Source: Escherichia phage Lw1. From it: a stretch of 64,000 bases of DNA. The DNA lies in sequence record KC801932, one strand, 5' to 3'. The notes under the pieces were generated by a model that saw only the letters and a program-made list of their open reading frames with translations, did not search any database and was not told the origin of the DNA. Every line of letters starts with the position of its first letter. Within the stretch, counting starts at the first letter, position 1. Below, in pieces: positions 1 to 64,000 of the stretch. The position numbers and the translations under genes are program-made.

Positions 1-109
1 CAGTTTCGGGGTTGCGAGTTAACGCCAGCCCCAGCGGGTGCAATATTTCTTTGTTGATTTTCCAGATCAGCCCCATATCGGACAGGGTGTTGAAATCAAC
101 AATTTTCAT
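1..109 (-). CDS. hypothetical protein, N-terminal fragment (gene runs off window start)
   Basis: ATG at 109..107 on minus strand directly after stop of upstream ORF (TAAcATG arrangement); reading frame open to window edge. Confidence 0.3.
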   Translation of the reverse strand, partial: MKIVDFNTLSDMGLIWKINKEILHPLGLALTRNPET

Positions 110-110
110 G

Positions 111-497
111 TTATGCCTTTGGGACAACACCGAATGCCAGAAGACCCATACGATGATCGTTATCTGCCTCTTCACGGAAGAAATAGTATTGTTCATCGGA
201 AATATCGATTACGGTGATACCCTCTTTCAGATACGGCAACAGATATAACGGGATCAGCATCAAATCAGATTCACTGCTCCATTTACGGAAACCCAGATTT
301 TCCATTTCTTCCCGCGTCAAATCATTAGGATCTACCGGAAAGAAATTAGGCGATTTCATCAGGCGACCAGGAAGGTCACGAATATTGCTGATTGCGAATT
401 CCGTTCCCCATGAAGTGTATTCAATAGGTTCGGCGGCACGGGTTGCGGTAGCAACGAGAATCATTTGGCACAGTTGAAAAGTATTTGGATTGCTCAT
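111..497 (-). CDS. hypothetical protein (128 aa)
   Basis: ORF track; start overlaps stop of upstream NUDIX gene (ATGA coupling). Confidence 0.5.
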   Translation of the reverse strand: MSNPNTFQLCQMILVATATRAAEPIEYTSWGTEFAISNIRDLPGRLMKSPNFFPVDPNDLTREEMENLGFRKWSSESDLMLIPLYLLPYLKEGITVIDISDEQYYFFREEADNDHRMGLLAFGVVPKA

Positions 498-907
498 GAT
501 ATAGATCCCACAAGTTTAGTCAGAAGGTGTCCCATAGTCTTACGCGCATGATCGCGGATTTCGCTATAAGGAACATATTTGAAACCATCCATTTCTGTTA
601 TAGTTCGACCATTCTTAACGAAGGTTGACGCACAGAAACATTTTTCGGCTTCGGGGTAAGTATCGCCTTTGTAGACAAACAATGCAAGTTTTTTCTTGTT
701 TGTATAGTCCAAAACACCCAGGCTGATCAGTTGGTCGGGGAACACTTCAAAGCCAGTTTCTTCGAAGCATTCACGAATAGCAGCATCAATATGGGCTTCG
801 CCTTTTTCAACATGCCCCTTTGGGATATCCCAGTGGGGCGTTTCGGTAGCGTGACCCATTAGAATGCTGCCGTTATTCAGAAAGAGAATACCAGCAGACA
901 ATTCCAT
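494..907 (-). CDS. NUDIX hydrolase
   Basis: Nudix box GHVEKGEAHIDAAIRECFEETGF; start moved to internal ATG at 907 (MELSAGILF..., GGAG-like SD upstream) because the ORF-track start at 1057 would overlap the neighbouring gene. Confidence 0.7.
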   Translation of the reverse strand: MELSAGILFLNNGSILMGHATETPHWDIPKGHVEKGEAHIDAAIRECFEETGFEVFPDQLISLGVLDYTNKKKLALFVYKGDTYPEAEKCFCASTFVKNGRTITEMDGFKYVPYSEIRDHARKTMGHLLTKLVGSIS

Positions 908-908
908 G

Positions 909-1136
909 TTATACCCCTTTAGAGGTAAACTGTGCGTCGTATGCTGCAAGTGCATTATCTGCACGTTTTTTCGCTTCGGTATGCCCACGACTATCATTGA
1001 TAGCACGACGATACATTTCGACCCAGAATACGCGACGTGTATCTTCGTTCGCTTCAAACAGTTTAATATCGCGGTATACGTTTTGCTCTTTGATCATTTG
1101 AGCAAGTTGCAGGTCATGTTCGGTTTGGAAAGTCAT
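909..1136 (-). CDS. hypothetical protein (75 aa)
   Basis: ORF track; tightly packed in minus-strand operon. Confidence 0.45.
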   Translation of the reverse strand: MTFQTEHDLQLAQMIKEQNVYRDIKLFEANEDTRRVFWVEMYRRAINDSRGHTEAKKRADNALAAYDAQFTSKGV

Positions 1137-1387
1137 AATTCACCCATTTCTTTCAGTTCAGTTTTGAGTTTTTCGAGCGTAGATTGATATTGAATGCCTT
1201 TCATGTTTGACAGACGGCTATAATACAATGTACGCGTTTCGTTAATTTCTGCCAACACTTCTTGATCTAACTTAGAAGAATCAGCACCGAATGCCATATG
1301 AAACAGCGCTTCGGCTGTAGGGGCAAACCCATGTTGAAAGGCTATACCCAGTTTTGGTTCAAATTGCATCAGGGAAACATTAGCCAT
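1133..1387 (-). CDS. hypothetical protein (84 aa)
   Basis: ORF track 1133..1507 trimmed to internal ATG 1387 (MANVSLMQ...) to avoid 128-nt out-of-frame overlap with upstream ORF. Confidence 0.4.
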   Translation of the reverse strand: MANVSLMQFEPKLGIAFQHGFAPTAEALFHMAFGADSSKLDQEVLAEINETRTLYYSRLSNMKGIQYQSTLEKLKTELKEMGEL

Positions 1388-1673
1388 AATATTCTTCGTA
1401 GTCCTCGCAATCTGGGAGATACGTTTCGCAGAACATGCACAACGTGAAGAAAGTAGGCTGGCGAATCCCTGGATTATCAGGTAGATACATCCAGAACGTG
1501 TTAGCAAACACGATGAAGGTTTTCAGGTTTTCAACGGTTACTTCGCTGATACCATCATAACCGGATTGAGCAATAGCGCGTTCCAGGGGAACATGGTATT
1601 GCTGGCAGTAGTCGGCGTAATGTTCACTCAATACCATTGAGTTAGCCGCTTTTACGAGATCGATAATTTTCAT
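1380..1673 (-). CDS. hypothetical protein (97 aa)
   Basis: ORF track; start overlaps stop of upstream gene. Confidence 0.5.
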   Translation of the reverse strand: MKIIDLVKAANSMVLSEHYADYCQQYHVPLERAIAQSGYDGISEVTVENLKTFIVFANTFWMYLPDNPGIRQPTFFTLCMFCETYLPDCEDYEEYYG

Positions 1674-2008
1674 GCTTTTACATATTCCACTTTAACAGGT
1701 TTGGCGATAAGGTGATCTTTGGTGTAACCTTGTCCGTCGCAAACATCACAAACGATTTTGAAATCTTCCATTTGGTCGACCCATCCATAATCAGGCAATC
1801 CAGAAGGGTACGTGTTGAAGGTTTTAACACTGTATCCTTTCCCATCACACTTAGGGCATTTATACGGGTATTTCGATTTGATCGCACTATACAATTGACC
1901 CAATGTGGTCGAATGATCAAAGTGTATAACAAATGCTTCAATGTCAGCAATACGCAGTTCGTTTGGCTTGATCACAGTAAACACATTTGAAGGTATGTTT
2001 GAGCGCAT
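1670..2008 (-). CDS. hypothetical zinc-ribbon protein (CPKCDGKGY / CDVCDGQGY repeats)
   Basis: ORF track 1670..2140 begins with TTG; ATG at 2008 (MRSNIPS...) preferred; two CxxCxGxG motifs at C-terminus. Confidence 0.45.
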   Translation of the reverse strand: MRSNIPSNVFTVIKPNELRIADIEAFVIHFDHSTTLGQLYSAIKSKYPYKCPKCDGKGYSVKTFNTYPSGLPDYGWVDQMEDFKIVCDVCDGQGYTKDHLIAKPVKVEYVKA

Positions 2009-2018
2009 AATATATTTC

Positions 2019-2159
2019 TCACTTAAAGAATTTTTTGATGAAAGAGAGGAACAATCCACCACCGAACATGATCCAGTATCCCGCGCCGTCACCGTGAAAC
2101 AGGACGTAAACCGCGACACCATAACAAAAGATTTCTGCAATATTCAGTAAGTTTCTCAT
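2019..2159 (-). CDS. small hydrophobic protein candidate (46 aa, MRNLLNIAEIFCYGVAVYVLF...)
   Basis: ATG at 2159 preceded by strong SD (AAGGGAGGGGA); below ORF-track length cutoff; hydrophobic composition. Confidence 0.3.
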   Translation of the reverse strand: MRNLLNIAEIFCYGVAVYVLFHGDGAGYWIMFGGGLFLSFIKKFFK

Positions 2160-2250
2160 AATCCCCTCCCTTTTCTCTACACCAGGTATTTTACCAGAAA
2201 ATAGACTACTGTCAACAACAAAGTTTTATCAACGATACGATCACCAGTCA

Positions 2251-2391
2251 TCAGTAGTCACCCATAGGTTGAGAAGAAGCAACGCTCAATACGAGGAAAG
2301 AGCACTTGTTGATCCGGCAATATTCTTTTGCACAGTGAACACTACCTTTCATCACAAACCCGTTTGAGAACACCAACCAGTAAAGTTTCAT
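2251..2391 (-). CDS. small protein candidate (46 aa, MKLYWLVFSNGFVMKG...)
   Basis: ATG at 2391 preceded by AAGGAGG SD; C-terminal part of ORF-track 2251..2493. Confidence 0.35.
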   Translation of the reverse strand: MKLYWLVFSNGFVMKGSVHCAKEYCRINKCSFLVLSVASSQPMGDY

Positions 2392-2430
2392 GATTACCTC
2401 CTTTGTTTCGACACCCCTAATATAACAAAA

Positions 2431-2458
2431 GCCCCTGCACGAATGCAAGGGCTTTTTC
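2431..2458. terminator. hairpin with T-runs on both strands (bidirectional terminator candidate)
   Basis: gcccctgcacgaatgcaagggc stem-loop followed by ttttt on plus and ttttgtt on minus. Confidence 0.5.
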
Positions 2459-2626
2459 AAATATTTTTCAACATGCGTAGTTGAGGTGGACAATCTGGAG
2501 AAGCAATCAAACGATCCAGGCGAGACATAACGCGACGGTATCCGTCATACTCAAACTTGATTTTAGGCGGTACGTAGTTCACGTTAATTGCGTTGCGCGT
2601 GTTAATGTTCGCTTCGTACTCAGGGA

Positions 2627-3148
2627 TCACGAACTCTCGCCGCGATGTTCGATGTGCTCCGTGATATCCTCAACAGTCTTATCAAGGTCCAGAGATTCAG
2701 CATCTTCCTTGATAATAGTCAAATCTACAGGCAGTGTCAACAGTCTTTTCACTCCGCTGATATCTTCGATACGAGAATCATACGCAAGGGTAACATGCGG
2801 TTTGTAGTTGTCAAAATCGTAAGTCGCTCCGGCATCCATCGCATCATTGAAACGGCTATGCAGATAATCAGACTCCAGAACACCGACGATAGTGTTACCG
2901 TATTTTGTGTCCCACTTCTCTACGTCAACCAGTCGGGCAGGTTCAGAGATACCAGAGGCAGGGAACAAATCAACCGTCTTACGGCTATACACAATCGTTG
3001 TATGAAGTTTTTCAGCAGACACCGGATTCTCTACACCCAGAAGTTTTTGCACTTGTGCAAGCGCTTCACAGGAAGCCTGATCGAACTTCGCACACATATA
3101 GATCCCCGAATCAACTACGGGTTTCGCAACTTCAATAAAACTTTTCAT
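2627..3148 (-). CDS. acb1: 2H phosphoesterase-fold protein, Acb1-like (anti-CBASS cyclic-oligonucleotide phosphodiesterase candidate; T4 gene 57B position)
   Basis: Two H-x-T motifs (HTTIV at His49, HVTLAY at His118) typical of 2H phosphoesterases; lies immediately next to 57A and gene 1 as 57B does in T4; SD GGAG before ATG 3148. Confidence 0.6.
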   Translation of the reverse strand: MKSFIEVAKPVVDSGIYMCAKFDQASCEALAQVQKLLGVENPVSAEKLHTTIVYSRKTVDLFPASGISEPARLVDVEKWDTKYGNTIVGVLESDYLHSRFNDAMDAGATYDFDNYKPHVTLAYDSRIEDISGVKRLLTLPVDLTIIKEDAESLDLDKTVEDITEHIEHRGESS

Positions 3149-3158
3149 GTGTACTCCA

Positions 3159-3181
3159 AATGAAAAAGGGGCCGAAGCCCC
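3159..3181 (-). terminator. rho-independent terminator candidate downstream of 57A
   Basis: ggggccgaagcccc hairpin followed by T-run on minus strand. Confidence 0.5.
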
Positions 3182-3202
3182 TAGTGGTTAAACGCCTAAG
3201 CG

Positions 3203-3454
3203 TTAAGCATCTTTTGTTTCTGCGTCATCGGCTTCCGGCAGAAGTGCTTTGATAGCACCCAGCAGAGCATCAGGGGTTACACCCTGGGAACCGTCGATTT
3301 CCAGCAGACCGCAAATTTGACCGACGAGTTGGCGATGGCTTTGCAGTTCCTGATCTTTACCCTGAATGATTTCGTTCAGATCGAATACACGGGCTTTCAG
3401 AAGCAGGATGTCACTTTGCAGTTGCTGGGTTTGGTTTTTGGTTTGTTCAGTCAT
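3203..3454 (-). CDS. 57A: tail fiber assembly chaperone gp57A-like
   Basis: 83-aa acidic coiled-coil protein (MTEQTKNQTQQLQSDILLLKARV...) resembling T4 gp57A N-terminus; synteny 57B-57A-1-3. Confidence 0.6.
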   Translation of the reverse strand: MTEQTKNQTQQLQSDILLLKARVFDLNEIIQGKDQELQSHRQLVGQICGLLEIDGSQGVTPDALLGAIKALLPEADDAETKDA

Positions 3455-3465
3455 TGTTTACACTC

Positions 3466-4125
3466 TTAAAAGTTAAATACATTCAGCACGTCAGTTTTCA
3501 ATTCACCAAGCGTACCATTATTTAGGATGATAATATCGTTTGGTTGGGGTTTCAATCCTTTCTCAGTTGAATGGCTATCGTCTTCCCCAGTTTCGCGTTC
3601 GATGAATACAAATTTAGTCCCGAACTTGCTCAGGTATTTATATTCATGTTTTTGTCGAACGTCTGTAATGATAAAGTGATCTTTATCGGATTTCAAGATT
3701 TTCTTCAATACAATGTCAGTCCATACAGAATCGTTCTCATTGCAAACGATGTCAGTACCGAAAACCTGCATCAAACGGCGTATTGTCCAGGGATGTTTGT
3801 TTGTTTGGCAAATTTCATACGCGATGATATCAGCATTATTAAGCCAGTACCCGCGTTTAGTCAACGATTCAATGCCATTAGCAAACAGCATACGCGCACC
3901 TTCGTTAGACATCAACAGGGGTGCTTCCCGATCCCCTGAATAGAATGGGTTTGTTTTAGAGAGTTCTCGCAGATAGCGATCCCCTGATGCAGACATTCCA
4001 TTTCTCAGGATACTCTTTATTTCATCAGCAAGCGCGATTGCTTCAACGTTCTGATAGTTATCCAAAACGAATTGAGAAACGGTGTCTTTACCTGTTCTCT
4101 TTTTTCCGCAAATACCATAAATCAT
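3466..4125 (-). CDS. 1: deoxynucleoside monophosphate kinase (gp1)
   Basis: P-loop GKKRTGKDT, RRLMQVFGTD and DVRQKHE motifs shared with T4 gp1; synteny. Confidence 0.85.
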   Translation of the reverse strand: MIYGICGKKRTGKDTVSQFVLDNYQNVEAIALADEIKSILRNGMSASGDRYLRELSKTNPFYSGDREAPLLMSNEGARMLFANGIESLTKRGYWLNNADIIAYEICQTNKHPWTIRRLMQVFGTDIVCNENDSVWTDIVLKKILKSDKDHFIITDVRQKHEYKYLSKFGTKFVFIERETGEDDSHSTEKGLKPQPNDIIILNNGTLGELKTDVLNVFNF

Positions 4126-4661
4126 GATTCTTTTTTCCGTGGAGTCGGCACGAGTACCTTTCCGTCTATCTCAATTTCCATATGTGCGAAGTTGAACATA
4201 GCCATACAGGAAACGGCTTCATCCGAGTCATTAGTGTACATAAGCTCAAGCTCTCCCAGGTTGGAGGGCCAAGCACCATAAAAGCGAAATGTCGCCACAG
4301 TTTTTGATTGCGAGTTATCCAGGATGTGTAAAGCCATTGCCTGTTGTGGTTCACTCCATCGAATTGAATCGAAGGTGTTAAAATCACAGGTTCCAAGCAT
4401 CCACAGGTAAACACCCAGATACGAACGCAATTCTTCATCAACAGCAAAACGGATAGTCAACGGATCGAACTCCATTGCAGATCCAGGGATTTTCCCACGG
4501 ATCATAGGGTTCAATGGTACGTCCGTAATTGGAATGTTGACAGAAGGTAGTGTAACACCCTGAATTTGTAGTTTCAACCCTTTCATATAATCATTATCAG
4601 GAATATCTAACATAAAGTTAGTTGGTGAAATCTGGTTCAGGATCATAGCAGTAGTGTTCAT
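4122..4661 (-). CDS. 3: tail completion / sheath stabilizer protein gp3-like
   Basis: 179 aa, position between gene 1 and gene 2 as in T4; GGAGA SD before ATG 4661. Confidence 0.6.
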   Translation of the reverse strand: MNTTAMILNQISPTNFMLDIPDNDYMKGLKLQIQGVTLPSVNIPITDVPLNPMIRGKIPGSAMEFDPLTIRFAVDEELRSYLGVYLWMLGTCDFNTFDSIRWSEPQQAMALHILDNSQSKTVATFRFYGAWPSNLGELELMYTNDSDEAVSCMAMFNFAHMEIEIDGKVLVPTPRKKES

Positions 4662-4698
4662 TAATGATCTCCATTTTGTAGATATTTATGTAGACCGT

Positions 4699-4860
4699 GA
4701 GCGAAGCGAACACACGAACGAAGTGAGTGTTTTTAACTCAACTACATAATTATATATTTATATTTTATATATAGAGAAAAATGTAGTTTTTGGTATGGTT
4801 TTTAACCAACTGTAAACTATCCGTCTTCGCTTCGCTTGACGGAACTCGCTTCGCTCGTGA
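4699..4860. repeat. ~140-bp dispersed repeat, copy 1 (AT-rich core with internal hairpin aactacat/atgtagtt, flanked by GC-rich inverted repeats gagcgaagcga / tcgcttcgctc)
   Basis: Near-identical to 39685..39849 (core aactacataattatat...agagaaaatgtagtttttggtatggtttttaaccaactgtaaactatccgtcttcgcttcgct) with a few indels. Confidence 0.85.
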
Positions 4861-4885
4861 TCTTGAAAAACTATTTGACCCTTTC

Positions 4886-4893
4886 AATAAATA
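4886..4893 (+). promoter_or_regulatory. late-promoter-like box AATAAATA (7/8 to T4 TATAAATA) followed by 8-bp palindrome ataggtat/atacctat
   Basis: Located ~40 nt upstream of internal-protein ATG 4932. Confidence 0.3.
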
Positions 4894-4931
4894 GGTATAT
4901 CATACCTATACTTTCAAAAGAGATTGAAAAC

Positions 4932-5717
4932 ATGAAATCATTCAAAGAACTACTGTCTGAATCTGTTCAGACCAAAAAATTTGCTAAAACTGTTGATCTG
5001 GTTGACCGTGGTAATGCTTCAAAAGGTCAGATCGGTTTCCTGCACTTTGCACACGGTGCTGATTACGATGTGTATGCGCCGGACTCTCACGATCTCGCCT
5101 ACTTCGGTAAAGGTGTTGTTCGCCTGAAAGGTAAAACCACTGGTAAAACTCAGGCTGCATATGTTGACTGGGCGAAAGGTACGGTTTCTTTCTATAGCGG
5201 CGATCCGGCAGATGACCTGAAATTCGACAAGCCAGCGAAATTCAAAGGCGCTTCCCTGTACAAAGAAGCCGAAGAAAATCTGGATCTGTATAATCAGTTA
5301 GCGGAAGACTTCGAAATTGATGTACCGATGGATGAAGCACTGGTGAAAGGTAAGGTGTACAAGCTCCCAAGCAACGATATGCGCTTGCTGTATACCGGAC
5401 GTACCAAAAACAAGCCTACAGGTGAATACGCTGTGTTTACGGTTGTAGATGCCTCCGGTAAGCCTCGTCTGGTATCGGGTAAACGATTTACCCAGGAATA
5501 CAAAGGCGATATGCTGTCTAAACTGGTTCTCGCTGAATCGGAAGATCTGAACGAGGCCGCTAAAGGCATTCGCGAAAAAGTTATTGCGGTGTTGGTGAAG
5601 CGCGGGTTTAACGAAAAAGATGCAGAAAAGATGGTTGATAAAAACCTAAAAGATGCGATGAAAGTTCGCCCTGGTGCAACTCCAGGAAAACTAGCGGAAA
5701 TCGTGAGCACCTTGTAA
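4932..5717 (+). CDS. internal head protein with capsid targeting sequence (IPIII-like, lysine-rich)
   Basis: N-terminus MKSFKELLSE matches T4 CTS consensus MKTYQEFIAE (gp21 protease-cleaved leader); basic K-rich body; start at ATG 4932 rather than ORF-track 4836. Confidence 0.65.
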   Translation: MKSFKELLSESVQTKKFAKTVDLVDRGNASKGQIGFLHFAHGADYDVYAPDSHDLAYFGKGVVRLKGKTTGKTQAAYVDWAKGTVSFYSGDPADDLKFDKPAKFKGASLYKEAEENLDLYNQLAEDFEIDVPMDEALVKGKVYKLPSNDMRLLYTGRTKNKPTGEYAVFTVVDASGKPRLVSGKRFTQEYKGDMLSKLVLAESEDLNEAAKGIREKVIAVLVKRGFNEKDAEKMVDKNLKDAMKVRPGATPGKLAEIVSTL

Positions 5718-5721
5718 AAAT

Positions 5722-5753
5722 AAAGCCCCTTCCTTTCGGTTGGGGCTTTTTTT
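5722..5753. terminator. rho-independent terminator between convergent genes
   Basis: aaagccccttcctttcggttggggcttt + T-run; identical 28-nt sequence recurs at 40986..41013. Confidence 0.7.
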
Positions 5754-6606
5754 AATATCGGTTCCAAACTTTTTTCGCGCTGTATGGTTTTCCTTTCGAC
5801 TGGAAAGCCTGTGTAGGCAACCAAACTGCTTTCGCCCAGTCTTTTGGGGCTATCTCTGCAAGAGGTGATCGCAGGTGCGCAGGTAAGTATGCTTTGATCA
5901 TTTGATCTGCACCGCGCATCCCTTTCACGTTGTTCCAGTTGATTTTCAATCTGGTTTTGTTTGAAAGGCGATCTGTTGAACCATAACCACGTTTCAACAG
6001 TTCTTCTAAAAACTCTTGACGGGCTTTAGGTGGCGCATAGTGCAAGTTCAAACCGTACAGAACAACGTTACCCGCTTTAGAACGTCCTGAACCCAGGAAG
6101 ATGATTAGCGGGAACCGATCCCAGTATGGTAAGGTGTCTTTATATTTCGCGTCATACACGAACGTATACAGGCGACCTGTTGCTGGTTTCGCTACCCTGT
6201 GCGTTTTGATGCTGGTTTTGATGAAGTCACCAAACCAATCGGTTGAATCCTTTTGACGTTTCGCAGCAGAAACACCAACTGTAATTTTCCGTAAACTATT
6301 TCGGAAGTCGTTGATGATGTCAACTGTATGTTTTTTGCGATAGTCATTGCGTTTTCGTCGGGCTTCGGTTTCTGCTGTACGTCGCGAGATTTCATCATCA
6401 ATCTGCTGTTTATAGCGGTGCATAGACTTTGTGAACGTTGCGTATGCAATCCCGTTTTCGTCCGCGAATTTTTTGGCTGTCATGCCTTTTAATTTTGCGC
6501 GTCTGAATTTAACACCCAGTTCAACCCATTCACCAAGTTTTCGCTTCGGTGGCGGTTTCGGCTTATCTTCTTCTGCGATGATCTCAAACTCAAATATAAA
6601 ACTCAT
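5752..6606 (-). CDS. 2: DNA end protector protein gp2-like
   Basis: 284 aa basic protein in T4 gp2 position (between gp3 and gp4); GGAGGG SD. Confidence 0.6.
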   Translation of the reverse strand: MSFIFEFEIIAEEDKPKPPPKRKLGEWVELGVKFRRAKLKGMTAKKFADENGIAYATFTKSMHRYKQQIDDEISRRTAETEARRKRNDYRKKHTVDIINDFRNSLRKITVGVSAAKRQKDSTDWFGDFIKTSIKTHRVAKPATGRLYTFVYDAKYKDTLPYWDRFPLIIFLGSGRSKAGNVVLYGLNLHYAPPKARQEFLEELLKRGYGSTDRLSNKTRLKINWNNVKGMRGADQMIKAYLPAHLRSPLAEIAPKDWAKAVWLPTQAFQSKGKPYSAKKVWNRY

Positions 6607-6627
6607 AATTCCCTCCGTTTAGGGTAT

Positions 6628-7095
6628 TTATTGCCCTTTCCATCCAAATACACGTTTCAACGTGTCTTCTGTGATGATCTTAAACTCCCAGCCCTTTTGT
6701 TTTGCTGCTGCATTAGCGGCTTTCCATTTGTCAATGTTTACTGCATAAGTATACAGCGCATCAACAAATTTCTTTTTGTTGTGAACGTTGTTATTCGCTG
6801 GTTTCGGTGGTGGCAATGTTTCTTTCATCGGTTTGACTTCCCATAGGTAGGTCACTCCGTTATCCATTTCAACATAAAAATCCATGAAGTAACGCCGTCT
6901 TTTACCGTCTGCGTTGCTGAAATAGGGGATAACAACCTCTTCACTGTTCCAGCGCTTTACATGCGGGTTTCGATCAAGCCAGTTCATAATATATTTTTCC
7001 CAGCTTGAACGATACGTTATCTTTCGGGGATCGCCTTTATATTTTGTGATGTTCTGGGGCATAAAAGACCCCTTGTACGTCTGTCTTCCAGCCAT
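6628..7095 (-). CDS. 4: head completion protein gp4
   Basis: MAGR..YKG N-terminus and size match T4 gp4; synteny next to gp53. Confidence 0.65.
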   Translation of the reverse strand: MAGRQTYKGSFMPQNITKYKGDPRKITYRSSWEKYIMNWLDRNPHVKRWNSEEVVIPYFSNADGKRRRYFMDFYVEMDNGVTYLWEVKPMKETLPPPKPANNNVHNKKKFVDALYTYAVNIDKWKAANAAAKQKGWEFKIITEDTLKRVFGWKGQ

Positions 7096-7138
7096 TTTAG
7101 ATCCTAAATATAGTAAACATTAGATAGGGGAAATTACA

Positions 7139-7693
7139 ATGTTGTTCTCATTCTTCCCGCCTGTTGATTATAAAGGCACACCAACTACTGATATCTACCG
7201 CGATTATCGTTTTTACTTCAATCGCGTAATCAGGAATTATAAGCCCCGCACATATCAACTGACAGGATCATTAAGACCTGAACAATTAGCGGAAACGCTA
7301 TACGGAAACCAACAATACTACTGGGTTATCCTGATGCTCAATGATAATTACGATCCGTTCTATGGATGGATTACAGATCAGGAAACCGCTTATCAATGCG
7401 CTGTTCAGCGTTATTCGAAAGTAGGTGGTGAGCAAGTTCTTTACCATATGGACGGACAAAGCAACCGTTATTATAACCTGGTTGAAGATCCGACTAACCC
7501 CGGTCATTGGTATGACAAGGGTGATAAAGATATGCGTTATTTGCAGTATCAGGGAACTTTAGTCCCTGTAGATATTTATGAAGATGCCGTGTTGCAAAAT
7601 GAAGCACTTCGTACCATTAAAATTATCAATCCCTCTGATATTCAATCGTTTGTAAGCGATTATATCAAGGAAATGGAAAAGGCGAACACATGA
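7139..7693 (+). CDS. 53: baseplate wedge protein gp53
   Basis: Size and position directly upstream of gp5; overlaps gp5 start. Confidence 0.75.
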   Translation: MLFSFFPPVDYKGTPTTDIYRDYRFYFNRVIRNYKPRTYQLTGSLRPEQLAETLYGNQQYYWVILMLNDNYDPFYGWITDQETAYQCAVQRYSKVGGEQVLYHMDGQSNRYYNLVEDPTNPGHWYDKGDKDMRYLQYQGTLVPVDIYEDAVLQNEALRTIKIINPSDIQSFVSDYIKEMEKANT

Positions 7694-9456
7694 GATACGG
7701 TGGAAATGCAAACTCCCCGTTTTTTGATGGGGTTGTTGAAGAAGTTGATGACCCGTTATTTCTGGGACGGGTTCGGGTTCGCGTATTTGGTGAACACCCA
7801 GCACAGAAACAGAAATCTGAAACTATCGGTATTCCTGTTGAGGAATTGCCGTGGATGGTTCCTATCCAGAACATCACCAGCGCTGCTGTATCAGGAGTTG
7901 GGTTCTCTCCGACTGGTATCGTAAGAGGTAGCTTTGTATTCGGCGTATGGCGCGATAAATGGCATCAGGACGGCGTTATACTGGGAACCTATGCAGGGCA
8001 GTATGTTGAGAAGCCCGACACTCAGAAAGGCTTCTGTGACCCGTTTGGTGAGTATCCCCGCTACGTTGGTAACGATGTCAACGTATTGGCTCGTGGTGGT
8101 GTAGAAGGTAGGACATCAAGTAGTGTTGTTATCCGTGATGCAAACAGTTCATTGGCAGTAAACCCAGACGATCGCCCACTGGACGAAATACCGGAAGATA
8201 ACCGACCGGACACTGGCGGTTTCACCATTGAAACAATGATCAAGCAGGATGAAGGTATTCGGTTGACGTGGTATTATGATGTTAAAGGTTATACAATCGG
8301 GATTGGACACTTTTTCTTAACCGCTCCACAAGGTACAGATCCGGCAGTTGTTAACGCAGCGTTATCTAAACAAATTGGTAGAACTGTTACTGGTGTTCCT
8401 GGATCAATCACAGCAGAAGAAGCGGGCGTTTTATTTCAGCAAGATTTAGCTAAAGTTCATAGAGATATTCAGAATAATAGCAAAGTTCGTGAAGTATATC
8501 ATGATCTTAACCGTCCGCGCCAGATGGCTATTGAAAACATGTGCTTTCAGATGGGTGTTGGTGGTGTAGCAAAATTTACAAATGCTCTGGCTGCTATGAA
8601 GAGTCAGGACTGGCAAACCGCCTACAACGAACTGAGAAACTCAACATGGGCTAACCAGACACCAGGACGTTCTTCACGCGTATCTAAAATCGTGCTGACC
8701 GGAAACCTTGAATCATATGGTGTTATGGTTCCAGATCCAGAAGGAAGAAGCCTAAGCGCTGCTTATAACGCTGTAGTTCTGCAAGCCAGTAACCCAGAAG
8801 ACCCTTTTGTTCCTGGTGATACCCGTGTAATGTTCGAGGAACCAAAATCTGCATACGCTGCTGAATATCCTTACAATATGGTGTTTGAATCTCGTTCGGG
8901 ACATATTCAAGAATTCGACGATACACCAGGATTTGAACGTTATAACCGCGTTCACCCGGCAGGGACATATGAAGAAATTCGTCCTGATGGAAGCCGTGTC
9001 GTAAAAATTATGGGTGATGATTATCAGATTGTTATGCAGGGCAGGAAACTGAACGTTAAAGGCAATTTGCAAGTGGTAGTCGAAGGTGATGCGTTCATTT
9101 ACAATATGGGTAACGTTCAACAGACTGTTGATGGAAACGTAACTGAGTTCGTGCGCGGTAACGTAAACCAGACTGTCGAGGGTGAATATGTGGGACGCGT
9201 AAAAGGTAACGCAGAATTAACCGTCGAAAAAGATGCTACTATAAACGTGGATCAGAATTTAATGGCTAACGTTAAACAGAATGCAACTGTTAACGTAACC
9301 GAAGATGCAACTGTTACCGCAAAAAATGCGATGATGGATATTGAACAAGACTTCGATTTAAACGCGAACAATATCACAATGGTTGCCCGACAAAATACAT
9401 TAATAGATTCCGGTTCTCTGACTAAGATAACTGGTGGAACAGTCCAGGTAGGTTAA
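7690..9456 (+). CDS. 5: baseplate hub subunit and tail lysozyme gp5
   Basis: Central T4-lysozyme-like domain (YYDVKGYTIGIGHFFLT), C-terminal VxGxxx beta-helix repeats, 588 aa. Confidence 0.9.
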   Translation: MRYGGNANSPFFDGVVEEVDDPLFLGRVRVRVFGEHPAQKQKSETIGIPVEELPWMVPIQNITSAAVSGVGFSPTGIVRGSFVFGVWRDKWHQDGVILGTYAGQYVEKPDTQKGFCDPFGEYPRYVGNDVNVLARGGVEGRTSSSVVIRDANSSLAVNPDDRPLDEIPEDNRPDTGGFTIETMIKQDEGIRLTWYYDVKGYTIGIGHFFLTAPQGTDPAVVNAALSKQIGRTVTGVPGSITAEEAGVLFQQDLAKVHRDIQNNSKVREVYHDLNRPRQMAIENMCFQMGVGGVAKFTNALAAMKSQDWQTAYNELRNSTWANQTPGRSSRVSKIVLTGNLESYGVMVPDPEGRSLSAAYNAVVLQASNPEDPFVPGDTRVMFEEPKSAYAAEYPYNMVFESRSGHIQEFDDTPGFERYNRVHPAGTYEEIRPDGSRVVKIMGDDYQIVMQGRKLNVKGNLQVVVEGDAFIYNMGNVQQTVDGNVTEFVRGNVNQTVEGEYVGRVKGNAELTVEKDATINVDQNLMANVKQNATVNVTEDATVTAKNAMMDIEQDFDLNANNITMVARQNTLIDSGSLTKITGGTVQVG

Positions 9457-9458
9457 TC

Positions 9459-11531
9459 ATGATCATGGATTATGAAACGATAATTGATGGAATTATGCAA
9501 AATTTTCAGCATCCTTGTGATGCTGAAATACCTGCTGGATCGTACAGACGTATTATCTGGCAGGGACATACAGAAGACTACCCCGCTGTTGGGGTAGAAT
9601 GGGATACTGAAATCATTCCGATCGGGACGCATCTTTACACGCAATCCCCGTTCGGACAGAAAAGCGATCCGCTTCCGGTAGTCAACTCCCCAGGAACCGA
9701 TCCAGGAACTGGGGAAGCAACCGGGATTCTGGTAGAGAAGATTGGTTATTATTTCACCACACAACAGGAAATTGACGATTATATCACTTCTATTGGTGCA
9801 ACGAAACTAACTGGTAACGATTGGTACGGCGCGGATCTGACAAAAGCAAACCTGTTTAAAAATCCGGGGGAACTCGCAATGTATAAAGTCGAGAACTCTG
9901 GTGGTTATCTGATGACTTCTGGACCTCGCTGTGATCCACGTATCAGACAGGCTTATAACGTCGATACAGGGGCGTTTACGAGCATTGATTACGATTGGAA
10001 TGGTAATCGTATTGCTTACATGAAACATGACGACACAGGGGCGCACAATTGCAAATACGTAGGGATGATGGTCAACACCAACGCAGATACGAGCATTCCT
10101 CCGGTTCCTCCGGCTATGCCGTCTGTGTATGGTGCGTTACCGAGCGAAATTTCAATGATGCGATCTGGTTTGGGTTGTGTTCCGGCGACCGTTGGGTTTG
10201 CCTACACAAACATCAGTGATGCGATGCTCGAAGCATGGAACGAAACCAGGAAATCATTCAAACTTGTATTTGACATGCTTTCTGGGATCACTAAATCGGG
10301 TTCTGGTGGTATTTCTACAATGTATGATGGTTTGTGTATCGCGATGGAAGAAATTGCAGCAGGTGCTCTTGCTTTATCCCAGCAAGCATGGCAAGCCGCA
10401 ATGAAAGTGTTTCGTGATGTTATTTCATCAGCATTGAACATTGTAGGTGGTGCGTGGGACATGATAAAAAGTTTTCTGCCTACGGTGACCATTATGGGTG
10501 TGTCGATAAACATATACGATCTGATTTTTGGTGATAACTCTGTTCAGACACTAAAAGACGCATTTCAGGCAATCATTGATTCTGGTGTACAAACATATGA
10601 AGCAATCATAAACGAAATATATGCCACTATAGGCAGTGTTTACAATTATGCGGTAGAATATGTCAAGGCTGGCGCTAGAGACCTCGTAGACGCGTGTAGT
10701 GCGTTATTTGATTGGTGTATTACTATGTTCCAGAATGGTTGTGTGGCACTGGTTGATTTATACGGAAGGATCATGCAGATCTGGTCAATGCCTCCGATGG
10801 TTCCAAACCCGTTATGGGCTGCTGTTTTGGCTATCAGAAACATCCTTATGCAGATCAAACCTCTTGATATAATTTTAAGCGGTAACTTTCCTGGTTTTAC
10901 TGCGATGGACTTGTACCAATGGGCGCAAGAAAAAGTCAAGGAATTTATTGATCAATCATACGAACAGATACGCGGATATTATGAACAGGCTAAAAATCTT
11001 TACAACATGCTAACATCGCAGACTCAGGAAAGGGATGCAATAAAACGTAAATTTGACCAGTATCTTAACTGGATGTGGGGTGCTGTTACTGATGCTGCTA
11101 CCGCTGCATATCAGGCCGCGTTGGACGCTGCAAACGAAGCAATCGAACAAACAAAGGCAATGATAGATGGTGTTAAAGCACAGATAGCCGCTCTACAGGA
11201 CGCGTTGAAAGACACGTACAGTCTCGCAATGGAAGAGTTAAAGAAACTGCCTATCATGCAGCAGATTAACGAATTCTTAGGCTACTGTGGTATTGCTTTC
11301 GATGACTTACTGAAAACGTATGATAACGCGGTTACGGGCGCAAAATCCCTGTATAAAAACTTTGTGGACAGTTCCCGATCGTTCAAGGATACCTGCAAGG
11401 TGATATACAACCAGATATGTACGCTGGCACTAAGTAAGGTGACTCAATACGTGAATAAACTGTTGTCTCTAATCGGACTGATGATCAATTTCGCATCAAT
11501 CAATATTTGCGTTCCGATGATTCAACTATAA
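9459..11531 (+). CDS. large hypothetical protein (690 aa) between gp5 and gp6; helical, hydrophobic segments, C-terminal coiled-coil
   Basis: Long uninterrupted ORF tightly coupled to gp5 stop; no recognisable catalytic motif by eye. Confidence 0.8.
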   Translation: MIMDYETIIDGIMQNFQHPCDAEIPAGSYRRIIWQGHTEDYPAVGVEWDTEIIPIGTHLYTQSPFGQKSDPLPVVNSPGTDPGTGEATGILVEKIGYYFTTQQEIDDYITSIGATKLTGNDWYGADLTKANLFKNPGELAMYKVENSGGYLMTSGPRCDPRIRQAYNVDTGAFTSIDYDWNGNRIAYMKHDDTGAHNCKYVGMMVNTNADTSIPPVPPAMPSVYGALPSEISMMRSGLGCVPATVGFAYTNISDAMLEAWNETRKSFKLVFDMLSGITKSGSGGISTMYDGLCIAMEEIAAGALALSQQAWQAAMKVFRDVISSALNIVGGAWDMIKSFLPTVTIMGVSINIYDLIFGDNSVQTLKDAFQAIIDSGVQTYEAIINEIYATIGSVYNYAVEYVKAGARDLVDACSALFDWCITMFQNGCVALVDLYGRIMQIWSMPPMVPNPLWAAVLAIRNILMQIKPLDIILSGNFPGFTAMDLYQWAQEKVKEFIDQSYEQIRGYYEQAKNLYNMLTSQTQERDAIKRKFDQYLNWMWGAVTDAATAAYQAALDAANEAIEQTKAMIDGVKAQIAALQDALKDTYSLAMEELKKLPIMQQINEFLGYCGIAFDDLLKTYDNAVTGAKSLYKNFVDSSRSFKDTCKVIYNQICTLALSKVTQYVNKLLSLIGLMINFASINICVPMIQL

Positions 11532-11534
11532 ATA
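11527..11534 (+). promoter_or_regulatory. T4-type late promoter box TATAAATA
   Basis: Exact TATAAATA ~20 nt upstream of gp6 ATG. Confidence 0.45.
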
Positions 11535-11554
11535 CCCGATAAAGAGGGGTAATA

Positions 11555-13468
11555 ATGGCTACCGTAAAGAAACAAATTAATCAGATCCCCGATATTTTCG
11601 TCGGGGCTACTTTTGATGAAATCAAATCAGATTTAATTAACTGGCTTCGTGGTCAGGAAGAATTTAAGGATTACGATTTCGCTGGCTCTCGTATGAACGT
11701 ACTGGTTGACCTGCTTTCGTATACTACACTGTACATTCAGCAAATGAGTAACACCGCACTATTCGAATCATTCATTCGAACTGCGGCGCTTCGTAGTTCT
11801 GTTGTACAAAAGGCTCAGGATCTGGGATATATGCCGGACTCTCGCACCGCTGCAAATACCTCGATTCTAATTACTGCAAAGAACCCGCTGAACCCTACGT
11901 CAATTCGTATTCCACGAGGGACGAAGTTTATCGGTACTGTAAAAGAAACAAACAGCTTCCCGTTTGTCGTATCCGATGACGTGGTGATCGTGCGTGACAA
12001 AGACAACAACTATGTTTCTATGTTAAACATTGTCCAGGGGCGTTTAGTTCGTACTGAGGTAATCTACGATGGTTCTACTATCCTGATTCGCGATCCGAAT
12101 ATAGACCGTAACCAGGTGCGTGTGTCTATCAACGGGGCGCAATGGGATGACTGGACAAACGAAAGTATCGTAAACGCAACGGGCGCAAGTACCGTGTTTT
12201 ATATGCGGGAAACCGTTGACGGACACACTGAGGTTTACTTTGGTGAAGGTGAAACCAGTCAACAGGTGGCAGGTGGTGCTCTTACCGCTGACTACATCGG
12301 GGGCTTGAAACCTGCTAACGGTTCTGTCGTTGTTATTGAATATATTTCAACCAATGGCGAAGAAGCAAACGGTGCGGAAAACTTTGTTTACGTGGATACG
12401 TTGACAAATATCAGCATTACAAGTATTGTTGAGAACCCGACCAACTCTCAGGACTACGTAGGTGCTGATGGTGGCGGTGAACCGGAAGACATTGAGCGTA
12501 TTCGTGAACTTGCTCCGATCATGCGTGAAACACAACGTCGTTGTGTTACTGCGTCGGATTATGAATCGTTCCTGTCTCACAGATTCGGTTCGGTGATCCA
12601 AGCTGTACAGTGCTTTACTGACAGTGAAAAACCTGGATATGCGTTTATCGCGGTTAAACCGAAATCAGGGTTGCGCTTAACCTCTGTGCAGAAAGAGGAT
12701 ATGCAAAACTATCTGGCGAAGTATAACCTTGCGACGATCACGCCGTCTATTCTCGACCCTAACTATCTGTATATTGTACAAAACATCAAAGTTACGTATG
12801 ATATCAGTAAATTGATTGAGTCAGAAGAATGGCTTCGTGGTCAGGTAATCAACGAAATCGACAAATACTATACTGATAACGTTGAAATTTTCAACAAATC
12901 ATTCAGTAAGTCCAAGATGTTGACCTATGTTGATAACGCGGACGTGTCGATCATCGGTTCTTCTGCAACGATTAACATGTTGCGTGAACTCGATAACTAT
13001 TACAGTGCTCCGATGTCTGGTATTCATTTCTTAAACCAGGTCGCATCACGATCCATTATATCGAACGGATTCAAGTATACAAATGCTGATGACGATTCAT
13101 ATGATGTGCGTTATGCGTCTACTGATATGGACACTACGACCGGACTTGCTAAAATCGTAATAGGGCCATTTAAAGATGGTGATATCTCAATCACTCCGTA
13201 TGCTGGGGATGATTTCGATAAATACCCTGGGGTGACGGACAGAACGAAATACTATGAGGTCGGTTATGTTGAACATTACAACGACTTCATTAGCTTCGAT
13301 CTGGGTGTTTTAAACGTCCCATCAGAACGCTTTAGCGCTGCTTATATCGAACTGACGGCTAAACCATTAGAGGAAACTATCTTTACCCGTGATGGTTCTC
13401 TGATTGTGTTTGAAAACGATCTGCGTCCTCAATATACCACGTTGACGATGAACCCGATCAGCCAATAA
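11555..13468 (+). CDS. 6: baseplate wedge protein gp6
   Basis: N-terminal ~170 aa closely parallels T4 gp6 (IPDIFVGATFDEIK...YDFAGSRMNVL...LRSSVVQKAQD). Confidence 0.9.
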   Translation: MATVKKQINQIPDIFVGATFDEIKSDLINWLRGQEEFKDYDFAGSRMNVLVDLLSYTTLYIQQMSNTALFESFIRTAALRSSVVQKAQDLGYMPDSRTAANTSILITAKNPLNPTSIRIPRGTKFIGTVKETNSFPFVVSDDVVIVRDKDNNYVSMLNIVQGRLVRTEVIYDGSTILIRDPNIDRNQVRVSINGAQWDDWTNESIVNATGASTVFYMRETVDGHTEVYFGEGETSQQVAGGALTADYIGGLKPANGSVVVIEYISTNGEEANGAENFVYVDTLTNISITSIVENPTNSQDYVGADGGGEPEDIERIRELAPIMRETQRRCVTASDYESFLSHRFGSVIQAVQCFTDSEKPGYAFIAVKPKSGLRLTSVQKEDMQNYLAKYNLATITPSILDPNYLYIVQNIKVTYDISKLIESEEWLRGQVINEIDKYYTDNVEIFNKSFSKSKMLTYVDNADVSIIGSSATINMLRELDNYYSAPMSGIHFLNQVASRSIISNGFKYTNADDDSYDVRYASTDMDTTTGLAKIVIGPFKDGDISITPYAGDDFDKYPGVTDRTKYYEVGYVEHYNDFISFDLGVLNVPSERFSAAYIELTAKPLEETIFTRDGSLIVFENDLRPQYTTLTMNPISQ

Positions 13469-13475
13469 TTTTAAA

Positions 13476-13502
13476 CCCCTGTCATCCGGCAGGGGTTTTT
13501 TG
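13476..13502 (+). terminator. rho-independent terminator after gp6
   Basis: cccctg/cagggg stem followed by tttttt. Confidence 0.65.
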
Positions 13503-13547
13503 TTTCCTAAATATGGGATATAAGTAACGCAAATTTGGAGAAACATA

Positions 13548-16500
13548 ATGATTAAAGCGCCGTCAATTACCAGTTTGCGCGTTGATAAACTGGCTGCTAA
13601 CTTCGTTTATTTGAAGTGGGATAGCGTCGGCATGGATTTTTACTATGTCGTGGAAATGGCTGAAACTCGCGGTGCGGGTGGTGCTGTGATTCCAGATGCG
13701 GATCTAACATGGTTCCAGTTGGGCTATGCGTATGTGAACGAATGGTTCTCTACTGCTGTGCAACCGGATAGCTTTTACAAATTCCGTATTAAGGTTACAC
13801 ATCAGGGATTTGAACCGTCTGATTGGGTTTACAGTGATGAACTCTGGACATTCACCCTTAACGCCTACGCATATTCAACCATGCGCGAATTTACACCAAG
13901 TGACGCATTTATAAACGAAAAATTCGCAAAGAACAATCAGAATTACGTGAATTTTAATACAGATGTGGTAATGGCAGCGTTGATGAAAGAAGACTTCGTG
14001 TTTTCTCCACTGTACACTGACGTATCCCAGATTAGTGATAAGATTCTTACACAGGAAAACTATCACGAGATCCAGGATCACATTGAACACGTTTGTAATG
14101 ACATTAACAGAACTTTTCTGGTAGCGTCAAACGGTTTGTTATATCTGTTTGAACGTTTTCAGAACATGGCTAAGGTATCCAATGACAAGGGGCAAACATG
14201 GCATTACTACAAGGCGTTTAACGACCGCGTAGGAAACCCCGTATCGCGCTCTGTAGCGTACCAAAGCACAAACACAACATATGTACTGGGTTATGACCGG
14301 ATCTTCTACGGGCGCACTTCAACGGATATTCGCTGGTCTGCGGACGATGTGCGATTCTCTGCTGATGACGTTACGTTTGCTAAACTGGGGAACCAGGCAG
14401 GGCTTGATTTCGACGTTGACTCATACAACACATTTGCAAAACTGCCTGGTGATGTATCGAAATATGCAGAAGCAATTGCATGTTCTGATGAATGGCTTTA
14501 TGTTGTAGCAAAAAACGTTATGCGTCGTATCGCTCTGAAACAGACACCGATCGACACCGATCCGAGTTCACCAACGTTCGGGGAAAAGATTTTCGACACA
14601 ACAAGCTATACTGTTGTACCAGGGAATGATAAAATTGTTGTTAAGAAAATGGATGTAATGAACGGTATATTATACGCGCTCGTTTCGGGTGAAGTAAAAA
14701 CAGCTCTACAAGATCCGACAAAACCGGAAAACGTTGTTCCGTCTGATGATTCTGGTGTGTATCAATGGCAAGAAGACACTAAAACTTTTGTTCGCCTGTA
14801 CGGTAATACAGAAGAGGAACGTTTCTTCATTGAACACGAATATACCAATATGTCAACAAACGGGAAAGAGATTTTTATCTCTGTTGCAAATTACAAGTAT
14901 CCTGGGACTTTGCCAGATCCAGAACTGTTGGTCACTAACCCTGAATTAATCAGTGCTGTGAAATATGATTTGCGTCCTGGTTACACTGCCAGCCTGTCGA
15001 TTAACTTCGCAACTATTCGCGCACATATCGACGACCCTACAGTATGGGAGTTCGGGCCGCAAGAATATTACAACGAAGCAAACTATAGCTGGTTTTTCCG
15101 TGATTCCGTTCGTACATGGATCACTAATGACAACCGTCCGTTGGTGGTATATCCGAAAATTGTATATGAACTCGTTACGGATACTGCGGGACCGTCCTCT
15201 ACGTTGCGCGTCAACAAAGAAGTATGGGATCGCGGACATGTTACGATTTACATAAACAACATCAAGTTCACAGGGTTCACAAAGTATACAAACGGCGTGT
15301 TGCTGTATAAAAGTTCCGGTGAAATTATCGGGTTCTTTGAACTGAGTTATCGTGCTCGTGATAGTCTAACGATTTTCTGGAAACCAGACAACACATTGCT
15401 GATTGCTGATTTAATCCAACAGGAACGCGAACAGCCTTACGTACCGGATCTGTCTTCTGGACTGATTGACCCAGATTTAAGCCATATGATTACTCGCTTT
15501 GCACCTCAAAGCTATCTGGATCAGGAATACTTCGAAAAGTTCGGTGAATACTATTTGCAATTCGTTTCTCTGGGTGAAAACACCTACTATAACAAGTTGC
15601 TGAACCTAATCAGGAACAAATACCCACGCGAGAAAAACAGCGTTGAATATCTGTGGTCGGAAGTAAACCGTCGCAATATCTACCTAGATAAAACGAAGCG
15701 TGATCAGGTTGTACGATTCTTTGAATCCCGTGCTAGTGATTTTTATTCTACGAAGGGGATCGAGGCAAGCTATAAATTCCTGTTTAAACTCCTGTATAAC
15801 GAAGATGTGTCTGTAGAGATTGAAAGTTCAAACACCCTCGAATATGATATTTTGGTTTCTTCAACGAATATCAGTCAGGATATTGTAGGACGGACGATCT
15901 ATACACCAACTGCACGAGCAAACGTAACGTACATCGAACGAGATTACAAAGACGGGCAACTGCGTTGGTCGATGACGTTACACAACGTGATCGGTAACTT
16001 CCTGGAAGGGCAGGTCGTTAAGTCTGAAAAGACTAATTTCACAGGTAACATACTGCGTGGTGTTCGTGGTAAGCAAATGGCGAATAACTCGATCGACTAC
16101 TTCAACCGTGGGCGCTCGTATTATGTGATGAAAATCCGTTCAAACCTTCCGGCTTCCCGTTATAAGGATGACGTGTTACGGTTTGTGCATCCGGTAGGAT
16201 TTGGCTTTATCGGTATTACCATGCTTACGGTTTTCATTAACTCCGGTTTATCGATGACGCATAGTGAAACGATAATTGATATCCTTCGAAACTATCGTTT
16301 TGATAGTGGGTATCCTAAGTTCTGGCCCGATCGTGTTGCGCGTCTGGATGGTAACGGAAACCAGACATTTGACCTTGTGACAGGCGAAGCATTGTACGAA
16401 CCTCACCCTAACGCGGGGCAACCGTTCGATGTTCCTCCAGAATACGACATTGACGAACAACCGCTGAATGGTGTATTGCCGTCCGCGCGTAGATTCGATC

Positions 16501-16631
16501 AAAGTCCGCTGTTCGATAGTTCTGCGGTTAAATACTCTCAGTTCCGTAACTTAGTGGAAAAACGATTGAAAGACGACGCGGGTAATCCTCGCGATCCGAA
16601 TCCACCGACTCAGATAAAGGTAGGAAAATAA
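13548..16631 (+). CDS. 7: baseplate wedge initiator gp7
   Basis: 1027 aa, position and size as T4 gp7. Confidence 0.85.
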   Translation: MIKAPSITSLRVDKLAANFVYLKWDSVGMDFYYVVEMAETRGAGGAVIPDADLTWFQLGYAYVNEWFSTAVQPDSFYKFRIKVTHQGFEPSDWVYSDELWTFTLNAYAYSTMREFTPSDAFINEKFAKNNQNYVNFNTDVVMAALMKEDFVFSPLYTDVSQISDKILTQENYHEIQDHIEHVCNDINRTFLVASNGLLYLFERFQNMAKVSNDKGQTWHYYKAFNDRVGNPVSRSVAYQSTNTTYVLGYDRIFYGRTSTDIRWSADDVRFSADDVTFAKLGNQAGLDFDVDSYNTFAKLPGDVSKYAEAIACSDEWLYVVAKNVMRRIALKQTPIDTDPSSPTFGEKIFDTTSYTVVPGNDKIVVKKMDVMNGILYALVSGEVKTALQDPTKPENVVPSDDSGVYQWQEDTKTFVRLYGNTEEERFFIEHEYTNMSTNGKEIFISVANYKYPGTLPDPELLVTNPELISAVKYDLRPGYTASLSINFATIRAHIDDPTVWEFGPQEYYNEANYSWFFRDSVRTWITNDNRPLVVYPKIVYELVTDTAGPSSTLRVNKEVWDRGHVTIYINNIKFTGFTKYTNGVLLYKSSGEIIGFFELSYRARDSLTIFWKPDNTLLIADLIQQEREQPYVPDLSSGLIDPDLSHMITRFAPQSYLDQEYFEKFGEYYLQFVSLGENTYYNKLLNLIRNKYPREKNSVEYLWSEVNRRNIYLDKTKRDQVVRFFESRASDFYSTKGIEASYKFLFKLLYNEDVSVEIESSNTLEYDILVSSTNISQDIVGRTIYTPTARANVTYIERDYKDGQLRWSMTLHNVIGNFLEGQVVKSEKTNFTGNILRGVRGKQMANNSIDYFNRGRSYYVMKIRSNLPASRYKDDVLRFVHPVGFGFIGITMLTVFINSGLSMTHSETIIDILRNYRFDSGYPKFWPDRVARLDGNGNQTFDLVTGEALYEPHPNAGQPFDVPPEYDIDEQPLNGVLPSARRFDQSPLFDSSAVKYSQFRNLVEKRLKDDAGNPRDPNPPTQIKVGK

Positions 16632-17623
16632 TGGCTCAACAAAACATCTACCGTGCGGTCGTAACTGGTAAGTTCCGCACGGAAAACATGATGAACTTTC
16701 GTGATATGATCGGGGATGACCCCGATCACAACTCGATTTATATGTCAATCGGGAGAACAGAACAATGGGCTGATAATGAATCAGATCCTGAGTTTGCTCC
16801 CCCGTATCCGAACGATGATACAGATGGTATTGTTGATATGTGGACGCATATGATCGGCACGACGAAAGTTCCTGGCGAAATGATTGATGCAATCGTTCCG
16901 CGTAAAGACTGGGGCGATACTCGATACCCAAACCCGAAAATATTCTATGTGAATGATATCGTGGTTGTCAACTCCGCTCCTTATAACCGTACTGACTATG
17001 GTAAAGGATGGATGGTATACCGCGTTGTAGACGTTCCTGATATCGGTTCTTGCTCTATCTCCAGTATCACGGGTAAAGTTGAATGTGTGCGCATTGGTGG
17101 CGTTTGGACGCCTACTCATGAATCTGTCGAACCCCCGCGCGGGGAAGCAAACGGGATTGATATGGGTGACGGGTATATTTGGGAATATCTCTATACTATC
17201 CCTCCTGATGTCGTGATCAACCGTTGCACAAACGAACATATTGTCGTTCCATTCCCTGATGAACTTGAAGAAGATCCGGTACGCTGGGGTTACGATAACG
17301 TGATTAAATGGTATCCAGATATGTATGATTTGGTGTTCCGTATGAAGGTACACTCAATGCGATTCCGTGCATATATGGATTCTCTGTTCTTCCCGCAAGC
17401 CTCATTACCTGGCAACCGTGGGTTCCGTCAAGTCAGCGTGATTGTTAACCCTCTGCTCAAAAAGGCGCAACCAACAGATCCAGAAGTGAAAGCAACCGGA
17501 CAATTTTATACACGGGATCAGCTTGAACTTGATTCAGGGCAAATGATCTACATGGAAAACAGACAACCGATTATTCGTTCTCCTGATCAGACCGAAGAAG
17601 TCAGTATTATTTTCGAATTCTAA
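16631..17623 (+). CDS. 8: baseplate wedge protein gp8
   Basis: 330 aa, synteny. Confidence 0.8.
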   Translation: MAQQNIYRAVVTGKFRTENMMNFRDMIGDDPDHNSIYMSIGRTEQWADNESDPEFAPPYPNDDTDGIVDMWTHMIGTTKVPGEMIDAIVPRKDWGDTRYPNPKIFYVNDIVVVNSAPYNRTDYGKGWMVYRVVDVPDIGSCSISSITGKVECVRIGGVWTPTHESVEPPRGEANGIDMGDGYIWEYLYTIPPDVVINRCTNEHIVVPFPDELEEDPVRWGYDNVIKWYPDMYDLVFRMKVHSMRFRAYMDSLFFPQASLPGNRGFRQVSVIVNPLLKKAQPTDPEVKATGQFYTRDQLELDSGQMIYMENRQPIIRSPDQTEEVSIIFEF

Positions 17624-17633
17624 GGAAAACATA

Positions 17634-18497
17634 ATGGCATATCAAACAGGCAAAAAATTAATTGACGTGGGGCAGATCGGCAACCCGTCAACTGGTGACC
17701 CGCTGTATGACGGCGGTGTAAAACTTAACGAAATCATCACCAACGTGTATAACGCGTTTGGTGATGTGCGTTTACTGACTGCAAACGATGGTGTGGGTAC
17801 AATGCTGCTCCACGCTACCGGATATTTTCAGAAGTTACCACGTACCTATTATTCAGGCAATCCGATCGAACTGGGTTCCTTGCATGATATGGATACGTCA
17901 ACAGGACCGATCACGGTTGTTCTTCCTTCTGGCAAAGCGGGTGAAGGATGTTATTTCATAAATAGTAACGGTAGTATTTCTGTTGACCGTCCTCTGGTGT
18001 TCCGTCCTCAAGTTGGCGATAATATCAAAGGTGTCCAGGATCAGCTTTACATCACCTCTCCATACACCCAGATTAAATTGTGGTGTGTTAAGAAAGAGGG
18101 TTCTGTAACCACATGGGATTATTCAGTCGAATCAATGTTCGGCTCTAAAACAATGCCAGTGGATACTACCAAACTAATTCTGAAAGCATCACCGACCGCA
18201 ATTCCTTTATTCGGTTACACTGAATTCAGCGGGGCGAAATTGCTCGTATATGCTGAAAGTATGACAGGAACAGTCAATAAAATGGCTGAAATCCTTCTCG
18301 CGGTAGACCGTATTGCTAAAGGCGTGTATTCAACAGAATATGCTGTTCTGAAAAATAGCGATGACGATATGTACACCCTTACTTTCACTGTCGGCGCTGG
18401 TGATGTGGTATATGCAAACGTACAATCCAAAGTCGAAGATCGCATTAAGTTTTCGATTAAAGCGATTGACACCATTAAATCAGGGATCGCAGCATGA
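17634..18497 (+). CDS. 9: baseplate wedge tail fiber connector gp9
   Basis: 287 aa, synteny. Confidence 0.8.
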   Translation: MAYQTGKKLIDVGQIGNPSTGDPLYDGGVKLNEIITNVYNAFGDVRLLTANDGVGTMLLHATGYFQKLPRTYYSGNPIELGSLHDMDTSTGPITVVLPSGKAGEGCYFINSNGSISVDRPLVFRPQVGDNIKGVQDQLYITSPYTQIKLWCVKKEGSVTTWDYSVESMFGSKTMPVDTTKLILKASPTAIPLFGYTEFSGAKLLVYAESMTGTVNKMAEILLAVDRIAKGVYSTEYAVLKNSDDDMYTLTFTVGAGDVVYANVQSKVEDRIKFSIKAIDTIKSGIAA

Positions 18498-20311
18498 AAC
18501 AAGAAATTATTATAGGTAACGTGGTTGATGACGGCGCTGGCGATTACTTACGCCGTGGTGGTCAAAAAACAAACGCGAACTTTACCGAATTATATGAAAA
18601 GCTGGGTGACGGGGAAATCCCTCACCCAGCGGGTGCGTGGAAAACGCATTCCGCTCCTACATTGAACCCTATTTTTGGTGATTCATGGGCGCTGAATACC
18701 AGTAACAACCGTATTACTGTAAACCTCCCTAAAGGGGGCGTAAGCGATTATAACAAGGTTATTCGTCTGCGTGATGTTTGGAGTAAATGGGCGGTTAACA
18801 ACGTGCGTATCGTTCCGGCAACGGGAGACACCATCAAAGGTTCACCAACTTACAAAGAACTGTACAAAGATTTCATGGATGTTGAACTGGTTTATTGTGC
18901 TCCTGGGCGTTGGGAATACGTCGAGAACAAACAGGTTGACAAAATAACAACTTCGGATCTGGCTACCGTAGCGAAAGAAACCTATATCGCAACTCAGGGA
19001 CAGACAGACTTCCCGAATGTGTTCGGTCCTGGCAACATGTACAACGTTCGTGCTCTCGAAGTCTACTATCGTGGTAACTTGCTGTACATCGACGATAAGA
19101 ACGGCTTTAATGAAGCAAACAGTGATTACGGTTCGCCTGGGGCAACTGCGGGGCAACTCGTAGAACTGGATGGAACCAACATACGCCTTAAACGTCCCTG
19201 TAACGCTGGTGACACGCTTCAATTTGTCACCTATATGGATGGTATAGCAACATGGCGTTCGACGTATGAAGCGCATACAATGCGCGTATACAACACTGGA
19301 GACACTGAACTTGTGAGCGTACCTGGTGAAATCTGGGTTGGCGATCTGGCTAACAAGAAAGAATTCACCACTGCTGAATTTGGTATCAGTTCCCGTGTGT
19401 TGATTAACCCGAATTCATTCGAACTGCTGCTGAACGGTCGTCAGCTTGTAAAAGCAGGTGATGCGGATCTTCCTACGTTTGTTTGTGAAGGTGCGGAAGG
19501 TTATGATGAAGATAGCTGTTTGGCTAACTCCGGTTTATGGGTTCCGTCTGGACAGGATTACAGTCTAATCTTTGTTAACTCTATTGTGACTGGGATTAAG
19601 TTTCATCAGGCACTGGAAACCCGCGATGTGGTAACAATCCGTTGGTTCAATAACGATATCGGAACCGTAATGGAATGGGACGGCGTAGGCGGTATTAAAG
19701 AGCATACGGATAAACTGTATCTGAATAACGAAGACGAATTGACTTTGGTTAATCAGATTGAATATACAGACTACAACAACCCGTCACAAAAAACAATGCG
19801 TAAGGTTGCAGATCCTTTCGTTGGTCGTCTGTTGGATTTGCAAGCGTTTTTCGATGTGATTCACCCTATTGGGACAATTTACGAAAACGCACACAACGAC
19901 GCAAACCCAGGCGATTATATGGGATTTGGTATCTGGACACGATATGCAGAAGGGATGTTTATTGCTGGTTGGACTACCGATGCAGCAGATAGCGATTTTG
20001 GGCTGAACAATAACGATCTGGATGGTTCCGGTCAACCTACACACACATCAGGTGGTACTGGTGGTGAACGCGGCTACGAAATCAAACCGATCAACGTTCC
20101 ACAAATCGAATCTACCGATAAAGTTCTGATTAAGGACGATAACGGGATCATTATCATTGGTGGTTGTCAGGTTGACCCAGATGCAACAGGACCAGGATAC
20201 ACTAAATACCGTGAGGATGTATTGAAAGTAAATCAGGGTAATACTACTCCTGATAAGCTGAAAACGCTCCCTCCGTATATTACTGCACATCGCTGGATAA
20301 GGGTAGCATAA
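18494..20311 (+). CDS. 10: baseplate wedge subunit / tail pin gp10
   Basis: 605 aa, synteny. Confidence 0.85.
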   Translation: MKQEIIIGNVVDDGAGDYLRRGGQKTNANFTELYEKLGDGEIPHPAGAWKTHSAPTLNPIFGDSWALNTSNNRITVNLPKGGVSDYNKVIRLRDVWSKWAVNNVRIVPATGDTIKGSPTYKELYKDFMDVELVYCAPGRWEYVENKQVDKITTSDLATVAKETYIATQGQTDFPNVFGPGNMYNVRALEVYYRGNLLYIDDKNGFNEANSDYGSPGATAGQLVELDGTNIRLKRPCNAGDTLQFVTYMDGIATWRSTYEAHTMRVYNTGDTELVSVPGEIWVGDLANKKEFTTAEFGISSRVLINPNSFELLLNGRQLVKAGDADLPTFVCEGAEGYDEDSCLANSGLWVPSGQDYSLIFVNSIVTGIKFHQALETRDVVTIRWFNNDIGTVMEWDGVGGIKEHTDKLYLNNEDELTLVNQIEYTDYNNPSQKTMRKVADPFVGRLLDLQAFFDVIHPIGTIYENAHNDANPGDYMGFGIWTRYAEGMFIAGWTTDAADSDFGLNNNDLDGSGQPTHTSGGTGGERGYEIKPINVPQIESTDKVLIKDDNGIIIIGGCQVDPDATGPGYTKYREDVLKVNQGNTTPDKLKTLPPYITAHRWIRVA

Positions 20312-20973
20312 TGACACAATTTATTTCAAAGACAAGGGAGGGGGCGAAAGTCCCTTCTCGTGAAGCAGACTTTTTGCAATATGAAATGGGTACGAAAGAA
20401 CCCCTTATTGGTGGTAAACGTACCATCGGCGGTGCAAACGTTGATCAGCTTCGCAAAGGGATAGACTATCCCAACGTACAATCAGCAATCGATGACCTGT
20501 ATTCTCTGACTCAACAGATCCCGATTAACGGGGTTATCATGATGACAGAAGACAGTCCACCGACCGCTGTTCAGCAGGTAGAAACAATCACGTTTGATGG
20601 AACTGTACAAAATCCAGATCCAGACCAAACGAAAGCAACCGTTCATGTTTATGGCTTTCCGTTTGTATTCGATAACACAACGAACGCCTCTACGGTATGC
20701 GAAACAGTATTCAACAAGTTTACTGAATTTGTCAACGACGAAAAATATTTCGATCTGGTTACGCGTAAAGGATTGAACGGGGAAATTCTGGAAGTTCGTT
20801 TTATTGATGCGGTTCCACATCCGGTAACTAACGCAACAGAAAACGGGATCTCTATGGTTGGTGTAATCGACGTACAGGCGCGTTCTGGTTACGGTACGTG
20901 GTCGAAACTGGGTGAGATTGATCTTGCTGTAACTCCACCTGTTCCGATTTATTATTTCAAACGTATTGCGTAA
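20311..20973 (+). CDS. 11: baseplate wedge subunit / tail pin gp11
   Basis: 220 aa, synteny. Confidence 0.8.
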   Translation: MTQFISKTREGAKVPSREADFLQYEMGTKEPLIGGKRTIGGANVDQLRKGIDYPNVQSAIDDLYSLTQQIPINGVIMMTEDSPPTAVQQVETITFDGTVQNPDPDQTKATVHVYGFPFVFDNTTNASTVCETVFNKFTEFVNDEKYFDLVTRKGLNGEILEVRFIDAVPHPVTNATENGISMVGVIDVQARSGYGTWSKLGEIDLAVTPPVPIYYFKRIA

Positions 20974-20982
20974 GGATAACCA

Positions 20983-22374
20983 ATGAGTAACAACACAATT
21001 AACCACGTAAGCGATGCGTCAGTTTACGTGACTTTCGATCCGGCTGGTACGCAATGGCCTTCGACGTTTACCAACGTACAGCAAGCCCTAGCCTCTATAG
21101 GCTCATGGGCGCGTGAAGATGTGGGTTTGCCTAACGCTGCCCCTGGTGTGCGTGGTATCGCTGCTATTGCTACCGAGGCGATGATTGACGCAGGTACTGA
21201 CACCGAAACGATCGTTACTCCAGCGCTGTTGGCATATCGTTTACAGAATCCTCATGCGTCACAAACTGTATGGGGTTATACCCGTTATGCGACCGATGCA
21301 GAAGCAACCACAATCACTAACGATTTGGTTTCTGTAACTCCGCGTTCTGTTGATGTTATTTTCAACACCAGACAAGCAACAGAAACTGTATGGGGTTCTG
21401 CGAAACTGTCAACTACAGCACAAGCAACATCAGGTACTGATGACACAACCGCAATGACTCCATTGAAGGTTAAACAAGCGATCTCCGCTCTGGTTCCGGT
21501 TCAATCTAACGCAACGGAAAGTTCGTTCGGTTTGGTTCAGTTGGCTACGGTTGCAGAAGTCCGCGCAGGTACTATCCGCGATGGATTTGCAATTTCACCA
21601 TATACGTTTATTCGTCTGAATGCAACAGAATCCGATCTAGGTATTATTCGAATAGCTTCACAGGGTGAAGTCAACACAGGCGCTGATGATACAAAAGCTG
21701 TTACCCCGCTGAAACTGGCTAACTTGAAAGGTTCTGGTAGCGCGTTTGGTTTGGTTAAATTATCAACAGATGTAAACACAGGGCTGGCGAACACAGCGCT
21801 TTCTGCTGGTGCTAACGTGGTTCCGAGCAACCGTGATAGTGCAATTACTGGTGGTGCTCTGTATCAGGGTTCAGTTACTGGTGCTAATAAATACCAAACA
21901 CATAGCGACGTTGAAGCAAATATTCCTATTGGGTGTATGATGCTCGCGGCATTCAACTCAGATTACGGAAACCTGTTTATCGCAAACGGTCGCGCGATGA
22001 ATAGAAACGCAAACCCAGAACTATTTGCACGTATTGGCTACGCATATGGCGGTAGTGGTGATATTTTCAACCTCCCAGATATGCGCGGGGTTGCTGCTCG
22101 TGGTTTCGATGCGGGACGTGGGTTAGATCCTGGTCGCGGGTTTGGTACATATCAGGCCGATGCGTTTGCGTATCACGAACATAACCTACAGATGATTTTG
22201 CTGAACGGCGGTAATATTCCATCAAGTCAGGCTGTTTATGAACTGAAATGGGCCAAGAAAAATGACCAACGAATCTATGATTTAGATCCGAACTATAGCA
22301 AAGCTAAGGGTGTTGGTGCTAACGAAACGCGAATGAAAAACGTTGCGGTCAACTATGTAATTCGAGTACGATAA
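20983..22374 (+). CDS. 12: short tail fiber protein gp12
   Basis: MSNNT..HVS N-terminus, repeated TxxxGxxKLxT motifs, C-terminal NLPDMRG...ELIGNETR..YIIRV-like region shared with T4 gp12. Confidence 0.9.
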   Translation: MSNNTINHVSDASVYVTFDPAGTQWPSTFTNVQQALASIGSWAREDVGLPNAAPGVRGIAAIATEAMIDAGTDTETIVTPALLAYRLQNPHASQTVWGYTRYATDAEATTITNDLVSVTPRSVDVIFNTRQATETVWGSAKLSTTAQATSGTDDTTAMTPLKVKQAISALVPVQSNATESSFGLVQLATVAEVRAGTIRDGFAISPYTFIRLNATESDLGIIRIASQGEVNTGADDTKAVTPLKLANLKGSGSAFGLVKLSTDVNTGLANTALSAGANVVPSNRDSAITGGALYQGSVTGANKYQTHSDVEANIPIGCMMLAAFNSDYGNLFIANGRAMNRNANPELFARIGYAYGGSGDIFNLPDMRGVAARGFDAGRGLDPGRGFGTYQADAFAYHEHNLQMILLNGGNIPSSQAVYELKWAKKNDQRIYDLDPNYSKAKGVGANETRMKNVAVNYVIRVR

Positions 22375-22386
22375 AGGGGTTAATCC

Positions 22387-24675
22387 ATGATTTCAAAACT
22401 TAACCCGTTACCAAAGATCCCGTTTGTTGATGGTGTCCCTTCGGACACCACACAAACCCCGATCAGTTGGATTCTTAACGGTGAGACTCTCGACGGGGCC
22501 AAAACAAAGGTCACTAGCGAGGGTTCTTTAAACAGATGCGGCGTTCTGGTTCAAAAGAACGCGGTGCAATTGGAAACAAACACCATTACGCAAACGGCAA
22601 AAATCAACGAAGTTATCGATCAAGTTAACCTCATTAGTGAAAACCTCGCGGCTATTTCTGATGAAAGCGTGATCGAAAAACTGGATCAGGTCGTTGCTGA
22701 TGTGGAAGTGTTAAAAGTCGATATGACTGCGGTTCAAGGTTCTACCGCAAGCAATACCCTGAAAATTCAGGATCTCGATAAAGATATCGGGACATGGGAT
22801 GCTACAACAGATCCAAAACACCGAACCATTCGCAAAGATATTATTTTTCTGAAAGGGGAAATGGGCGCATATCCTGGATTTAATCAGGACGGTGACGTAG
22901 ATCCTACTTCAACTGGCTCTGGAATGAAATACAAAATCATGACGAACGCGCAAGCGATTTCGATTCATGAAGGGCGTATTACCAGACTGGAAGACGATTG
23001 GGCCAACTCAGATGTAGGCCATTTAACTGATGAAGTTACCGACTTGCGTAATGAAATGGGGCCGAAACATTTAGCAACGTTTGAATCGGTGTACGTTCGT
23101 CTGAATAAAATTGGTACGGATATCACTGGGATTAATACCGAACTGACAGAAATCAACCAATATATCGGTCGTACTGGTACAGGTGGTTCTGGAAGTATTT
23201 CTGCTCGAATGACTACGGCAGAAACGAATATTGTTACTCTGCAAACGCAGATGAATGATTCTTCCGTTGGTGTTCTTCCTCGCGTAATTTCTCTTGAAAA
23301 CCAAGTTGGGAATTCGCAGGTTCCGGGTAGTATTCGTTATGATATCAGTAATATCAAACGTGACATTAGCGACCTGAATATGGTTGTTGGTGAATCAAGC
23401 GATGAAGGGCTACGGGGCGAAATGGCTCAGGTTATGTCCGATATCGGTACAGATTCACAACCTACAAGCATTAAAGGCCGTCTGCTTAACGTAGAGAATA
23501 CGCAGCGCGACGATCACCAGCGTTTGATTGATGTCGAATCTATTGTTGGTAACACCTCAAGCGGACTTGTTGCGGCTAACATCGCAATGGGTAAAGCGGT
23601 TTATGGTGATGCAACCAGTTCAGATCCGTTCCTCAAAGACGGTATTCAGAAAACGACTCGCGATAGCAAAACTGCAATTGGTGTCAACACTACAGGTTCT
23701 GAAACTGGAATCTATAAGTTGATTTCCGATCTGACTGCTCGTGTTGCTGCTCTGGAAAGTGGTTCTGGTAGTGATCTCGAACAGCGTGTTTCCGATCTTG
23801 AAGTCAATAAAGCATCGCATCAGGACGTTACAAACGCACTGGTTCCGTATATTACTGAAACTGAGGCCGATATCAAGTACGAACCGAAGAAGATTCCGCT
23901 TGCGTTCACTCAAAACCTCGTTGGTCGAAATGATTATATCGAAGGTGATGACATTTCTCTGATGGTTACTGTATCTGGTGGTAAAGTCCCTTATGCGTAC
24001 CAGTGGAAGAAAGACAACGCGAACGTAGGTACGAACGCATCAAGTTTGATGATCCAGACCATCACATCGGCTAACGCTGGCGTGTATAAGGTTGAAGTAA
24101 CTGACGCAGATAACACGGTTATCACTTCTAACGAATTGACAATTGCTGTTTATCCGGTTCCTCAGTTCGATACTAACCTGGCTGATAAATCAGTGGTTGA
24201 CGGTGATCCTCTGACTCTGGAAGTTGTGTATAGCGGCGGTAAACCTTCGTACACTTACGAGTGGTTCAAAGATAACTCTGTTATCTCTGGGGCAACATCA
24301 GCAACATTTACCAAATCTGCGGTTACAAGTGCCGATGCTGGTGAATACTATGTTTCTGTGACTGACTCGATGAACAACCAAAATGATTCAGTGAAAGCAA
24401 ATGTGACGGTAACACCACGTCCTGCACTGGCATTCACTACGGATCTGAGTTCTACTAAATCATATAGCACAGGTGCTGATATGGACCTTGCTGTTGTCGT
24501 AACTGGTGGTAAAACACCATATACGTACAAATGGTTTAAAGACACTGCGGAAATTTCCGGTCAGACAGGCGCAAGCCTTACCACTGTAGCAGAAGATGGA
24601 GTGTATAAAGTCGAAGTGACTGATGCACTAACGACTAAAATCACATCAACTGAATGCACGGTAACTGTTGCATAA
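22387..24675 (+). CDS. wac: fibritin (wac) with three C-terminal Ig-like repeats
   Basis: N-terminus (LPKIPFVDGVPSD..ISWILNGETLDG) like T4 fibritin; long coiled-coil; C-terminal ~230 aa made of three repeats (GGKxPYxYxWxKD...GxYxVxVTD). Confidence 0.8.
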   Translation: MISKLNPLPKIPFVDGVPSDTTQTPISWILNGETLDGAKTKVTSEGSLNRCGVLVQKNAVQLETNTITQTAKINEVIDQVNLISENLAAISDESVIEKLDQVVADVEVLKVDMTAVQGSTASNTLKIQDLDKDIGTWDATTDPKHRTIRKDIIFLKGEMGAYPGFNQDGDVDPTSTGSGMKYKIMTNAQAISIHEGRITRLEDDWANSDVGHLTDEVTDLRNEMGPKHLATFESVYVRLNKIGTDITGINTELTEINQYIGRTGTGGSGSISARMTTAETNIVTLQTQMNDSSVGVLPRVISLENQVGNSQVPGSIRYDISNIKRDISDLNMVVGESSDEGLRGEMAQVMSDIGTDSQPTSIKGRLLNVENTQRDDHQRLIDVESIVGNTSSGLVAANIAMGKAVYGDATSSDPFLKDGIQKTTRDSKTAIGVNTTGSETGIYKLISDLTARVAALESGSGSDLEQRVSDLEVNKASHQDVTNALVPYITETEADIKYEPKKIPLAFTQNLVGRNDYIEGDDISLMVTVSGGKVPYAYQWKKDNANVGTNASSLMIQTITSANAGVYKVEVTDADNTVITSNELTIAVYPVPQFDTNLADKSVVDGDPLTLEVVYSGGKPSYTYEWFKDNSVISGATSATFTKSAVTSADAGEYYVSVTDSMNNQNDSVKANVTVTPRPALAFTTDLSSTKSYSTGADMDLAVVVTGGKTPYTYKWFKDTAEISGQTGASLTTVAEDGVYKVEVTDALTTKITSTECTVTVA

Positions 24676-24681
24676 TTTAAC

Positions 24682-24702
24682 AAGGGGCGCAAGCCCCTTT
24701 TG
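24682..24702 (+). terminator. rho-independent terminator after wac
   Basis: aaggggc gcaa gcccctt hairpin + tttt. Confidence 0.6.
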
Positions 24703-24710
24703 AGGATCAT

Positions 24711-25634
24711 ATGATTACGAACAACCCTGAACAATTGAAGGATGAAATTCTTCGTCGTCTGGGCGCACCAATCATCAAAATCGAAATCACACAAGACCAG
24801 ATTTACGATTGCATTCAACGCGCACTGGATCTGTATGCGGAATATCATTACAACGGAACAAACAAAAGCTATATTATTCTGACACTGGGCGAAGATAACC
24901 CACGCAACGTATTTGATTTGAGCAAAGAACACATTTTCGCGATCACAAAAGTATTGCGTACAAATATCGGTTCCCTGGTTTCTATGGATGGTACAGCGGT
25001 TTATCCGTGGTTTACCGATTTCCTGATGGGGCTTACTGGTGGTTCATTGGGCGGTCGCTGTTCATCCAGTGTATACGGTATGAACGCATACGGTGCGGAT
25101 CTGGGGTATTTTACACAGATGATGTCCTATCAGCGCTCGATGCAAGATTTGCTGGCTCCGTTGCCTGATTACTGGTACAACGATGACACTGGTCAATTTT
25201 GCGCATGGGGTAAAGTCAACTACGGTGATATCATTGTTATTGAAGCGATGGTCCGTTCTTTCGTTGACGTTCCTAGTGCCGTAGGAAGCGTTGCAGGATA
25301 CGCTACAGCGGGTTCTAACGCAGTAGAAGACCAATCTATAGCCGACATCTACGATAACCCTTATAACGCGGTTGTGGGCGGTGTACGTGCGGGGCAGGGA
25401 ACAACTGTTACTGGTGGAACCTCTGCATATAACAACCGTTGGGTAAAAGACTACTCGACCGCGCTGGTAAAAGAAATCAACGGACAAATTCTGGCTAAGT
25501 TCCAGGGTATGCAATTGCCTGGTGGTGTTGCTCCTGATGGAACGCGACTGATCCAGGAAGCAGAAACCAAATTACAAGGATTGCGCGACGAACTGATTTC
25601 TATGTCTGACGCAGTTCCTATTATTATGGTGTAG
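24711..25634 (+). CDS. 13: neck protein gp13
   Basis: N-terminal region (PEQLKDEILRRLGAPIIKIEITQDQIYDCIQRALDLY) nearly identical in pattern to T4 gp13. Confidence 0.9.
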   Translation: MITNNPEQLKDEILRRLGAPIIKIEITQDQIYDCIQRALDLYAEYHYNGTNKSYIILTLGEDNPRNVFDLSKEHIFAITKVLRTNIGSLVSMDGTAVYPWFTDFLMGLTGGSLGGRCSSSVYGMNAYGADLGYFTQMMSYQRSMQDLLAPLPDYWYNDDTGQFCAWGKVNYGDIIVIEAMVRSFVDVPSAVGSVAGYATAGSNAVEDQSIADIYDNPYNAVVGGVRAGQGTTVTGGTSAYNNRWVKDYSTALVKEINGQILAKFQGMQLPGGVAPDGTRLIQEAETKLQGLRDELISMSDAVPIIMV

Positions 25635-25642
25635 GGGGAATA

Positions 25643-26389
25643 ATGCAAAACTGGGATGAAAGTTTATTCGCTCAGTTGTCAACGGGAGAGGGAGTTGATC
25701 GCAACTTAAAGGATCAAGTTACTAACCCGTATGTAAACTGGTACAAATATAACCCGACACAACAGCTACACGATTCACTGACAGCAGAATCCATACAGAT
25801 GAAATCACCTGATATGTATTATGTCAGACGTGAATTTGTGAATATAGATAAAATACTGGGTGAAGACCGAGAATCTAAATTTACGAAATCGTGGAAGATT
25901 GCGGCATATATTGAATCATACGCCAACTACGAAGGACAGCGGGACTTCTTTAGCAAATTTGGGTTGAGTTCTAACGACGAAATGACGCTGGTACTGAATC
26001 CGCGTTTATTTGCACATCAAACTGATGGTGGTATTCCTGTGTTGGGGGATTTGATTTATTTCCCTATGGACAACAGCCTGTTTGAAATTACATGGGTGGA
26101 AGCAGATCCGTTCTATCAGTTCGGTGATCGTCCTCAACGTAAAATCAACCTGGCTAAATTCATCTACACGGGCGAAGAATTGGCTCCTGAATTGCAGCGA
26201 AACGAGGGAATCCATATTGAACCTGATGCAGAACTGGATCTTGAACCTATTCGAAATCTCGACGGGCTGGCAGATATCAACATTGAACAGTACGAAGAAG
26301 ACAAAGAATTTGAAAAAGAAAGTGACGAGTTCATCGATTCTTTTGATGTTGTCAACGGACGCGGATCTCCATTCGCAACGTTGCCCTAA
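25643..26389 (+). CDS. 14: neck protein gp14
   Basis: 248 aa, synteny. Confidence 0.8.
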   Translation: MQNWDESLFAQLSTGEGVDRNLKDQVTNPYVNWYKYNPTQQLHDSLTAESIQMKSPDMYYVRREFVNIDKILGEDRESKFTKSWKIAAYIESYANYEGQRDFFSKFGLSSNDEMTLVLNPRLFAHQTDGGIPVLGDLIYFPMDNSLFEITWVEADPFYQFGDRPQRKINLAKFIYTGEELAPELQRNEGIHIEPDAELDLEPIRNLDGLADINIEQYEEDKEFEKESDEFIDSFDVVNGRGSPFATLP

Positions 26390-26446
26390 ATAGTTTATAT
26401 GGGTATAGGCGAAAGTCTGTACCCTCTTCGAAGAGGATTTTATGAT

Positions 26447-27172
26447 ATGGTTGCAAAAATCTCTATAGAACAAAGAGAACATCAATTAAAAGAACGTTGT
26501 GCGGAATTAGAACTATCTTTTGATGGATGGGTAGACCAATCAGCGATCACAAAATATTCAAAGTTTTATGTTGTTTGCAGTAAAGGACATAGAACAGAAA
26601 AACAGATCAAACCATTTGTCAACAAAAGTCGTCCAAACGGATGTTATTTGTGTTCCCCTAAGATGAAAATATCAAAGGAAAACAGAATCGAGGAAATCAA
26701 AACTCTTGCAGATTCAATTGGATATACATTCGTAGATTTCGTTGGGGTGTATAAAGATGCACACACAAAAATATCAATGGTTTGCGATAAAGGCCATAAT
26801 TGGGATGTAAGTATAGTTGCTTTTCTCAATCAAGGTCATCGCTGTAAAAAATGCGCAACGTCTGGGTTCAATCCGAACAAACCAGCATACGTATACGTAC
26901 AATCACTATCTGGAAAATTTCTGAAATTTGGGATAACCAACAGAACACCAAAGAAAAGAATGTGTGCGCAATCAAATAAATCCGTTTATAAACACGAACT
27001 GGTTTATCAAAAATTATTCGATAAAGGTATTGATGCAATGAGTATTGAACAGAAGATCAAACAATCTCTTGTTTGTGGCGTAGTCGATAAATCAGATATG
27101 ATGGATGGATATACAGAAACAACAGATATATCCAATTACGATAAACTGTTGAATATTATAGAAGGAGTATAA
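26447..27172 (+). CDS. tandem zinc-ribbon protein with C-terminal GIY-YIG-like (T5orf172-type) motif; putative freestanding homing-endonuclease-like insertion between gp14 and gp15
   Basis: Two C-x-KGH...C-xx-C modules; motif YVYVQSLSGKFLKFGITNR; absent from this position in T4; start set at ATG 26447 with SD, palindrome cctcttcgaagagg just upstream. Confidence 0.5.
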   Translation: MVAKISIEQREHQLKERCAELELSFDGWVDQSAITKYSKFYVVCSKGHRTEKQIKPFVNKSRPNGCYLCSPKMKISKENRIEEIKTLADSIGYTFVDFVGVYKDAHTKISMVCDKGHNWDVSIVAFLNQGHRCKKCATSGFNPNKPAYVYVQSLSGKFLKFGITNRTPKKRMCAQSNKSVYKHELVYQKLFDKGIDAMSIEQKIKQSLVCGVVDKSDMMDGYTETTDISNYDKLLNIIEGV

Positions 27173-27174
27173 AA

Positions 27175-27992
27175 TTGTTTGGCTACTGGTATAATAGCTC
27201 ACTGCGTAACTACATTGTTCTTATGGGACAATTGTTTAACCATGTTCAGGTTAAAAGAGTTCGCGGCGACCAAGAAAAATTTATTAAGGTTCCAATTACC
27301 TACGCATCGAAAGAGAAATTTCTTGCTTCCATGAATAAACTCAACTATGCGTATAGTCAGGAAAACGTAGCAAAGACGGAAACCATTTTACCGCGAATGA
27401 ACTTATCACTGGTCGATCTGCAATATAACGCAATTCGTAAAACCAGCATCGCGGTCAACCAAAAAATGACGCAATTGCAATCACCCCGCAAGACGATCAC
27501 GCAGTTTAACCCTGTGCCTTATCGTTTAATTTTTGAACTGGGTGTGTATACGCGATATGAAGACGACATGTTTCAGATTGCAGAACAGATTTTACCGTAT
27601 TTTCAACCACATTTCAACTGCAAGATTACCGAACTGCATAAGAACGAAATCACAGTTGACCGAGACATCAAAATCAGTCTCCAGTCGGTTGCACCAGATA
27701 CAACGTTTGAGGGCGAAGCATCACAGCGCCGACATGTTGAATGGTCTTTCATGTTCGAATTGCAGGGTTATCTGTACCCGCCTGTTACTGACGTTAAGGG
27801 CGAAATCAGAACAGTATACACGGATTTCTTTGCCAATATGAACCCATTGGATAAAGATAACTTTGAATCCGTTGATAGTCAAGCCGATCCGGTAGATCTG
27901 CCTTTGCAGGATTACACGGGCGAAGAATATATTCAGACGTATTCGCACGATAAGCCGATCCCGTCTGGTGATGAACCTCCTAAGCCGAGGGA

Positions 27993-27996
<4 letters not shown>
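27175..27996 (+). CDS. 15: tail sheath stabilizer / completion protein gp15
   Basis: 273 aa, synteny; apparent TTG start at 27175 preceded by GAAGGAG SD. Confidence 0.85.
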
Positions 27997-30336
<2,340 letters not shown>

Positions 30337-30354
30337 ATTAGAGGAAATTCTATA

Positions 30355-32346
30355 ATGGCTTTACAATCTCCAGGTATTGAAACCAAAGAAACATCGGTAC
30401 AATCTACCGTTGTTCGAAATTCAACTGGTCGCGCTGCCATTGTTGGTAAATTTTCATGGGGGCCAGCTTATCAGATCCGTCAGATTTCTAACGAAGTCGA
30501 ACTGGTAAACTATTTTGGTTCCCCAGACAACCTAACCGCTGATTATTTCATGAGTGCTGTTAACTTCTTGCAGTACGGTAATGATCTCCGTGTGGTTCGT
30601 GTTGTCGATAAAGATGCCGCAAAAAACGCAAGCGCAATTTTTAACCAGATCAAAACAACCATTGCTTCGCAGGGTTCCAACTACACCGTTGGCGACGTAA
30701 TTAAGGTAAAATATAGCAACAACGTAGTTGAAGAAAATGGTAAAGTGTCAAAAGTTGACAGTAACGGCAAAATCCTTGCGGTAGTCATCCCAAGCGAAAA
30801 AATCGTTGCTCGTGCAAAACAGATCGGGACTTATCCAGATATTTCTACTGGCTGGACTACTGAAATCGTTTCTCAGTCTTCTGGTGTGTCTGCGTCAATC
30901 ACGATCGATGGTATCGAAAGCGATTCTGGTATCACTCTGCTGAACCTGGATATTGCTAAAGAAACCATTCAAGGAACTGCGTTCCAGACACTGACCCAGA
31001 AATACCAGATCCCATCTGTTGTGGCTCTGTATCCTGGCGAACTGGGTTCTACTGTAGAGGTGGAGATTATCTCCAAAGCTGCTTACGATTCTGGCGCTAT
31101 GATTTCCGGTTTCCCTTCTGGGATCTCCGTTAAAAACAGCGGTCGCTCTGTGATGACTTATGGTCCACAGACCGAAAACCAGTACGCTTTTGTTGTGCGT
31201 CGTGGTGGTATTGTACAAGAATCTTTCATCGTGTCAACAGAAAAAACCGACAAAGATATCTACGGCGTAAACATCTATATGGATGACTTTTTCGCTAACG
31301 GTGGTTCACAGTACGTATTCGGTACTTCTATGAACTGGCCTAAAGGCTTCTCCGGTATTCTAGAATTTGGTGGTGGTTTGTCCTCAAACGACACCGTAGG
31401 CGCTGATGAACTGATGACTGGTTGGGATATGTTCGCTGATCGCGAAGCCCTTCACGTCCCGCTGCTGATTGCTGGTGCTTGTGCTGGTGAAACCGTAGAA
31501 GTAATGTCTACTGTTCAGAAGCATGTTATCTCGATCGGTGACGAACGTCAGGATTGTACTGTGTTTGTATCGCCTCCGCGTTCTCTTCTGGTGAACATTC
31601 CTCTTGCTCAGGCAGTGGATAACATCGTTGAATGGCGTATGGGATATACAATCAGTGGTAACACTCCGGTAGACAACAACCTGAACGTAAGTTCAAGCTA
31701 TGGCTTCCTGGATGGTAACTATAAATATCAGTATGATAAATACAATGACGTGAACCGCTGGGTTCCGCTGGCAGGTGATATCGCTGGCCTGTGTGTTTAC
31801 ACTGATAGCGTTGCGCAACCGTGGATGTCTCCGGCTGGTTACAACCGTGGTCAGATCCGTAACTGCATTAAACTGGCTATTGAACCGCGTACTGCACACC
31901 GTGACGCGATGTATCAAGTTCAGATTAACCCGGTAACAGGTTTTGCAGGTGGCTCTGGTTTCGTTCTGTTCGGTGATAAAACACTGACTAATGTTCCGAG
32001 TCCGTTCGATCGTATCAACGTTCGTCGCTTGTTCAACATGATCAAGAAAGACATCGGGGATAACGCGAAATACAAACTGTTTGAAAACAACGACGATTTC
32101 ACCCGTGCTTCGTTCCGTATGGATACTGGTCAGTACATGACGAATATTCGTGCGCTGGGTGGTTGCTATGATTACCGTGTAATCTGCGATACCACGAACA
32201 ACACGCCGGATGTAATTGATCGTAACGAGTTTGTAGCGACCATTTACGTGAAACCGCCACGTTCTATCAACTACATCACTCTGAACTTCGTAGCAACGTC
32301 TACAGGCGCAGATTTCGATGAATTGGTAGGGCCACAAGCCGTATAA
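30355..32346 (+). CDS. 18: tail sheath protein gp18
   Basis: 663 aa, strong similarity pattern to T4 gp18. Confidence 0.95.
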   Translation: MALQSPGIETKETSVQSTVVRNSTGRAAIVGKFSWGPAYQIRQISNEVELVNYFGSPDNLTADYFMSAVNFLQYGNDLRVVRVVDKDAAKNASAIFNQIKTTIASQGSNYTVGDVIKVKYSNNVVEENGKVSKVDSNGKILAVVIPSEKIVARAKQIGTYPDISTGWTTEIVSQSSGVSASITIDGIESDSGITLLNLDIAKETIQGTAFQTLTQKYQIPSVVALYPGELGSTVEVEIISKAAYDSGAMISGFPSGISVKNSGRSVMTYGPQTENQYAFVVRRGGIVQESFIVSTEKTDKDIYGVNIYMDDFFANGGSQYVFGTSMNWPKGFSGILEFGGGLSSNDTVGADELMTGWDMFADREALHVPLLIAGACAGETVEVMSTVQKHVISIGDERQDCTVFVSPPRSLLVNIPLAQAVDNIVEWRMGYTISGNTPVDNNLNVSSSYGFLDGNYKYQYDKYNDVNRWVPLAGDIAGLCVYTDSVAQPWMSPAGYNRGQIRNCIKLAIEPRTAHRDAMYQVQINPVTGFAGGSGFVLFGDKTLTNVPSPFDRINVRRLFNMIKKDIGDNAKYKLFENNDDFTRASFRMDTGQYMTNIRALGGCYDYRVICDTTNNTPDVIDRNEFVATIYVKPPRSINYITLNFVATSTGADFDELVGPQAV

Positions 32347-32368
32347 GTCAAAGGGGCTTTTCAGCCCC

Positions 32369-32376
32369 TATAAATA
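32369..32376 (+). promoter_or_regulatory. T4-type late promoter TATAAATA upstream of gp19
   Basis: Exact TATAAATA preceded by aggggc/gcccct hairpin. Confidence 0.5.
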
Positions 32377-32390
32377 ATCCGAGGTTAAAA

Positions 32391-32876
32391 ATGCTTACTG
32401 ACATTTTACGCGCCTTTGAATCCGGTGATTTCGCACGTCCGAACTTGTTCGAAGTAGAGATCCCGTATCTGGGCAAAAACTTTAAATTCAAATGTAAAGC
32501 GGCAACAATGCCAGCGGCTACAGTTGAAAAAGTCCCTGTAGGCTACCAGAACCGCAAAATTAACGTTGCTGGCGACCGTACCTATGATGACTGGACAATC
32601 ACAATCTATAACGATGACGCGCACAATACGAGAAACGCACTGGTAGCATGGTCAAATATGCTGCACGGTATGGGTGATCAAATTAGCGGTGATATTCCAG
32701 CGAACTACAAAAAAACTGCTACGGTGAAACAGAAAAACCGTAACGAAGAGATAACCGCTGAACACACCATTCATGGTTTATTCCCGACTAACGTTGGTGA
32801 GGTTACTTTGGACTGGGATTCGAATAATGAAGTATCAACTTTCGAGTGTACCTTTGCGCTGGACTGGTGGGAATAA
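32391..32876 (+). CDS. 19: tail tube protein gp19
   Basis: AFESGDFARPNLF..KINVAGDRT..DDWT..LDWDSNNE motifs shared with T4 gp19. Confidence 0.95.
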   Translation: MLTDILRAFESGDFARPNLFEVEIPYLGKNFKFKCKAATMPAATVEKVPVGYQNRKINVAGDRTYDDWTITIYNDDAHNTRNALVAWSNMLHGMGDQISGDIPANYKKTATVKQKNRNEEITAEHTIHGLFPTNVGEVTLDWDSNNEVSTFECTFALDWWE

Positions 32877-32881
32877 AGAGT

Positions 32882-32889
32882 TATAAATA
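32882..32889 (+). promoter_or_regulatory. T4-type late promoter TATAAATA upstream of gp20, followed by 7-bp stem hairpin aggggta-gcaa-tacccct
   Basis: Exact TATAAATA ~40 nt upstream of ATG 32931. Confidence 0.5.
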
Positions 32890-32930
32890 CAGGGGTAGCA
32901 ATACCCCTATCATTATTTTTCGGAGTTACT

Positions 32931-34505
32931 ATGAACTTTTTGGGCTTTGGCAATGTACTTAGCTTTTTCAAGAATTTCGCCCGTGAGGATGAAATTGAAC
33001 TTGAACAGCAATTAAAAAATGATACAGGTTCGGTCGCGCCTCCTAAAAATAATGATGGTGCTTACGAGATCGAAACCGATCTGAATAACCAGAAATATGC
33101 TGGCGTATTCCAACAATTTTATTCTGGACAAGATCCAGCGATCCAAAACAAAGAACAATTAATTAATACGTATCGCGGTATTATGTCTTATCCAGAAGTT
33201 GAAAACGCAGTGTCGGAAATTATCGACGATGCGATCGTTAACGAACAGGGTAAAGATATCATCACCCTGGATCTGGCTAAAACGAATTTTAGTAAGGCTA
33301 TTCAAGATAAGATCGTTGAAGAGTTCGACAACGTTCTAAATATCTATGACTTTGATAACATGGGCGCACGTCTGTTCCGTGATTGGTATGTGGATTCCCG
33401 TATATACTTCCATAAAATCATGCACAAAGACGAAACCAAAGGTATCCGCGAACTGCGTCAACTTGACCCGCGTTGCATGGAACTGATCCGAGAATCTATC
33501 ACAGAAACCCTTGATGGTGGCGTGAAAGTATTCCGGGGTTATCGCGAATTTTTCGTGTATAGCGCTCCTAAAGCTGGCTATACATACAACGGACAGATCT
33601 ACCAGGCAAACCAGAAGATTAAGATCCCGCGCTCCGCTATCGTGTACGCTCATTCCGGTCTGGAAGATTGCAGCAACAATATTATCGGATATCTTCACCG
33701 CGCTGTCAAGCCTGCAAACCAATTGCGTTTGCTTGAAGATGCGATGGTGATCTACCGTATTACCCGTGCTCCTGAACGCCGTGTGTTCTATATCGACGTT
33801 GGACAGATGGGCGGTAACAAAGCGACTCAGTACGTGAATAACATTGCACAGGGCTTAAAAAACCGTGTTGTGTATGATGCCCGTACAGGTACTGTTAAAA
33901 ACCAGCAGAACAACCTGTCAATGACAGAAGATTACTGGTTGATGCGTCGTGACGGTAAAGCGATTACAGAGGTTTCTACGCTTCCAGGCGGTCAGAACTT
34001 CTCTGATATGGATGATATCAAATGGTTTAACCGTAAGCTCTATGAAGCCCTGCGTGTGCCATTAAGCCGTATGCCTCGCGATGACGGGGGTATGCAAATT
34101 GGTGGTGGTGGTGAAATCACCCGTGATGAACTCAAATTTAACAAGTTCATACGCACACTGCAAATTCAGTTCAGTCCTGTTCTGTCAGATCCGTTAAAAA
34201 CGAACCTGATTGCGAAAAAAGTCATCACCGAAGATGAATGGGACGAGAACGTTAGCAAAATTTCGTTTATCTTCCAGCAGGATTCATATTATGCGGAAGT
34301 AAAAGACATCGAGATCATGGAACGCCGTCTAACGTTGATGTCTCAGGTCGAGGGTGTAGTTGGGAAATATGTCTCCCATAAATACATCATGAAAGAGATT
34401 CTTCGAATGTCCGACGAGGATATTGACGAACAAGCGAAATTGATCGAAGAAGAATCTAAAGAAGAACGTTTTAAAAATCCAGAAGCGGAAGAGGAAAACT
34501 TTTGA
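32931..34505 (+). CDS. 20: portal vertex protein gp20
   Basis: 524 aa (same as T4 gp20), synteny. Confidence 0.95.
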   Translation: MNFLGFGNVLSFFKNFAREDEIELEQQLKNDTGSVAPPKNNDGAYEIETDLNNQKYAGVFQQFYSGQDPAIQNKEQLINTYRGIMSYPEVENAVSEIIDDAIVNEQGKDIITLDLAKTNFSKAIQDKIVEEFDNVLNIYDFDNMGARLFRDWYVDSRIYFHKIMHKDETKGIRELRQLDPRCMELIRESITETLDGGVKVFRGYREFFVYSAPKAGYTYNGQIYQANQKIKIPRSAIVYAHSGLEDCSNNIIGYLHRAVKPANQLRLLEDAMVIYRITRAPERRVFYIDVGQMGGNKATQYVNNIAQGLKNRVVYDARTGTVKNQQNNLSMTEDYWLMRRDGKAITEVSTLPGGQNFSDMDDIKWFNRKLYEALRVPLSRMPRDDGGMQIGGGGEITRDELKFNKFIRTLQIQFSPVLSDPLKTNLIAKKVITEDEWDENVSKISFIFQQDSYYAEVKDIEIMERRLTLMSQVEGVVGKYVSHKYIMKEILRMSDEDIDEQAKLIEEESKEERFKNPEAEEENF

Positions 34506-34750
34506 TGAAAGAATTTATCGAAGCAATCAAAAGCGGCGATCTGGTGGAGGCTAAGAAGCAATTCTACTCCATCATGGAAGACCGTACCGAAGCCCTTCGC
34601 CAAGAAATGCGCGTTGAAATTGCAGAAGCAGTCCGAATCGAAGGTGAAACCGACGAAGACGACAGCGACGATGATAAAGACGACAAAGACGGCGAAAAAG
34701 GCGAAAAAGACAAAAAGCCGTCTGAAAAAGACGACAAAGCCGACGAATAA
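34502..34750 (+). CDS. 67: prohead core protein gp67
   Basis: 82 aa with acidic D/E/K-rich tail; synteny. Confidence 0.8.
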   Translation: MMKEFIEAIKSGDLVEAKKQFYSIMEDRTEALRQEMRVEIAEAVRIEGETDEDDSDDDKDDKDGEKGEKDKKPSEKDDKADE

Positions 34751-34762
34751 GAGGTGTAAATA

Positions 34763-35170
34763 ATGCAACTCGAACTCGAAGATATTAGTACCGAACTTAT
34801 CGAACCCCATTTAACCGAAGCGAAAGCCCGTGTTGATATTCTGGGGATTGATGAAGGTACAATTAAAATTATCGAAAATTTGGCGGTCGATGAACCTCAT
34901 TTGGCCCTGGCGATGATGTCCATTGTTGAGGGTTTGAGTTTAGATGAAGTCATTGTTAAACACGTCGATTCTCGCGGTAATGTGGAACGTAAAAAGGACC
35001 GCAAAACCCGTGAACGTAACGCGTATCAAACAACTGGTCTTACTAAATCTCAACGTCGCCAGATCGCGCGTCGTGCGATGAAAACAAAACGTGCGAATCC
35101 TTCTATTACAACCCGCGCACAACGTAAGCGCAAAAAAGCGCTCCGTAAACGCGCCGCATTAGGGCTATAA
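34763..35170 (+). CDS. 68: prohead core protein gp68
   Basis: 135 aa, basic C-terminus; synteny. Confidence 0.8.
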   Translation: MQLELEDISTELIEPHLTEAKARVDILGIDEGTIKIIENLAVDEPHLALAMMSIVEGLSLDEVIVKHVDSRGNVERKKDRKTRERNAYQTTGLTKSQRRQIARRAMKTKRANPSITTRAQRKRKKALRKRAALGL

Positions 35171-35172
35171 AT

Positions 35173-35820
35173 ATGAATGAATCCCAACTCAATGAAAACG
35201 GCGATATGCTGCTAATCGAGGAATGGGGTTTACCTTGTGCGGATATTTCCGATTCGATTTTAGAATCGGTCGGTGCGTCTAAAGACGGTAAACTTCGGAT
35301 TGAAGGTATTTTCCTACAGGCTGAAAAAGTAAACCGTAATAAACGACTGTACCCGAAAAAAGTATTAGAAGAAGCAGTAAATGATTATATCAGAACTCAA
35401 GTTAATACCCGTCAAGCACTGGGTGAAATGAATCACCCTCCGCGCCCGAATGTGGACCCGCGAAATGCTTGCATCCTCATTGAAAAAATGTGGTGGAAAG
35501 GTAATGACGTTTGGGGCCGTGCGGTTGTTGTCGAAGGTGACAACGCGGATGGTGATAAACTTGCGGCGTTAATTCGTGCTGGTTGGGTTCCTGGTGTTTC
35601 TTCTCGCGGACTAGGTAAACTTGCCGATTCCGGTAAAGGTTACGGTATCGTACAAGAAGGGTTTAAATTGGCTGTAGGTGTTGATGTAGTTTGGGGGCCA
35701 AGCGCTCCAGATGCTTACGTTAAACCAATAACCGAATCTCAGCAGACGAAACCGCTTGTTGAGAATATTAGTGCTGATGACGCTTTCAGAAAATTATCTG
35801 AACGTTTGAAAGGTCTATAA
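35173..35820 (+). CDS. 21: prohead core scaffold protease gp21
   Basis: 215 aa, synteny directly before gp22. Confidence 0.9.
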   Translation: MNESQLNENGDMLLIEEWGLPCADISDSILESVGASKDGKLRIEGIFLQAEKVNRNKRLYPKKVLEEAVNDYIRTQVNTRQALGEMNHPPRPNVDPRNACILIEKMWWKGNDVWGRAVVVEGDNADGDKLAALIRAGWVPGVSSRGLGKLADSGKGYGIVQEGFKLAVGVDVVWGPSAPDAYVKPITESQQTKPLVENISADDAFRKLSERLKGL

Positions 35821-35850
35821 ATAATATCATATCAAACAGGAAACTTAGAA

Positions 35851-36642
35851 ATGCTAAAAGAACAACTGTTGGCAGAAGCCCAGAACCTGGATACTCCAGT
35901 TGAGTTAGACAGCATTTTCGAATCAGTTGAACTTTCTGATGAAGTGAAAGCGAATTTCACCACTGTATTCGAACAAGCTGTAAAAGCTAACGCTGTAAAA
36001 CTCGCAGAATCCCATATCAATCAGATCGCGGAACGTTCCGATGAACTGGTTGAAGCCCAGGTTGCCGAAAAAGCTGGCGCAATCGAAACACAACTGTACG
36101 AAGATGCAAATAAATACTTCGACCACATCGCACAAGAATGGCTCTCAGAAAACAAAGAAGCCGTATCCCGCGATATTAAGGCCGACTTATTCGAATCTCT
36201 GGTTGCTGGTATGAAAGAATTGTTCGTTGATCACAACGTAATTATTCCAGAAGCCCAGGTTGATGTTGTTGCAGAACTCGAAGATGAACTGACCGAAAAT
36301 CAGCAGGAAGTTAAGCGCCTGTTTGAAGCGAATCAGGCTCAGGCTAAAGAGATCGCCAACATGAAACGCGATACAATCGTTTCAGAAAAAACCAAAGATT
36401 TAACCGAATCCCAGGTTGAGAAAGTTCAGAACCTGATCGAAGGTTTGGAATATTCCGACAAGTTCGAATCCAAACTGACCGCAATTGTCGAAATGGTAGC
36501 GACTAAAGCGGAAAAACAGGTTGACGAGAGTACAAATACTCAGACAACCACTAAAGACGATTTTGTTCCGGTAAATGAAAATGCTCCGGCAGAGAAATCG
36601 AAGATCAATAAATATGTTGAAGCGGCTAAACGCCTTTCCTAA
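35851..36642 (+). CDS. 22: prohead core scaffold protein gp22
   Basis: 263 aa acidic helical protein, synteny. Confidence 0.85.
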   Translation: MLKEQLLAEAQNLDTPVELDSIFESVELSDEVKANFTTVFEQAVKANAVKLAESHINQIAERSDELVEAQVAEKAGAIETQLYEDANKYFDHIAQEWLSENKEAVSRDIKADLFESLVAGMKELFVDHNVIIPEAQVDVVAELEDELTENQQEVKRLFEANQAQAKEIANMKRDTIVSEKTKDLTESQVEKVQNLIEGLEYSDKFESKLTAIVEMVATKAEKQVDESTNTQTTTKDDFVPVNENAPAEKSKINKYVEAAKRLS

Positions 36643-36663
36643 TCTTTTATAAGGTAAGAAACA

Positions 36664-38244
36664 ATGTCTAAGAAAAACGAATTGATGGAAAAATGGAACG
36701 ATCTTCTGGAATCTCAGGAAGGTTTACCGGATATCGCTACCAAATCCAAAAAACAACTGGTCGCTGCCATTCTGGAAGCACAGGAAAAAGACGCTGAAAC
36801 CGATCCGGTTTATCGCGACGAAAAAATTGTGGAATCCTTCGGTGGTTTCCTGGCAGAAGCAGAAATTGCTGGCGATCATAACTATGACCCGACCAACATC
36901 GCTTCTGGTAAATCCAGCGGTGCTATCACCAACATCGGTCCTGCTGTAATCGGTATGGTTCGCCGTGCGATCCCTAACCTGATTGCGTTCGACATTTGCG
37001 GTGTTCAGCCTATGACTGGTCCTACTGGTCAGGTGTTCGCTCTCCGTGCTGTCTACGGTAAAGATCCTCTGGCTGGCGGTACTCCGGCAGATGTTCGTGA
37101 AGCATTCCATCCGATGTTTGCCCCGGATACCATGTATTCTGGTCAGGGTGCTGCACCAAGCAACGGTTTCGCGAAAATCACTACTGGTACTGCAATTGCA
37201 ACTGGCGCTATCGTTTACCACTTCTTCGAAGAAACTGGTATTGCGTACTTCCAGAACGTAACTTCTGGTAACGTAACCGTAACTGGTGCTACTCCGGCAG
37301 AACTGGACCTGGCTGTTACCGCAGAGAACGAAAAAGGTACTCTGGCTGAAATTTCTCAGGCTATGGCTACCAGTGTAGCAGAACTCCAGGAAAACTTCAA
37401 CGGTTCCAGTTCTAACCCGTGGAACGAAATGGCTTTCCGTATCGACAAACAGGTTATCGAAGCCCGTAGCCGTCAACTGAAAGCACAGTATTCCGTTGAA
37501 CTGGCACAGGATCTCCGCGCTGTTCACGGTATGGACGCTGACGCAGAACTGTCTGCAATCCTGGCAACTGAAATCATGCTGGAAATCAACCGCGAAATCG
37601 TTGATCTGATCAACTTTACCGCGCAGATTGGTAAAACTGGTTTCACCAAGACTGTAGGCTCTAAAGCTGGTGCGTTTGACTTCCAAGATCCGGTAGATAT
37701 TCGCGGCGCTCGTTGGGCTGGTGAAAGCTACAAAGCTCTGTTGATTCAGATCGACAAAGAAGCGAACGAAATCGCACGTCAAACAGGCCGTGGTGCTGGT
37801 AACTTCATCATCGCTTCCCGTAACGTGGTTTCCGCTCTGGCTCGTATCGACAGCGGTATTACTCCGGCAGGTCAGGGCTTGCAGAAGTCTCTGAACGTTG
37901 ACACTACCAAAGCGGTATTCGCTGGTGTTCTGGGTGGCACTTACAAAGTGTACATCGACCAGTACGCTCGTAGCGATTACTTCACCGTTGGCTTCAAGGG
38001 TGATAACGAAATGGATGCTGGTATCTACTACGCTCCATACGTTGCGCTTACCCCGCTGCGTGGTTCTGATCCGAAGAACTTCCAGCCAGTAATGGGCTTC
38101 AAAACTCGTTACGGTATCGGTATCAACCCGTTTGCGAACTCTCGCACTCAGGCTCCGGCAGATCGTATCACCTCCGGTATGATCACTAAAGACATGGTCG
38201 GCAAAAACGCATACTTCCGTAAAGTATACGTTAAAGGTCTGTAA
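36664..38244 (+). CDS. 23: major capsid protein gp23
   Basis: Long stretches matching T4 gp23 (GPAVIGMVRRAIPNLIAFDICGVQPM, NPWNEMAFRIDKQVIEA, GIYYAPYVALTPLRGSDPKNFQPVMGFKTRYGIGINPFA). Confidence 0.97.
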   Translation: MSKKNELMEKWNDLLESQEGLPDIATKSKKQLVAAILEAQEKDAETDPVYRDEKIVESFGGFLAEAEIAGDHNYDPTNIASGKSSGAITNIGPAVIGMVRRAIPNLIAFDICGVQPMTGPTGQVFALRAVYGKDPLAGGTPADVREAFHPMFAPDTMYSGQGAAPSNGFAKITTGTAIATGAIVYHFFEETGIAYFQNVTSGNVTVTGATPAELDLAVTAENEKGTLAEISQAMATSVAELQENFNGSSSNPWNEMAFRIDKQVIEARSRQLKAQYSVELAQDLRAVHGMDADAELSAILATEIMLEINREIVDLINFTAQIGKTGFTKTVGSKAGAFDFQDPVDIRGARWAGESYKALLIQIDKEANEIARQTGRGAGNFIIASRNVVSALARIDSGITPAGQGLQKSLNVDTTKAVFAGVLGGTYKVYIDQYARSDYFTVGFKGDNEMDAGIYYAPYVALTPLRGSDPKNFQPVMGFKTRYGIGINPFANSRTQAPADRITSGMITKDMVGKNAYFRKVYVKGL

Positions 38245-38259
38245 GACTTTACACAAGAA

Positions 38260-38286
38260 AGGCAACCTACGGGTTGCCTTTTTTTA
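38260..38286 (+). terminator. rho-independent terminator after gp23
   Basis: aggcaacc tacg ggttgcct hairpin + ttttttt. Confidence 0.8.
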
Positions 38287-38336
38287 TGGTGTAAATAGAT
38301 ACAGGATAAAAGCCCTCTAATTCAGGAACCAAAGAA

Positions 38337-39635
38337 ATGAGTGAAAAACATTACACAATTCACAAGTTGATGCGTCAGTCTACGCTTCCCCCTGGTAAAC
38401 GCGAAAAGGTTATCAACGAAGCAACTGGAACGACCGACATCAACGTACAGAACACGCGCCCAGAACTGGTTTCTTTGACTCGCGCTGTTAACAACCTGAT
38501 CTATCATGAACTGGTTGCTGTACAAGAAACAAATTTACCCGTAGCAACTCTGTTTGGTGTTCGCTATCGTAACCCTAACGGCGACATGACTTTCTCCAGC
38601 GCTGCAACCTATTCAGGCCGCATATCTGGACGTACAGACATCGACGATATCGATCTGGCTAAGGCATACGTCAAAGGCGATTTATTCAAGCACGATGTCA
38701 CTGACGTTGTGTATGAGGTCATCGAACCTGTAACGCTAAACGCGCTGGATACTGATAAAGACACCGCAATCATGAAAGCTGTGTTCCAAAGTAAAATTCG
38801 TTTGGTTAGCGAAGCCGCAGACACTTCAAAATATGAAACCAGTGAAGATATCGCATCAACCTCTTTCCAGATGGATCGCTGGAACATTCCGGTTCGTTCA
38901 CGTAAGTTTAAAACTGAAATGACCGTGGAATTGATGCAGGATCTGGAAGCAAACCAGTTTGAAGCCGATGGGGTAATTGAAGATATCCTGGGTACGGTTG
39001 CAAGCGAAGAAGTCAACAAAGATATTATTCAGACGCTGATCACCGTTTCCAAACGATATAACGTTGATGGTGTAGTTGTCGATGGTATTTTTGACGGTAC
39101 AACCGCATACACTGCGAAGGATGCTCCAGCATTGGGCCGCATACTCTATCAATTAGCGTGTGAAATGGGTCAAGAAATGAATAGAACGACTTCATTTGAT
39201 GCAACCTACGTCCTCGCTAGTGCTCGCGTTGTAGGCGTTCTGGCTGCGTCTGGTTGGATGACCGAAACCGACGAACAACACCCGCTGGCAACTGGTAAAC
39301 TTCAAAACGGTTATTATGTCTATACCGACACGAATACACCGTTTGATTATCTGCTTACCGGATGCAAATACGATCTGGGTGATATGGATCACGTAGGTTC
39401 TCTGTTCTTCACTCCGTACACCGAAGCGGATGAAGCAGGTTCAATCAAGGTATCCGTAGATCCTGCATCACTGCAACCGAAAGTTGCTATTCTGATGCGT
39501 TACGGTTTATCTGTGAACCCATACACAACGGAATCCGACTCTGAACGGTTGACCAAAGGCGATGACTGGTCGAATCTGGCTGGTAAATCCAAACTCAGTC
39601 AAATCGTAGGTATTAAATTACCTAAGCTGGGTTAA
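38337..39635 (+). CDS. 24: capsid vertex protein gp24
   Basis: 432 aa; motifs LVSLTRA, SRKFKTEMTVELMQDLEAN, TLITVSKRY, LQP..A.L.RYGLS.NPYT shared with T4 gp24. Confidence 0.95.
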   Translation: MSEKHYTIHKLMRQSTLPPGKREKVINEATGTTDINVQNTRPELVSLTRAVNNLIYHELVAVQETNLPVATLFGVRYRNPNGDMTFSSAATYSGRISGRTDIDDIDLAKAYVKGDLFKHDVTDVVYEVIEPVTLNALDTDKDTAIMKAVFQSKIRLVSEAADTSKYETSEDIASTSFQMDRWNIPVRSRKFKTEMTVELMQDLEANQFEADGVIEDILGTVASEEVNKDIIQTLITVSKRYNVDGVVVDGIFDGTTAYTAKDAPALGRILYQLACEMGQEMNRTTSFDATYVLASARVVGVLAASGWMTETDEQHPLATGKLQNGYYVYTDTNTPFDYLLTGCKYDLGDMDHVGSLFFTPYTEADEAGSIKVSVDPASLQPKVAILMRYGLSVNPYTTESDSERLTKGDDWSNLAGKSKLSQIVGIKLPKLG

Positions 39636-39684
39636 TCAAGTTTTGAGAAGACCATTATAATAACAAAGATCAAGAAGGTCAAAC

Positions 39685-39849
39685 GAGCGAAGCGAGTTTT
39701 CACGAACGAAGTGAGTGATGGGTACTACTAACTACATAATTATATTTTTATATTTTATATATAGAGAAAATGTAGTTTTTGGTATGGTTTTTAACCAACT
39801 GTAAACTATCCGTCTTCGCTTCGCTCATTCATGTACTCACTTCGTTCGT
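39685..39849. repeat. ~140-bp dispersed repeat, copy 2 (same core and GC-rich inverted flanks as 4699..4860)
   Basis: Direct comparison with copy 1; flanking inverted repeats acgaacgaagtgagt / actcacttcgttcgt. Confidence 0.85.
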
Positions 39850-39853
39850 AGAT

Positions 39854-39881
39854 TTGACTTCTTGATCATGATGGTTATAAT
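39854..39881 (+). promoter_or_regulatory. sigma70-type promoter for uvsY (TTGACT - 16 nt - TATAAT)
   Basis: Consensus-like -35 and exact -10 ~25 nt upstream of uvsY ATG. Confidence 0.5.
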
Positions 39882-39904
39882 ACTACTTTGTTTTGAGGTG
39901 ATTC

Positions 39905-40327
39905 ATGGCTGAACTAAAACTTGAAGATTTACAGGCTGAACTCGAAAAGGATATGTTGATCGACCCTCTGAAACTACAGAGTGAATCAGCAGACATTCCT
40001 AAGATTTGGTCTAAGTGGCTTCGATATCATTCGAATGCTAAGAAAAAACTGATCCAGCTACAGGCCAGGAAAGAAGCAGAAGTGAAAGAACGGCTTCTGT
40101 ACTATACTGGAAGACACGAAACCGAAATGACTGATGTCATTTACACGGGTTCAGGTGAAATCAAGATCGCGATCAACGGTGATCCGAAAATTGTTGAGGT
40201 TAACAAACTGATTCAGTATTTCGAACTGATTGCGGAATTCACCAGTAAAGCCCTGGACATTGTTAAGAACAAAGGATATTCTATCAAAAATATGTTGGAA
40301 ATCCGAAAACTTGAAAGTGGTGCATAA
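39905..40327 (+). CDS. uvsY: recombination mediator UvsY
   Basis: 140 aa; LEDLQ.EL.KD..ID..KLQ...A...K..SKWL..HS pattern like T4 UvsY. Confidence 0.85.
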   Translation: MAELKLEDLQAELEKDMLIDPLKLQSESADIPKIWSKWLRYHSNAKKKLIQLQARKEAEVKERLLYYTGRHETEMTDVIYTGSGEIKIAINGDPKIVEVNKLIQYFELIAEFTSKALDIVKNKGYSIKNMLEIRKLESGA

Positions 40328-40328
40328 A

Positions 40329-40511
40329 ATGGCAGAATTACAAGAAGACTGTAAATGTGTGGTTTGCAAAAGACCGATGGTGACTGCTACTGGTTTTGTT
40401 ACTGAATCTGGTCCCGTGTGTGGCCCTATCTGTGCGCAGTATTTGATTGATCGCAACAAATCCGGTCTGAATGAAGCTGACGATCTGAACGAAGTTCAGA
40501 TGTTGCTATAG
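40329..40511 (+). CDS. small Cys-rich protein (60 aa; CKCVVCKRP...CGPIC)
   Basis: ATG immediately after uvsY stop; C-terminal part of ORF-track 40230..40511. Confidence 0.5.
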   Translation: MAELQEDCKCVVCKRPMVTATGFVTESGPVCGPICAQYLIDRNKSGLNEADDLNEVQMLL

Positions 40512-40519
40512 GTGGAAAT

Positions 40520-40657
40520 ATGAACGACTATTCGAAAATCGACTTTAACGAAGTATTTCGTTTGCTGGGATTGATGGAAGAATGTGTGAACCATGTTCAT
40601 TCACTTCGAATTAAATTTGAAAGTGGTTGCAATGAAGATGAACATCCATATTTTTAG
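40520..40657 (+). CDS. small protein candidate (45 aa)
   Basis: AGGTGG SD before ATG 40520; below ORF-track cutoff. Confidence 0.35.
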   Translation: MNDYSKIDFNEVFRLLGLMEECVNHVHSLRIKFESGCNEDEHPYF

Positions 40658-40659
40658 GG

Positions 40660-40980
40660 TAGGTAAAAAGTTGCCATAGGCAAGACAAATCAAACTATAG
40701 GACAAACTTACGGATAGCCTAACGCCGAGGTGAGAACGTTAACTTTTGTCCGAGGCGGGTTTGAGTTCGAAACGCAAGGATCGGACGCTCTAAATACTGG
40801 TGTACCCCTTGTGGGGCTTGGGCTTGCCGTGTGGCGTACCCTTTTGCGCCGTCCGATAGAGTTTACTTTCGGCGGGGTGATTGGTAAGATACCTTCGAGT
40901 AAAGGCCAGTTAATTGTAATTCAGAATAGTACAGCACTGAAATAAAATAAATGTATGTGTCGGAACAAACGGTTTCCGAA
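40660..40980. other. GC-rich non-coding region with multiple short inverted repeats; candidate structured RNA
   Basis: No convincing ORF (71-aa ORF 40730..40945 has atypical composition); local GC-rich segments such as ccccttgtggggcttgggcttgccgtgtggcgtaccc unlike surrounding AT-rich phage DNA. Confidence 0.3.
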
Positions 40981-40985
40981 ATTAA

Positions 40986-41017
40986 AAAGCCCCTTCCTTT
41001 CGGTTGGGGCTTTCTTT
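40986..41017. terminator. rho-independent terminator between convergent genes (same sequence as 5722..5749)
   Basis: aaagccccttcctttcggttggggcttt + T-rich tract. Confidence 0.7.
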
Positions 41018-41248
41018 TTAAAACTTCTCTTCTTCTCCGGTTTCGAGTTCGGCTTTCAGTTCTTCTCGCCGTCCCTTGATCGCGTCACGCATTGAAATAT
41101 CATCGGATGCTGCGACCTCGACTTCTTTCACGCGTGTGTTGTAATACTTTTCAAGTTCTTTCAAACCGTCCAGTGTCCGGCACGAAGCAACCTTATTCAT
41201 GAAATCATCAATCGCGGCTTCGTTTACAAATTTGGTAAAACTTTTCAT
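41018..41248 (-). CDS. uvsW.1: UvsW.1 small helicase-associated protein
   Basis: 76 aa directly downstream of uvsW on the same strand. Confidence 0.75.
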   Translation of the reverse strand: MKSFTKFVNEAAIDDFMNKVASCRTLDGLKELEKYYNTRVKEVEVAASDDISMRDAIKGRREELKAELETGEEEKF

Positions 41249-41257
41249 TGTAACCTC

Positions 41258-42757
41258 TTAAATGTCTACTTGTTTGATCACGTAGTCGAATCGTTCTTCG
41301 TTGTAGATCCGCACACGTTCGATCGCATGTTTCATGCCGTAGTTCGTCGCACTGTATTTATTTTTAGCTGTTTTTGACTTCGACAGCGTAGCCAGGTTAT
41401 CGACGATATCCCATACAGTTGCAAGCAGTTTCGAACCATGCTTACGAAGAACACGTCCGATTGACTGTTTCACAACAACAGCGGATTTGCAAGGATGTGC
41501 AAAAATGATGTGATGCAGGTTCTTGATTGAAATACCTGTACTCAGTACCCCGATCGAACCGATGACGATTAAACCTTTCGTCGATTCTGCAATCTTCTTC
41601 ATTTCGTTACGATCGTCAATCCCTGTATCACCGTTAATCAGTACAACGTTATCGTAAACCTTGCTCAACTGCTCGTATAGCCATTTTCCGTGTTCTTTGT
41701 ACCGGAACATCACGAATGTGTTTTCGTTCTTCTCACGGGACAGTTTAAGGGCTAATTTAAGAATCCATGAGTTGCGCCTTGTATGGCTCGTAACGTATTT
41801 GATTTCGGTCTGGTAGTCCGCACCTTTTAACTTCTTAACCTCTTCTTCTTTGTATCGAAGAAAGATTGTGTTAATTTTCAGGTTGGTGACTTGTCCATCA
41901 TCCATCAGACGACGCGTATCAACTGGTTTAAAGACTTTACCGAACGCACCGATGTATTGCATCATGTTTGTTTTCCCTTCTTTCAGGGAACCGGATAAGC
42001 CCAGTTTGAAGATACATTGATCCATCGTGTCGATAATCTTTTTGATGCTCATACCTGTTGAGAGGTGGCATTCATCAACCATCAAGCACATGAACTGTTG
42101 GAACCATTCGGCAGGCATTTTAACCGCTGATTGCCAGGTTGAAACGTAAATCAACGCGTTACTGTTTTTTGCTGTGCCGGAACGGATACCAAGCATTGCC
42201 GATTTCGGGAACAGTCGATAGTTTGCGATGTCTTCGATCATTTGGTCAACAAGTGCGGTAGTCGGAACGATAATCAACACCTTTCCGCTGTAATGTTCCA
42301 GACACCAACGAGAGATAAGCCCCTGAATCAGAGATTTACCTGCTGATGTTGGCAGGTTCAGGACACCGCGACGGTTTTTGATACCGTGGAATACCGATTC
42401 TCTTTGATACCAGTACGGATCTATTTGTTTGTCACCGTCATAAACTGGATGGTCTTGAATCCACTTGTCAAAACTTTCCTGCGTGATATCCTCAGTTTCA
42501 TGGATTTTTGGATCAACCCAGATTGAATACCCGCGAGACTCTGCAAATTTTGATACCAGATAGGCTAACCCATACGGAAGTTTACCGTTGTAGTCCATCA
42601 GGTAGATATACCCGTTCCATCCACCATATTTGTATTTGGCTTGATACTGATAGCCTGGGGGCTGGAATGAAAAATAGTCACGCAGTTCATAGACTATGTT
42701 AGCGTCTGCCTGAATCTGTACGTGGCTTGTGTTTAAATATTTGACTTCAATATCCAC
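41258..42757 (-). CDS. uvsW: UvsW RNA-DNA and DNA-DNA helicase
   Basis: 499 aa; LNLPTSAGKS (Walker A), MVDECH (DExH box), IGRVLRKHGSK, ATVWD motifs as in T4 UvsW. Confidence 0.95.
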   Translation of the reverse strand: MDIEVKYLNTSHVQIQADANIVYELRDYFSFQPPGYQYQAKYKYGGWNGYIYLMDYNGKLPYGLAYLVSKFAESRGYSIWVDPKIHETEDITQESFDKWIQDHPVYDGDKQIDPYWYQRESVFHGIKNRRGVLNLPTSAGKSLIQGLISRWCLEHYSGKVLIIVPTTALVDQMIEDIANYRLFPKSAMLGIRSGTAKNSNALIYVSTWQSAVKMPAEWFQQFMCLMVDECHLSTGMSIKKIIDTMDQCIFKLGLSGSLKEGKTNMMQYIGAFGKVFKPVDTRRLMDDGQVTNLKINTIFLRYKEEEVKKLKGADYQTEIKYVTSHTRRNSWILKLALKLSREKNENTFVMFRYKEHGKWLYEQLSKVYDNVVLINGDTGIDDRNEMKKIAESTKGLIVIGSIGVLSTGISIKNLHHIIFAHPCKSAVVVKQSIGRVLRKHGSKLLATVWDIVDNLATLSKSKTAKNKYSATNYGMKHAIERVRIYNEERFDYVIKQVDI

Positions 42758-42829
42758 TATGATTACCCTATGTACATTGTATATAGGTATTTATGCAATA
42801 AATATTGGATAAACCCACTGGAGATACCA

Positions 42830-43483
42830 ATGAAAATTGATTACGAATTAGTAGAAGGGTTCCGTGCTCTGTCTACAAAAGAACAAAAAGGCGCACTGGC
42901 TGACTATGCGCAAAGCACCTTCGATGTAAAACTGAACAAACAGAAATCATTCGATAACATGCTGGCTGATCTGGAAGCTGCTGTACCAGCGGAAGAAGAT
43001 AAACCAGAACTGTTGATTGATTCGCCTGAACCGGAAATTCTGATTAAAGTTGGTGATATAACAGTCACTTCTGACGCAATGAAAGTTGAGATTGATTCGC
43101 CTGTTGATCTATCTGGTGACTTCATGCAATACGTTAAAGACGTTGCTCCTTGTGTCGCTGATCAGATCACGCTAGTTACCGATGATGTAGAACCTCCTGT
43201 AAGCGATTCTAACGAGTCCAAACCCGATATGGCATGGTTGGATTGTTTTAGCCCTACAATCGTTCTGATGGGGCGTAGCGCTCGTTCTAATGGGTATTAC
43301 ACATGCCCCTGGTGGATCTACGATTGGATTAAGAAAAATCCAGATTGGCACAAAGATCCTGACCAGTGTCCGCACTACAGCGCACGGGATACTCTCAAAT
43401 CGCTGGTGTACTACATCAAGCGTGATGGACAAGTTACGGTGCGTGAAACCCGCAACAGTAGTTTCGACACCTTCAAATTTTAG
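42830..43483 (+). CDS. hypothetical protein (217 aa)
   Basis: ORF track trimmed to ATG 42830 with GGAG SD; shares a YxxPWWI(Y/F)D motif with ORF 44534..45037. Confidence 0.55.
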   Translation: MKIDYELVEGFRALSTKEQKGALADYAQSTFDVKLNKQKSFDNMLADLEAAVPAEEDKPELLIDSPEPEILIKVGDITVTSDAMKVEIDSPVDLSGDFMQYVKDVAPCVADQITLVTDDVEPPVSDSNESKPDMAWLDCFSPTIVLMGRSARSNGYYTCPWWIYDWIKKNPDWHKDPDQCPHYSARDTLKSLVYYIKRDGQVTVRETRNSSFDTFKF

Positions 43484-43583
43484 CACTTTTTGCTAATAAA
43501 ACTTGTTGACCGTTACCCTGCTTTCGCGTATATTTGTATTCGAAGGCGGGGGAAAGGCTCTCGCAGTGAAGAAGGAAAGCAAA

Positions 43584-43901
43584 ATGAAAAACGAAATGAT
43601 GAAAAACGCTTACTATCCAGTTCTGTTTGTTTGGGGTGATGGGAAAGTTAAGAAAGTCGTCAATTCAAAAGCTCCTTATTACACTGTTGGAGAAGCTCTC
43701 CGTCATGCTGCTGAGGCTAATTATCCGGTAGCTTTCGAACCTGGTTATGCTCGTTGGAACGGTTCTAAATGGGTTGCTGATAGTTGGGATAATTACGAAG
43801 AAGAAAGAATGGAATGTGATCCTGATTACGTTTCTCGTCAGATGGAAGCACATATGATTGCAGATCGCCGTCTTGATAACGAAGCTCGCGGTTTCTACTA
43901 A
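43584..43901 (+). CDS. hypothetical protein (105 aa)
   Basis: ATG 43584 with GAAGGAAA SD; followed by terminator. Confidence 0.5.
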   Translation: MKNEMMKNAYYPVLFVWGDGKVKKVVNSKAPYYTVGEALRHAAEANYPVAFEPGYARWNGSKWVADSWDNYEEERMECDPDYVSRQMEAHMIADRRLDNEARGFY

Positions 43902-43909
43902 AATTTGAA

Positions 43910-43931
43910 AGGGGCTACGGCCCCTTTTTTC
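43910..43931 (+). terminator. rho-independent terminator
   Basis: aggggc tacg gcccct + ttttttt. Confidence 0.75.
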
Positions 43932-43942
43932 ATAGGTGAATT

Positions 43943-44506
43943 ATGTTGAACCATGAATGTTTGAAAGATTTAAGTGACGGTAAAGAGATCGGGAACGTTA
44001 TATTTCTCGATATTGATGGAGTTCTAAATAATATGCGGTCTATGAAATTCGGTGAACATATGGACATCGAATGTGCGCGACACTTGCGCCGGATCGTGAA
44101 CCATGCAGATTGTGATATCGTTGTTTCTTCAACATGGCGTATAGGAAACACGACACACAACCTACGTGAAATTCTGTACCCCTGGGGGCTTTATCGCGTT
44201 ATCGGTCGAACTTGTAGTAATATGCAGGGTGCTTACCAACGTGGGGATGAAATCAAGGCATGGATCGACGCTTTCGGATGTAAGAATTATCTTATTCTGG
44301 ATGATGATCGCGACATGTTACAGGAACAGAATGAACACTTCATTCGAACCGATCCTTACATTGGGTTGACAGAAGAACAATCAACCTTTGCGATCCGTAA
44401 TATATTTGGAATAACGACCCCGTTTTGTCCTGAATGCAATGGCTACGGGCGCGTGAATGAATATGATAAATGCGGTAGCTGCAACGGTAAAATTTTACGT
44501 CTATAA
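43943..44506 (+). CDS. HAD-superfamily hydrolase with C-terminal zinc ribbon
   Basis: Motif I FLDIDGVL, motif ILDDD; C-terminal CPECNGYG...CGSCNGK. Confidence 0.6.
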   Translation: MLNHECLKDLSDGKEIGNVIFLDIDGVLNNMRSMKFGEHMDIECARHLRRIVNHADCDIVVSSTWRIGNTTHNLREILYPWGLYRVIGRTCSNMQGAYQRGDEIKAWIDAFGCKNYLILDDDRDMLQEQNEHFIRTDPYIGLTEEQSTFAIRNIFGITTPFCPECNGYGRVNEYDKCGSCNGKILRL

Positions 44507-44533
44507 ATATAGAAAAATTAAGAGGTTTCAACA

Positions 44534-45037
44534 ATGGCTACTGAAAAATGGACTACGGTTCACCCTATCCCGTGGCGTAATACCAGTTTTACCTATCTCC
44601 CGTGGTGGATCTTCGATATTATCGTTGCTGCTAATACGGCTGGTGATGACTGGCGAGGTTACGCCGAAGAAAAATATGCGAAAGAATTCGACACTCTGAA
44701 ACAGGCATACATCGATTATACCGATGTTGATTTCATCGAATCTCGCAACGGTTATCTGTATAAACTGAGTGATTTTACTCCTGCTGATCCTGTCGTAACA
44801 ATTACACCAAAAACCGCTCCTGCTGATTTCAAAGTAGGTGATGCTGACCTAGCTGCAACTGATCTGTTTACCATCGATCCTTCTGGTACAGCAATGACTC
44901 TGAGTGTTGACTCTTCCGGTCATGGTTCTATCGTTGGTGGTAAACTCCATGCGGTTAGTGAAGGTGATGTTGTCGTAACAGCAACCTCTGGATCTGTTAC
45001 TGCAACTCTGACGGTAAACGTTAAACCTGCACTATAA
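44534..45037 (+). CDS. hypothetical protein with C-terminal Ig-like (Big_2-type) region
   Basis: C-terminal beta-rich segment (VVTITPKTA...SVTATLTVNV); N-terminal YLPWWIFDII motif. Confidence 0.55.
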   Translation: MATEKWTTVHPIPWRNTSFTYLPWWIFDIIVAANTAGDDWRGYAEEKYAKEFDTLKQAYIDYTDVDFIESRNGYLYKLSDFTPADPVVTITPKTAPADFKVGDADLAATDLFTIDPSGTAMTLSVDSSGHGSIVGGKLHAVSEGDVVVTATSGSVTATLTVNVKPAL

Positions 45038-45054
45038 CAACTAAGAAGGTAAAA

Positions 45055-45555
45055 ATGCTGCTATTTGAATTCAATGATGTATTCGCAAAATTCAGCGATG
45101 CAATCGAAGCTAAATTTGGCAAACGTCCACAAAACATGACAGAAACAGAATATAACGATGCTGTTTCGTCCCTGGTTCGTACAGATTTCTATGAAAAGCT
45201 GGCGATCGAGGTTTTGGGCTGGGATATGATGAAATGGGGTATGACTTATCGCGATCGCGAAGTCGGTTTTATTCTCGTCAACGAAGTCAAAAGCCCGTCC
45301 TGGGTGAATAACCAGAAAATAGCATATATGGATAAAGTATGTGCGGAAATGGGGATTGTTCGACTGGACTTCTGGACTTGCCGTGATCTGAACGAACTGA
45401 AAGGTCACGCGTACCGTTGCCCGTTGATTTCTCGCAATGAGAAACACCGTCAAGCATGGGATAGCGCTGGGAAATATCGTAGCGTGTTCCTGAACGACGA
45501 CATTAACATCACTATTCAGGACGTGAATCGAGCGTTCACTGAATACCATCCATAA
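45055..45555 (+). CDS. NT5C/HAD-like protein with degenerate motif I
   Basis: Parallels the convergent neighbour 45588..46055 (shared TDFYE.L and LNDD/LIDD) but motif I reads FEFNDV instead of FDMDGV. Confidence 0.5.
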   Translation: MLLFEFNDVFAKFSDAIEAKFGKRPQNMTETEYNDAVSSLVRTDFYEKLAIEVLGWDMMKWGMTYRDREVGFILVNEVKSPSWVNNQKIAYMDKVCAEMGIVRLDFWTCRDLNELKGHAYRCPLISRNEKHRQAWDSAGKYRSVFLNDDINITIQDVNRAFTEYHP

Positions 45556-45560
45556 TAAAA

Positions 45561-45586
45561 AAGGGAACCGCAATGGTTCCCTTTCT
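45561..45586. terminator. hairpin terminator between convergent genes
   Basis: aagggaacc gcaat ggttccctt; T-run on minus strand side. Confidence 0.6.
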
Positions 45587-45587
45587 T

Positions 45588-46055
45588 CTAGGCTATTTTT
45601 CTTATTTCTTTCAAGGCTTCTTCTTTGCTTCCAACGAAGAGGATCGCTTTACCTCCGGCTTTTCTGAATGGCAACACGGCTTTTGCTCTGTCGTCTATCA
45701 GTATGCCCTGGCTCGCGTAGGCTGCTTTGTCTTTGCTGCTTTTGGTGTAGTGGAATTCAGGTAAGTATCCCAATTCTCTCAACAGCGCTTTTTTCTTCTG
45801 TTCTGCTACTTCTTCTGAATCATACTTCCCAACACTGGTCAAGATCGCAACCTGTCCCAATGTTTTCAGGTGGTGGAACAATTCAAACCCTTCTTTTAAA
45901 GGTTTCAGGTTTTCGTAGAAGTCGGTTTTTGCGATTGCTTGTTTAGCCTTTTTCAGTTCTTCTTCTGGCATTCTCGCCGGATCACCATACATCGGTATGA
46001 AAGAACCTTCCCAATCAAACAGTACACCATCCATATCAAAGAAAAACTTATTCAT
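45588..46055 (-). CDS. HAD-superfamily 5'(3')-deoxyribonucleotidase-like hydrolase
   Basis: Motif I FFDMDGVLFDW, motif ILIDD; start at ATG 46055 (MNKFFF...) with GAGGAA SD. Confidence 0.6.
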   Translation of the reverse strand: MNKFFFDMDGVLFDWEGSFIPMYGDPARMPEEELKKAKQAIAKTDFYENLKPLKEGFELFHHLKTLGQVAILTSVGKYDSEEVAEQKKKALLRELGYLPEFHYTKSSKDKAAYASQGILIDDRAKAVLPFRKAGGKAILFVGSKEEALKEIRKIA

Positions 46056-46104
46056 ATCAATTCCTCGCCTTGTGTGTGCATAATATTCATATATGTTCTC
46101 ATTG

Positions 46105-46938
46105 TCAACCCCATGTATCGGTTTTAGGTGCGTATGCTGCAACTTTAGCCACTAATTCCTTATCAAGCTGATCAATGGATTTCTGCGGTTTGCCTTTTGC
46201 CTTAACTTTGATGTAATTAGACTTGACAACGAACATACCGCCTTTGTCGGATTTCTTAACTTCGCTATCAATACCAACTTTGTTAAAGCTGATCCAGATG
46301 TCACCATCCATGTACTGTTTCAGAGAATCGCCCATGTTAAGGATCTTAGCCATAGTAAGCGCGGCCCCTTCGTGGGTATCCATGAGGATCTCTTTTGGAA
46401 CAACACGGTCGCGTTTCAGGTTCTGCTGCATGGCAATATGAACATCGTTCATTACCCAAACGATATGGATGTTTTCTTTCTTGTACCCCAGCGCTTCAAC
46501 ATCACGGGCGATACTTGCCAGTTTGCTCATGCTTTTCAGGGTTACGTCAAAAATCAGGTTTGGTTTGCGATCTTCCGGTGCTGCTGCGATACCAGCATAA
46601 ACACGCGCCTGGTTTTTGTTTGATACGTTGAAAACGTCTGCGATCACATGGTGAAGTGTTGCAACGTTATCAGGGTTTTTCAGGTTCATTGTTTTAACGT
46701 CATGACCTGTTTTTGCTTTAATTTCTGCTGCTAGTTTGGTGCTACCCATTACCAGCTTTTTCAATGCGTCAACGTCCAGTGTGATCCCTTCGATGCCTAA
46801 CAGCTTTTCGAGAGTGAAGCCTTTACCGGAACCCGCACCGCCAGCCAGGATCACGACCTGACCGAATTTCTGATAAGCCTTACCGCCGAAGGTAATCAGC
46901 GCTTCATCAAGGCTCACAAAGTCTTTGAATGATTTCAT
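46105..46938 (-). CDS. protein with CTS-like N-terminus and glycine-rich nucleotide-binding loop (candidate packaged P-loop enzyme)
   Basis: N-terminus MKSFKDFVSLDEA resembles capsid targeting sequence; VVILAGGAGSGKGFT loop; GGAG SD. Confidence 0.6.
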   Translation of the reverse strand: MKSFKDFVSLDEALITFGGKAYQKFGQVVILAGGAGSGKGFTLEKLLGIEGITLDVDALKKLVMGSTKLAAEIKAKTGHDVKTMNLKNPDNVATLHHVIADVFNVSNKNQARVYAGIAAAPEDRKPNLIFDVTLKSMSKLASIARDVEALGYKKENIHIVWVMNDVHIAMQQNLKRDRVVPKEILMDTHEGAALTMAKILNMGDSLKQYMDGDIWISFNKVGIDSEVKKSDKGGMFVVKSNYIKVKAKGKPQKSIDQLDKELVAKVAAYAPKTDTWG

Positions 46939-46970
46939 TTTAGAACTCCAGGGTTATTTTAATATATTTA

Positions 46971-47000
46971 TTGACATCGTTTTGCTGATGGATTTATAGT
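46971..47000 (+). promoter_or_regulatory. sigma70-type promoter (TTGACA - 18 nt - TATAGT)
   Basis: In divergent intergenic region upstream of ORF 47051. Confidence 0.45.
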
Positions 47001-47050
47001 GAAGATGTTCGACGGATAGGCCGGAAGAACTTTAACCATAAGGTGACATT

Positions 47051-47944
47051 ATGAAACTTGAATTAAACCGCTTCATCAAAGCCGCTGCTGCTGGCGACCA
47101 GTCAAAATATACATCACGCCGCAACCACACATTGTCAAACGATTTCGCTGACCTGCTTGGGTTCAAGCGCTGGCATACTCCGGTTATGCGTCCCGACTGC
47201 GATCCTAAATGGGATTACTTTCGTTGGAGTATTCCCAAACATGCCATTGTGAAAAAGATCCGTGTGATGTCTTTCCGTTTTCTGTATCCTAACTGTATCA
47301 TCGAAATCGCAAAAGAACGAGATATCACCCTCCCTAATGGTTGGAAACTTGCTGACCTGATGGAAACACTGATCCAGATGCGTAGAGAATACAAAGCTGG
47401 ATACATCCGTTCCTTTGATAAGTTGGGTGATTACTCAGACAGCGATAATTACAAAGAATGGCAAATGATCGCAAAGTACCTGTTAAACAGCATATGGATT
47501 ATTATTTGCGGCAAAGGTTCTGCGATCAACCTGGGAGGTCATGAAATTATTGCCCGTGCTCGCGAAAAGGTTTGTGATGCGGTAAACAAAATCATTTCTT
47601 CAGGTGGCGTTGTTCTGCATGTAAACGTTGACGAAATCGTGTATTACGGCGAACAGGTGGAAGTTGATAATGTCCATCATGAAAAACACTGGAAAGCTAT
47701 TTTTACTGGTGGCGGTGCTGCATGGGGTGATAATATGATAACAAGTGGCCCCATTCCAACGATTAAATTTGACCTTGATGACTGGGAACCGCAAAACAAC
47801 GGTATTCGTTCGGTCGAGGAACAACGCGCAATGGCTGAACGTATGGCTGCAACGCGAATCAAACGTTTCACCAATGAAATCATAGAGTATATGAACCGCA
47901 CAAAAGAAGACGTGTTGAAAGATGTTGACTTGTCCGGTGAATAA
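47051..47944 (+). CDS. hypothetical protein (297 aa)
   Basis: ORF track; promoter upstream. Confidence 0.6.
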   Translation: MKLELNRFIKAAAAGDQSKYTSRRNHTLSNDFADLLGFKRWHTPVMRPDCDPKWDYFRWSIPKHAIVKKIRVMSFRFLYPNCIIEIAKERDITLPNGWKLADLMETLIQMRREYKAGYIRSFDKLGDYSDSDNYKEWQMIAKYLLNSIWIIICGKGSAINLGGHEIIARAREKVCDAVNKIISSGGVVLHVNVDEIVYYGEQVEVDNVHHEKHWKAIFTGGGAAWGDNMITSGPIPTIKFDLDDWEPQNNGIRSVEEQRAMAERMAATRIKRFTNEIIEYMNRTKEDVLKDVDLSGE

Positions 47945-47980
47945 CTGTAAGCTGTAATCACTGAAAACAAGGAGATAACC

Positions 47981-48298
47981 ATGAAAACGATTCACTGCCG
48001 CGAAGAACACGTTGTTTATTACCACGGATCTTGTACTGCTGCTGGGATTGAGAGCATGTTGTTGCCTCCTTGTGCTTCTGAAACTCTGTCTGAAAAAGGC
48101 AGAAAGAAAAATCTGGATCGTGTTTTCTTCACTGCTGACATCGGACTTGCTCGGATCTATGCTGGAAGGGCTGCACGTTCTATAGGTGGTGATCCGGTAC
48201 TGTATCGGGTTGTGTGTCCGGTTGATGCTGTATGTATGAACGACGACAAAGGCGCGAGCGTTTACCATGCTGCATGGGCTTTCTGTGAGGAAGTATGA
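47981..48298 (+). CDS. small Arr-like ADP-ribosyltransferase-fold candidate (105 aa)
   Basis: VYYHGS ... RVFFTADIGLARIYAG ... LYRVVCPVD resembles H-G-S/T, Y-F-S/T and hydrophobic beta-strand elements of rifampin ADP-ribosyltransferase (from memory, not searched). Confidence 0.45.
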   Translation: MKTIHCREEHVVYYHGSCTAAGIESMLLPPCASETLSEKGRKKNLDRVFFTADIGLARIYAGRAARSIGGDPVLYRVVCPVDAVCMNDDKGASVYHAAWAFCEEV

Positions 48299-48462
48299 AT
48301 GACCGTGTTTTAGCAGTTCTCGTTTTCCTTCTGGGTTATCGAGTTGAAGTAATGGGTGGTATCATGGCGATGGACGGTGACCTGACCGCAATTTGGGTTA
48401 CTGCTTTAGGTGTGATGTTCACGTTTCTTTCTTTTGCGATTGTTAACGAGGCAAACAAATGA
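48295..48462 (+). CDS. small membrane protein candidate (55 aa)
   Basis: ATGA overlaps with both neighbours; hydrophobic segments LAVLVFLLGY and IWVTALGVMFTFLSFAIV. Confidence 0.35.
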   Translation: MNDRVLAVLVFLLGYRVEVMGGIMAMDGDLTAIWVTALGVMFTFLSFAIVNEANK

Positions 48463-48785
48463 AACTATTTCATGTAGTGTATGGCGGTATACGTAATCTT
48501 GATGTACCATTGCTTGCTGCGGGAACAGTTGATACACTTGAAGGTAAGATCGGGAAGCGTTTTAAAACTACCGTATCCGAAATCAAAACGGTGTTTGTTG
48601 ACCATCCGTCAGATATGGAAAATTTAATCAATACTCTGGATGACTTGATGATTCCGTTTGCGGAAGAATTTCATTATCAATCAGGACTGTATTTGATTGT
48701 GACATTTGTTCTAAAAAATGTTGACAATCGAAATCCAGAAGTGTTAGATTTTGTAAGAAAAATCGATTCAATTAAAGGAAAGTGA
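48459..48785 (+). CDS. hypothetical protein (108 aa)
   Basis: ORF track, translational coupling. Confidence 0.5.
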   Translation: MKLFHVVYGGIRNLDVPLLAAGTVDTLEGKIGKRFKTTVSEIKTVFVDHPSDMENLINTLDDLMIPFAEEFHYQSGLYLIVTFVLKNVDNRNPEVLDFVRKIDSIKGK

Positions 48786-49126
48786 TTATGAAAATCGTTC
48801 AGCGTAATATCAGCGAAGTTAGCCAGGAAGAAAAAGTTCAGATTCATTTCAAATTTAATGATCTGAAACGTGGTTATGCAGAAATTGCCCGTGTTCATGG
48901 GCTGGACAATGGGGATATTTATATGATTGTCCAAGAAATTGAGCGAATTCGTGCTTTCCGTGCGGAGAACCCGAAAGTAAAACGCGTTCTGCGTCGTGTA
49001 TATGTCAACAAACACCGCAAAGCGGCGAAACAAGTTAAAACCAAACGCGAACCGCGTCCAGATAACAAACGTAAAGCAATCAACGGTGCTATGGCGCTGG
49101 CTTTCCAGGAAGCGGGTTTAGTGTAA
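48782..49126 (+). CDS. hypothetical basic protein (114 aa)
   Basis: ORF track; K/R-rich C-terminus. Confidence 0.5.
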   Translation: MIMKIVQRNISEVSQEEKVQIHFKFNDLKRGYAEIARVHGLDNGDIYMIVQEIERIRAFRAENPKVKRVLRRVYVNKHRKAAKQVKTKREPRPDNKRKAINGAMALAFQEAGLV

Positions 49127-49135
49127 GGGGCTGAC

Positions 49136-49666
49136 ATGAGTCGTAGACAAAATATGGAACGTTGGACTGGTGTTGTAACCAGCAGTGTTAAACCAGTTAC
49201 CGCTGTAGTGAAAGAAGTTGTTGAAGAAACTCCGGTTAAAACTCAGATGGTTATTTCTCTGAGTGATGAAGAGTTAGAGCATCGTCGCCGTGCGAATCAA
49301 ATTGAATTCGATCTGCGTATCGCTCGTTCATACAACAGCAAAAATGATGATGCTCGTAGCCGGAATCTGCAATTTGCTCTTACGTTGAGTGATTGGACCT
49401 CTTTAATGAGTCAACCAACTTGCTTGTATTCTGGGAAGGTGTTTAGTTCTCGTGGAGATAGCCCGAATTCTCGAACGATGGAACGAATTAACCCGATGCT
49501 GGGTTACACTCCAGAAAATACGATCGCAGTGACAAAAGCCGCTAACAGTGAAAAATCATCACTTGATGCGTTTATGAAGGGTTCGGTAATCCTTCCAGAA
49601 GTAAAACTGAAACTGTTACGCAAAGCCGCGTATCAAATTGAAAAACAATTGAAAATCAAAGGTTAA
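49136..49666 (+). CDS. hypothetical protein with degenerate HNH-like C-terminal motif
   Basis: ERINPMLGYTPENTIAVTKAANSEKS resembles HNH_3-type motif lacking the canonical His pair. Confidence 0.4.
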   Translation: MSRRQNMERWTGVVTSSVKPVTAVVKEVVEETPVKTQMVISLSDEELEHRRRANQIEFDLRIARSYNSKNDDARSRNLQFALTLSDWTSLMSQPTCLYSGKVFSSRGDSPNSRTMERINPMLGYTPENTIAVTKAANSEKSSLDAFMKGSVILPEVKLKLLRKAAYQIEKQLKIKG

Positions 49667-49670
49667 TATT

Positions 49671-50717
49671 ATGTTTGTGAAATATTCTTCTCTTACTAAC
49701 CATTACGAAGGTAAGTTCATTAATGGCGTGATCATGAATGGCCTTACTGGTGGTGTGTGGTGTGCTCGTGAAAAGATACACGGTACAAACTTTAGTCTGA
49801 TTACTTCGGACGGTGAAAAAGTCATTCCAGCAAAACGTAGCGGTGAAATCCTTCCTACTGAACAGTTTTACGGTTGTGAACCTGTCGTTGCAAAATATTC
49901 TAATGCTGTGCGCGAGTTGTGGGAAACCCTCGCAAATACCTGTGAATATAAGGAATACGCTGATATCGGTTCTCTGGTTGTACAGGTATACGGCGAATTT
50001 GCGGGGCGTGGTGTTCAAAAAGATGTTGATTACGGAGAAAAAGATTTCTATGTATTCGATATCCGTGTGAATGATAAATTTTTACCAGATAACATTGTTG
50101 CATCGGCTGCTGTTTGTGTTGGTTTGAAAATGGCTCCATTGCTGGCATATGGTACGTTTGAAGAGATCCGCGAACTGCCTATCACGTTTGATTCTGTTGT
50201 CAACCTGGCTAATTCCGGCGCAATTGTTGCGCAAAATGGCGTTGAACCTGCGTTCAAAAACTTCATGACTCTGAAAGATGGTGAAGGTGAAAACATCGCG
50301 GAAGGTTTCGTGATGAAGCCCGTCGAACCTGCTTTCATGCCGAACGGTGAACGCGTTGCGATCAAATGCAAAACGACGAAGTTCACAGAGAAGAAGAACA
50401 AGCAAGCGAACCGCTTCAATGCTCCTGTTGAACTGTCTGAAAATGATAAAGTTAAACTGGATGTGTTTACCTGTTACCTGAACGAAAACCGCGTGAAAAA
50501 TGTTTTGTCTAAAATTGACAGCGCAAATCTCACTGCAAAAGATTTCGGTCGCGTAATGGGCCTGACGGTACAGGATGCGCTGGAAGAAATCGAACGTAAT
50601 TATGGCCCGTTCCTGGAACAGTTCGAGAATCCAACGCTGGCGAAGAAAACCTTCACTAACGAAGCGTCAAATCTGGTTCGTGAGAACTGGGGCGCAATCC
50701 TGAACAATGAATTTTAA
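49671..50717 (+). CDS. rnlB: RNA ligase 2 (RnlB)
   Basis: MFVKYSSLTNHY..., REKIHGTNFSL (ligase KxHG-type motif I), GEFAG.GVQK, RVAIKCK, GRVMGLTVQD closely parallel T4 Rnl2. Confidence 0.9.
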   Translation: MFVKYSSLTNHYEGKFINGVIMNGLTGGVWCAREKIHGTNFSLITSDGEKVIPAKRSGEILPTEQFYGCEPVVAKYSNAVRELWETLANTCEYKEYADIGSLVVQVYGEFAGRGVQKDVDYGEKDFYVFDIRVNDKFLPDNIVASAAVCVGLKMAPLLAYGTFEEIRELPITFDSVVNLANSGAIVAQNGVEPAFKNFMTLKDGEGENIAEGFVMKPVEPAFMPNGERVAIKCKTTKFTEKKNKQANRFNAPVELSENDKVKLDVFTCYLNENRVKNVLSKIDSANLTAKDFGRVMGLTVQDALEEIERNYGPFLEQFENPTLAKKTFTNEASNLVRENWGAILNNEF

Positions 50718-51291
50718 AACGGTTCTGGACAACGCGAAGACGGCTACCCTGATCGGTAGCCGTGAACCCCCCGAACGTATCGCAAACCTCGCAATCAAGA
50801 TCGGACGCGCTTTAAGTGATCGGGAAATATTCGCTTACTCTGGTGGTGCTCCAGGAATGGATAGTCATTTTTTATTTGATTACTCACCAGAAAGACGGCG
50901 TATAATTCTTCCTGAGAACGGTTTTAACGGGTTGTACTCAAATGGTAAGGATATCATCGACTATACAGAATACGACACGTACAAAGCCGCTGACGAAGCG
51001 AGAAAGGTAGCTGGACACTTCGACAACCAAAACGAATGGACACAGCGCCGATATGCTCGAAATTCCATGCAGGTGCTAACCGAACATCTGGATACGCCTA
51101 CGGATTTTGTGTTATTCTGGGCTGTTGAAAAAGAGTTTTGTGTGAAAGGCGGTACTGCGATCGCAGTAAGATTGGCCCGACTGTATGGCATACCCTGTTT
51201 CAATCTCTGGAATGAACGGGTATTAAATGAAGTTTGCGACACTTTGGGGATTAATACTAAACCTCCAACTTTGGATTTTCTCTGGTGCTAA
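50707..51291 (+). CDS. SLOG/DprA-like Rossmann-fold protein
   Basis: YSGGAPGMDSHF motif reminiscent of DprA/LOG-type nucleotide-binding fold. Confidence 0.45.
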   Translation: MNFKTVLDNAKTATLIGSREPPERIANLAIKIGRALSDREIFAYSGGAPGMDSHFLFDYSPERRRIILPENGFNGLYSNGKDIIDYTEYDTYKAADEARKVAGHFDNQNEWTQRRYARNSMQVLTEHLDTPTDFVLFWAVEKEFCVKGGTAIAVRLARLYGIPCFNLWNERVLNEVCDTLGINTKPPTLDFLWC

Positions 51292-51357
51292 CTCCTGAAC
51301 AATCACGTAATTACGAACGCCTCGCAGTTGAAGAGGCATTAAAAAAGGCGGAATATA

Positions 51358-51786
51358 ATGGTAGAAATCAATGGGATCGGGGTAGTCGGTGTAACCCCCG
51401 CAAATCGCAGTCAAAAGGATGATCCGCGCTGTGGGCGTAGTCCAACACTGGCAGAACGTGCGCGTAAGCTGGTAGACGACATGAACGCGAAGATGGTCGA
51501 AGAGTCGCGGAACGATATCACGGCGTATGTTCTGAAATATGCGACAAAACAATCATATACATTTGATATGAAACGTTTTGTTGGTGCTAATTTAGGTCAA
51601 GAATGCACACAAAAAGCATACGATGATCTGGGTGAATGGCTGAAATCAGAAGGGTTGACTTTTGATACTATGGCGAACCGTCTGAATGCGTATTCGAATT
51701 ATCCGAGTGGAATCCGTTCTCGTCGTATTCAGACGAGTAATGATCGCGACGTGTACAGCGAATTCACTTACTTCATCACTTGGTAA
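51358..51786 (+). CDS. hypothetical protein (142 aa)
   Basis: ORF track. Confidence 0.5.
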   Translation: MVEINGIGVVGVTPANRSQKDDPRCGRSPTLAERARKLVDDMNAKMVEESRNDITAYVLKYATKQSYTFDMKRFVGANLGQECTQKAYDDLGEWLKSEGLTFDTMANRLNAYSNYPSGIRSRRIQTSNDRDVYSEFTYFITW

Positions 51787-51805
51787 AAATAATTCGAAAT
51801 AGTTG

Positions 51806-51833
51806 TTGACGGGAGTTGTGAGTGTGGTAATAT
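51806..51833 (+). promoter_or_regulatory. sigma70-type promoter (TTGACG - 16 nt - TAATAT, TG at -14) embedded in inverted repeat acgggag/ctcccgt
   Basis: Upstream of ORF 51874; stem arms at 51809-51815 and 51837-51843. Confidence 0.45.
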
Positions 51834-51873
51834 AGCTCCCGTAGATAAGACACTAACCCAAAAGGAAAACATC

Positions 51874-52143
51874 ATGGAAATCAGATTAATCCCTACTTGC
51901 GCTGGTTACTGCTTGGCCCTGAACGGCGTAGCAAACAACGGCAAAGGCTTACGGGCTAACGTTGAAGCAATGCTGAACGAATTAGCGTTGCGGAGTGAAC
52001 CAGGGATGCAGTATGAGTATGATGACGTTGCAACCAGCGTTAAAATCTCTAATTTGGTTTTGGACGGTGTTGACTGTGCGGGTTGGTGGGACTGTTACAT
52101 CGACTACACTGACAACCGGGTTTTCTTATTGACCAGCAATTAA
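51874..52143 (+). CDS. hypothetical protein (89 aa)
   Basis: ORF track. Confidence 0.5.
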   Translation: MEIRLIPTCAGYCLALNGVANNGKGLRANVEAMLNELALRSEPGMQYEYDDVATSVKISNLVLDGVDCAGWWDCYIDYTDNRVFLLTSN

Positions 52144-52151
52144 GGAATATC

Positions 52152-52565
52152 ATGAAAGATTATATTTCAGAAGCTGAGGCTCTTGAACAAAGCGGTTATT
52201 GTGTCAACGTCGAAGATGAAGACGAAGATGACGGCTATGATGGTGGTGTTATGTGGGGGCTTAAACGTCCTCAACGCAAAACCCCAGTTCAGTATTCCGA
52301 TGGTTCGGTAAGATACGAAACGGTTGTCAAAGAAGTAAACGGGCGTGTCATTACGTCCGAGCGACAGAAGGACATCAAACAGTTGTATGATGTTGCGAAA
52401 GCCGCTAAAGTGGGAACCATGATTGTTTGCCCTACGTGCAAAGAGTTGCACAATAAGACGACTTATCACAAGGTGTTCTGCTCTAATGGCAAAAAATCCA
52501 GGAAAGACTGTAAGAGTAAATACTGGAACACGATCCATCCAGAACGGTTAGATCGTATCTTTTAA
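52152..52565 (+). CDS. hypothetical protein with C-terminal Cys cluster (137 aa)
   Basis: ORF track; CPTCKELH...C..G. Confidence 0.5.
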   Translation: MKDYISEAEALEQSGYCVNVEDEDEDDGYDGGVMWGLKRPQRKTPVQYSDGSVRYETVVKEVNGRVITSERQKDIKQLYDVAKAAKVGTMIVCPTCKELHNKTTYHKVFCSNGKKSRKDCKSKYWNTIHPERLDRIF

Positions 52566-52588
52566 ATCAAAACGTGGAGTACGTTTAA

Positions 52589-54022
52589 ATGCAAAAATTT
52601 ACTGAACTGAATAGCCTGATCACCTCAACTGATTCCTACAAAGTGTCTCACTGGATGCAGTATCCACAAGGCACTGATGCAACGATGTTCTATATCGAAT
52701 CTCGTGGTGGTAAATTTGATGAAGTCGTAACTGCTGGCGTTAACTACGTTGCGCGGGTACTGGCTGAACCTGTTACCATGAAACAAGTTGAGTTGGCGCG
52801 GGTGCTTTACCGTAAGCACTTCGGGAAAGAAATTTTCAACTATGAAGGATGGAAAGAGATCGCAGAACTGGGTTACACCCCTGTGATTTTCCGTTCTATT
52901 CCAGAAGGTACAGTTGTTCCGGTTAAAAACGCCGTTGCGACCGTGTTCTCTGAGAATCAATTCTCCTGGTTGGCTGGTTGGTTGGAAACAATGACGATTC
53001 GCGGTATCTGGTATCCGTCATCTGTTGCGACTCTATCCCGTGAGTGTAAAAAGGTTCTGGCTCAGTACCTGAATATGACTTCTGACCTGACTGGCGAAGC
53101 ATATAATGTTACACTGGGTACACGTCTGCATGACTTTGGGGCGCGGGGCGCGACCTCTGCTGAGTCTGCGGGTATTGGTGGGCTGGCGCACCTTTACAAC
53201 TTCGTTGGAACTGATACCGTCGAAGGGATGATTATGGCAATCAGCCTGTTTGCGGATCATCAGACTCTGTTTGATGAACTGGAAAATGTCGAAGCCGCTG
53301 GCATTTCGATTCCTGCTCGCGAACACTCAACGACGATTTCCTACGGTAAAGAAAACGAAGAAGACGCATACAAAAACAGCATCAAAATGTTCGGTACTGG
53401 GTTCTACGCTTGTGTGTATGACTCATGGGACTATAAAGCCGCTGTTGATCGCATTGCTGAGTATAAAGAGAAAATCATTGCTGCGGGTGGTACTCTGGTA
53501 GTTCGTCCAGATTCAGGGGATATGATCGATAACATCATGTATACCCTTCGTAAATTGGCGCAAATTTTCGGATACACCGTAAACAGCAAAGGTTATAAAG
53601 TTCTGCATAACGCAGTTCGTATCATCCAGGGCGACGAGATCCACGGGCCTGAGACAATCAACCGTGTGTTAAGCTGGATGGAAGCGAACAAGTGGTCAAG
53701 CGAGAATATCGCGTTTGGTATGGGTGGAGGTTTGCTGCAAGAAGTTACCCGCGATACTCAAAAGTATGCCGAAAAGCTGTGCGCTATCCGTGTGAATGGT
53801 AAGTGGACAGGCGTTTACAAATGTCCGAAAGGTTCTGAGTGGAAAAAGAGTAAAAAAGGTTTGCTGATGACCATCACTAACGGTATGGAATTCAAGACCA
53901 TTGATATTCTGGAAGACTCAATTCCTGACGGTTGGTTCGATGCGATGGTGACTTATTACGATAATGGTTACTTGAACACCGACGACACTTTAGGGGAAAT
54001 TCGTGAGCGTAGCCGGATTTAA
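52589..54022 (+). CDS. nadV: nicotinamide phosphoribosyltransferase (NAMPT/NadV family)
   Basis: 477 aa; N-terminal TDSYKVSHW motif and overall length typical of NAMPT; GGAG SD. Confidence 0.8.
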   Translation: MQKFTELNSLITSTDSYKVSHWMQYPQGTDATMFYIESRGGKFDEVVTAGVNYVARVLAEPVTMKQVELARVLYRKHFGKEIFNYEGWKEIAELGYTPVIFRSIPEGTVVPVKNAVATVFSENQFSWLAGWLETMTIRGIWYPSSVATLSRECKKVLAQYLNMTSDLTGEAYNVTLGTRLHDFGARGATSAESAGIGGLAHLYNFVGTDTVEGMIMAISLFADHQTLFDELENVEAAGISIPAREHSTTISYGKENEEDAYKNSIKMFGTGFYACVYDSWDYKAAVDRIAEYKEKIIAAGGTLVVRPDSGDMIDNIMYTLRKLAQIFGYTVNSKGYKVLHNAVRIIQGDEIHGPETINRVLSWMEANKWSSENIAFGMGGGLLQEVTRDTQKYAEKLCAIRVNGKWTGVYKCPKGSEWKKSKKGLLMTITNGMEFKTIDILEDSIPDGWFDAMVTYYDNGYLNTDDTLGEIRERSRI

Positions 54023-54311
54023 TATCCGCGCCAACGATAACGGATCTGTAATCTTCTATAACAATCAGCCCCTTGTTGCTCGCAAGGGGTTTTTTTGTAA
54101 GCTGGTTGGTTACGGGTTCAAGTTGGAGGAAGTGGATAATTCAACTCTGAAAGAGATAGTGCGAATAGCCTATCTCCTGAAAGACAAAAAAGATGAACAT
54201 AAAGCGGTTGCAATGTTGGAGAAATTAGGCGAAACTCATTGCTTCATTATCAATCGTGGGTACAAATATGACACGATCGCTTTATTCGAAAAGGGGCTTT
54301 GTGAATTATGA
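54003..54311 (+). CDS. hypothetical ORF, start uncertain
   Basis: ORF track; 5' part contains the terminator hairpin so real start, if any, is probably further downstream. Confidence 0.25.
   Translation: MSVAGFNIRANDNGSVIFYNNQPLVARKGFFCKLVGYGFKLEEVDNSTLKEIVRIAYLLKDKKDEHKAVAMLEKLGETHCFIINRGYKYDTIALFEKGLCEL
54067..54097 (+). terminator. rho-independent terminator after NAMPT
   Basis: agcccctt...aaggggt hairpin + ttttttt. Confidence 0.65.
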
Positions 54312-55159
54312 ATTATTTGGGTGTGATTCCCTATACGGGCAACAAGCAGAATTTATTGCCTAAGTTGTTTGAACTCTTTCCAGATCGCAGACATTATCAT
54401 CGATTCGTTGATTGTTTTTGTGGTGGATTGAGTGTGTCGCTAAACGTCCCCAAACCCGTTCTAAGCAACGATTACGATAAGACACTGATTGATGTGTATA
54501 AGATGCTTAAACGCGCTCCTGATCTCTCTGAGGTGCGAGAATTGATTGCTAAGAAGGGACTGAACAAAGAAAACAAGGAAGCGTATCTGGCTTTTCGTGA
54601 AGAATACAACCAGCATCGTGATCCGTTGTGGCTATACGTTCTGATCCTTCATTCGTTCAGCAATGTCAACCGCACCAATGAGAAAGGGGAGTTTAACGCG
54701 CATTTCGGATACCGGACGATAAACACATCGACCGTGAAGAGGTTCGAACACTTCAAAAATAACGTGGCTGGAATTGAGTTTCGTTCTGGTTCATACTCTG
54801 ATATTGAAATCAACGATAACGATTTTGTTTATTGCGATCCTCCGTACCTGATAACCGATGCGGTGTATAATAAATTCTGGAACGCAGATCGCGAACGCGA
54901 GTTATATGCTTTCCTTGACTCCCTGCATGAGCGGGGCATTTGGTTTGGTTTGTCTAACGTGACGCACCATGCCGGAAAACAAAACGATATCCTGATTGAA
55001 TGGATGAAGAAATACACCGTTCATAACCTGGATAAAAAGTATCTGTTAGGGCAACACACAGAATCCTATGAGCAAAACAAAACACAGGAGGTGTACGTGT
55101 GCAACTACCAGAAACGAGAAGTAAATACATTCCCACAAACACTAGATGATTTAATGTAG
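54308..55159 (+). CDS. dam: DNA adenine methyltransferase (Dam)
   Basis: DPPY motif (CDPPYL), N-terminal SAM-binding region, size as phage Dam. Confidence 0.85.
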   Translation: MNYLGVIPYTGNKQNLLPKLFELFPDRRHYHRFVDCFCGGLSVSLNVPKPVLSNDYDKTLIDVYKMLKRAPDLSEVRELIAKKGLNKENKEAYLAFREEYNQHRDPLWLYVLILHSFSNVNRTNEKGEFNAHFGYRTINTSTVKRFEHFKNNVAGIEFRSGSYSDIEINDNDFVYCDPPYLITDAVYNKFWNADRERELYAFLDSLHERGIWFGLSNVTHHAGKQNDILIEWMKKYTVHNLDKKYLLGQHTESYEQNKTQEVYVCNYQKREVNTFPQTLDDLM

Positions 55160-55165
55160 GTTAAC

Positions 55166-55438
55166 ATGTTTAAAATTTATGGCTATATCCCTTCCGTATA
55201 CAATTGCGCTCCGTGCCTGAACTCGAAACGACTGCTGGACGCAAAGAAACATGAATATGAATTCGTATCTGTTGCTGATTCCAAAGGCGAAGACGGCAAA
55301 CCGATCCTGAATGAAAAAGTGATTGACGAACTCGAAGGTCTTTTGGGTACTCGCAAAATGACCATGCCTCAGATTTTCCACGATGGGAAACACATTGGCG
55401 GGTTCGACCAACTTCGTGAGTATGTCCGCACCCTGTGA
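55166..55438 (+). CDS. nrdC: glutaredoxin/thioredoxin NrdC
   Basis: MFKIYGY...CAPC...TMPQIF..G.HIGGFDQLREY pattern as T4 NrdC. Confidence 0.85.
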   Translation: MFKIYGYIPSVYNCAPCLNSKRLLDAKKHEYEFVSVADSKGEDGKPILNEKVIDELEGLLGTRKMTMPQIFHDGKHIGGFDQLREYVRTL

Positions 55439-55470
55439 TAAATAATGACACCTTACTGAATGGTGTTATT

Positions 55471-55953
55471 ATGCTGACGAAACGAATTACCAAAAAAGAT
55501 TACCCAACAATCAAGCAAGCTCTCTTTGACAAACAAGGGGGCTGCTGTGCTCTCTGTAAACGTCCTCTTGAGGGTGATATAGAGAAACATCACCTTGACC
55601 ATGACCATGCTTTAGACGGCGAAAACGCCGGACGTGTGCGCGGGCTTCTGTGTAACCTATGCAACGGTACAGAAGGTATTGTAAAGCACAAATTCAATCG
55701 ATCCGGTCTGGTTTCCCGTGATGTTTATTACATCGCCTGGTTAGAGAATCTGCTTGCATATCTCAAGCAAGACTATTCCGAAAACCGTATTCATGACAAA
55801 TTCATACCAGATAAGGTAAAATGGTTTTCAAGACTTACCAAACCTGATATGATTGCCGAAATGGTTTCTATGGGCTTCGAGTACGCCGACAAAGACGAAC
55901 GCAAAGCCTTAACCGCAAAATATAGAAAGCAATTAATGAAGGCAACCAAATGA
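55471..55953 (+). CDS. 49: recombination endonuclease VII (gp49)
   Basis: CCALCKR...HLDHDH..G..AG.VRGLLCNLCN..EG..KHKFNRSGL...Y..WLENLL.YLK.DY pattern as T4 endo VII; start set to ATG 55471. Confidence 0.9.
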   Translation: MLTKRITKKDYPTIKQALFDKQGGCCALCKRPLEGDIEKHHLDHDHALDGENAGRVRGLLCNLCNGTEGIVKHKFNRSGLVSRDVYYIAWLENLLAYLKQDYSENRIHDKFIPDKVKWFSRLTKPDMIAEMVSMGFEYADKDERKALTAKYRKQLMKATK

Positions 55954-58079
55954 AAGTAGAAAAGCGCGACAATACAATTGTCGATTTCGACAAAGAAAAA
56001 ATCCGTAATGCAGTGTATAAAGCTGGAGGAACATCAGACGATGCTGATGCGGCTGTAGAATCTGCTATCGGTTCGTATCACCTGGATGGTAAACCAAACA
56101 CAATTGCACGTATTCAAAGTGCTGTTGAAGAATCCTTGATGAAAACGAACCCAGCGGTCGCCCGTTCATACATTGAGTATCGCCACGATCGCGACATTGC
56201 CCGTGAACAGAAAAGCAAGCTGTTCTCTGATATCTCCGGCATGGTGAACCTGTCCAACAAAGAGATCACCAACGAGAACGCGAACAAAGATGCAAGGGTA
56301 TTCCCGACACAGCGCGATTTGCTGGCGGGTATCGTAGCGAAGCATTTCGCCCGTAATCATATCCTCCCGAAACATATCGTAGAAGCGCATGATTCCGGTG
56401 ACATCCACTATCACGATCTGGACTATAGCCCGTTCACCCCTTACACTAACTGCTGTCTGGTTGACCTGAAAGGTATGCTGGAGAACGGTTTTAAAATGGG
56501 TAACGCGGACATTGAACCGCCTAAATCGATCGGTGTTGCTACCGCTCTCATGGCGCAGATCACCGCACAGATTGCCTCTCACCAGTACGGCGGGACAACC
56601 TTTGCGAACGTGGATAAAGTGCTGGCTCCATACGTCGAAATGACATTCTTCAAACATCTGCACGATGCTGAACATTACGGTATCGAACACTATAATGATT
56701 ATGTGTATGCGATTGAAAAGACTGAAAAAGATGTGTATGATGCGTTCCAGTCCTATGAGTATGAAGTAAACACCCTACATACTGCCAACGGACAAACCCC
56801 GTTTGTTACCATCACTTTCGGTACTGGTACGAGCGATTATGAACGCATGATCCAGAAAGCGATCCTGAAAAACCGTATTCGCGGCCTTGGTAAAGAGGGT
56901 ATTACTCCGGTATTCCCGAAACTGGTTATGTTCATGGAAAAAGGAATTAACCTTGATCCAGAGGATCAAAACTATGACATCAAACAACTTGCCCTGGAAT
57001 GTGCTTCGAAACGCATGTACCCAGATATCATTAGCGCATCTAATAACCGCCGTATCACTGGTTCTAGCGTTCCTGTATCTCCTATGGGTTGTCGCAGTTT
57101 CCTTAGCGTGTGGCATGATGATAACGGTAATGAAATTCTGGATGGACGTAATAACCTTGGTGTGGTGACAATCAACCTCCCGCGCATTGCGATCGAAGCT
57201 GAAGCACAGGAAGATGAAGACGCACACGACGCATTCTGGCGCATCCTTGATGAACGTCTGGATCTGTGCTTTGAAGCCCTGATGACTCGTATCGAAAGCC
57301 TACGCGGTGTTAAAGCCAGTGTTGCGCCGATCCTGTACACAGAAGGTGCTTTTGGTGTCCGACTGAAACCGGATGATGAAATTCTGGAACTGTTCAAAAA
57401 TGGGCGTAGCTCTATCAGCCTTGGTTATATCGGACTACATGAAACACTGTTGATGTTCGGATCTGGACAACACCCATTCGATCGGGTTGGCTCCCAGAAT
57501 TTCGGTAAACATGTTCTGGAACACCTGAAAAACAAAACCGAACGTTGGAAAGCCCAAACAGGCTTTGGATTCAGCCTGTATTCAACCCCTGCTGAATCTC
57601 TCTGTCACCGTTTCTGCAAACTTGATTATCAGAAGTTCGGAAGCATCAAAGGGATCACTGATAAGGGTTGGTATACAAACAGTTTCCATCTTGACGTTGA
57701 CCGCAAGGTAACACCGTTCGAGAAAATCGACTATGAAGCCGATTATCATTACATTGCGACTGCTGGACATATCAGCTATGTAGAATTTCCTGATATGAAA
57801 AACAACCTGGAAGCACTTGAAAAAGTCTGGGATTACGCGATGGAAAAACTGGACTACTTCGGAACTAACCTTCCGGTCGATAAGTGCTTTGTATGTGGCT
57901 CTGATGACGAGTTCACGCCTACAGAAGACGGTTTCCACTGTAAGCACTGCGGTAATCACGATCCGGCTAAAATGAGCGTCACGCGCCGTACATGCGGTTA
58001 TTTGGGTGCTCCTGCTGTTCGTGGATTCAACGAAGGTAAGAACAAAGAAATGATGCACCGAACTAAGCATCAAAATTAA
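55950..58079 (+). CDS. nrdD: anaerobic ribonucleoside-triphosphate reductase NrdD (no intron evident)
   Basis: 709 aa; C-terminal CxxC...CxxC zinc site and glycyl-radical-type C-terminus (RTCGYLG). Confidence 0.95.
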   Translation: MKVEKRDNTIVDFDKEKIRNAVYKAGGTSDDADAAVESAIGSYHLDGKPNTIARIQSAVEESLMKTNPAVARSYIEYRHDRDIAREQKSKLFSDISGMVNLSNKEITNENANKDARVFPTQRDLLAGIVAKHFARNHILPKHIVEAHDSGDIHYHDLDYSPFTPYTNCCLVDLKGMLENGFKMGNADIEPPKSIGVATALMAQITAQIASHQYGGTTFANVDKVLAPYVEMTFFKHLHDAEHYGIEHYNDYVYAIEKTEKDVYDAFQSYEYEVNTLHTANGQTPFVTITFGTGTSDYERMIQKAILKNRIRGLGKEGITPVFPKLVMFMEKGINLDPEDQNYDIKQLALECASKRMYPDIISASNNRRITGSSVPVSPMGCRSFLSVWHDDNGNEILDGRNNLGVVTINLPRIAIEAEAQEDEDAHDAFWRILDERLDLCFEALMTRIESLRGVKASVAPILYTEGAFGVRLKPDDEILELFKNGRSSISLGYIGLHETLLMFGSGQHPFDRVGSQNFGKHVLEHLKNKTERWKAQTGFGFSLYSTPAESLCHRFCKLDYQKFGSIKGITDKGWYTNSFHLDVDRKVTPFEKIDYEADYHYIATAGHISYVEFPDMKNNLEALEKVWDYAMEKLDYFGTNLPVDKCFVCGSDDEFTPTEDGFHCKHCGNHDPAKMSVTRRTCGYLGAPAVRGFNEGKNKEMMHRTKHQN

Positions 58080-58085
58080 TCAAAA

Positions 58086-58115
58086 AGCCCCTTGCGAAAG
58101 TGAGGGGCTTTTGTT
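58086..58115 (+). terminator. rho-independent terminator after nrdD
   Basis: gcccct...aggggc hairpin + ttttgtt. Confidence 0.7.
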
Positions 58116-58150
58116 ATATTGCACATACCTAAACTATGAGGTATTGAAAA

Positions 58151-58633
58151 ATGATGTACTGGACAAAAGATTATTTTGAATTTCGTGATGAAGAAAGTTT
58201 TGGGACGGTGTACCGCAACTTAGCTTTGCGTGGTAGTCCTCTGTCGCCTAATCAACTATCATCTGTCGTGTTTCCAATCAAGGTAACGCACTGTGATCGG
58301 AAAGGTGTCAATGGGATCGTTGATGCCAATGGCACAACCTGGTATTCCGAAGATTCATATCTGTTTGACAACGAGGATCGCGGATTCTTTAAAAAGTTTG
58401 TCGCGCTTAAACCTGCTGTTGAAAAAGCAGACGCACAACAACTGCTGGACTGTTCGCATCTTCTGGGACGAATCTACGTAGATGGTAAACTGGTGACGAA
58501 ACCTGGTGATCTGGAAAAATTCTTGCGTAAGGCGCGGGAAACTACCCTGAAAGACACCGAAAAACGACACGTCACAGCAACCGCCGATCTACAGCGTTTA
58601 TCTGGTGAACTGAAAGTTCTGTGGGGTGAATGA
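58151..58633 (+). CDS. hypothetical protein (160 aa)
   Basis: ORF track. Confidence 0.5.
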   Translation: MMYWTKDYFEFRDEESFGTVYRNLALRGSPLSPNQLSSVVFPIKVTHCDRKGVNGIVDANGTTWYSEDSYLFDNEDRGFFKKFVALKPAVEKADAQQLLDCSHLLGRIYVDGKLVTKPGDLEKFLRKARETTLKDTEKRHVTATADLQRLSGELKVLWGE

Positions 58634-59133
58634 TGTTCGAGAAAATCCTTGATACTCTGTTTCCCTCCCGTGTACGCGCACGGGTAGAGCGAGAAAACCG
58701 ACTCGAAGAAATCCGTTTTAACAAGTTCCTTGAGGACAAGAAGAAGCGCGAAGACGAGAAACACCCAAACGCGGTAATGGCTGAGGGTGTATCGAAATGT
58801 TCTGTCGGGCGGTTCTGGGTTGAAAAGGATTATCTTGATCTGATAGGTGCAATTGCACCTGGTGTTACGCTGGAGGACTTATCCCGTGCAACAGGACGTT
58901 CGTATACAGGATGTATAAATCGTCTCCGTATGTTGTCTATAGTGGTGCGTGGTGCGCATTTTGGCTATCGTGACGTTATCCTTCCGGTGATCCCAGTAAG
59001 CAGATTAAAAATTCACCTTGCAAACGGAAAAAGAATTGACTTAACCGAAGAACTATGTAGAATAGGCTATATCAGAGAGGGGAAATTCGTGAAAGCCCCT
59101 GAATGGTTCATCAAACAATTTGAAATCAAATAA
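58630..59133 (+). CDS. hypothetical protein (167 aa)
   Basis: ORF track, ATGA coupling. Confidence 0.5.
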   Translation: MMFEKILDTLFPSRVRARVERENRLEEIRFNKFLEDKKKREDEKHPNAVMAEGVSKCSVGRFWVEKDYLDLIGAIAPGVTLEDLSRATGRSYTGCINRLRMLSIVVRGAHFGYRDVILPVIPVSRLKIHLANGKRIDLTEELCRIGYIREGKFVKAPEWFIKQFEIK

Positions 59134-59142
59134 GGTAATATT

Positions 59143-59739
59143 ATGTTTAAGAAACTGATGTCTTTCATTAACAATAAAGCAGAAACCGCCATCGAAAAGA
59201 ACACTTCCCCAGAAGACGCATGGCGTAGTGCTGGACGTATTCTGATCAAAGAGATCGACCGTCTGCGACATACTCGCATTACCGCTGCACACGAAATCAA
59301 GAAGCTGGAGAAGAAGGTCGCGGAACATAAAGCGCACCATGAGAACAAAGAAGCAGAAATCAAAAAACTGCTGGCGGCTAATCAGGAAGTTTCGAACAGC
59401 CATTACATCCTGGCGCTGCAACATCGCAATATCTGGCAAGGGTTGCAGGACAAGATTGAAGATCTTCGCAGCATGAATGTTCAGATCGACCTTTCGGTTG
59501 TCGAACTGGATAAGAAAATGGCTGAGGTTAAAATCAACCTTGACATTATCGAACTGAACAAAGAAACCGAAAACATGGGCCTGACAATACCGGAAGATGT
59601 GATCGCCAGCGTGGGACATACCACTGTGAACGTCGATACAATCGTAACGAAAATTGATGTGTTGCTGGGTGGCAAGAACGCCGCTTCCGTAACCTCTGCC
59701 GATGTCAGCGCGTATATCGATGCCCTAAAAGCAAACTAA
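59143..59739 (+). CDS. PspA/IM30-like coiled-coil protein
   Basis: N-terminal amphipathic helix (MFKKLMSFINNKAETAIEKNTSPED) and long heptad-rich coiled-coil like PspA family. Confidence 0.5.
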   Translation: MFKKLMSFINNKAETAIEKNTSPEDAWRSAGRILIKEIDRLRHTRITAAHEIKKLEKKVAEHKAHHENKEAEIKKLLAANQEVSNSHYILALQHRNIWQGLQDKIEDLRSMNVQIDLSVVELDKKMAEVKINLDIIELNKETENMGLTIPEDVIASVGHTTVNVDTIVTKIDVLLGGKNAASVTSADVSAYIDALKAN

Positions 59740-59744
59740 GAGGA

Positions 59745-59766
59745 AGGGGCGAAAGCCCCTTTTTTC
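59745..59766 (+). terminator. rho-independent terminator
   Basis: aggggc gaaa gcccct + tttttt. Confidence 0.75.
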
Positions 59767-59769
59767 ATT

Positions 59770-60657
59770 ATGTATAGTATTGAGAAAGATTATGGCGGTG
59801 GTTGCTGGGTAGTAGATCATGTTACTCTTGTAAAAGAAAAACTTCCTGATAACTGGGAATTTTTATCTACATCCACGAAAAATCGTATTGCTGATACTGT
59901 TTACCGTACAGCAATGGAACGACATAAAAATGATATTCATCGACGAAAAGCACAGATGTTGAAATCTCGTAATATCGATGTTAGTCATTTGGATATAATA
60001 GGAACTCAACCGATGACGCTTTCAAGCATCACCAACGCTTACGTGAATGGCGAAACCCGCGAGGAAGAAAAAATGATGTGGGAACCTGGATTATCAGAAC
60101 CGGATAATGGATATAAAAAGCAAATGCAATCTCTTGATTTTAATGAGAAAATCAATAATTTGCTTAATTATTGCGCATCGAGCGTTTCGTCGTGGGAATA
60201 TCATGGCCCGATTGATATAGCAGGTTTTACTGCTCGTGGTGTTGAGGTTTTTAACTTCGAAAAACTGATGAATGGTATCATGTCTTCTGACTATATCGTT
60301 TCTGTGAATGTCCCTGTTGTTGCGACATCCCGTTTTTCATCTCCTTGTAACGTTGTTACGGATAAACTTAATATTGTTGCTGTCGATAATAGCGATGTTA
60401 ATATTAGCGATGGTGATAGAATCGGAAGCATCCTGGTTGCCCTAGAACTGACTTGCGAAGACGGCTATACTTGTAGTATGTTTGTTGTTTCTTGTGTTGA
60501 TGATGCCGTGAACTCAGTGTTTACTAATTTCAGCAAGAAATTAAATGCTCTGCATATTGAAAAATTTATACACAAATGTAAAAAGAACGTGATGGGGAAT
60601 TATGATCCGTCATTAACATACACGAAAATTGATGAAAACATGGTGGACTTATGCTGA
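59770..60657 (+). CDS. hypothetical protein (295 aa)
   Basis: ORF track. Confidence 0.5.
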   Translation: MYSIEKDYGGGCWVVDHVTLVKEKLPDNWEFLSTSTKNRIADTVYRTAMERHKNDIHRRKAQMLKSRNIDVSHLDIIGTQPMTLSSITNAYVNGETREEEKMMWEPGLSEPDNGYKKQMQSLDFNEKINNLLNYCASSVSSWEYHGPIDIAGFTARGVEVFNFEKLMNGIMSSDYIVSVNVPVVATSRFSSPCNVVTDKLNIVAVDNSDVNISDGDRIGSILVALELTCEDGYTCSMFVVSCVDDAVNSVFTNFSKKLNALHIEKFIHKCKKNVMGNYDPSLTYTKIDENMVDLC

Positions 60658-60941
60658 TTAATACGGCGCAATGTAAAGCCCTGAACTTTCTGATTCATGA
60701 ACTGGTTGAATACGATATTCCTTTTGAGTTCGTCGATCCGATAAACTCAGAATACAACTATACGTTTTTCTGGTCGTCTGGTGATGACAGTATCGACGCG
60801 GTGGATAAAATCGTTAGAAGTGCTCTACGTAATAATAGCATGGTGATGATCGGAAGCGTAAACGCTAACACCTGGAACGGTGCTGATGCGTATTTCATCG
60901 GCTATCGGACTATGTTTGATACGGTAGTAGAAATATGTTGA
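60651..60941 (+). CDS. hypothetical protein (96 aa)
   Basis: ORF track. Confidence 0.45.
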   Translation: MLINTAQCKALNFLIHELVEYDIPFEFVDPINSEYNYTFFWSSGDDSIDAVDKIVRSALRNNSMVMIGSVNANTWNGADAYFIGYRTMFDTVVEIC

Positions 60942-60966
60942 CAGCGGATTCATGAACGCGTACTAT
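60938..60966 (+). promoter_or_regulatory. sigma70-type promoter (TTGACA - 17 nt - TACTAT) followed by hairpin gcccctgtag...ctataggggc
   Basis: Upstream of ORF 61001. Confidence 0.4.
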
Positions 60967-61000
60967 GCCCCTGTAGACAACAAACTATAGGGGCTAAATC

Positions 61001-61237
61001 ATGAAAATCAAAAATACTGCTACTGAAAATCTTTGCAACGAAATCGCGGTGACTTACTGGAAAGAAGGTCACGCAAAAGCAATGAAGGATTTTCAACACT
61101 GGAAAGAAGGTCACGCAAAAGCAATGAAGGATTTTCAACCGTGGTGTGATACCCAGAAGTTAGCCAAATGGGAATACATCGTAATCGTGGAACGGATCAA
61201 AGAACTGATCCTTGAGAAGAAAGGCACTATAAAATGA
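61001..61237 (+). CDS. hypothetical protein (78 aa) containing in-frame 14-aa duplication
   Basis: ORF track; WKEGHAKAMKDFQ repeated. Confidence 0.45.
   Translation: MKIKNTATENLCNEIAVTYWKEGHAKAMKDFQHWKEGHAKAMKDFQPWCDTQKLAKWEYIVIVERIKELILEKKGTIK
61057..61140 (+). repeat. perfect-to-near-perfect tandem duplication, 2 x 42 bp
   Basis: ctggaaagaaggtcacgcaaaagcaatgaaggattttcaac repeated head-to-tail, one mismatch at unit end. Confidence 0.9.
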
Positions 61238-61295
61238 TTCAACTGAAATTAGACACCTATACGCTGAACAATCTGTTCCCAGAGGCAAAAGGCTG

Positions 61296-61787
61296 ATGAA
61301 CTTTGACCGCATCTACAACATGGATGTGGTCAACGGTAAAGGAATCCGTGTAGTGTTGTTTGTCACTGGCTGCAATCATAAATGCGAAGGTTGCTACAAC
61401 AAATCAACATGGAATCCCCGCAACGGTACACCATACACCGAAGAGACTGAAAACGAGTTGATTAAACTCCTTTCAAATCCTTATGTGGACGGATTGACGC
61501 TTACAGGTGGCGATCCGTTTTACCGCACCAATCATCCAACACTGTTAAACCTGCTCCAGCGCGTTCGTGCTGAGTTGCCGGATAAGAACGTATGGGTTTG
61601 GACAGGCTACACACTGGACGCCTTACAAAGCGATACAGAACGTTCTAAGCTACTTCCGTTTATTGATGTTCTTATCGACGGGAAGTATGAAAAAGATTTG
61701 CCGACTAAGAAACCGTTTCGCGGTTCTGATAATCAGCGATTGATTGAGTTTCAGAAAGATTCAATAGAAATTAAAAATATCGCTTGA
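61296..61787 (+). CDS. nrdG: anaerobic ribonucleotide reductase activating protein NrdG (radical SAM)
   Basis: CNHKCEGC cluster (CxxxCxxC), GGDPF motif. Confidence 0.9.
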   Translation: MNFDRIYNMDVVNGKGIRVVLFVTGCNHKCEGCYNKSTWNPRNGTPYTEETENELIKLLSNPYVDGLTLTGGDPFYRTNHPTLLNLLQRVRAELPDKNVWVWTGYTLDALQSDTERSKLLPFIDVLIDGKYEKDLPTKKPFRGSDNQRLIEFQKDSIEIKNIA

Positions 61788-61853
61788 CCTGGTTGGTGAT
61801 TCTGATAAGATGTAGCACGTAACGAAACATAAACTTTAATTGAGAGAAACATT

Positions 61854-62801
61854 ATGATCCTGAATTTCAAAACCCGTAATGAAGCCCGTAAGTATTGCTG
61901 GAAGTGGAACATTCCGCCGAAAAACATCAAAAAGCATAACGATGGTTCAAACCATCCGTGGCGCGTAACAACCGAAGAAACCATGTTCAAAGTAGGACGT
62001 GATTATAAACTGGTTGATGTTGAAGGTTTTACCGAAGGTGGTAAAAATCGCGCAAATAAAGTACAGGCAGAACAAATCAATGCTCATTTGAATGGCGTGA
62101 TCTCCCTGGTAAGCAAAGACGGCGACAAGTTCCGTTTTAAATCTCCGGCTAACGTAGCAATGGACGTTGTGCGTCCGTGGGAAGCGCGTTTCTTCAAAGA
62201 AGTTGCATCAGTTGTCAACGCAAAGCCGAAGAAAGCCGCTGCTGCTAAAAGACCAACGAAAGTAACACCAGTGAAGCCTGAAATCAAACCTGCTCCGGTT
62301 GAAGATCTGGACGCGGTGCTTGATGGTGGTGTTAACCTCGCTCCGGTTGAAGAAAAAACGTTTAGCGAAGCATGGCCTGGTATTTTTGTAACCAATACAC
62401 CTTACGTTCTGGTTGACGAAGATGGTTTCATTGCTGCACATCACGGCGATGCAAATAAAATCATTGTCGATTACATGAAATCGAACAATAATGTTCTCGT
62501 GTTCGACTTTTTTGACCAAGACGGTGACGCTATTATAAAAACCAACGGGCAACGTCTACCGTATGTTATGAAACGTGAGCGTAAATTCTTCCGCGAACTG
62601 GGTACTGGTAAAGCTCCAGAAACTCCAGCAGTACAGGCGGTTGATATCGAAGCTCAGAAACGTGATCAAGAAATCATCGCTGCTGCTCAGAAAGTAGAAG
62701 ACGCACTGGCAGAACACCAGAAAGCAATCGAAATCGTACAGAAAGCCGCTCGCGCTGTTCGCGAAGCTGCACAAGAACTTGCGCTCCTGGCACGTAAGTA
62801 A
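61854..62801 (+). CDS. hypothetical protein (315 aa) with Ala/Lys/Pro-rich linker
   Basis: ORF track; terminator follows. Confidence 0.55.
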   Translation: MILNFKTRNEARKYCWKWNIPPKNIKKHNDGSNHPWRVTTEETMFKVGRDYKLVDVEGFTEGGKNRANKVQAEQINAHLNGVISLVSKDGDKFRFKSPANVAMDVVRPWEARFFKEVASVVNAKPKKAAAAKRPTKVTPVKPEIKPAPVEDLDAVLDGGVNLAPVEEKTFSEAWPGIFVTNTPYVLVDEDGFIAAHHGDANKIIVDYMKSNNNVLVFDFFDQDGDAIIKTNGQRLPYVMKRERKFFRELGTGKAPETPAVQAVDIEAQKRDQEIIAAAQKVEDALAEHQKAIEIVQKAARAVREAAQELALLARK

Positions 62802-62809
62802 TACAATTT

Positions 62810-62837
62810 GGGGATGCTGAAAAGCATCCCCTTTTTA
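62810..62837 (+). terminator. rho-independent terminator
   Basis: ggggatgc tgaaaa gcatcccc + ttttt. Confidence 0.75.
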
Positions 62838-62850
62838 TTTGAGGTATATT

Positions 62851-63567
62851 ATGGAATTGTTAGCTGGAAAAACTTACGGGTTGACCGTATCCCCAGAAGT
62901 GTTTGCTGAAAAGACCTGGAAAACTGGTATCGCTGGAATCCTTCGTGATAAAGGTTATATTACTGTTGACAGAACTTCTATTGGTGAATTTGAAGACCGC
63001 GCATTTATTGTCGATGGTGGATATGAATACGAAATTCCATCTTCTGAATGGAAATGGTTTAAAGAAGTAACCCCGCAAGATGGTGAATTCGTGGAACCTA
63101 CACAGGAAGTTCAGTCTGATACGCGAGAAATGGATGGTTTCGTTGCTCAGAATATAGAAAAACTGGACATCCCTTCTTTTACGTTTCAGGATTCAGACGG
63201 TTTTAAAACGATGCCACTCGCACCGTACAACCCGATTAAAAATCTGGACATCCACACCACTTTCGGAAAAGAACTGGAAGAGATCCGCATCGTTCCTGAT
63301 CCCTGCAACAAATCTGGACTGCATTTGCGTTTCGCGTTGCAACATCTTTTCAATGGTGGTAGCATCTATCAAATCGATATGGAAAGCTCGCTGAAAACTC
63401 AGGAAGAAGAGATCGAAAAACTTTTCAATCTTCATGCCCGATTAGAAGCAGTTGAACACATCGAAAAACTGTTAGGCAAAGAGAAAGCGCGAATTGTGCA
63501 AGAACTCGCGCCATACGGAAAGAAAGATGAAAGTAGAAATTTACGGAATTCCCGAAAACGTTCATAA
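62851..63567 (+). CDS. hypothetical protein (238 aa)
   Basis: ATG 62851 with GAGG SD; 3' end overlaps next gene by ~40 nt. Confidence 0.5.
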   Translation: MELLAGKTYGLTVSPEVFAEKTWKTGIAGILRDKGYITVDRTSIGEFEDRAFIVDGGYEYEIPSSEWKWFKEVTPQDGEFVEPTQEVQSDTREMDGFVAQNIEKLDIPSFTFQDSDGFKTMPLAPYNPIKNLDIHTTFGKELEEIRIVPDPCNKSGLHLRFALQHLFNGGSIYQIDMESSLKTQEEEIEKLFNLHARLEAVEHIEKLLGKEKARIVQELAPYGKKDESRNLRNSRKRS

Positions 63568-63805
63568 GTGTTATGGATGTATAGAGGCGCAAAAGTTACT
63601 TAAAGAAAAGGGAATTGAATACGTATTCTACCCTGTTCTGAAAGAAGCAAAGAATGACCTGGGCTTTGAGTACGATCGTCCACGAATTCAGGAATTAGCA
63701 AAGAGGGCGCGACAACGTAGTTTAGCGTTCCAGTACCCTCGAATTTTTGTCGATGAAAAACTCATTGGCGGTTATCTGCAATTGAAACAACTTATTGGTG
63801 ATTAA
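63527..63805 (+). CDS. glutaredoxin-like protein (NrdH-like)
   Basis: MKVEIYGIP...CYGC active-site-like motif ... IFVDEKLIGGY; start set at ATG 63527. Confidence 0.65.
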   Translation: MKVEIYGIPENVHKCYGCIEAQKLLKEKGIEYVFYPVLKEAKNDLGFEYDRPRIQELAKRARQRSLAFQYPRIFVDEKLIGGYLQLKQLIGD

Positions 63806-64000
63806 ATGAGCCGTGAAATTTTACTCCCTGCTGCAAACGCGATCCACGCTGAAACGATGGAATACATGGAAAATTTTGTTGAACGTGATAACACCGCGAT
63901 CATCACTCCTATTCACTTGGACGCGCTTGAAGATAGTCTTCATAAGCAGATTAAAAATCAATTCCCTGAAAAAGTTAGTCGCAATTTTGTTCGTCAGGAA
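63806..64000 (+). CDS. hypothetical protein, N-terminal fragment (runs off window end)
   Basis: ATG directly after upstream stop; open to window edge. Confidence 0.4.
   Translation, partial: MSREILLPAANAIHAETMEYMENFVERDNTAIITPIHLDALEDSLHKQIKNQFPEKVSRNFVRQE

Follow-up and report, generated by a model that had tools for sequence, protein, structure and literature searches.

A nicotinamide phosphoribosyltransferase gene of Escherichia phage Lw1 and its distant NMNAT/Nudix partner as a probable two-gene NAD+ reconstitution pathway

A phage that carries a gene for nicotinamide phosphoribosyltransferase (NAMPT), and seemingly none for the NMN adenylyltransferase (NMNAT) expected to act after it, raises an obvious question, namely by which enzyme the resulting NMN would be converted to NAD+. 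This was the situation described in a first-pass annotation of the window, by which we mean the whole 64-kb stretch of Escherichia phage Lw1 (KC801932) analyzed here. A NAMPT gene, nadV, was noted together with the lack of a nucleotidyltransferase gene, and the partner was proposed to be located elsewhere, to be supplied by the host, or to be replaced by a different enzyme. Whether a partner is really absent depends upon two further questions: is nadV an intact gene for a true NAMPT, and what is encoded in the remainder of the genome?

Identity and class of the nadV product

The gene under study can be described as follows:

52589..54022, + strand: nadV, encoding Nampt (nicotinamide phosphoribosyltransferase), 477 aa, the first enzyme of NARP2; assigned from the ORF, Pfam, NCBIfam and PDB matches, active-site residues and clade

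The ORF extends from an ATG, located 11 nt 3' of a GGAG sequence, to a stop codon and includes the motif TDSYKVSHW. In Pfam, its product matches both NAMPT_N (PF18127; E 2.5e-24, 85.8 bits, cut-off 25) and the type II PRTase catalytic barrel NAPRTase (PF04095; E 7e-40, 137.7 bits, cut-off 20.8), while its score of 459.9 bits against NCBIfam NF006629 is over the equivalog cut-off of 405. It is likewise a member of PHROG 448 'nicotinamide phosphoribosyl transferase' (E 3.5e-164). A sequence search of the PDB identified bacterial NAMPT 7yqo as the nearest solved structure (E 1.5e-105), followed by mammalian NAMPT structures at approximately 1e-84, all aligning end to end. From an exact-sequence look-up, the protein is identical to AGJ71649.1 / YP_008060764.1 of Escherichia phage Lw1.

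The active-site residues were examined by alignment to a human NAMPT reference sequence, upon which the residue numbering depends; the two proteins share 39% identity. Two of the human positions are especially informative, Asp219 being responsible for nicotinamide selectivity (as opposed to the nicotinate enzymes) and His247 being the phospho-histidine. Human Asp16, Tyr18, Phe193, Arg196, Asp219 and His247 correspond to D15, Y17, F183, R186, D209 and H246 of the nadV product, Arg311, Asp313, Gly353 and Asp354 to R306, D308, G348 and D349, and Gly383, Gly384 and Arg392 to G379, G380 and R388, with Lys400, Lys415 and Lys423 also retained. The sole mismatch among the 17 residues checked is human Ser275, which is Ala in the nadV product as well as in bacterial NAMPT 7yqo. 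Because the other 16 are kept, nadV is not a pseudogene; as judged from its sequence, the gene is intact and its product is a true NAMPT and not a nicotinate PRTase. The first-pass annotation had similarly read a full-length NAMPT at this locus, in agreement with the Pfam, NCBIfam and residue results, and had raised membership in a nicotinate PRTase family or disrupted catalytic motifs as grounds for doubt, neither of which was found, as Asp219 and His247 are both kept. One feature that does distinguish the clade of the nadV product from both bacterial and human NAMPT is an 11-residue insertion at approximately residues 222-237.

A match to these two Pfam domains is shared by a second group of phage enzymes, the Namats. 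Together with Adps, these constitute NARP1, which has in common with NARP2 the NAMPT_N plus NAPRTase fold of its transferase and the aim of rebuilding NAD+ from NADase products, but differs in its substrate, ADPR-pyrophosphate (ADPR-PP), and in its partner, a Prs-like Adps encoded in the same operon. Since a Namat would present the same domains, the clade of the nadV product was tested explicitly, using reference sequences from Table S2 of Osterman et al. (bioRxiv 10.1101/2024.02.11.579819). Identities to the Lw1 nadV product were as follows:

Slopekvirus mtp7, Nmnat-associated Nampt: 74%
Aeromonas phiAS4, Nmnat-associated Nampt: 54%
Human NAMPT, eukaryotic NAMPT: 39%
Five Namats, Adps-associated: 27-32%

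The identity to the Nampt of R10Z, a KVP40-like Schizotequatrovirus, is 45.7%. The same table already lists the Lw1 protein itself (KC801932_00235, Escherichia phage Lw1) as 'Nmnat-associated'. The 399 residues printed there are those of the window ORF, and Xman, the next relative, has 15 differences. Thus, Lw1 nadV is an Nmnat-associated Nampt, i.e. of the NARP2 class, and has been catalogued as such.

Location and co-inheritance of the partner gene

Within the window, an NMNAT was indeed not found. A Pfam scan of 40 ORFs, comprising every ORF outside the head/tail block as well as uvsY, identified no CTP_transf_like (cytidylyltransferase-like) domain, and a tblastn search of all six frames of the window with two NatV proteins yielded a best E value of 0.98. 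To this extent the first-pass annotation was accurate. NadR, Prs/Adps and PnuC were likewise not detected by Pfam among the same 40 ORFs.

The genome as a whole gives a different answer. A search for an NMNAT or NMNAT-Nudix gene elsewhere in the genome, which had been recommended at the outset, led to the Lw1 protein P0124 (AGJ71542.1 / YP_008060657.1), a 352-aa protein containing PF01467 and PF00293 that is encoded by the same 176,227-bp genome as nadV and is named 'putative bifunctional protein NMN adenylyltransferase/NUDIX hydrolase [Escherichia phage Lw1]'. Its motifs are intact, including HNGH, the ISST-like LSATDLR and the Nudix box GHKNANETFLDCAIRELLEEVRI, the last with one deviation, as Arg replaces the final Gly. 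The protein is 41-42% identical to KVP40-type NatV. Its orthologue in Citrobacter phage Miller can be aligned from end to end with the bifunctional NMNAT/Nudix models of NCBIfam (E 7e-78), although with 262 bits it misses the bacterial equivalog cut-off of 397. Hence, of the three proposals regarding the partner, a location elsewhere in the genome is the one that stands, whereas a host-supplied or substituted enzyme is unsupported.

The position of natV in Lw1 was derived from the order of protein accessions and from synteny with Miller and RB43. By megablast, the window belongs to the RB43 group of T4-like phages (Straboviridae, Pseudotevenvirus) and over 24 kb shares its gene order and approximately 90% identity with Citrobacter phages Xman and Miller. 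The published G+C content of Lw1, 43.5%, is in line with that of the window. The Lw1 nadV and natV protein accessions are 107 apart, equivalent to approximately 69 kb at 1.56 genes per kb. In Miller, natV occupies 79,267-80,325 on the minus strand and nadV 150,578-152,011 on the plus strand, and base 4 of the window aligns with Miller position 97,789. By synteny, Lw1 natV should be found approximately 17.5 kb before the first base of the window and approximately 70 kb from nadV, from which it differs in strand as well as in transcription unit. With natV placed that far outside the window, the 'missing' NMNAT is therefore an effect of the window edge.

The full annotation of RB43 contains exactly two NAD-salvage genes, ORF255w (NAMPT) and ORF138c, the latter described as 'similar to bifunctional NMN adenylyltransferase/nudix hydrolase' and containing CTP_transf_like and NUDIX domains. 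Prs/Adps, NadR and PnuC are not among the genes of this complete annotation. Two other proteins were considered and rejected. The first is a Nudix protein encoded at 494..997 (minus strand) of the window, which might have been a split-off domain of the partner. The first-pass annotation had mentioned a distant NUDIX hydrolase among the neighboring genes, and such a gene does exist (Pfam 2.1e-13), but it is situated 52 kb from nadV and encodes a single-domain homologue of T4 nudE (e.1), so it is neither a neighbor nor a partner. RB43 and Miller both have the nudE homologue in addition to the true bifunctional gene. The second is the 'nucleotidyltransferase' nrdC.11 (RB43 ORF131c), an alternative adenylyltransferase by name, which is an RlaP / Pol-beta-type RNA-repair protein.

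The pairing of the two genes is conserved genus-wide. Megablast identified 63 phage records with the NAMPT gene and 67 with the NMNAT/Nudix gene; both are present in 59 of the 60 records listed for each, and the lone listed record with NAMPT only is a 61.6-kb partial genome. In the Aeromonas T4-like phage GomatiRiver_11, genes for a 352-aa 'cytidyltransferase', nrdC.11, NAMPT, gp49 and nrdD form one co-oriented cluster, with the NMNAT gene 5.4 kb upstream of the NAMPT gene on the same strand. Some of this order persists in RB43 and Miller, where natV is still adjacent to nrdC.11, and nadV to gp49 and nrdD. Because of this cluster and the neighbors retained on both sides, the gene order suggests that an ancestral nadV-natV cluster was later split by rearrangement. 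Physical separation is evidently normal for the NARP2 pathway, since in the KVP40-like Vibrio phage R10Z an NMNAT was also not found within 8 kb of the NAMPT gene.

Considering the canonical NMNAT-Nudix protein in Lw1, the pairing in nearly all of the listed records, and the 'Nmnat-associated' entry in Table S2, the view that a missing partner makes this phage noteworthy is not supported. More generally, a single 64-kb window is insufficient to claim an absent partner in T4-like phages, in which genes of one pathway are routinely separated by tens of kilobases. Annotations of both genes exist for Lw1, RB43 and Miller as well as for dozens of relatives, and gene, partner and pathway class can already be found in GenBank, RefSeq and the supplementary table of the NARP2-defining paper. 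In many relatives, the pathway is hidden by its labels, with nadV termed a "nicotinate phosphoribosyltransferase" and its partner a "cytidyltransferase" or "hypothetical" protein.

A proposed NAD+ reconstitution pathway and its alternatives

Based upon the family of each protein and their presence in one genome, nadV very probably encodes the Nampt half of a two-gene NAD+ reconstitution pathway in Lw1, of the NARP2 or KVP40 NadV-NatV type. Osterman et al. (bioRxiv 10.1101/2024.02.11.579819) defined NARP2 as Nampt plus Nmnat, reported that with the KVP40 pair NAD+ is rebuilt and both Thoeris and DSR2 are overcome, and found Nmnat in 94% of phages having a NARP2-type Nampt. The Nmnat-associated clade of nadV and the partner in the same genome both agree with its assignment to such a pathway in the first-pass annotation. 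By analogy with the KVP40 proteins, which are only 41-46% identical, the Lw1 pair would presumably possess the same enzyme activities, confer an anti-defence phenotype and be expressed early.

The pathway would begin with NAD+ being cut into nicotinamide and ADP-ribose (ADPR), either by ADP-ribosyltransferases or by host defences of the NADase type, such as Thoeris, DSR and SIR2-HerA. Nampt would then combine the nicotinamide with PRPP to form NMN, with autophosphorylation of His246 (human His247) expected to couple ATP hydrolysis to NMN synthesis. Upon adenylylation by the NadM/NatV-type partner, NMN and ATP would yield NAD+, while the Nudix domain of the same protein would cleave ADPR to AMP and ribose-5-phosphate, the latter presumably returned to PRPP by host Prs. 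The net outcome would be the rebuilding of nicotinamide and ADP-ribose into NAD+ during infection. The NadR or PncC routes of E. coli could also use NMN, but strict co-inheritance with Nampt argues that the phage partner would be the main route.

Several known systems are instructive for comparison. KVP40 NadV and NatV belong to the same two protein families and have the same domain architectures as the Lw1 pair, nadV and natV are unlinked in KVP40-like R10Z as they are in Lw1, and the hosts of both KVP40 and Lw1 are infected by T4-like Straboviridae. However, the sequences have diverged considerably (approximately 46% identity for Nampt and 41-42% for NatV), and the Lw1 host is enterobacterial, whereas that of KVP40 is Vibrio. 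The bacterial NadV-NadM salvage pathway, exemplified by Xanthomonas NAMPT 7yqo and the NadM-type NMNAT/ADPR pyrophosphatase (PRK05379), is a further parallel, except that the Lw1 pathway is phage-borne. A third class, NARP3, pairs a PnuC-like nicotinamide riboside transporter with a NadR-like kinase/adenylyltransferase and restores NAD+, also in phages of Enterobacteriaceae, but it starts from imported nicotinamide riboside and operates without Nampt (Sci Adv 2026, PMC13464706). Its components PnuC and NadR are not annotated in RB43 and were not detected by Pfam among the 40 window ORFs. The RB43-group coliphages, which are genetically tractable, offer NARP2 in an E. coli setting, where cloning of the KVP40 operon was prevented by toxicity.

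Among the alternatives, the one that survives best is that nadV and natV serve as a general metabolic booster, a reading we regard as possible, if on balance unlikely. NAD+ would be raised in every infection, any gain against host defences being secondary, and the pair would support replication and recycle nicotinamide released by the NAD+-consuming enzymes of the phage itself, which we consider unlikely to a similar degree. Compatible with such a role, NARP2 increases NAD+ even when a defence system is lacking, since its starting point is PRPP (Osterman et al.); nadV is situated among nucleotide-metabolism genes (nrdC, nrdD, nrdG and a dNMP kinase); and a conserved ART-fold protein, which probably uses NAD+, is encoded 4.3 kb upstream. 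On the other hand, Osterman et al. observed a direct anti-defence phenotype for the KVP40 pair, and the two roles are mutually compatible.

A second alternative would leave the distal NMNAT-Nudix gene irrelevant or dedicated to another purpose, with Nampt acting alone and its NMN converted to NAD+ by host NadR or by PncC-NadD-NadE. The existence of these two E. coli routes, the separation of the phage genes by 70 kb on opposite strands, and the failure to find an NMNAT in the window could all be cited in its favor, but it is difficult to reconcile with a partner that is intact and co-inherited in 59 of 60 listed genomes, with the finding of Iyer et al. that NadM never occurs in a phage that lacks NadV, or with the ancestral linkage suggested by the GomatiRiver_11 genes, 5.4 kb apart in one cluster. 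We therefore consider it quite improbable.

Lastly, that nadV might instead be a NARP1-type Namat joining nicotinamide to ADPR-PP with the aid of an unrecognized Adps-like partner is scarcely credible and was rejected: Pfam alone is undiscriminating here and the KVP40 Nampt is weakly active on ADPR-PP in vitro (Osterman et al.), but the protein is far closer to the Nmnat-associated Nampts (54-74%), and even to the human enzyme (39%), than to the Adps-associated Namats (27-32%), a Prs/Adps-like gene is neither annotated in RB43 nor found by Pfam in the window, and the authors who described NARP1 themselves place the Lw1 protein as Nmnat-associated and never found both pathways in one phage. The ORFs flanking nadV at 52152..52565 and 54003..54311 have no Pfam match, belong to PHROGs of unknown function and are not Prs-like Adps.

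Expression signals and neighboring genes

By analogy with KVP40, nadV would be expressed early in infection. The sequence around it was scanned for transcription signals. Two features merit description:

51806..51833, + strand: sigma-70-type promoter-like site, TTGACG and TAATAT separated by 16 nt, TG-extended; consensus match only
54067..54091, + strand: G+C-rich hairpin followed by a T-run (U-tract); terminator scan, fold -16.7 kcal/mol

The promoter-like site is located in an 87-bp gap upstream of the run formed by 51874-52143, 52152-52565 and nadV, and is a candidate early promoter. Throughout the region, promoter-like matches numbered 21 compared with a shuffle expectation of 21.7, i.e. 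there was no enrichment. A T4-type late promoter (TATAAATA) was not found on the plus strand between 46900 and 58300. Because the promoter scan did not exceed the shuffles, early transcription of nadV is only weakly indicated.

The hairpin is positioned 45 nt past the nadV stop codon, within the overlapping 102-aa ORF 54003..54311, and is retained in seven relatives despite genome differences of 6-13%. Within the hairpin, the differences are limited to one loop substitution in two of the seven and a C-to-T change at the last pair of the stem in the window. The hairpin may serve to close the nadV message, as an attenuator or an incomplete terminator. Downstream of nadV, a strong terminator was found only at 58083-58112, after nrdD.

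Two of the genes preceding nadV were uninformative when compared by sequence with PDB, Pfam and NCBIfam, and were resolved by structure prediction only. The first, ORF 47981..48298, encodes a 105-aa protein that is 100% identical to Lw1_gp233 and belongs to a PHROG of unknown function. It has 165 homologues, with at least 63% identity among the 120 listed, in T4-like phages of many hosts, and a few of these carry the depositor label 'ADP-ribosyl transferase'. Invariant residues include H15, G16, R41, F49, T51, D53, Y60, R63 and E103. Foldseek matches to its AF2 model (pLDDT 85.8) have weak E values (0.024 or higher), but are from the same families. Judged from its model, this protein has an ART fold; it probably uses NAD+.

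The second, ORF 50707..51291, encodes a standalone SLOG domain of the DprA clade (PHROG 768 DprA-like, E 7e-62), which bears out the SLOG-like neighbor mentioned in the first-pass annotation. Its AF2 model has a pLDDT of 95, and the motifs GSR, SGGAxGxD, RN and GGT are invariant. The best Foldseek match is DprA (E 2e-6), followed by ShosA, MoCo carrier protein, ThsA-SLOG and LOG. For SLOG domains of viruses, Iyer et al. predicted an action upon immune signals derived from ADPR.

One could imagine that the rightward, early-looking run at approximately 47-55 kb, with its mini-ART, RNA ligase 2, SLOG and Nampt genes, is an NAD+/ADP-ribose counter-defence island and not a chance mixture of accessory genes, although we find this doubtful. 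We are equally doubtful of a role for the SLOG protein in binding or cleaving immune signals made from ADPR, such as the cADPR isomers to which the SLOG domain of ThsA responds, and we place no greater confidence in the remaining parts of this scenario, in which a target in the host or its defences would be modified by the mini-ART, in the manner of AcrF11, while Nampt and the distal NatV would supply NAD+. The co-location of the ART, RNA ligase 2, SLOG and Nampt genes could be coincidental. Toward the opposite end of the window, the minus strand encodes the anti-CBASS protein Acb1 at 2627..3148.

Organization and annotation of the NAD-salvage genes

In Aeromonas phage GomatiRiver_11 (L014, 1..10612), genes for a natV-like cytidyltransferase, an nrdC.11-like nucleotidyltransferase, Nampt, endonuclease VII and nrdD are co-oriented within a single cluster of about 10.6 kb, whereas among the Pseudotevenvirus genomes these genes are divided over two loci separated by about 70 kb. 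Judged by gene order, this arrangement is consistent with natV-like and Nampt genes having once been linked in an ancestral NAD-salvage cluster. In many relatives, nadV carries the name "nicotinate phosphoribosyltransferase", as does NCBIfam NF006629 itself, while its partner natV, encoding the bifunctional NMNAT/Nudix protein, is frequently listed as "cytidyltransferase" or "hypothetical protein". Such names hide the pair, NARP2, from automated surveys.

Both proteins exhibit local peculiarities. The NatV of phage RB43 (ORF138c, L003 29334..30392) contains GKIYLRPIYDQPS where those of Citrobacter phage Miller and Lw1 have GKDLSATDLRPTI, resulting in the loss of the ISST-like ATP-binding motif; judging from the sequence, it seems that either the reading frame shifted locally and was then restored or the RB43 record of 2005 contains a sequencing error. 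The window Nampt (52589..54022) has 11 residues inserted at about residues 222-237 (the DHQTLFDELENVEAAG region), an insertion shared with Slopekvirus orthologues, but missing from the Aeromonas phage protein as well as from bacterial and mammalian NAMPT.

Features flanking nadV

50707..51291, + strand: standalone SLOG domain, DprA clade, 194 aa (motifs, structure model, Foldseek)
54067..54091, + strand: G+C-rich hairpin and T-run within ORF 54003..54311, conserved in 7 relatives

A SLOG-like protein had been proposed among the nadV neighbours in the first-pass annotation, and this was borne out. The GSR, SGGAxGxD, RN and GGT motifs are invariant, the predicted structure has a pLDDT of 95, and Foldseek places DprA first (E 2e-6), followed by ShosA, ThsA-SLOG and LOG. 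As modeled, the product is a DprA-clade SLOG domain standing alone, lacking the additional DNA-binding domains of DprA. In relatives, the gene is annotated as a shorter, 144-aa protein starting from an internal ATG. Published predictions hold that viral SLOGs process or sense ADPR-derived immune signals.

The hairpin, a possible attenuator or terminator, lies 45 nt past the nadV stop codon and is retained in the 7 relatives despite genome identities of just 87-94%. Theirs comprises a 9-bp stem without mismatch (AGCCCCTTG/CAAGGGGCT) followed by T6, while a single C-to-T difference in the window copy creates a G-U pair in the stem. The enclosing ORF is conserved, encodes 102 aa, and overlaps the 3' end of nadV by 20 nt.

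The Nudix gene and other accessory genes

494..997 (probably 494..907), - strand: single-domain Nudix hydrolase, homologue of T4 nudE (e.1) and RB43 nudE
2627..3148, - strand: Acb1 anti-CBASS phosphodiesterase, T4 57B homologue (Pfam PF23474, E 3.2e-48)
43943..44506, + strand: HAD_SAK_2 "Swiss army knife RNA repair" phosphatase (Pfam 9.6e-30)
45588..46055, - strand: NT5C-like 5'-nucleotidase (Pfam 8.5e-5, below cut-off)
46105..46938, - strand: zeta-toxin-like P-loop kinase (Pfam 7e-8)

The distant NUDIX hydrolase reported previously is indeed present at 494..997; however, as a single-domain nudE homologue, it was rejected as the NMNAT-Nudix partner. The last three entries are further accessory genes of this region, with a nucleotide or RNA-repair flavour. 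The RB43 RefSeq counterpart of Acb1 is labelled "RNA ligase".

Follow-up and report, generated by a model that had tools for sequence, protein, structure and literature searches.

Escherichia phage Lw1 carries an orthologue of T4 e.6, probably a distant and shortened relative of PspA/IM30

The window analysed here, a stretch of 64,000 nucleotides of Escherichia phage Lw1 (sequence record KC801932), comes from a T4-type phage whose closest relatives are the Citrobacter phages Xman, Miller and CfP1, with ~90% nucleotide identity across 92-93% of the last 24 kb of the window; RB43 (Pseudotevenvirus) is a further relative. Between nrdD and nrdG, which are annotated likewise in related phages, the six-frame ORF list holds an ATG-started frame of 198 aa that fills 59143..59739 of the plus strand end to end, exactly where a sequence-only reading had placed a gene in the nrd region (Table 1). 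This gene, called the e.6-type gene below, comes third in a run of three ORFs on one strand, which together are bracketed by two terminators. The one that closes the unit is a G+C-rich hairpin with a GAAA tetraloop and a T run after it, and the terminator scan counted 7 terminators in the region against 2.9 +/- 1.6 expected. Judging from the sequence, the promoter and terminator signals at 58083..58120 probably open the unit of which the e.6-type gene is the final member, and the two upstream ORFs are probably co-transcribed with it. A further promoter match, at 59036-59063, may be a dedicated early promoter of the e.6-type gene, which would fit the early class to which T4 e.6 RNA is assigned. 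The two upstream ORFs correspond to PHROGs 8646 and 10107, both annotated as of unknown function; they have no Pfam match and are not PspB-, PspC- or PspF-like. All the neighbours fall into PHROGs of unknown function and match nothing in Pfam, and no genes for PspF- or PspBC-like partners were found near the e.6-type gene. Neither a second e.6-type copy nor a canonical PspA was found elsewhere in the 64-kb window.

Table 1. Coordinates of the genes, candidate signals and protein segments discussed in the text (positions are those of the 64,000-nucleotide window).
Feature	Position	Strand	Remarks
nrdD	55950..58079		Upstream flank; glycyl-radical motif RRTCGYLG in the translation
Terminator after nrdD	58083-58112	+	Overlaps the promoter at 58092-58120
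Sigma-70-like promoter, TTGCGA-17-TATATT with TG	58092-58120	+	Candidate from consensus scan only
ORF, 160 aa	58151-58633	+	ORF list
ORF, 167 aa	58630-59133	+	ORF list
Sigma-70-like promoter match, TTGACT-16-TAGAAT, 10/12	59036-59063	+	Inside the upstream ORF, ~80 nt before the ATG; candidate from consensus scan only
Shine-Dalgarno-like AAGG	59132-59135	+	Probable ribosome-binding site 7 nt 5' of the ATG, overlapping the upstream ORF's stop; read from the sequence
CDS, 198 aa	59143..59739, stop included	+	T4 e.6 / PHROG 1203 orthologue, remote PspA/IM30-like
N-terminal amphipathic helix	59143..59202 (codons 1-20)	+	Counterpart of PspA alpha0; putative membrane-binding element
Linker IEKNTSPED	59191..59217 (codons 17-25)	+	Aligned to PspA/Vipp1 LEKAEDPQK (hhalign)
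Antiparallel helical hairpin (predicted)	59209..59574 (codons 23-144)	+	Corresponds to PspA alpha1 and alpha2/3
Conserved C-terminal region	59575..59736 (codons 145-198)	+	GL..PEDV, VDVDT, TSADV..YI..LK; alignments A1, A2
Intrinsic terminator, GGGGC-GAAA-GCCCC then TTTTTT	59740-59765	+	Directly 3' of the e.6-type stop; closes the three-gene unit
nrdG	61296..61787		Downstream flank; CxxxCxxC

The encoded protein matches the profile of phrog_1203 ('unknown function') over almost its whole length (E 2e-71; residues 1-196 against profile positions 3-199 of 200), and tblastn recovered full-length homologues from 1160 of 50,697 phage records. The homologue from RB43 is 84% identical to the window protein, and the T4-type e.6 genes are ~30% identical with 98-99% coverage (E 1e-11 to 1e-17). 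T4 e.6 itself (NP_049742, T4p129) has 197 aa, aligns with the window protein end to end and is assigned to the same PHROG in a published supplement (PMC11879866). The 36-sequence family alignment (A2) contains no large gaps, and the blocks that T4 e.6 and the window protein have in common comprise the K-rich amphipathic helix at the N-terminus, E24, A30-A31, L90...R95, VVEL, G146 and the C-terminal TSADV..Y..LK. By profile match and by full-length alignment alike, the window protein belongs to the T4 e.6 / PHROG 1203 family, and its gene is almost certainly an orthologue of T4 e.6, of the RB43 type. The strength of the PHROG 1203 match, the number of phage records that share the gene and the detection of both RNA and protein from the T4 orthologue establish it as a real, conserved gene beyond a chance ORF. 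When 1.84 billion cluster representatives were searched exhaustively with a HMMER profile of the family, only 44 clusters came back, all of the e.6 family, in which the full-length sequences are ~200 aa and the others are shorter, partial sequences; on these searches the family is compact and phage-restricted. It spans T4-like (Straboviridae) and some Ackermannviridae phages, and the phages that carry it infect a variety of hosts, among them Aeromonas, Acinetobacter-like hosts and those of Ackermannviridae.

The gene lies between nrdD and nrdG in RB43 as it does in the Lw1 window, whereas T4 e.6 sits between e.5 and e.7, beside the tRNA cluster. Because the position differs between T4 and the RB43-type phages, the nrd context says nothing about function, and we rejected a functional tie to the nrd genes on the same ground. 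The names given to homologues vary: JGI calls a member of one family cluster 'phage shock protein A', and others are labelled 'host specificity protein' or 'tail completion protein'. We rejected the latter two labels since they are automated, the 'host specificity' label deriving from an ACLAME class, and since RNA of the T4 orthologue is classed as early. In published supplements T4 e.6 is placed in the early RNA / middle protein class, with RNA and protein both detected (PMC9697503). Its knock-down was scored 'Not Fit', with no fitness effect, in a CRISPRi-ART screen (PMC11879866, supplements), and a transposon study found insertions at 43 of 43 sites and lists the gene as non-essential (bioRxiv 10.1101/2025.11.20.689424, supplements). 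By these two genome-wide screens, T4 can do without e.6 in the laboratory.

The sequence-only reading had described an N-terminal amphipathic segment followed by an extended heptad-rich coiled coil, and both descriptions held up. Residues 1-18 are predicted to form an amphipathic helix: their hydrophobic moment is 0.46, close to that of residues 3-20 of E. coli PspA (0.49) and below that of Vipp1 (0.61), and only 2.4% of shuffled sequences reached 0.46. Across the family, hydrophobic residues are conserved at positions 2, 5, 8, 9, 13, 16 and 17, in an i/i+3/i+4 pattern, together with Lys at 3, 4, 12 and 19. In the AlphaFold monomer this N-terminal segment is unstructured (pLDDT ~36). With alignment A2 as input, AlphaFold2 (mean pLDDT 70.9) predicted two antiparallel helices, 23-78 and 85-144, joined by a turn at 79-84, with pLDDT of ~80-94. 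The predicted hairpin spans ~120 residues and its arm lengths match those of PspA. Short helices are predicted at 151-158, 165-174 and 185-197 in the C-terminal region, where pLDDT falls below 50 at 158-183; the predicted protein is all-helical. The local hhalign comparison of residues 140-198 with PspA was not significant, and it took an hhalign run forced to be global to pair ...YIDALKAN with ...LAQLKAK of PspA; the C-terminal helices may possibly be counterparts of PspA alpha4/alpha5.

When the model was compared with the PDB by Foldseek, ranks 1-9 were all Vipp1 (E 1e-3 to 4e-2, prob 0.99-1.00). Rank 10 was an unrelated chain from an HDAC complex; after it came one more Vipp1 chain, then, at ranks 12-13, PspA (7abk, 4whe), and next the archaeal ESCRT-III protein CdvB2. 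Against the BFVD viral models, the first match outside the e.6 family was a giant-virus Snf7 protein. The predicted fold is compatible with PspA, but a hairpin fold alone is not diagnostic.

The sequence-only reading had assigned the protein to the PspA/IM30 family and had named a search of the Pfam PspA_IM30 model as its check, with a generic coiled coil lacking any PspA-family score as the outcome that would count against it. The search returned PspA_IM30 (PF04012) as the top Pfam match (E 3e-4), with residues 2-146 aligned in register to model positions 3-148, and the score was 20.9 bits, which lies below the gathering threshold of 33.9 bits. PspA_IM30 is also the Pfam family matched by most of the 36 e.6 members; 8 of the 36 match it at E <= 1, the best at E 7e-5, and T4 e.6 itself has no Pfam PspA match. 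BLASTP against E. coli PspA gave no match. Searches of PDB sequences with phmmer and hmmsearch found Vipp1 in register but weakly (E ~0.4-1.3), and this was the best PspA-family match of the e.6 sequence profile (3-145 vs 3-147, E ~0.4). The top PDB sequence match was LptE (E 0.006 over 39 residues), which we dismissed as a chance match to a short local helix. None of the 44 clusters from the HMMER search is a canonical PspA or forms a bridge to one. Given the sub-threshold Pfam score, the weak E-values against the PDB and the null result from BLASTP, profile-sequence methods fail to establish PspA membership, and the protein should not be filed under PF04012, the curated threshold of which was tested and lies above its score.

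An argument for a relationship comes from profile-profile comparison, in which hhalign was run omitting the secondary-structure term. The choice of template proved to matter. A scan of genome contigs, a tblastn search of plasmids and a word-indexed search yielded almost only Enterobacterales PspA with 78-100% identity. Against a shallow enterobacterial template the comparison collapsed to a 36-column N-terminal match with a Prob of 1.3%, which shows that a diverse template is needed. This diversity was supplied by a Vipp1 sequence and by PspA genes from IMG/VR, of which eight were gathered; the final template comprised 17 PspA/Vipp1 sequences (Neff 3.5), namely E. coli PspA, nine Enterobacterales sequences, Synechocystis Vipp1 taken from a PDB alignment and six canonical IMG/VR PspA genes. 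Against it, an alignment of 66 e.6-family members gave a Prob of 90.9%, E 1.1e-6 and a score of 47.2 over 131 columns, with e.6 positions 1-137 in register with PspA 3-133. Controls which preserve composition and, largely, the heptad pattern were far lower: Prob 0.6% and score 16.9 for the reversed template, 1.6% and 20.0 for the reversed query, and at most 1.4% and 19.6 among 25 shuffles of seven-column blocks. The true score is ~27 units above every control.

Both halves of the family recover this alignment separately. The T4-type clade alone gave a Prob of 93.6% (E 2.2e-7) in register, and the RB43-type clade alone gave 49% with a score of 34.1, again in register (1-145 vs 3-148). Dissecting the protein, residues 1-30 alone matched PspA 3-31 with a Prob of 81% (E 1.2e-5, score 28.0), while the hairpin alone (31-146) kept the same register with a Prob of 7% and a score of 22.6, barely above the controls. 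The bulk of the profile-profile signal is the N-terminal amphipathic helix and the linker, where F2 of the e.6-type protein pairs with F4 of PspA and P23 with P25, and the EK pairs of the two proteins coincide. Pro23, the residue paired with PspA Pro25, is invariant in the RB43-type clade and is found in 18 of 66 family members, most T4-type members having V, A or I at this position. In the linker itself (EKNTSPED vs EKAEDPQK) K and P coincide, with the caveat that P is not kept across the family. The two clades differ: the RB43 type combines P23 with a Pfam PspA_IM30 match, and T4 e.6 has V at this position and lacks the match.

These results bear on whether the resemblance could be convergent, with the e.6-type protein being a generic coiled coil that has an unrelated job, as a scaffold or adaptor in nucleotide or DNA metabolism, or as a virion or host-range factor. 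Convergence of this kind appears improbable, given that the hhalign match is in register, is anchored at the N-terminus, stands well clear of its controls and is reproduced by each clade as well as by HHpred runs in print. In a 2021 genome announcement, the T4 e.6 homologue of phage Metamorpho (gp163) was reported to match E. coli PspA (4WHE_A) in HHpred at 99.9% (PMC7862958), and a 2022 paper described phrog_1203 as homologous to PspA from a comparison with pdb70 (PMC9409062). As for the particular jobs, the early expression of T4 e.6 argues against a structural role in the virion, the neighbourhood is not conserved and the nrd context is uninformative, and the automated origin of the 'host specificity' label weakens the case for a host-range factor. 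It is likely that the e.6 family is homologous to the PspA/IM30/Vipp1 branch of the ESCRT-III superfamily, and the window protein is probably, on sequence grounds, a remote and shortened PspA/IM30 homologue that falls outside PF04012 by the Pfam criterion. Remote homology to the family proposed by the sequence-only reading is thus supported by the in-register top Pfam match, hhalign, Foldseek and the published HHpred results, and the outcome that this reading had named against itself did not arise; formal Pfam membership is not supported.

Homology at this distance leaves considerable differences from the known proteins. E. coli PspA (4WHE) and cyanobacterial PspA (7ABK) resemble the e.6-type protein in the moment of the N-terminal helix, in the aligned EK...P of the linker and in two antiparallel helices of ~55-60 residues that are in register with its own. 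Identity is, however, only 15-18%, the e.6-type protein is ~25 residues shorter, its C-terminal third has no significant alpha4/alpha5 match, and it lacks pspF/pspBC neighbours. Vipp1/IM30 (7O3W, 6ZVR, 9EOM) gave the best Foldseek matches (TM ~0.5 over ~197 columns), albeit at weak E-values, but the e.6-type protein has no C-terminal extension alpha6 and belongs to a phage rather than a thylakoid context. The C-terminal part of PspA and Vipp1 serves inter-subunit contacts, according to structural work. A protein whose predicted hairpin equals that of PspA in size and whose C-terminal part is truncated and divergent could, in principle, act as a poison subunit, co-assembling with host PspA so as to cap or disrupt its polymers and weaken repair, for example to tune the timing of lysis. 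We regard this as highly improbable: co-polymerisation is doubtful at ~15-18% identity to host PspA, T4 e.6 is expressed early, long before lysis, and its knock-down has no phenotype.

Canonical phage PspA/IM30 proteins (for example from Acinetobacter phage vB_AbaM_ME3 and from IMG/VR contigs L085-L092) are likewise virus-borne and stand-alone, but they are 220-245 aa long, have an exact KAEDP and are 23-33% identical to E. coli PspA, which makes them clear members of the family. The e.6 family is a separate and far more divergent lineage, which HMMER does not link to canonical phage PspA. With ESCRT-III proper (Snf7, CdvB2) there is no sequence-level signal, and these proteins lack a PspA-type N-terminal alpha0 in the form seen in e.6 and PspA, such that the likeness is at the superfamily level only.

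If the relationship is accepted, then the function of PspA offers a mechanism for the e.6-type protein. It is established that PspA attaches to membranes by its N-terminal helix and holds down proton leakage, and PspA and Vipp1 polymerise by hairpin packing. T4-type phages shut off host transcription. After infection, the phage would make its own PspA-like effector, which would dock on the stressed inner membrane through its amphipathic helix and, by hairpin packing, may self-assemble into a coat that reduces the leak of protons. Such a coat could keep the proton-motive force up through the damage of DNA injection, the accumulation of holin and lysis inhibition, and likewise through superinfection or the action of pore-forming effectors of abortive infection. 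Timing would fit a substitution, in which the phage protein stands in for a sigma-54-dependent host psp operon that is weakly induced in T4-infected cells. As there are no PspB/C/F-like partners nearby, the effector would act alone; taken together with the dispensability of T4 e.6 in rich laboratory conditions, this fits a conditional, accessory role rather than an essential one. By analogy with PspA, we put forward this membrane-maintenance mechanism tentatively, at somewhat less than even likelihood. The account as a whole, from e.6 orthologue through PspA homologue to membrane maintenance, we judge to be about evenly balanced.

The same region that carries the resemblance could also serve a different purpose. 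In E. coli PspA, the alpha0, linker and start of alpha1 reportedly govern a switch between binding PspF and binding the membrane, and it is this part of PspA to which the e.6-type protein is most alike. It might then be a regulatory mimic, which binds host PspF (or PspB/C) via alpha0/alpha1 and keeps the Psp response off or misdirects it, with no part in membrane repair. That the host psp operon is weakly induced by T4 infection (PMC12795941) would agree with this. A dedicated psp repressor nevertheless seems redundant where host transcription is shut off anyway, and the hosts of e.6-family phages include some with a divergent or absent PspF, which leaves regulatory mimicry quite improbable to us.

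Returning to membrane maintenance, the sequence-only reading had suggested that a phage copy may protect the inner membrane from leaky holins, superinfection or pores formed in abortive infection, a suggestion that is plausible but speculative. Neither the resemblance to PspA nor its possible use against abortive infection is new. Both are already in print as in-silico statements, and the window adds one orthologue and no new functional information. Our literature search on e.6 and phage PspA-like proteins found two in-silico remarks and, for e.6-family proteins, no published record of rings or rods, lipid binding or suppressed proton leak; the experimental information on T4 e.6 comes from omics and screens. 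The 2022 remark casts phage-encoded PspA in an anti-abortive-infection role, in which it would preserve the proton-motive force (PMC9409062). In a stronger form of the idea, the e.6 family would be a minimal, self-sufficient viral PspA that maintains the proton-motive force by polymerising on the inner membrane of the infected cell, broadly counters membrane-depolarising Rex-like systems and pore-forming effectors of the CBASS/gasdermin type and stabilises lysis inhibition; this would amount to a novel type of anti-defence or membrane-maintenance function, present in T4 and in >1,000 sequenced relatives. The idea of a minimal viral PspA with an anti-defence role is likewise a proposal only in that paper, and in this full form we consider it rather doubtful.

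For the annotation of these genomes, 'PspA/IM30-like protein, T4 e.6 family' would be a better description than 'hypothetical', 'host specificity' or 'tail completion protein'. Since the gene is present in T4 itself, with its genetics, knock-down libraries and transposon mutants already in existence, the function is directly testable. If the proposed function is true, then T4-like phages carry their own membrane-repair protein of the ESCRT-III superfamily, which would explain the membrane potential of infected cells after the shutoff of host gene expression. Phages would then also be known to have a counter-defence that works at the membrane.

The three-gene cassette that lies between nrdD and nrdG and ends with the T4 e.6 orthologue is flanked on each side by a strong hairpin terminator, the two sharing a common GAAA tetraloop. 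A promoter-like site overlaps the upstream hairpin. The downstream one scores on both strands and, judged from its sequence, may therefore terminate transcription in both directions. Closer to nrdG, a perfect tandem duplication doubles a 14-residue segment (WKEGHAKAMKDFQ...) in a 78-residue product assigned to PHROG 5072 (unknown function), and the PHROG 5072 profile matches two separate stretches of this small protein.

Features around the cassette and near nrdG in Escherichia phage Lw1 (KC801932)
Feature	Coordinates	Strand	Details
Terminator	58083-58112		upstream of cassette
Promoter-like site	58092-58120		
Terminator	59740-59765		downstream of cassette
ORF, PHROG 5072	61001..61237	+	78 aa
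Tandem duplication	61056-61139		within the PHROG 5072 ORF; 42 bp, 2.0 copies, 100% match

Product names given to e.6-family homologues in public records are inconsistent. The labels include 'hypothetical protein', 'host specificity protein', 'Phage host specificity protein (ACLAME 1259)' and, for the copy in Klebsiella phage UPM 2146, 'Tail completion protein', while a JGI record names one member 'phage shock protein A'. Certain copies lie on contigs of ~175 kb recorded as Brucella melitensis or Enterobacter cloacae complex, which are presumably phage contigs within bacterial assemblies.

When the family profile (A2, an alignment of 36 sequences including T4 e.6) was compared with PDB sequences, the top match was to LptE (4n4r_B), pairing profile positions 20-58 with residues 139-177 (E 0.006). 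The match spans 39 residues of the C-terminal part of LptE, with a shared pattern of VxxxYxxAAxQLI, and was judged to be a chance local similarity between helices.

PspA itself is also found on plasmids. More than 440 enterobacterial plasmids in a plasmid collection carry pspA, encoding a protein with 92.8% identity to PspA of E. coli K-12; their hosts are Klebsiella, Enterobacter, Salmonella and Citrobacter, the majority are predicted to be conjugative, and the plasmid psp locus is widely disseminated.

Eight canonical PspA/IM30 genes (L085-L092) likewise occur on IMG/VR contigs assigned as viral, some of these contigs being jumbo-sized (306-360 kb for L089-L091; 262 kb for L088). Their products, of 220-245 aa, retain the exact KAEDP motif and are 23-33% identical to E. 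coli PspA. A 'PspA/IM30 family protein' of Acinetobacter phage vB_AbaM_ME3 is also present among the viral structure models of BFVD. Taken together, these data indicate that phages carry canonical PspA as well as the divergent e.6 lineage, the IMG/VR part of this conclusion resting on the viral assignment of the contigs at these loci.
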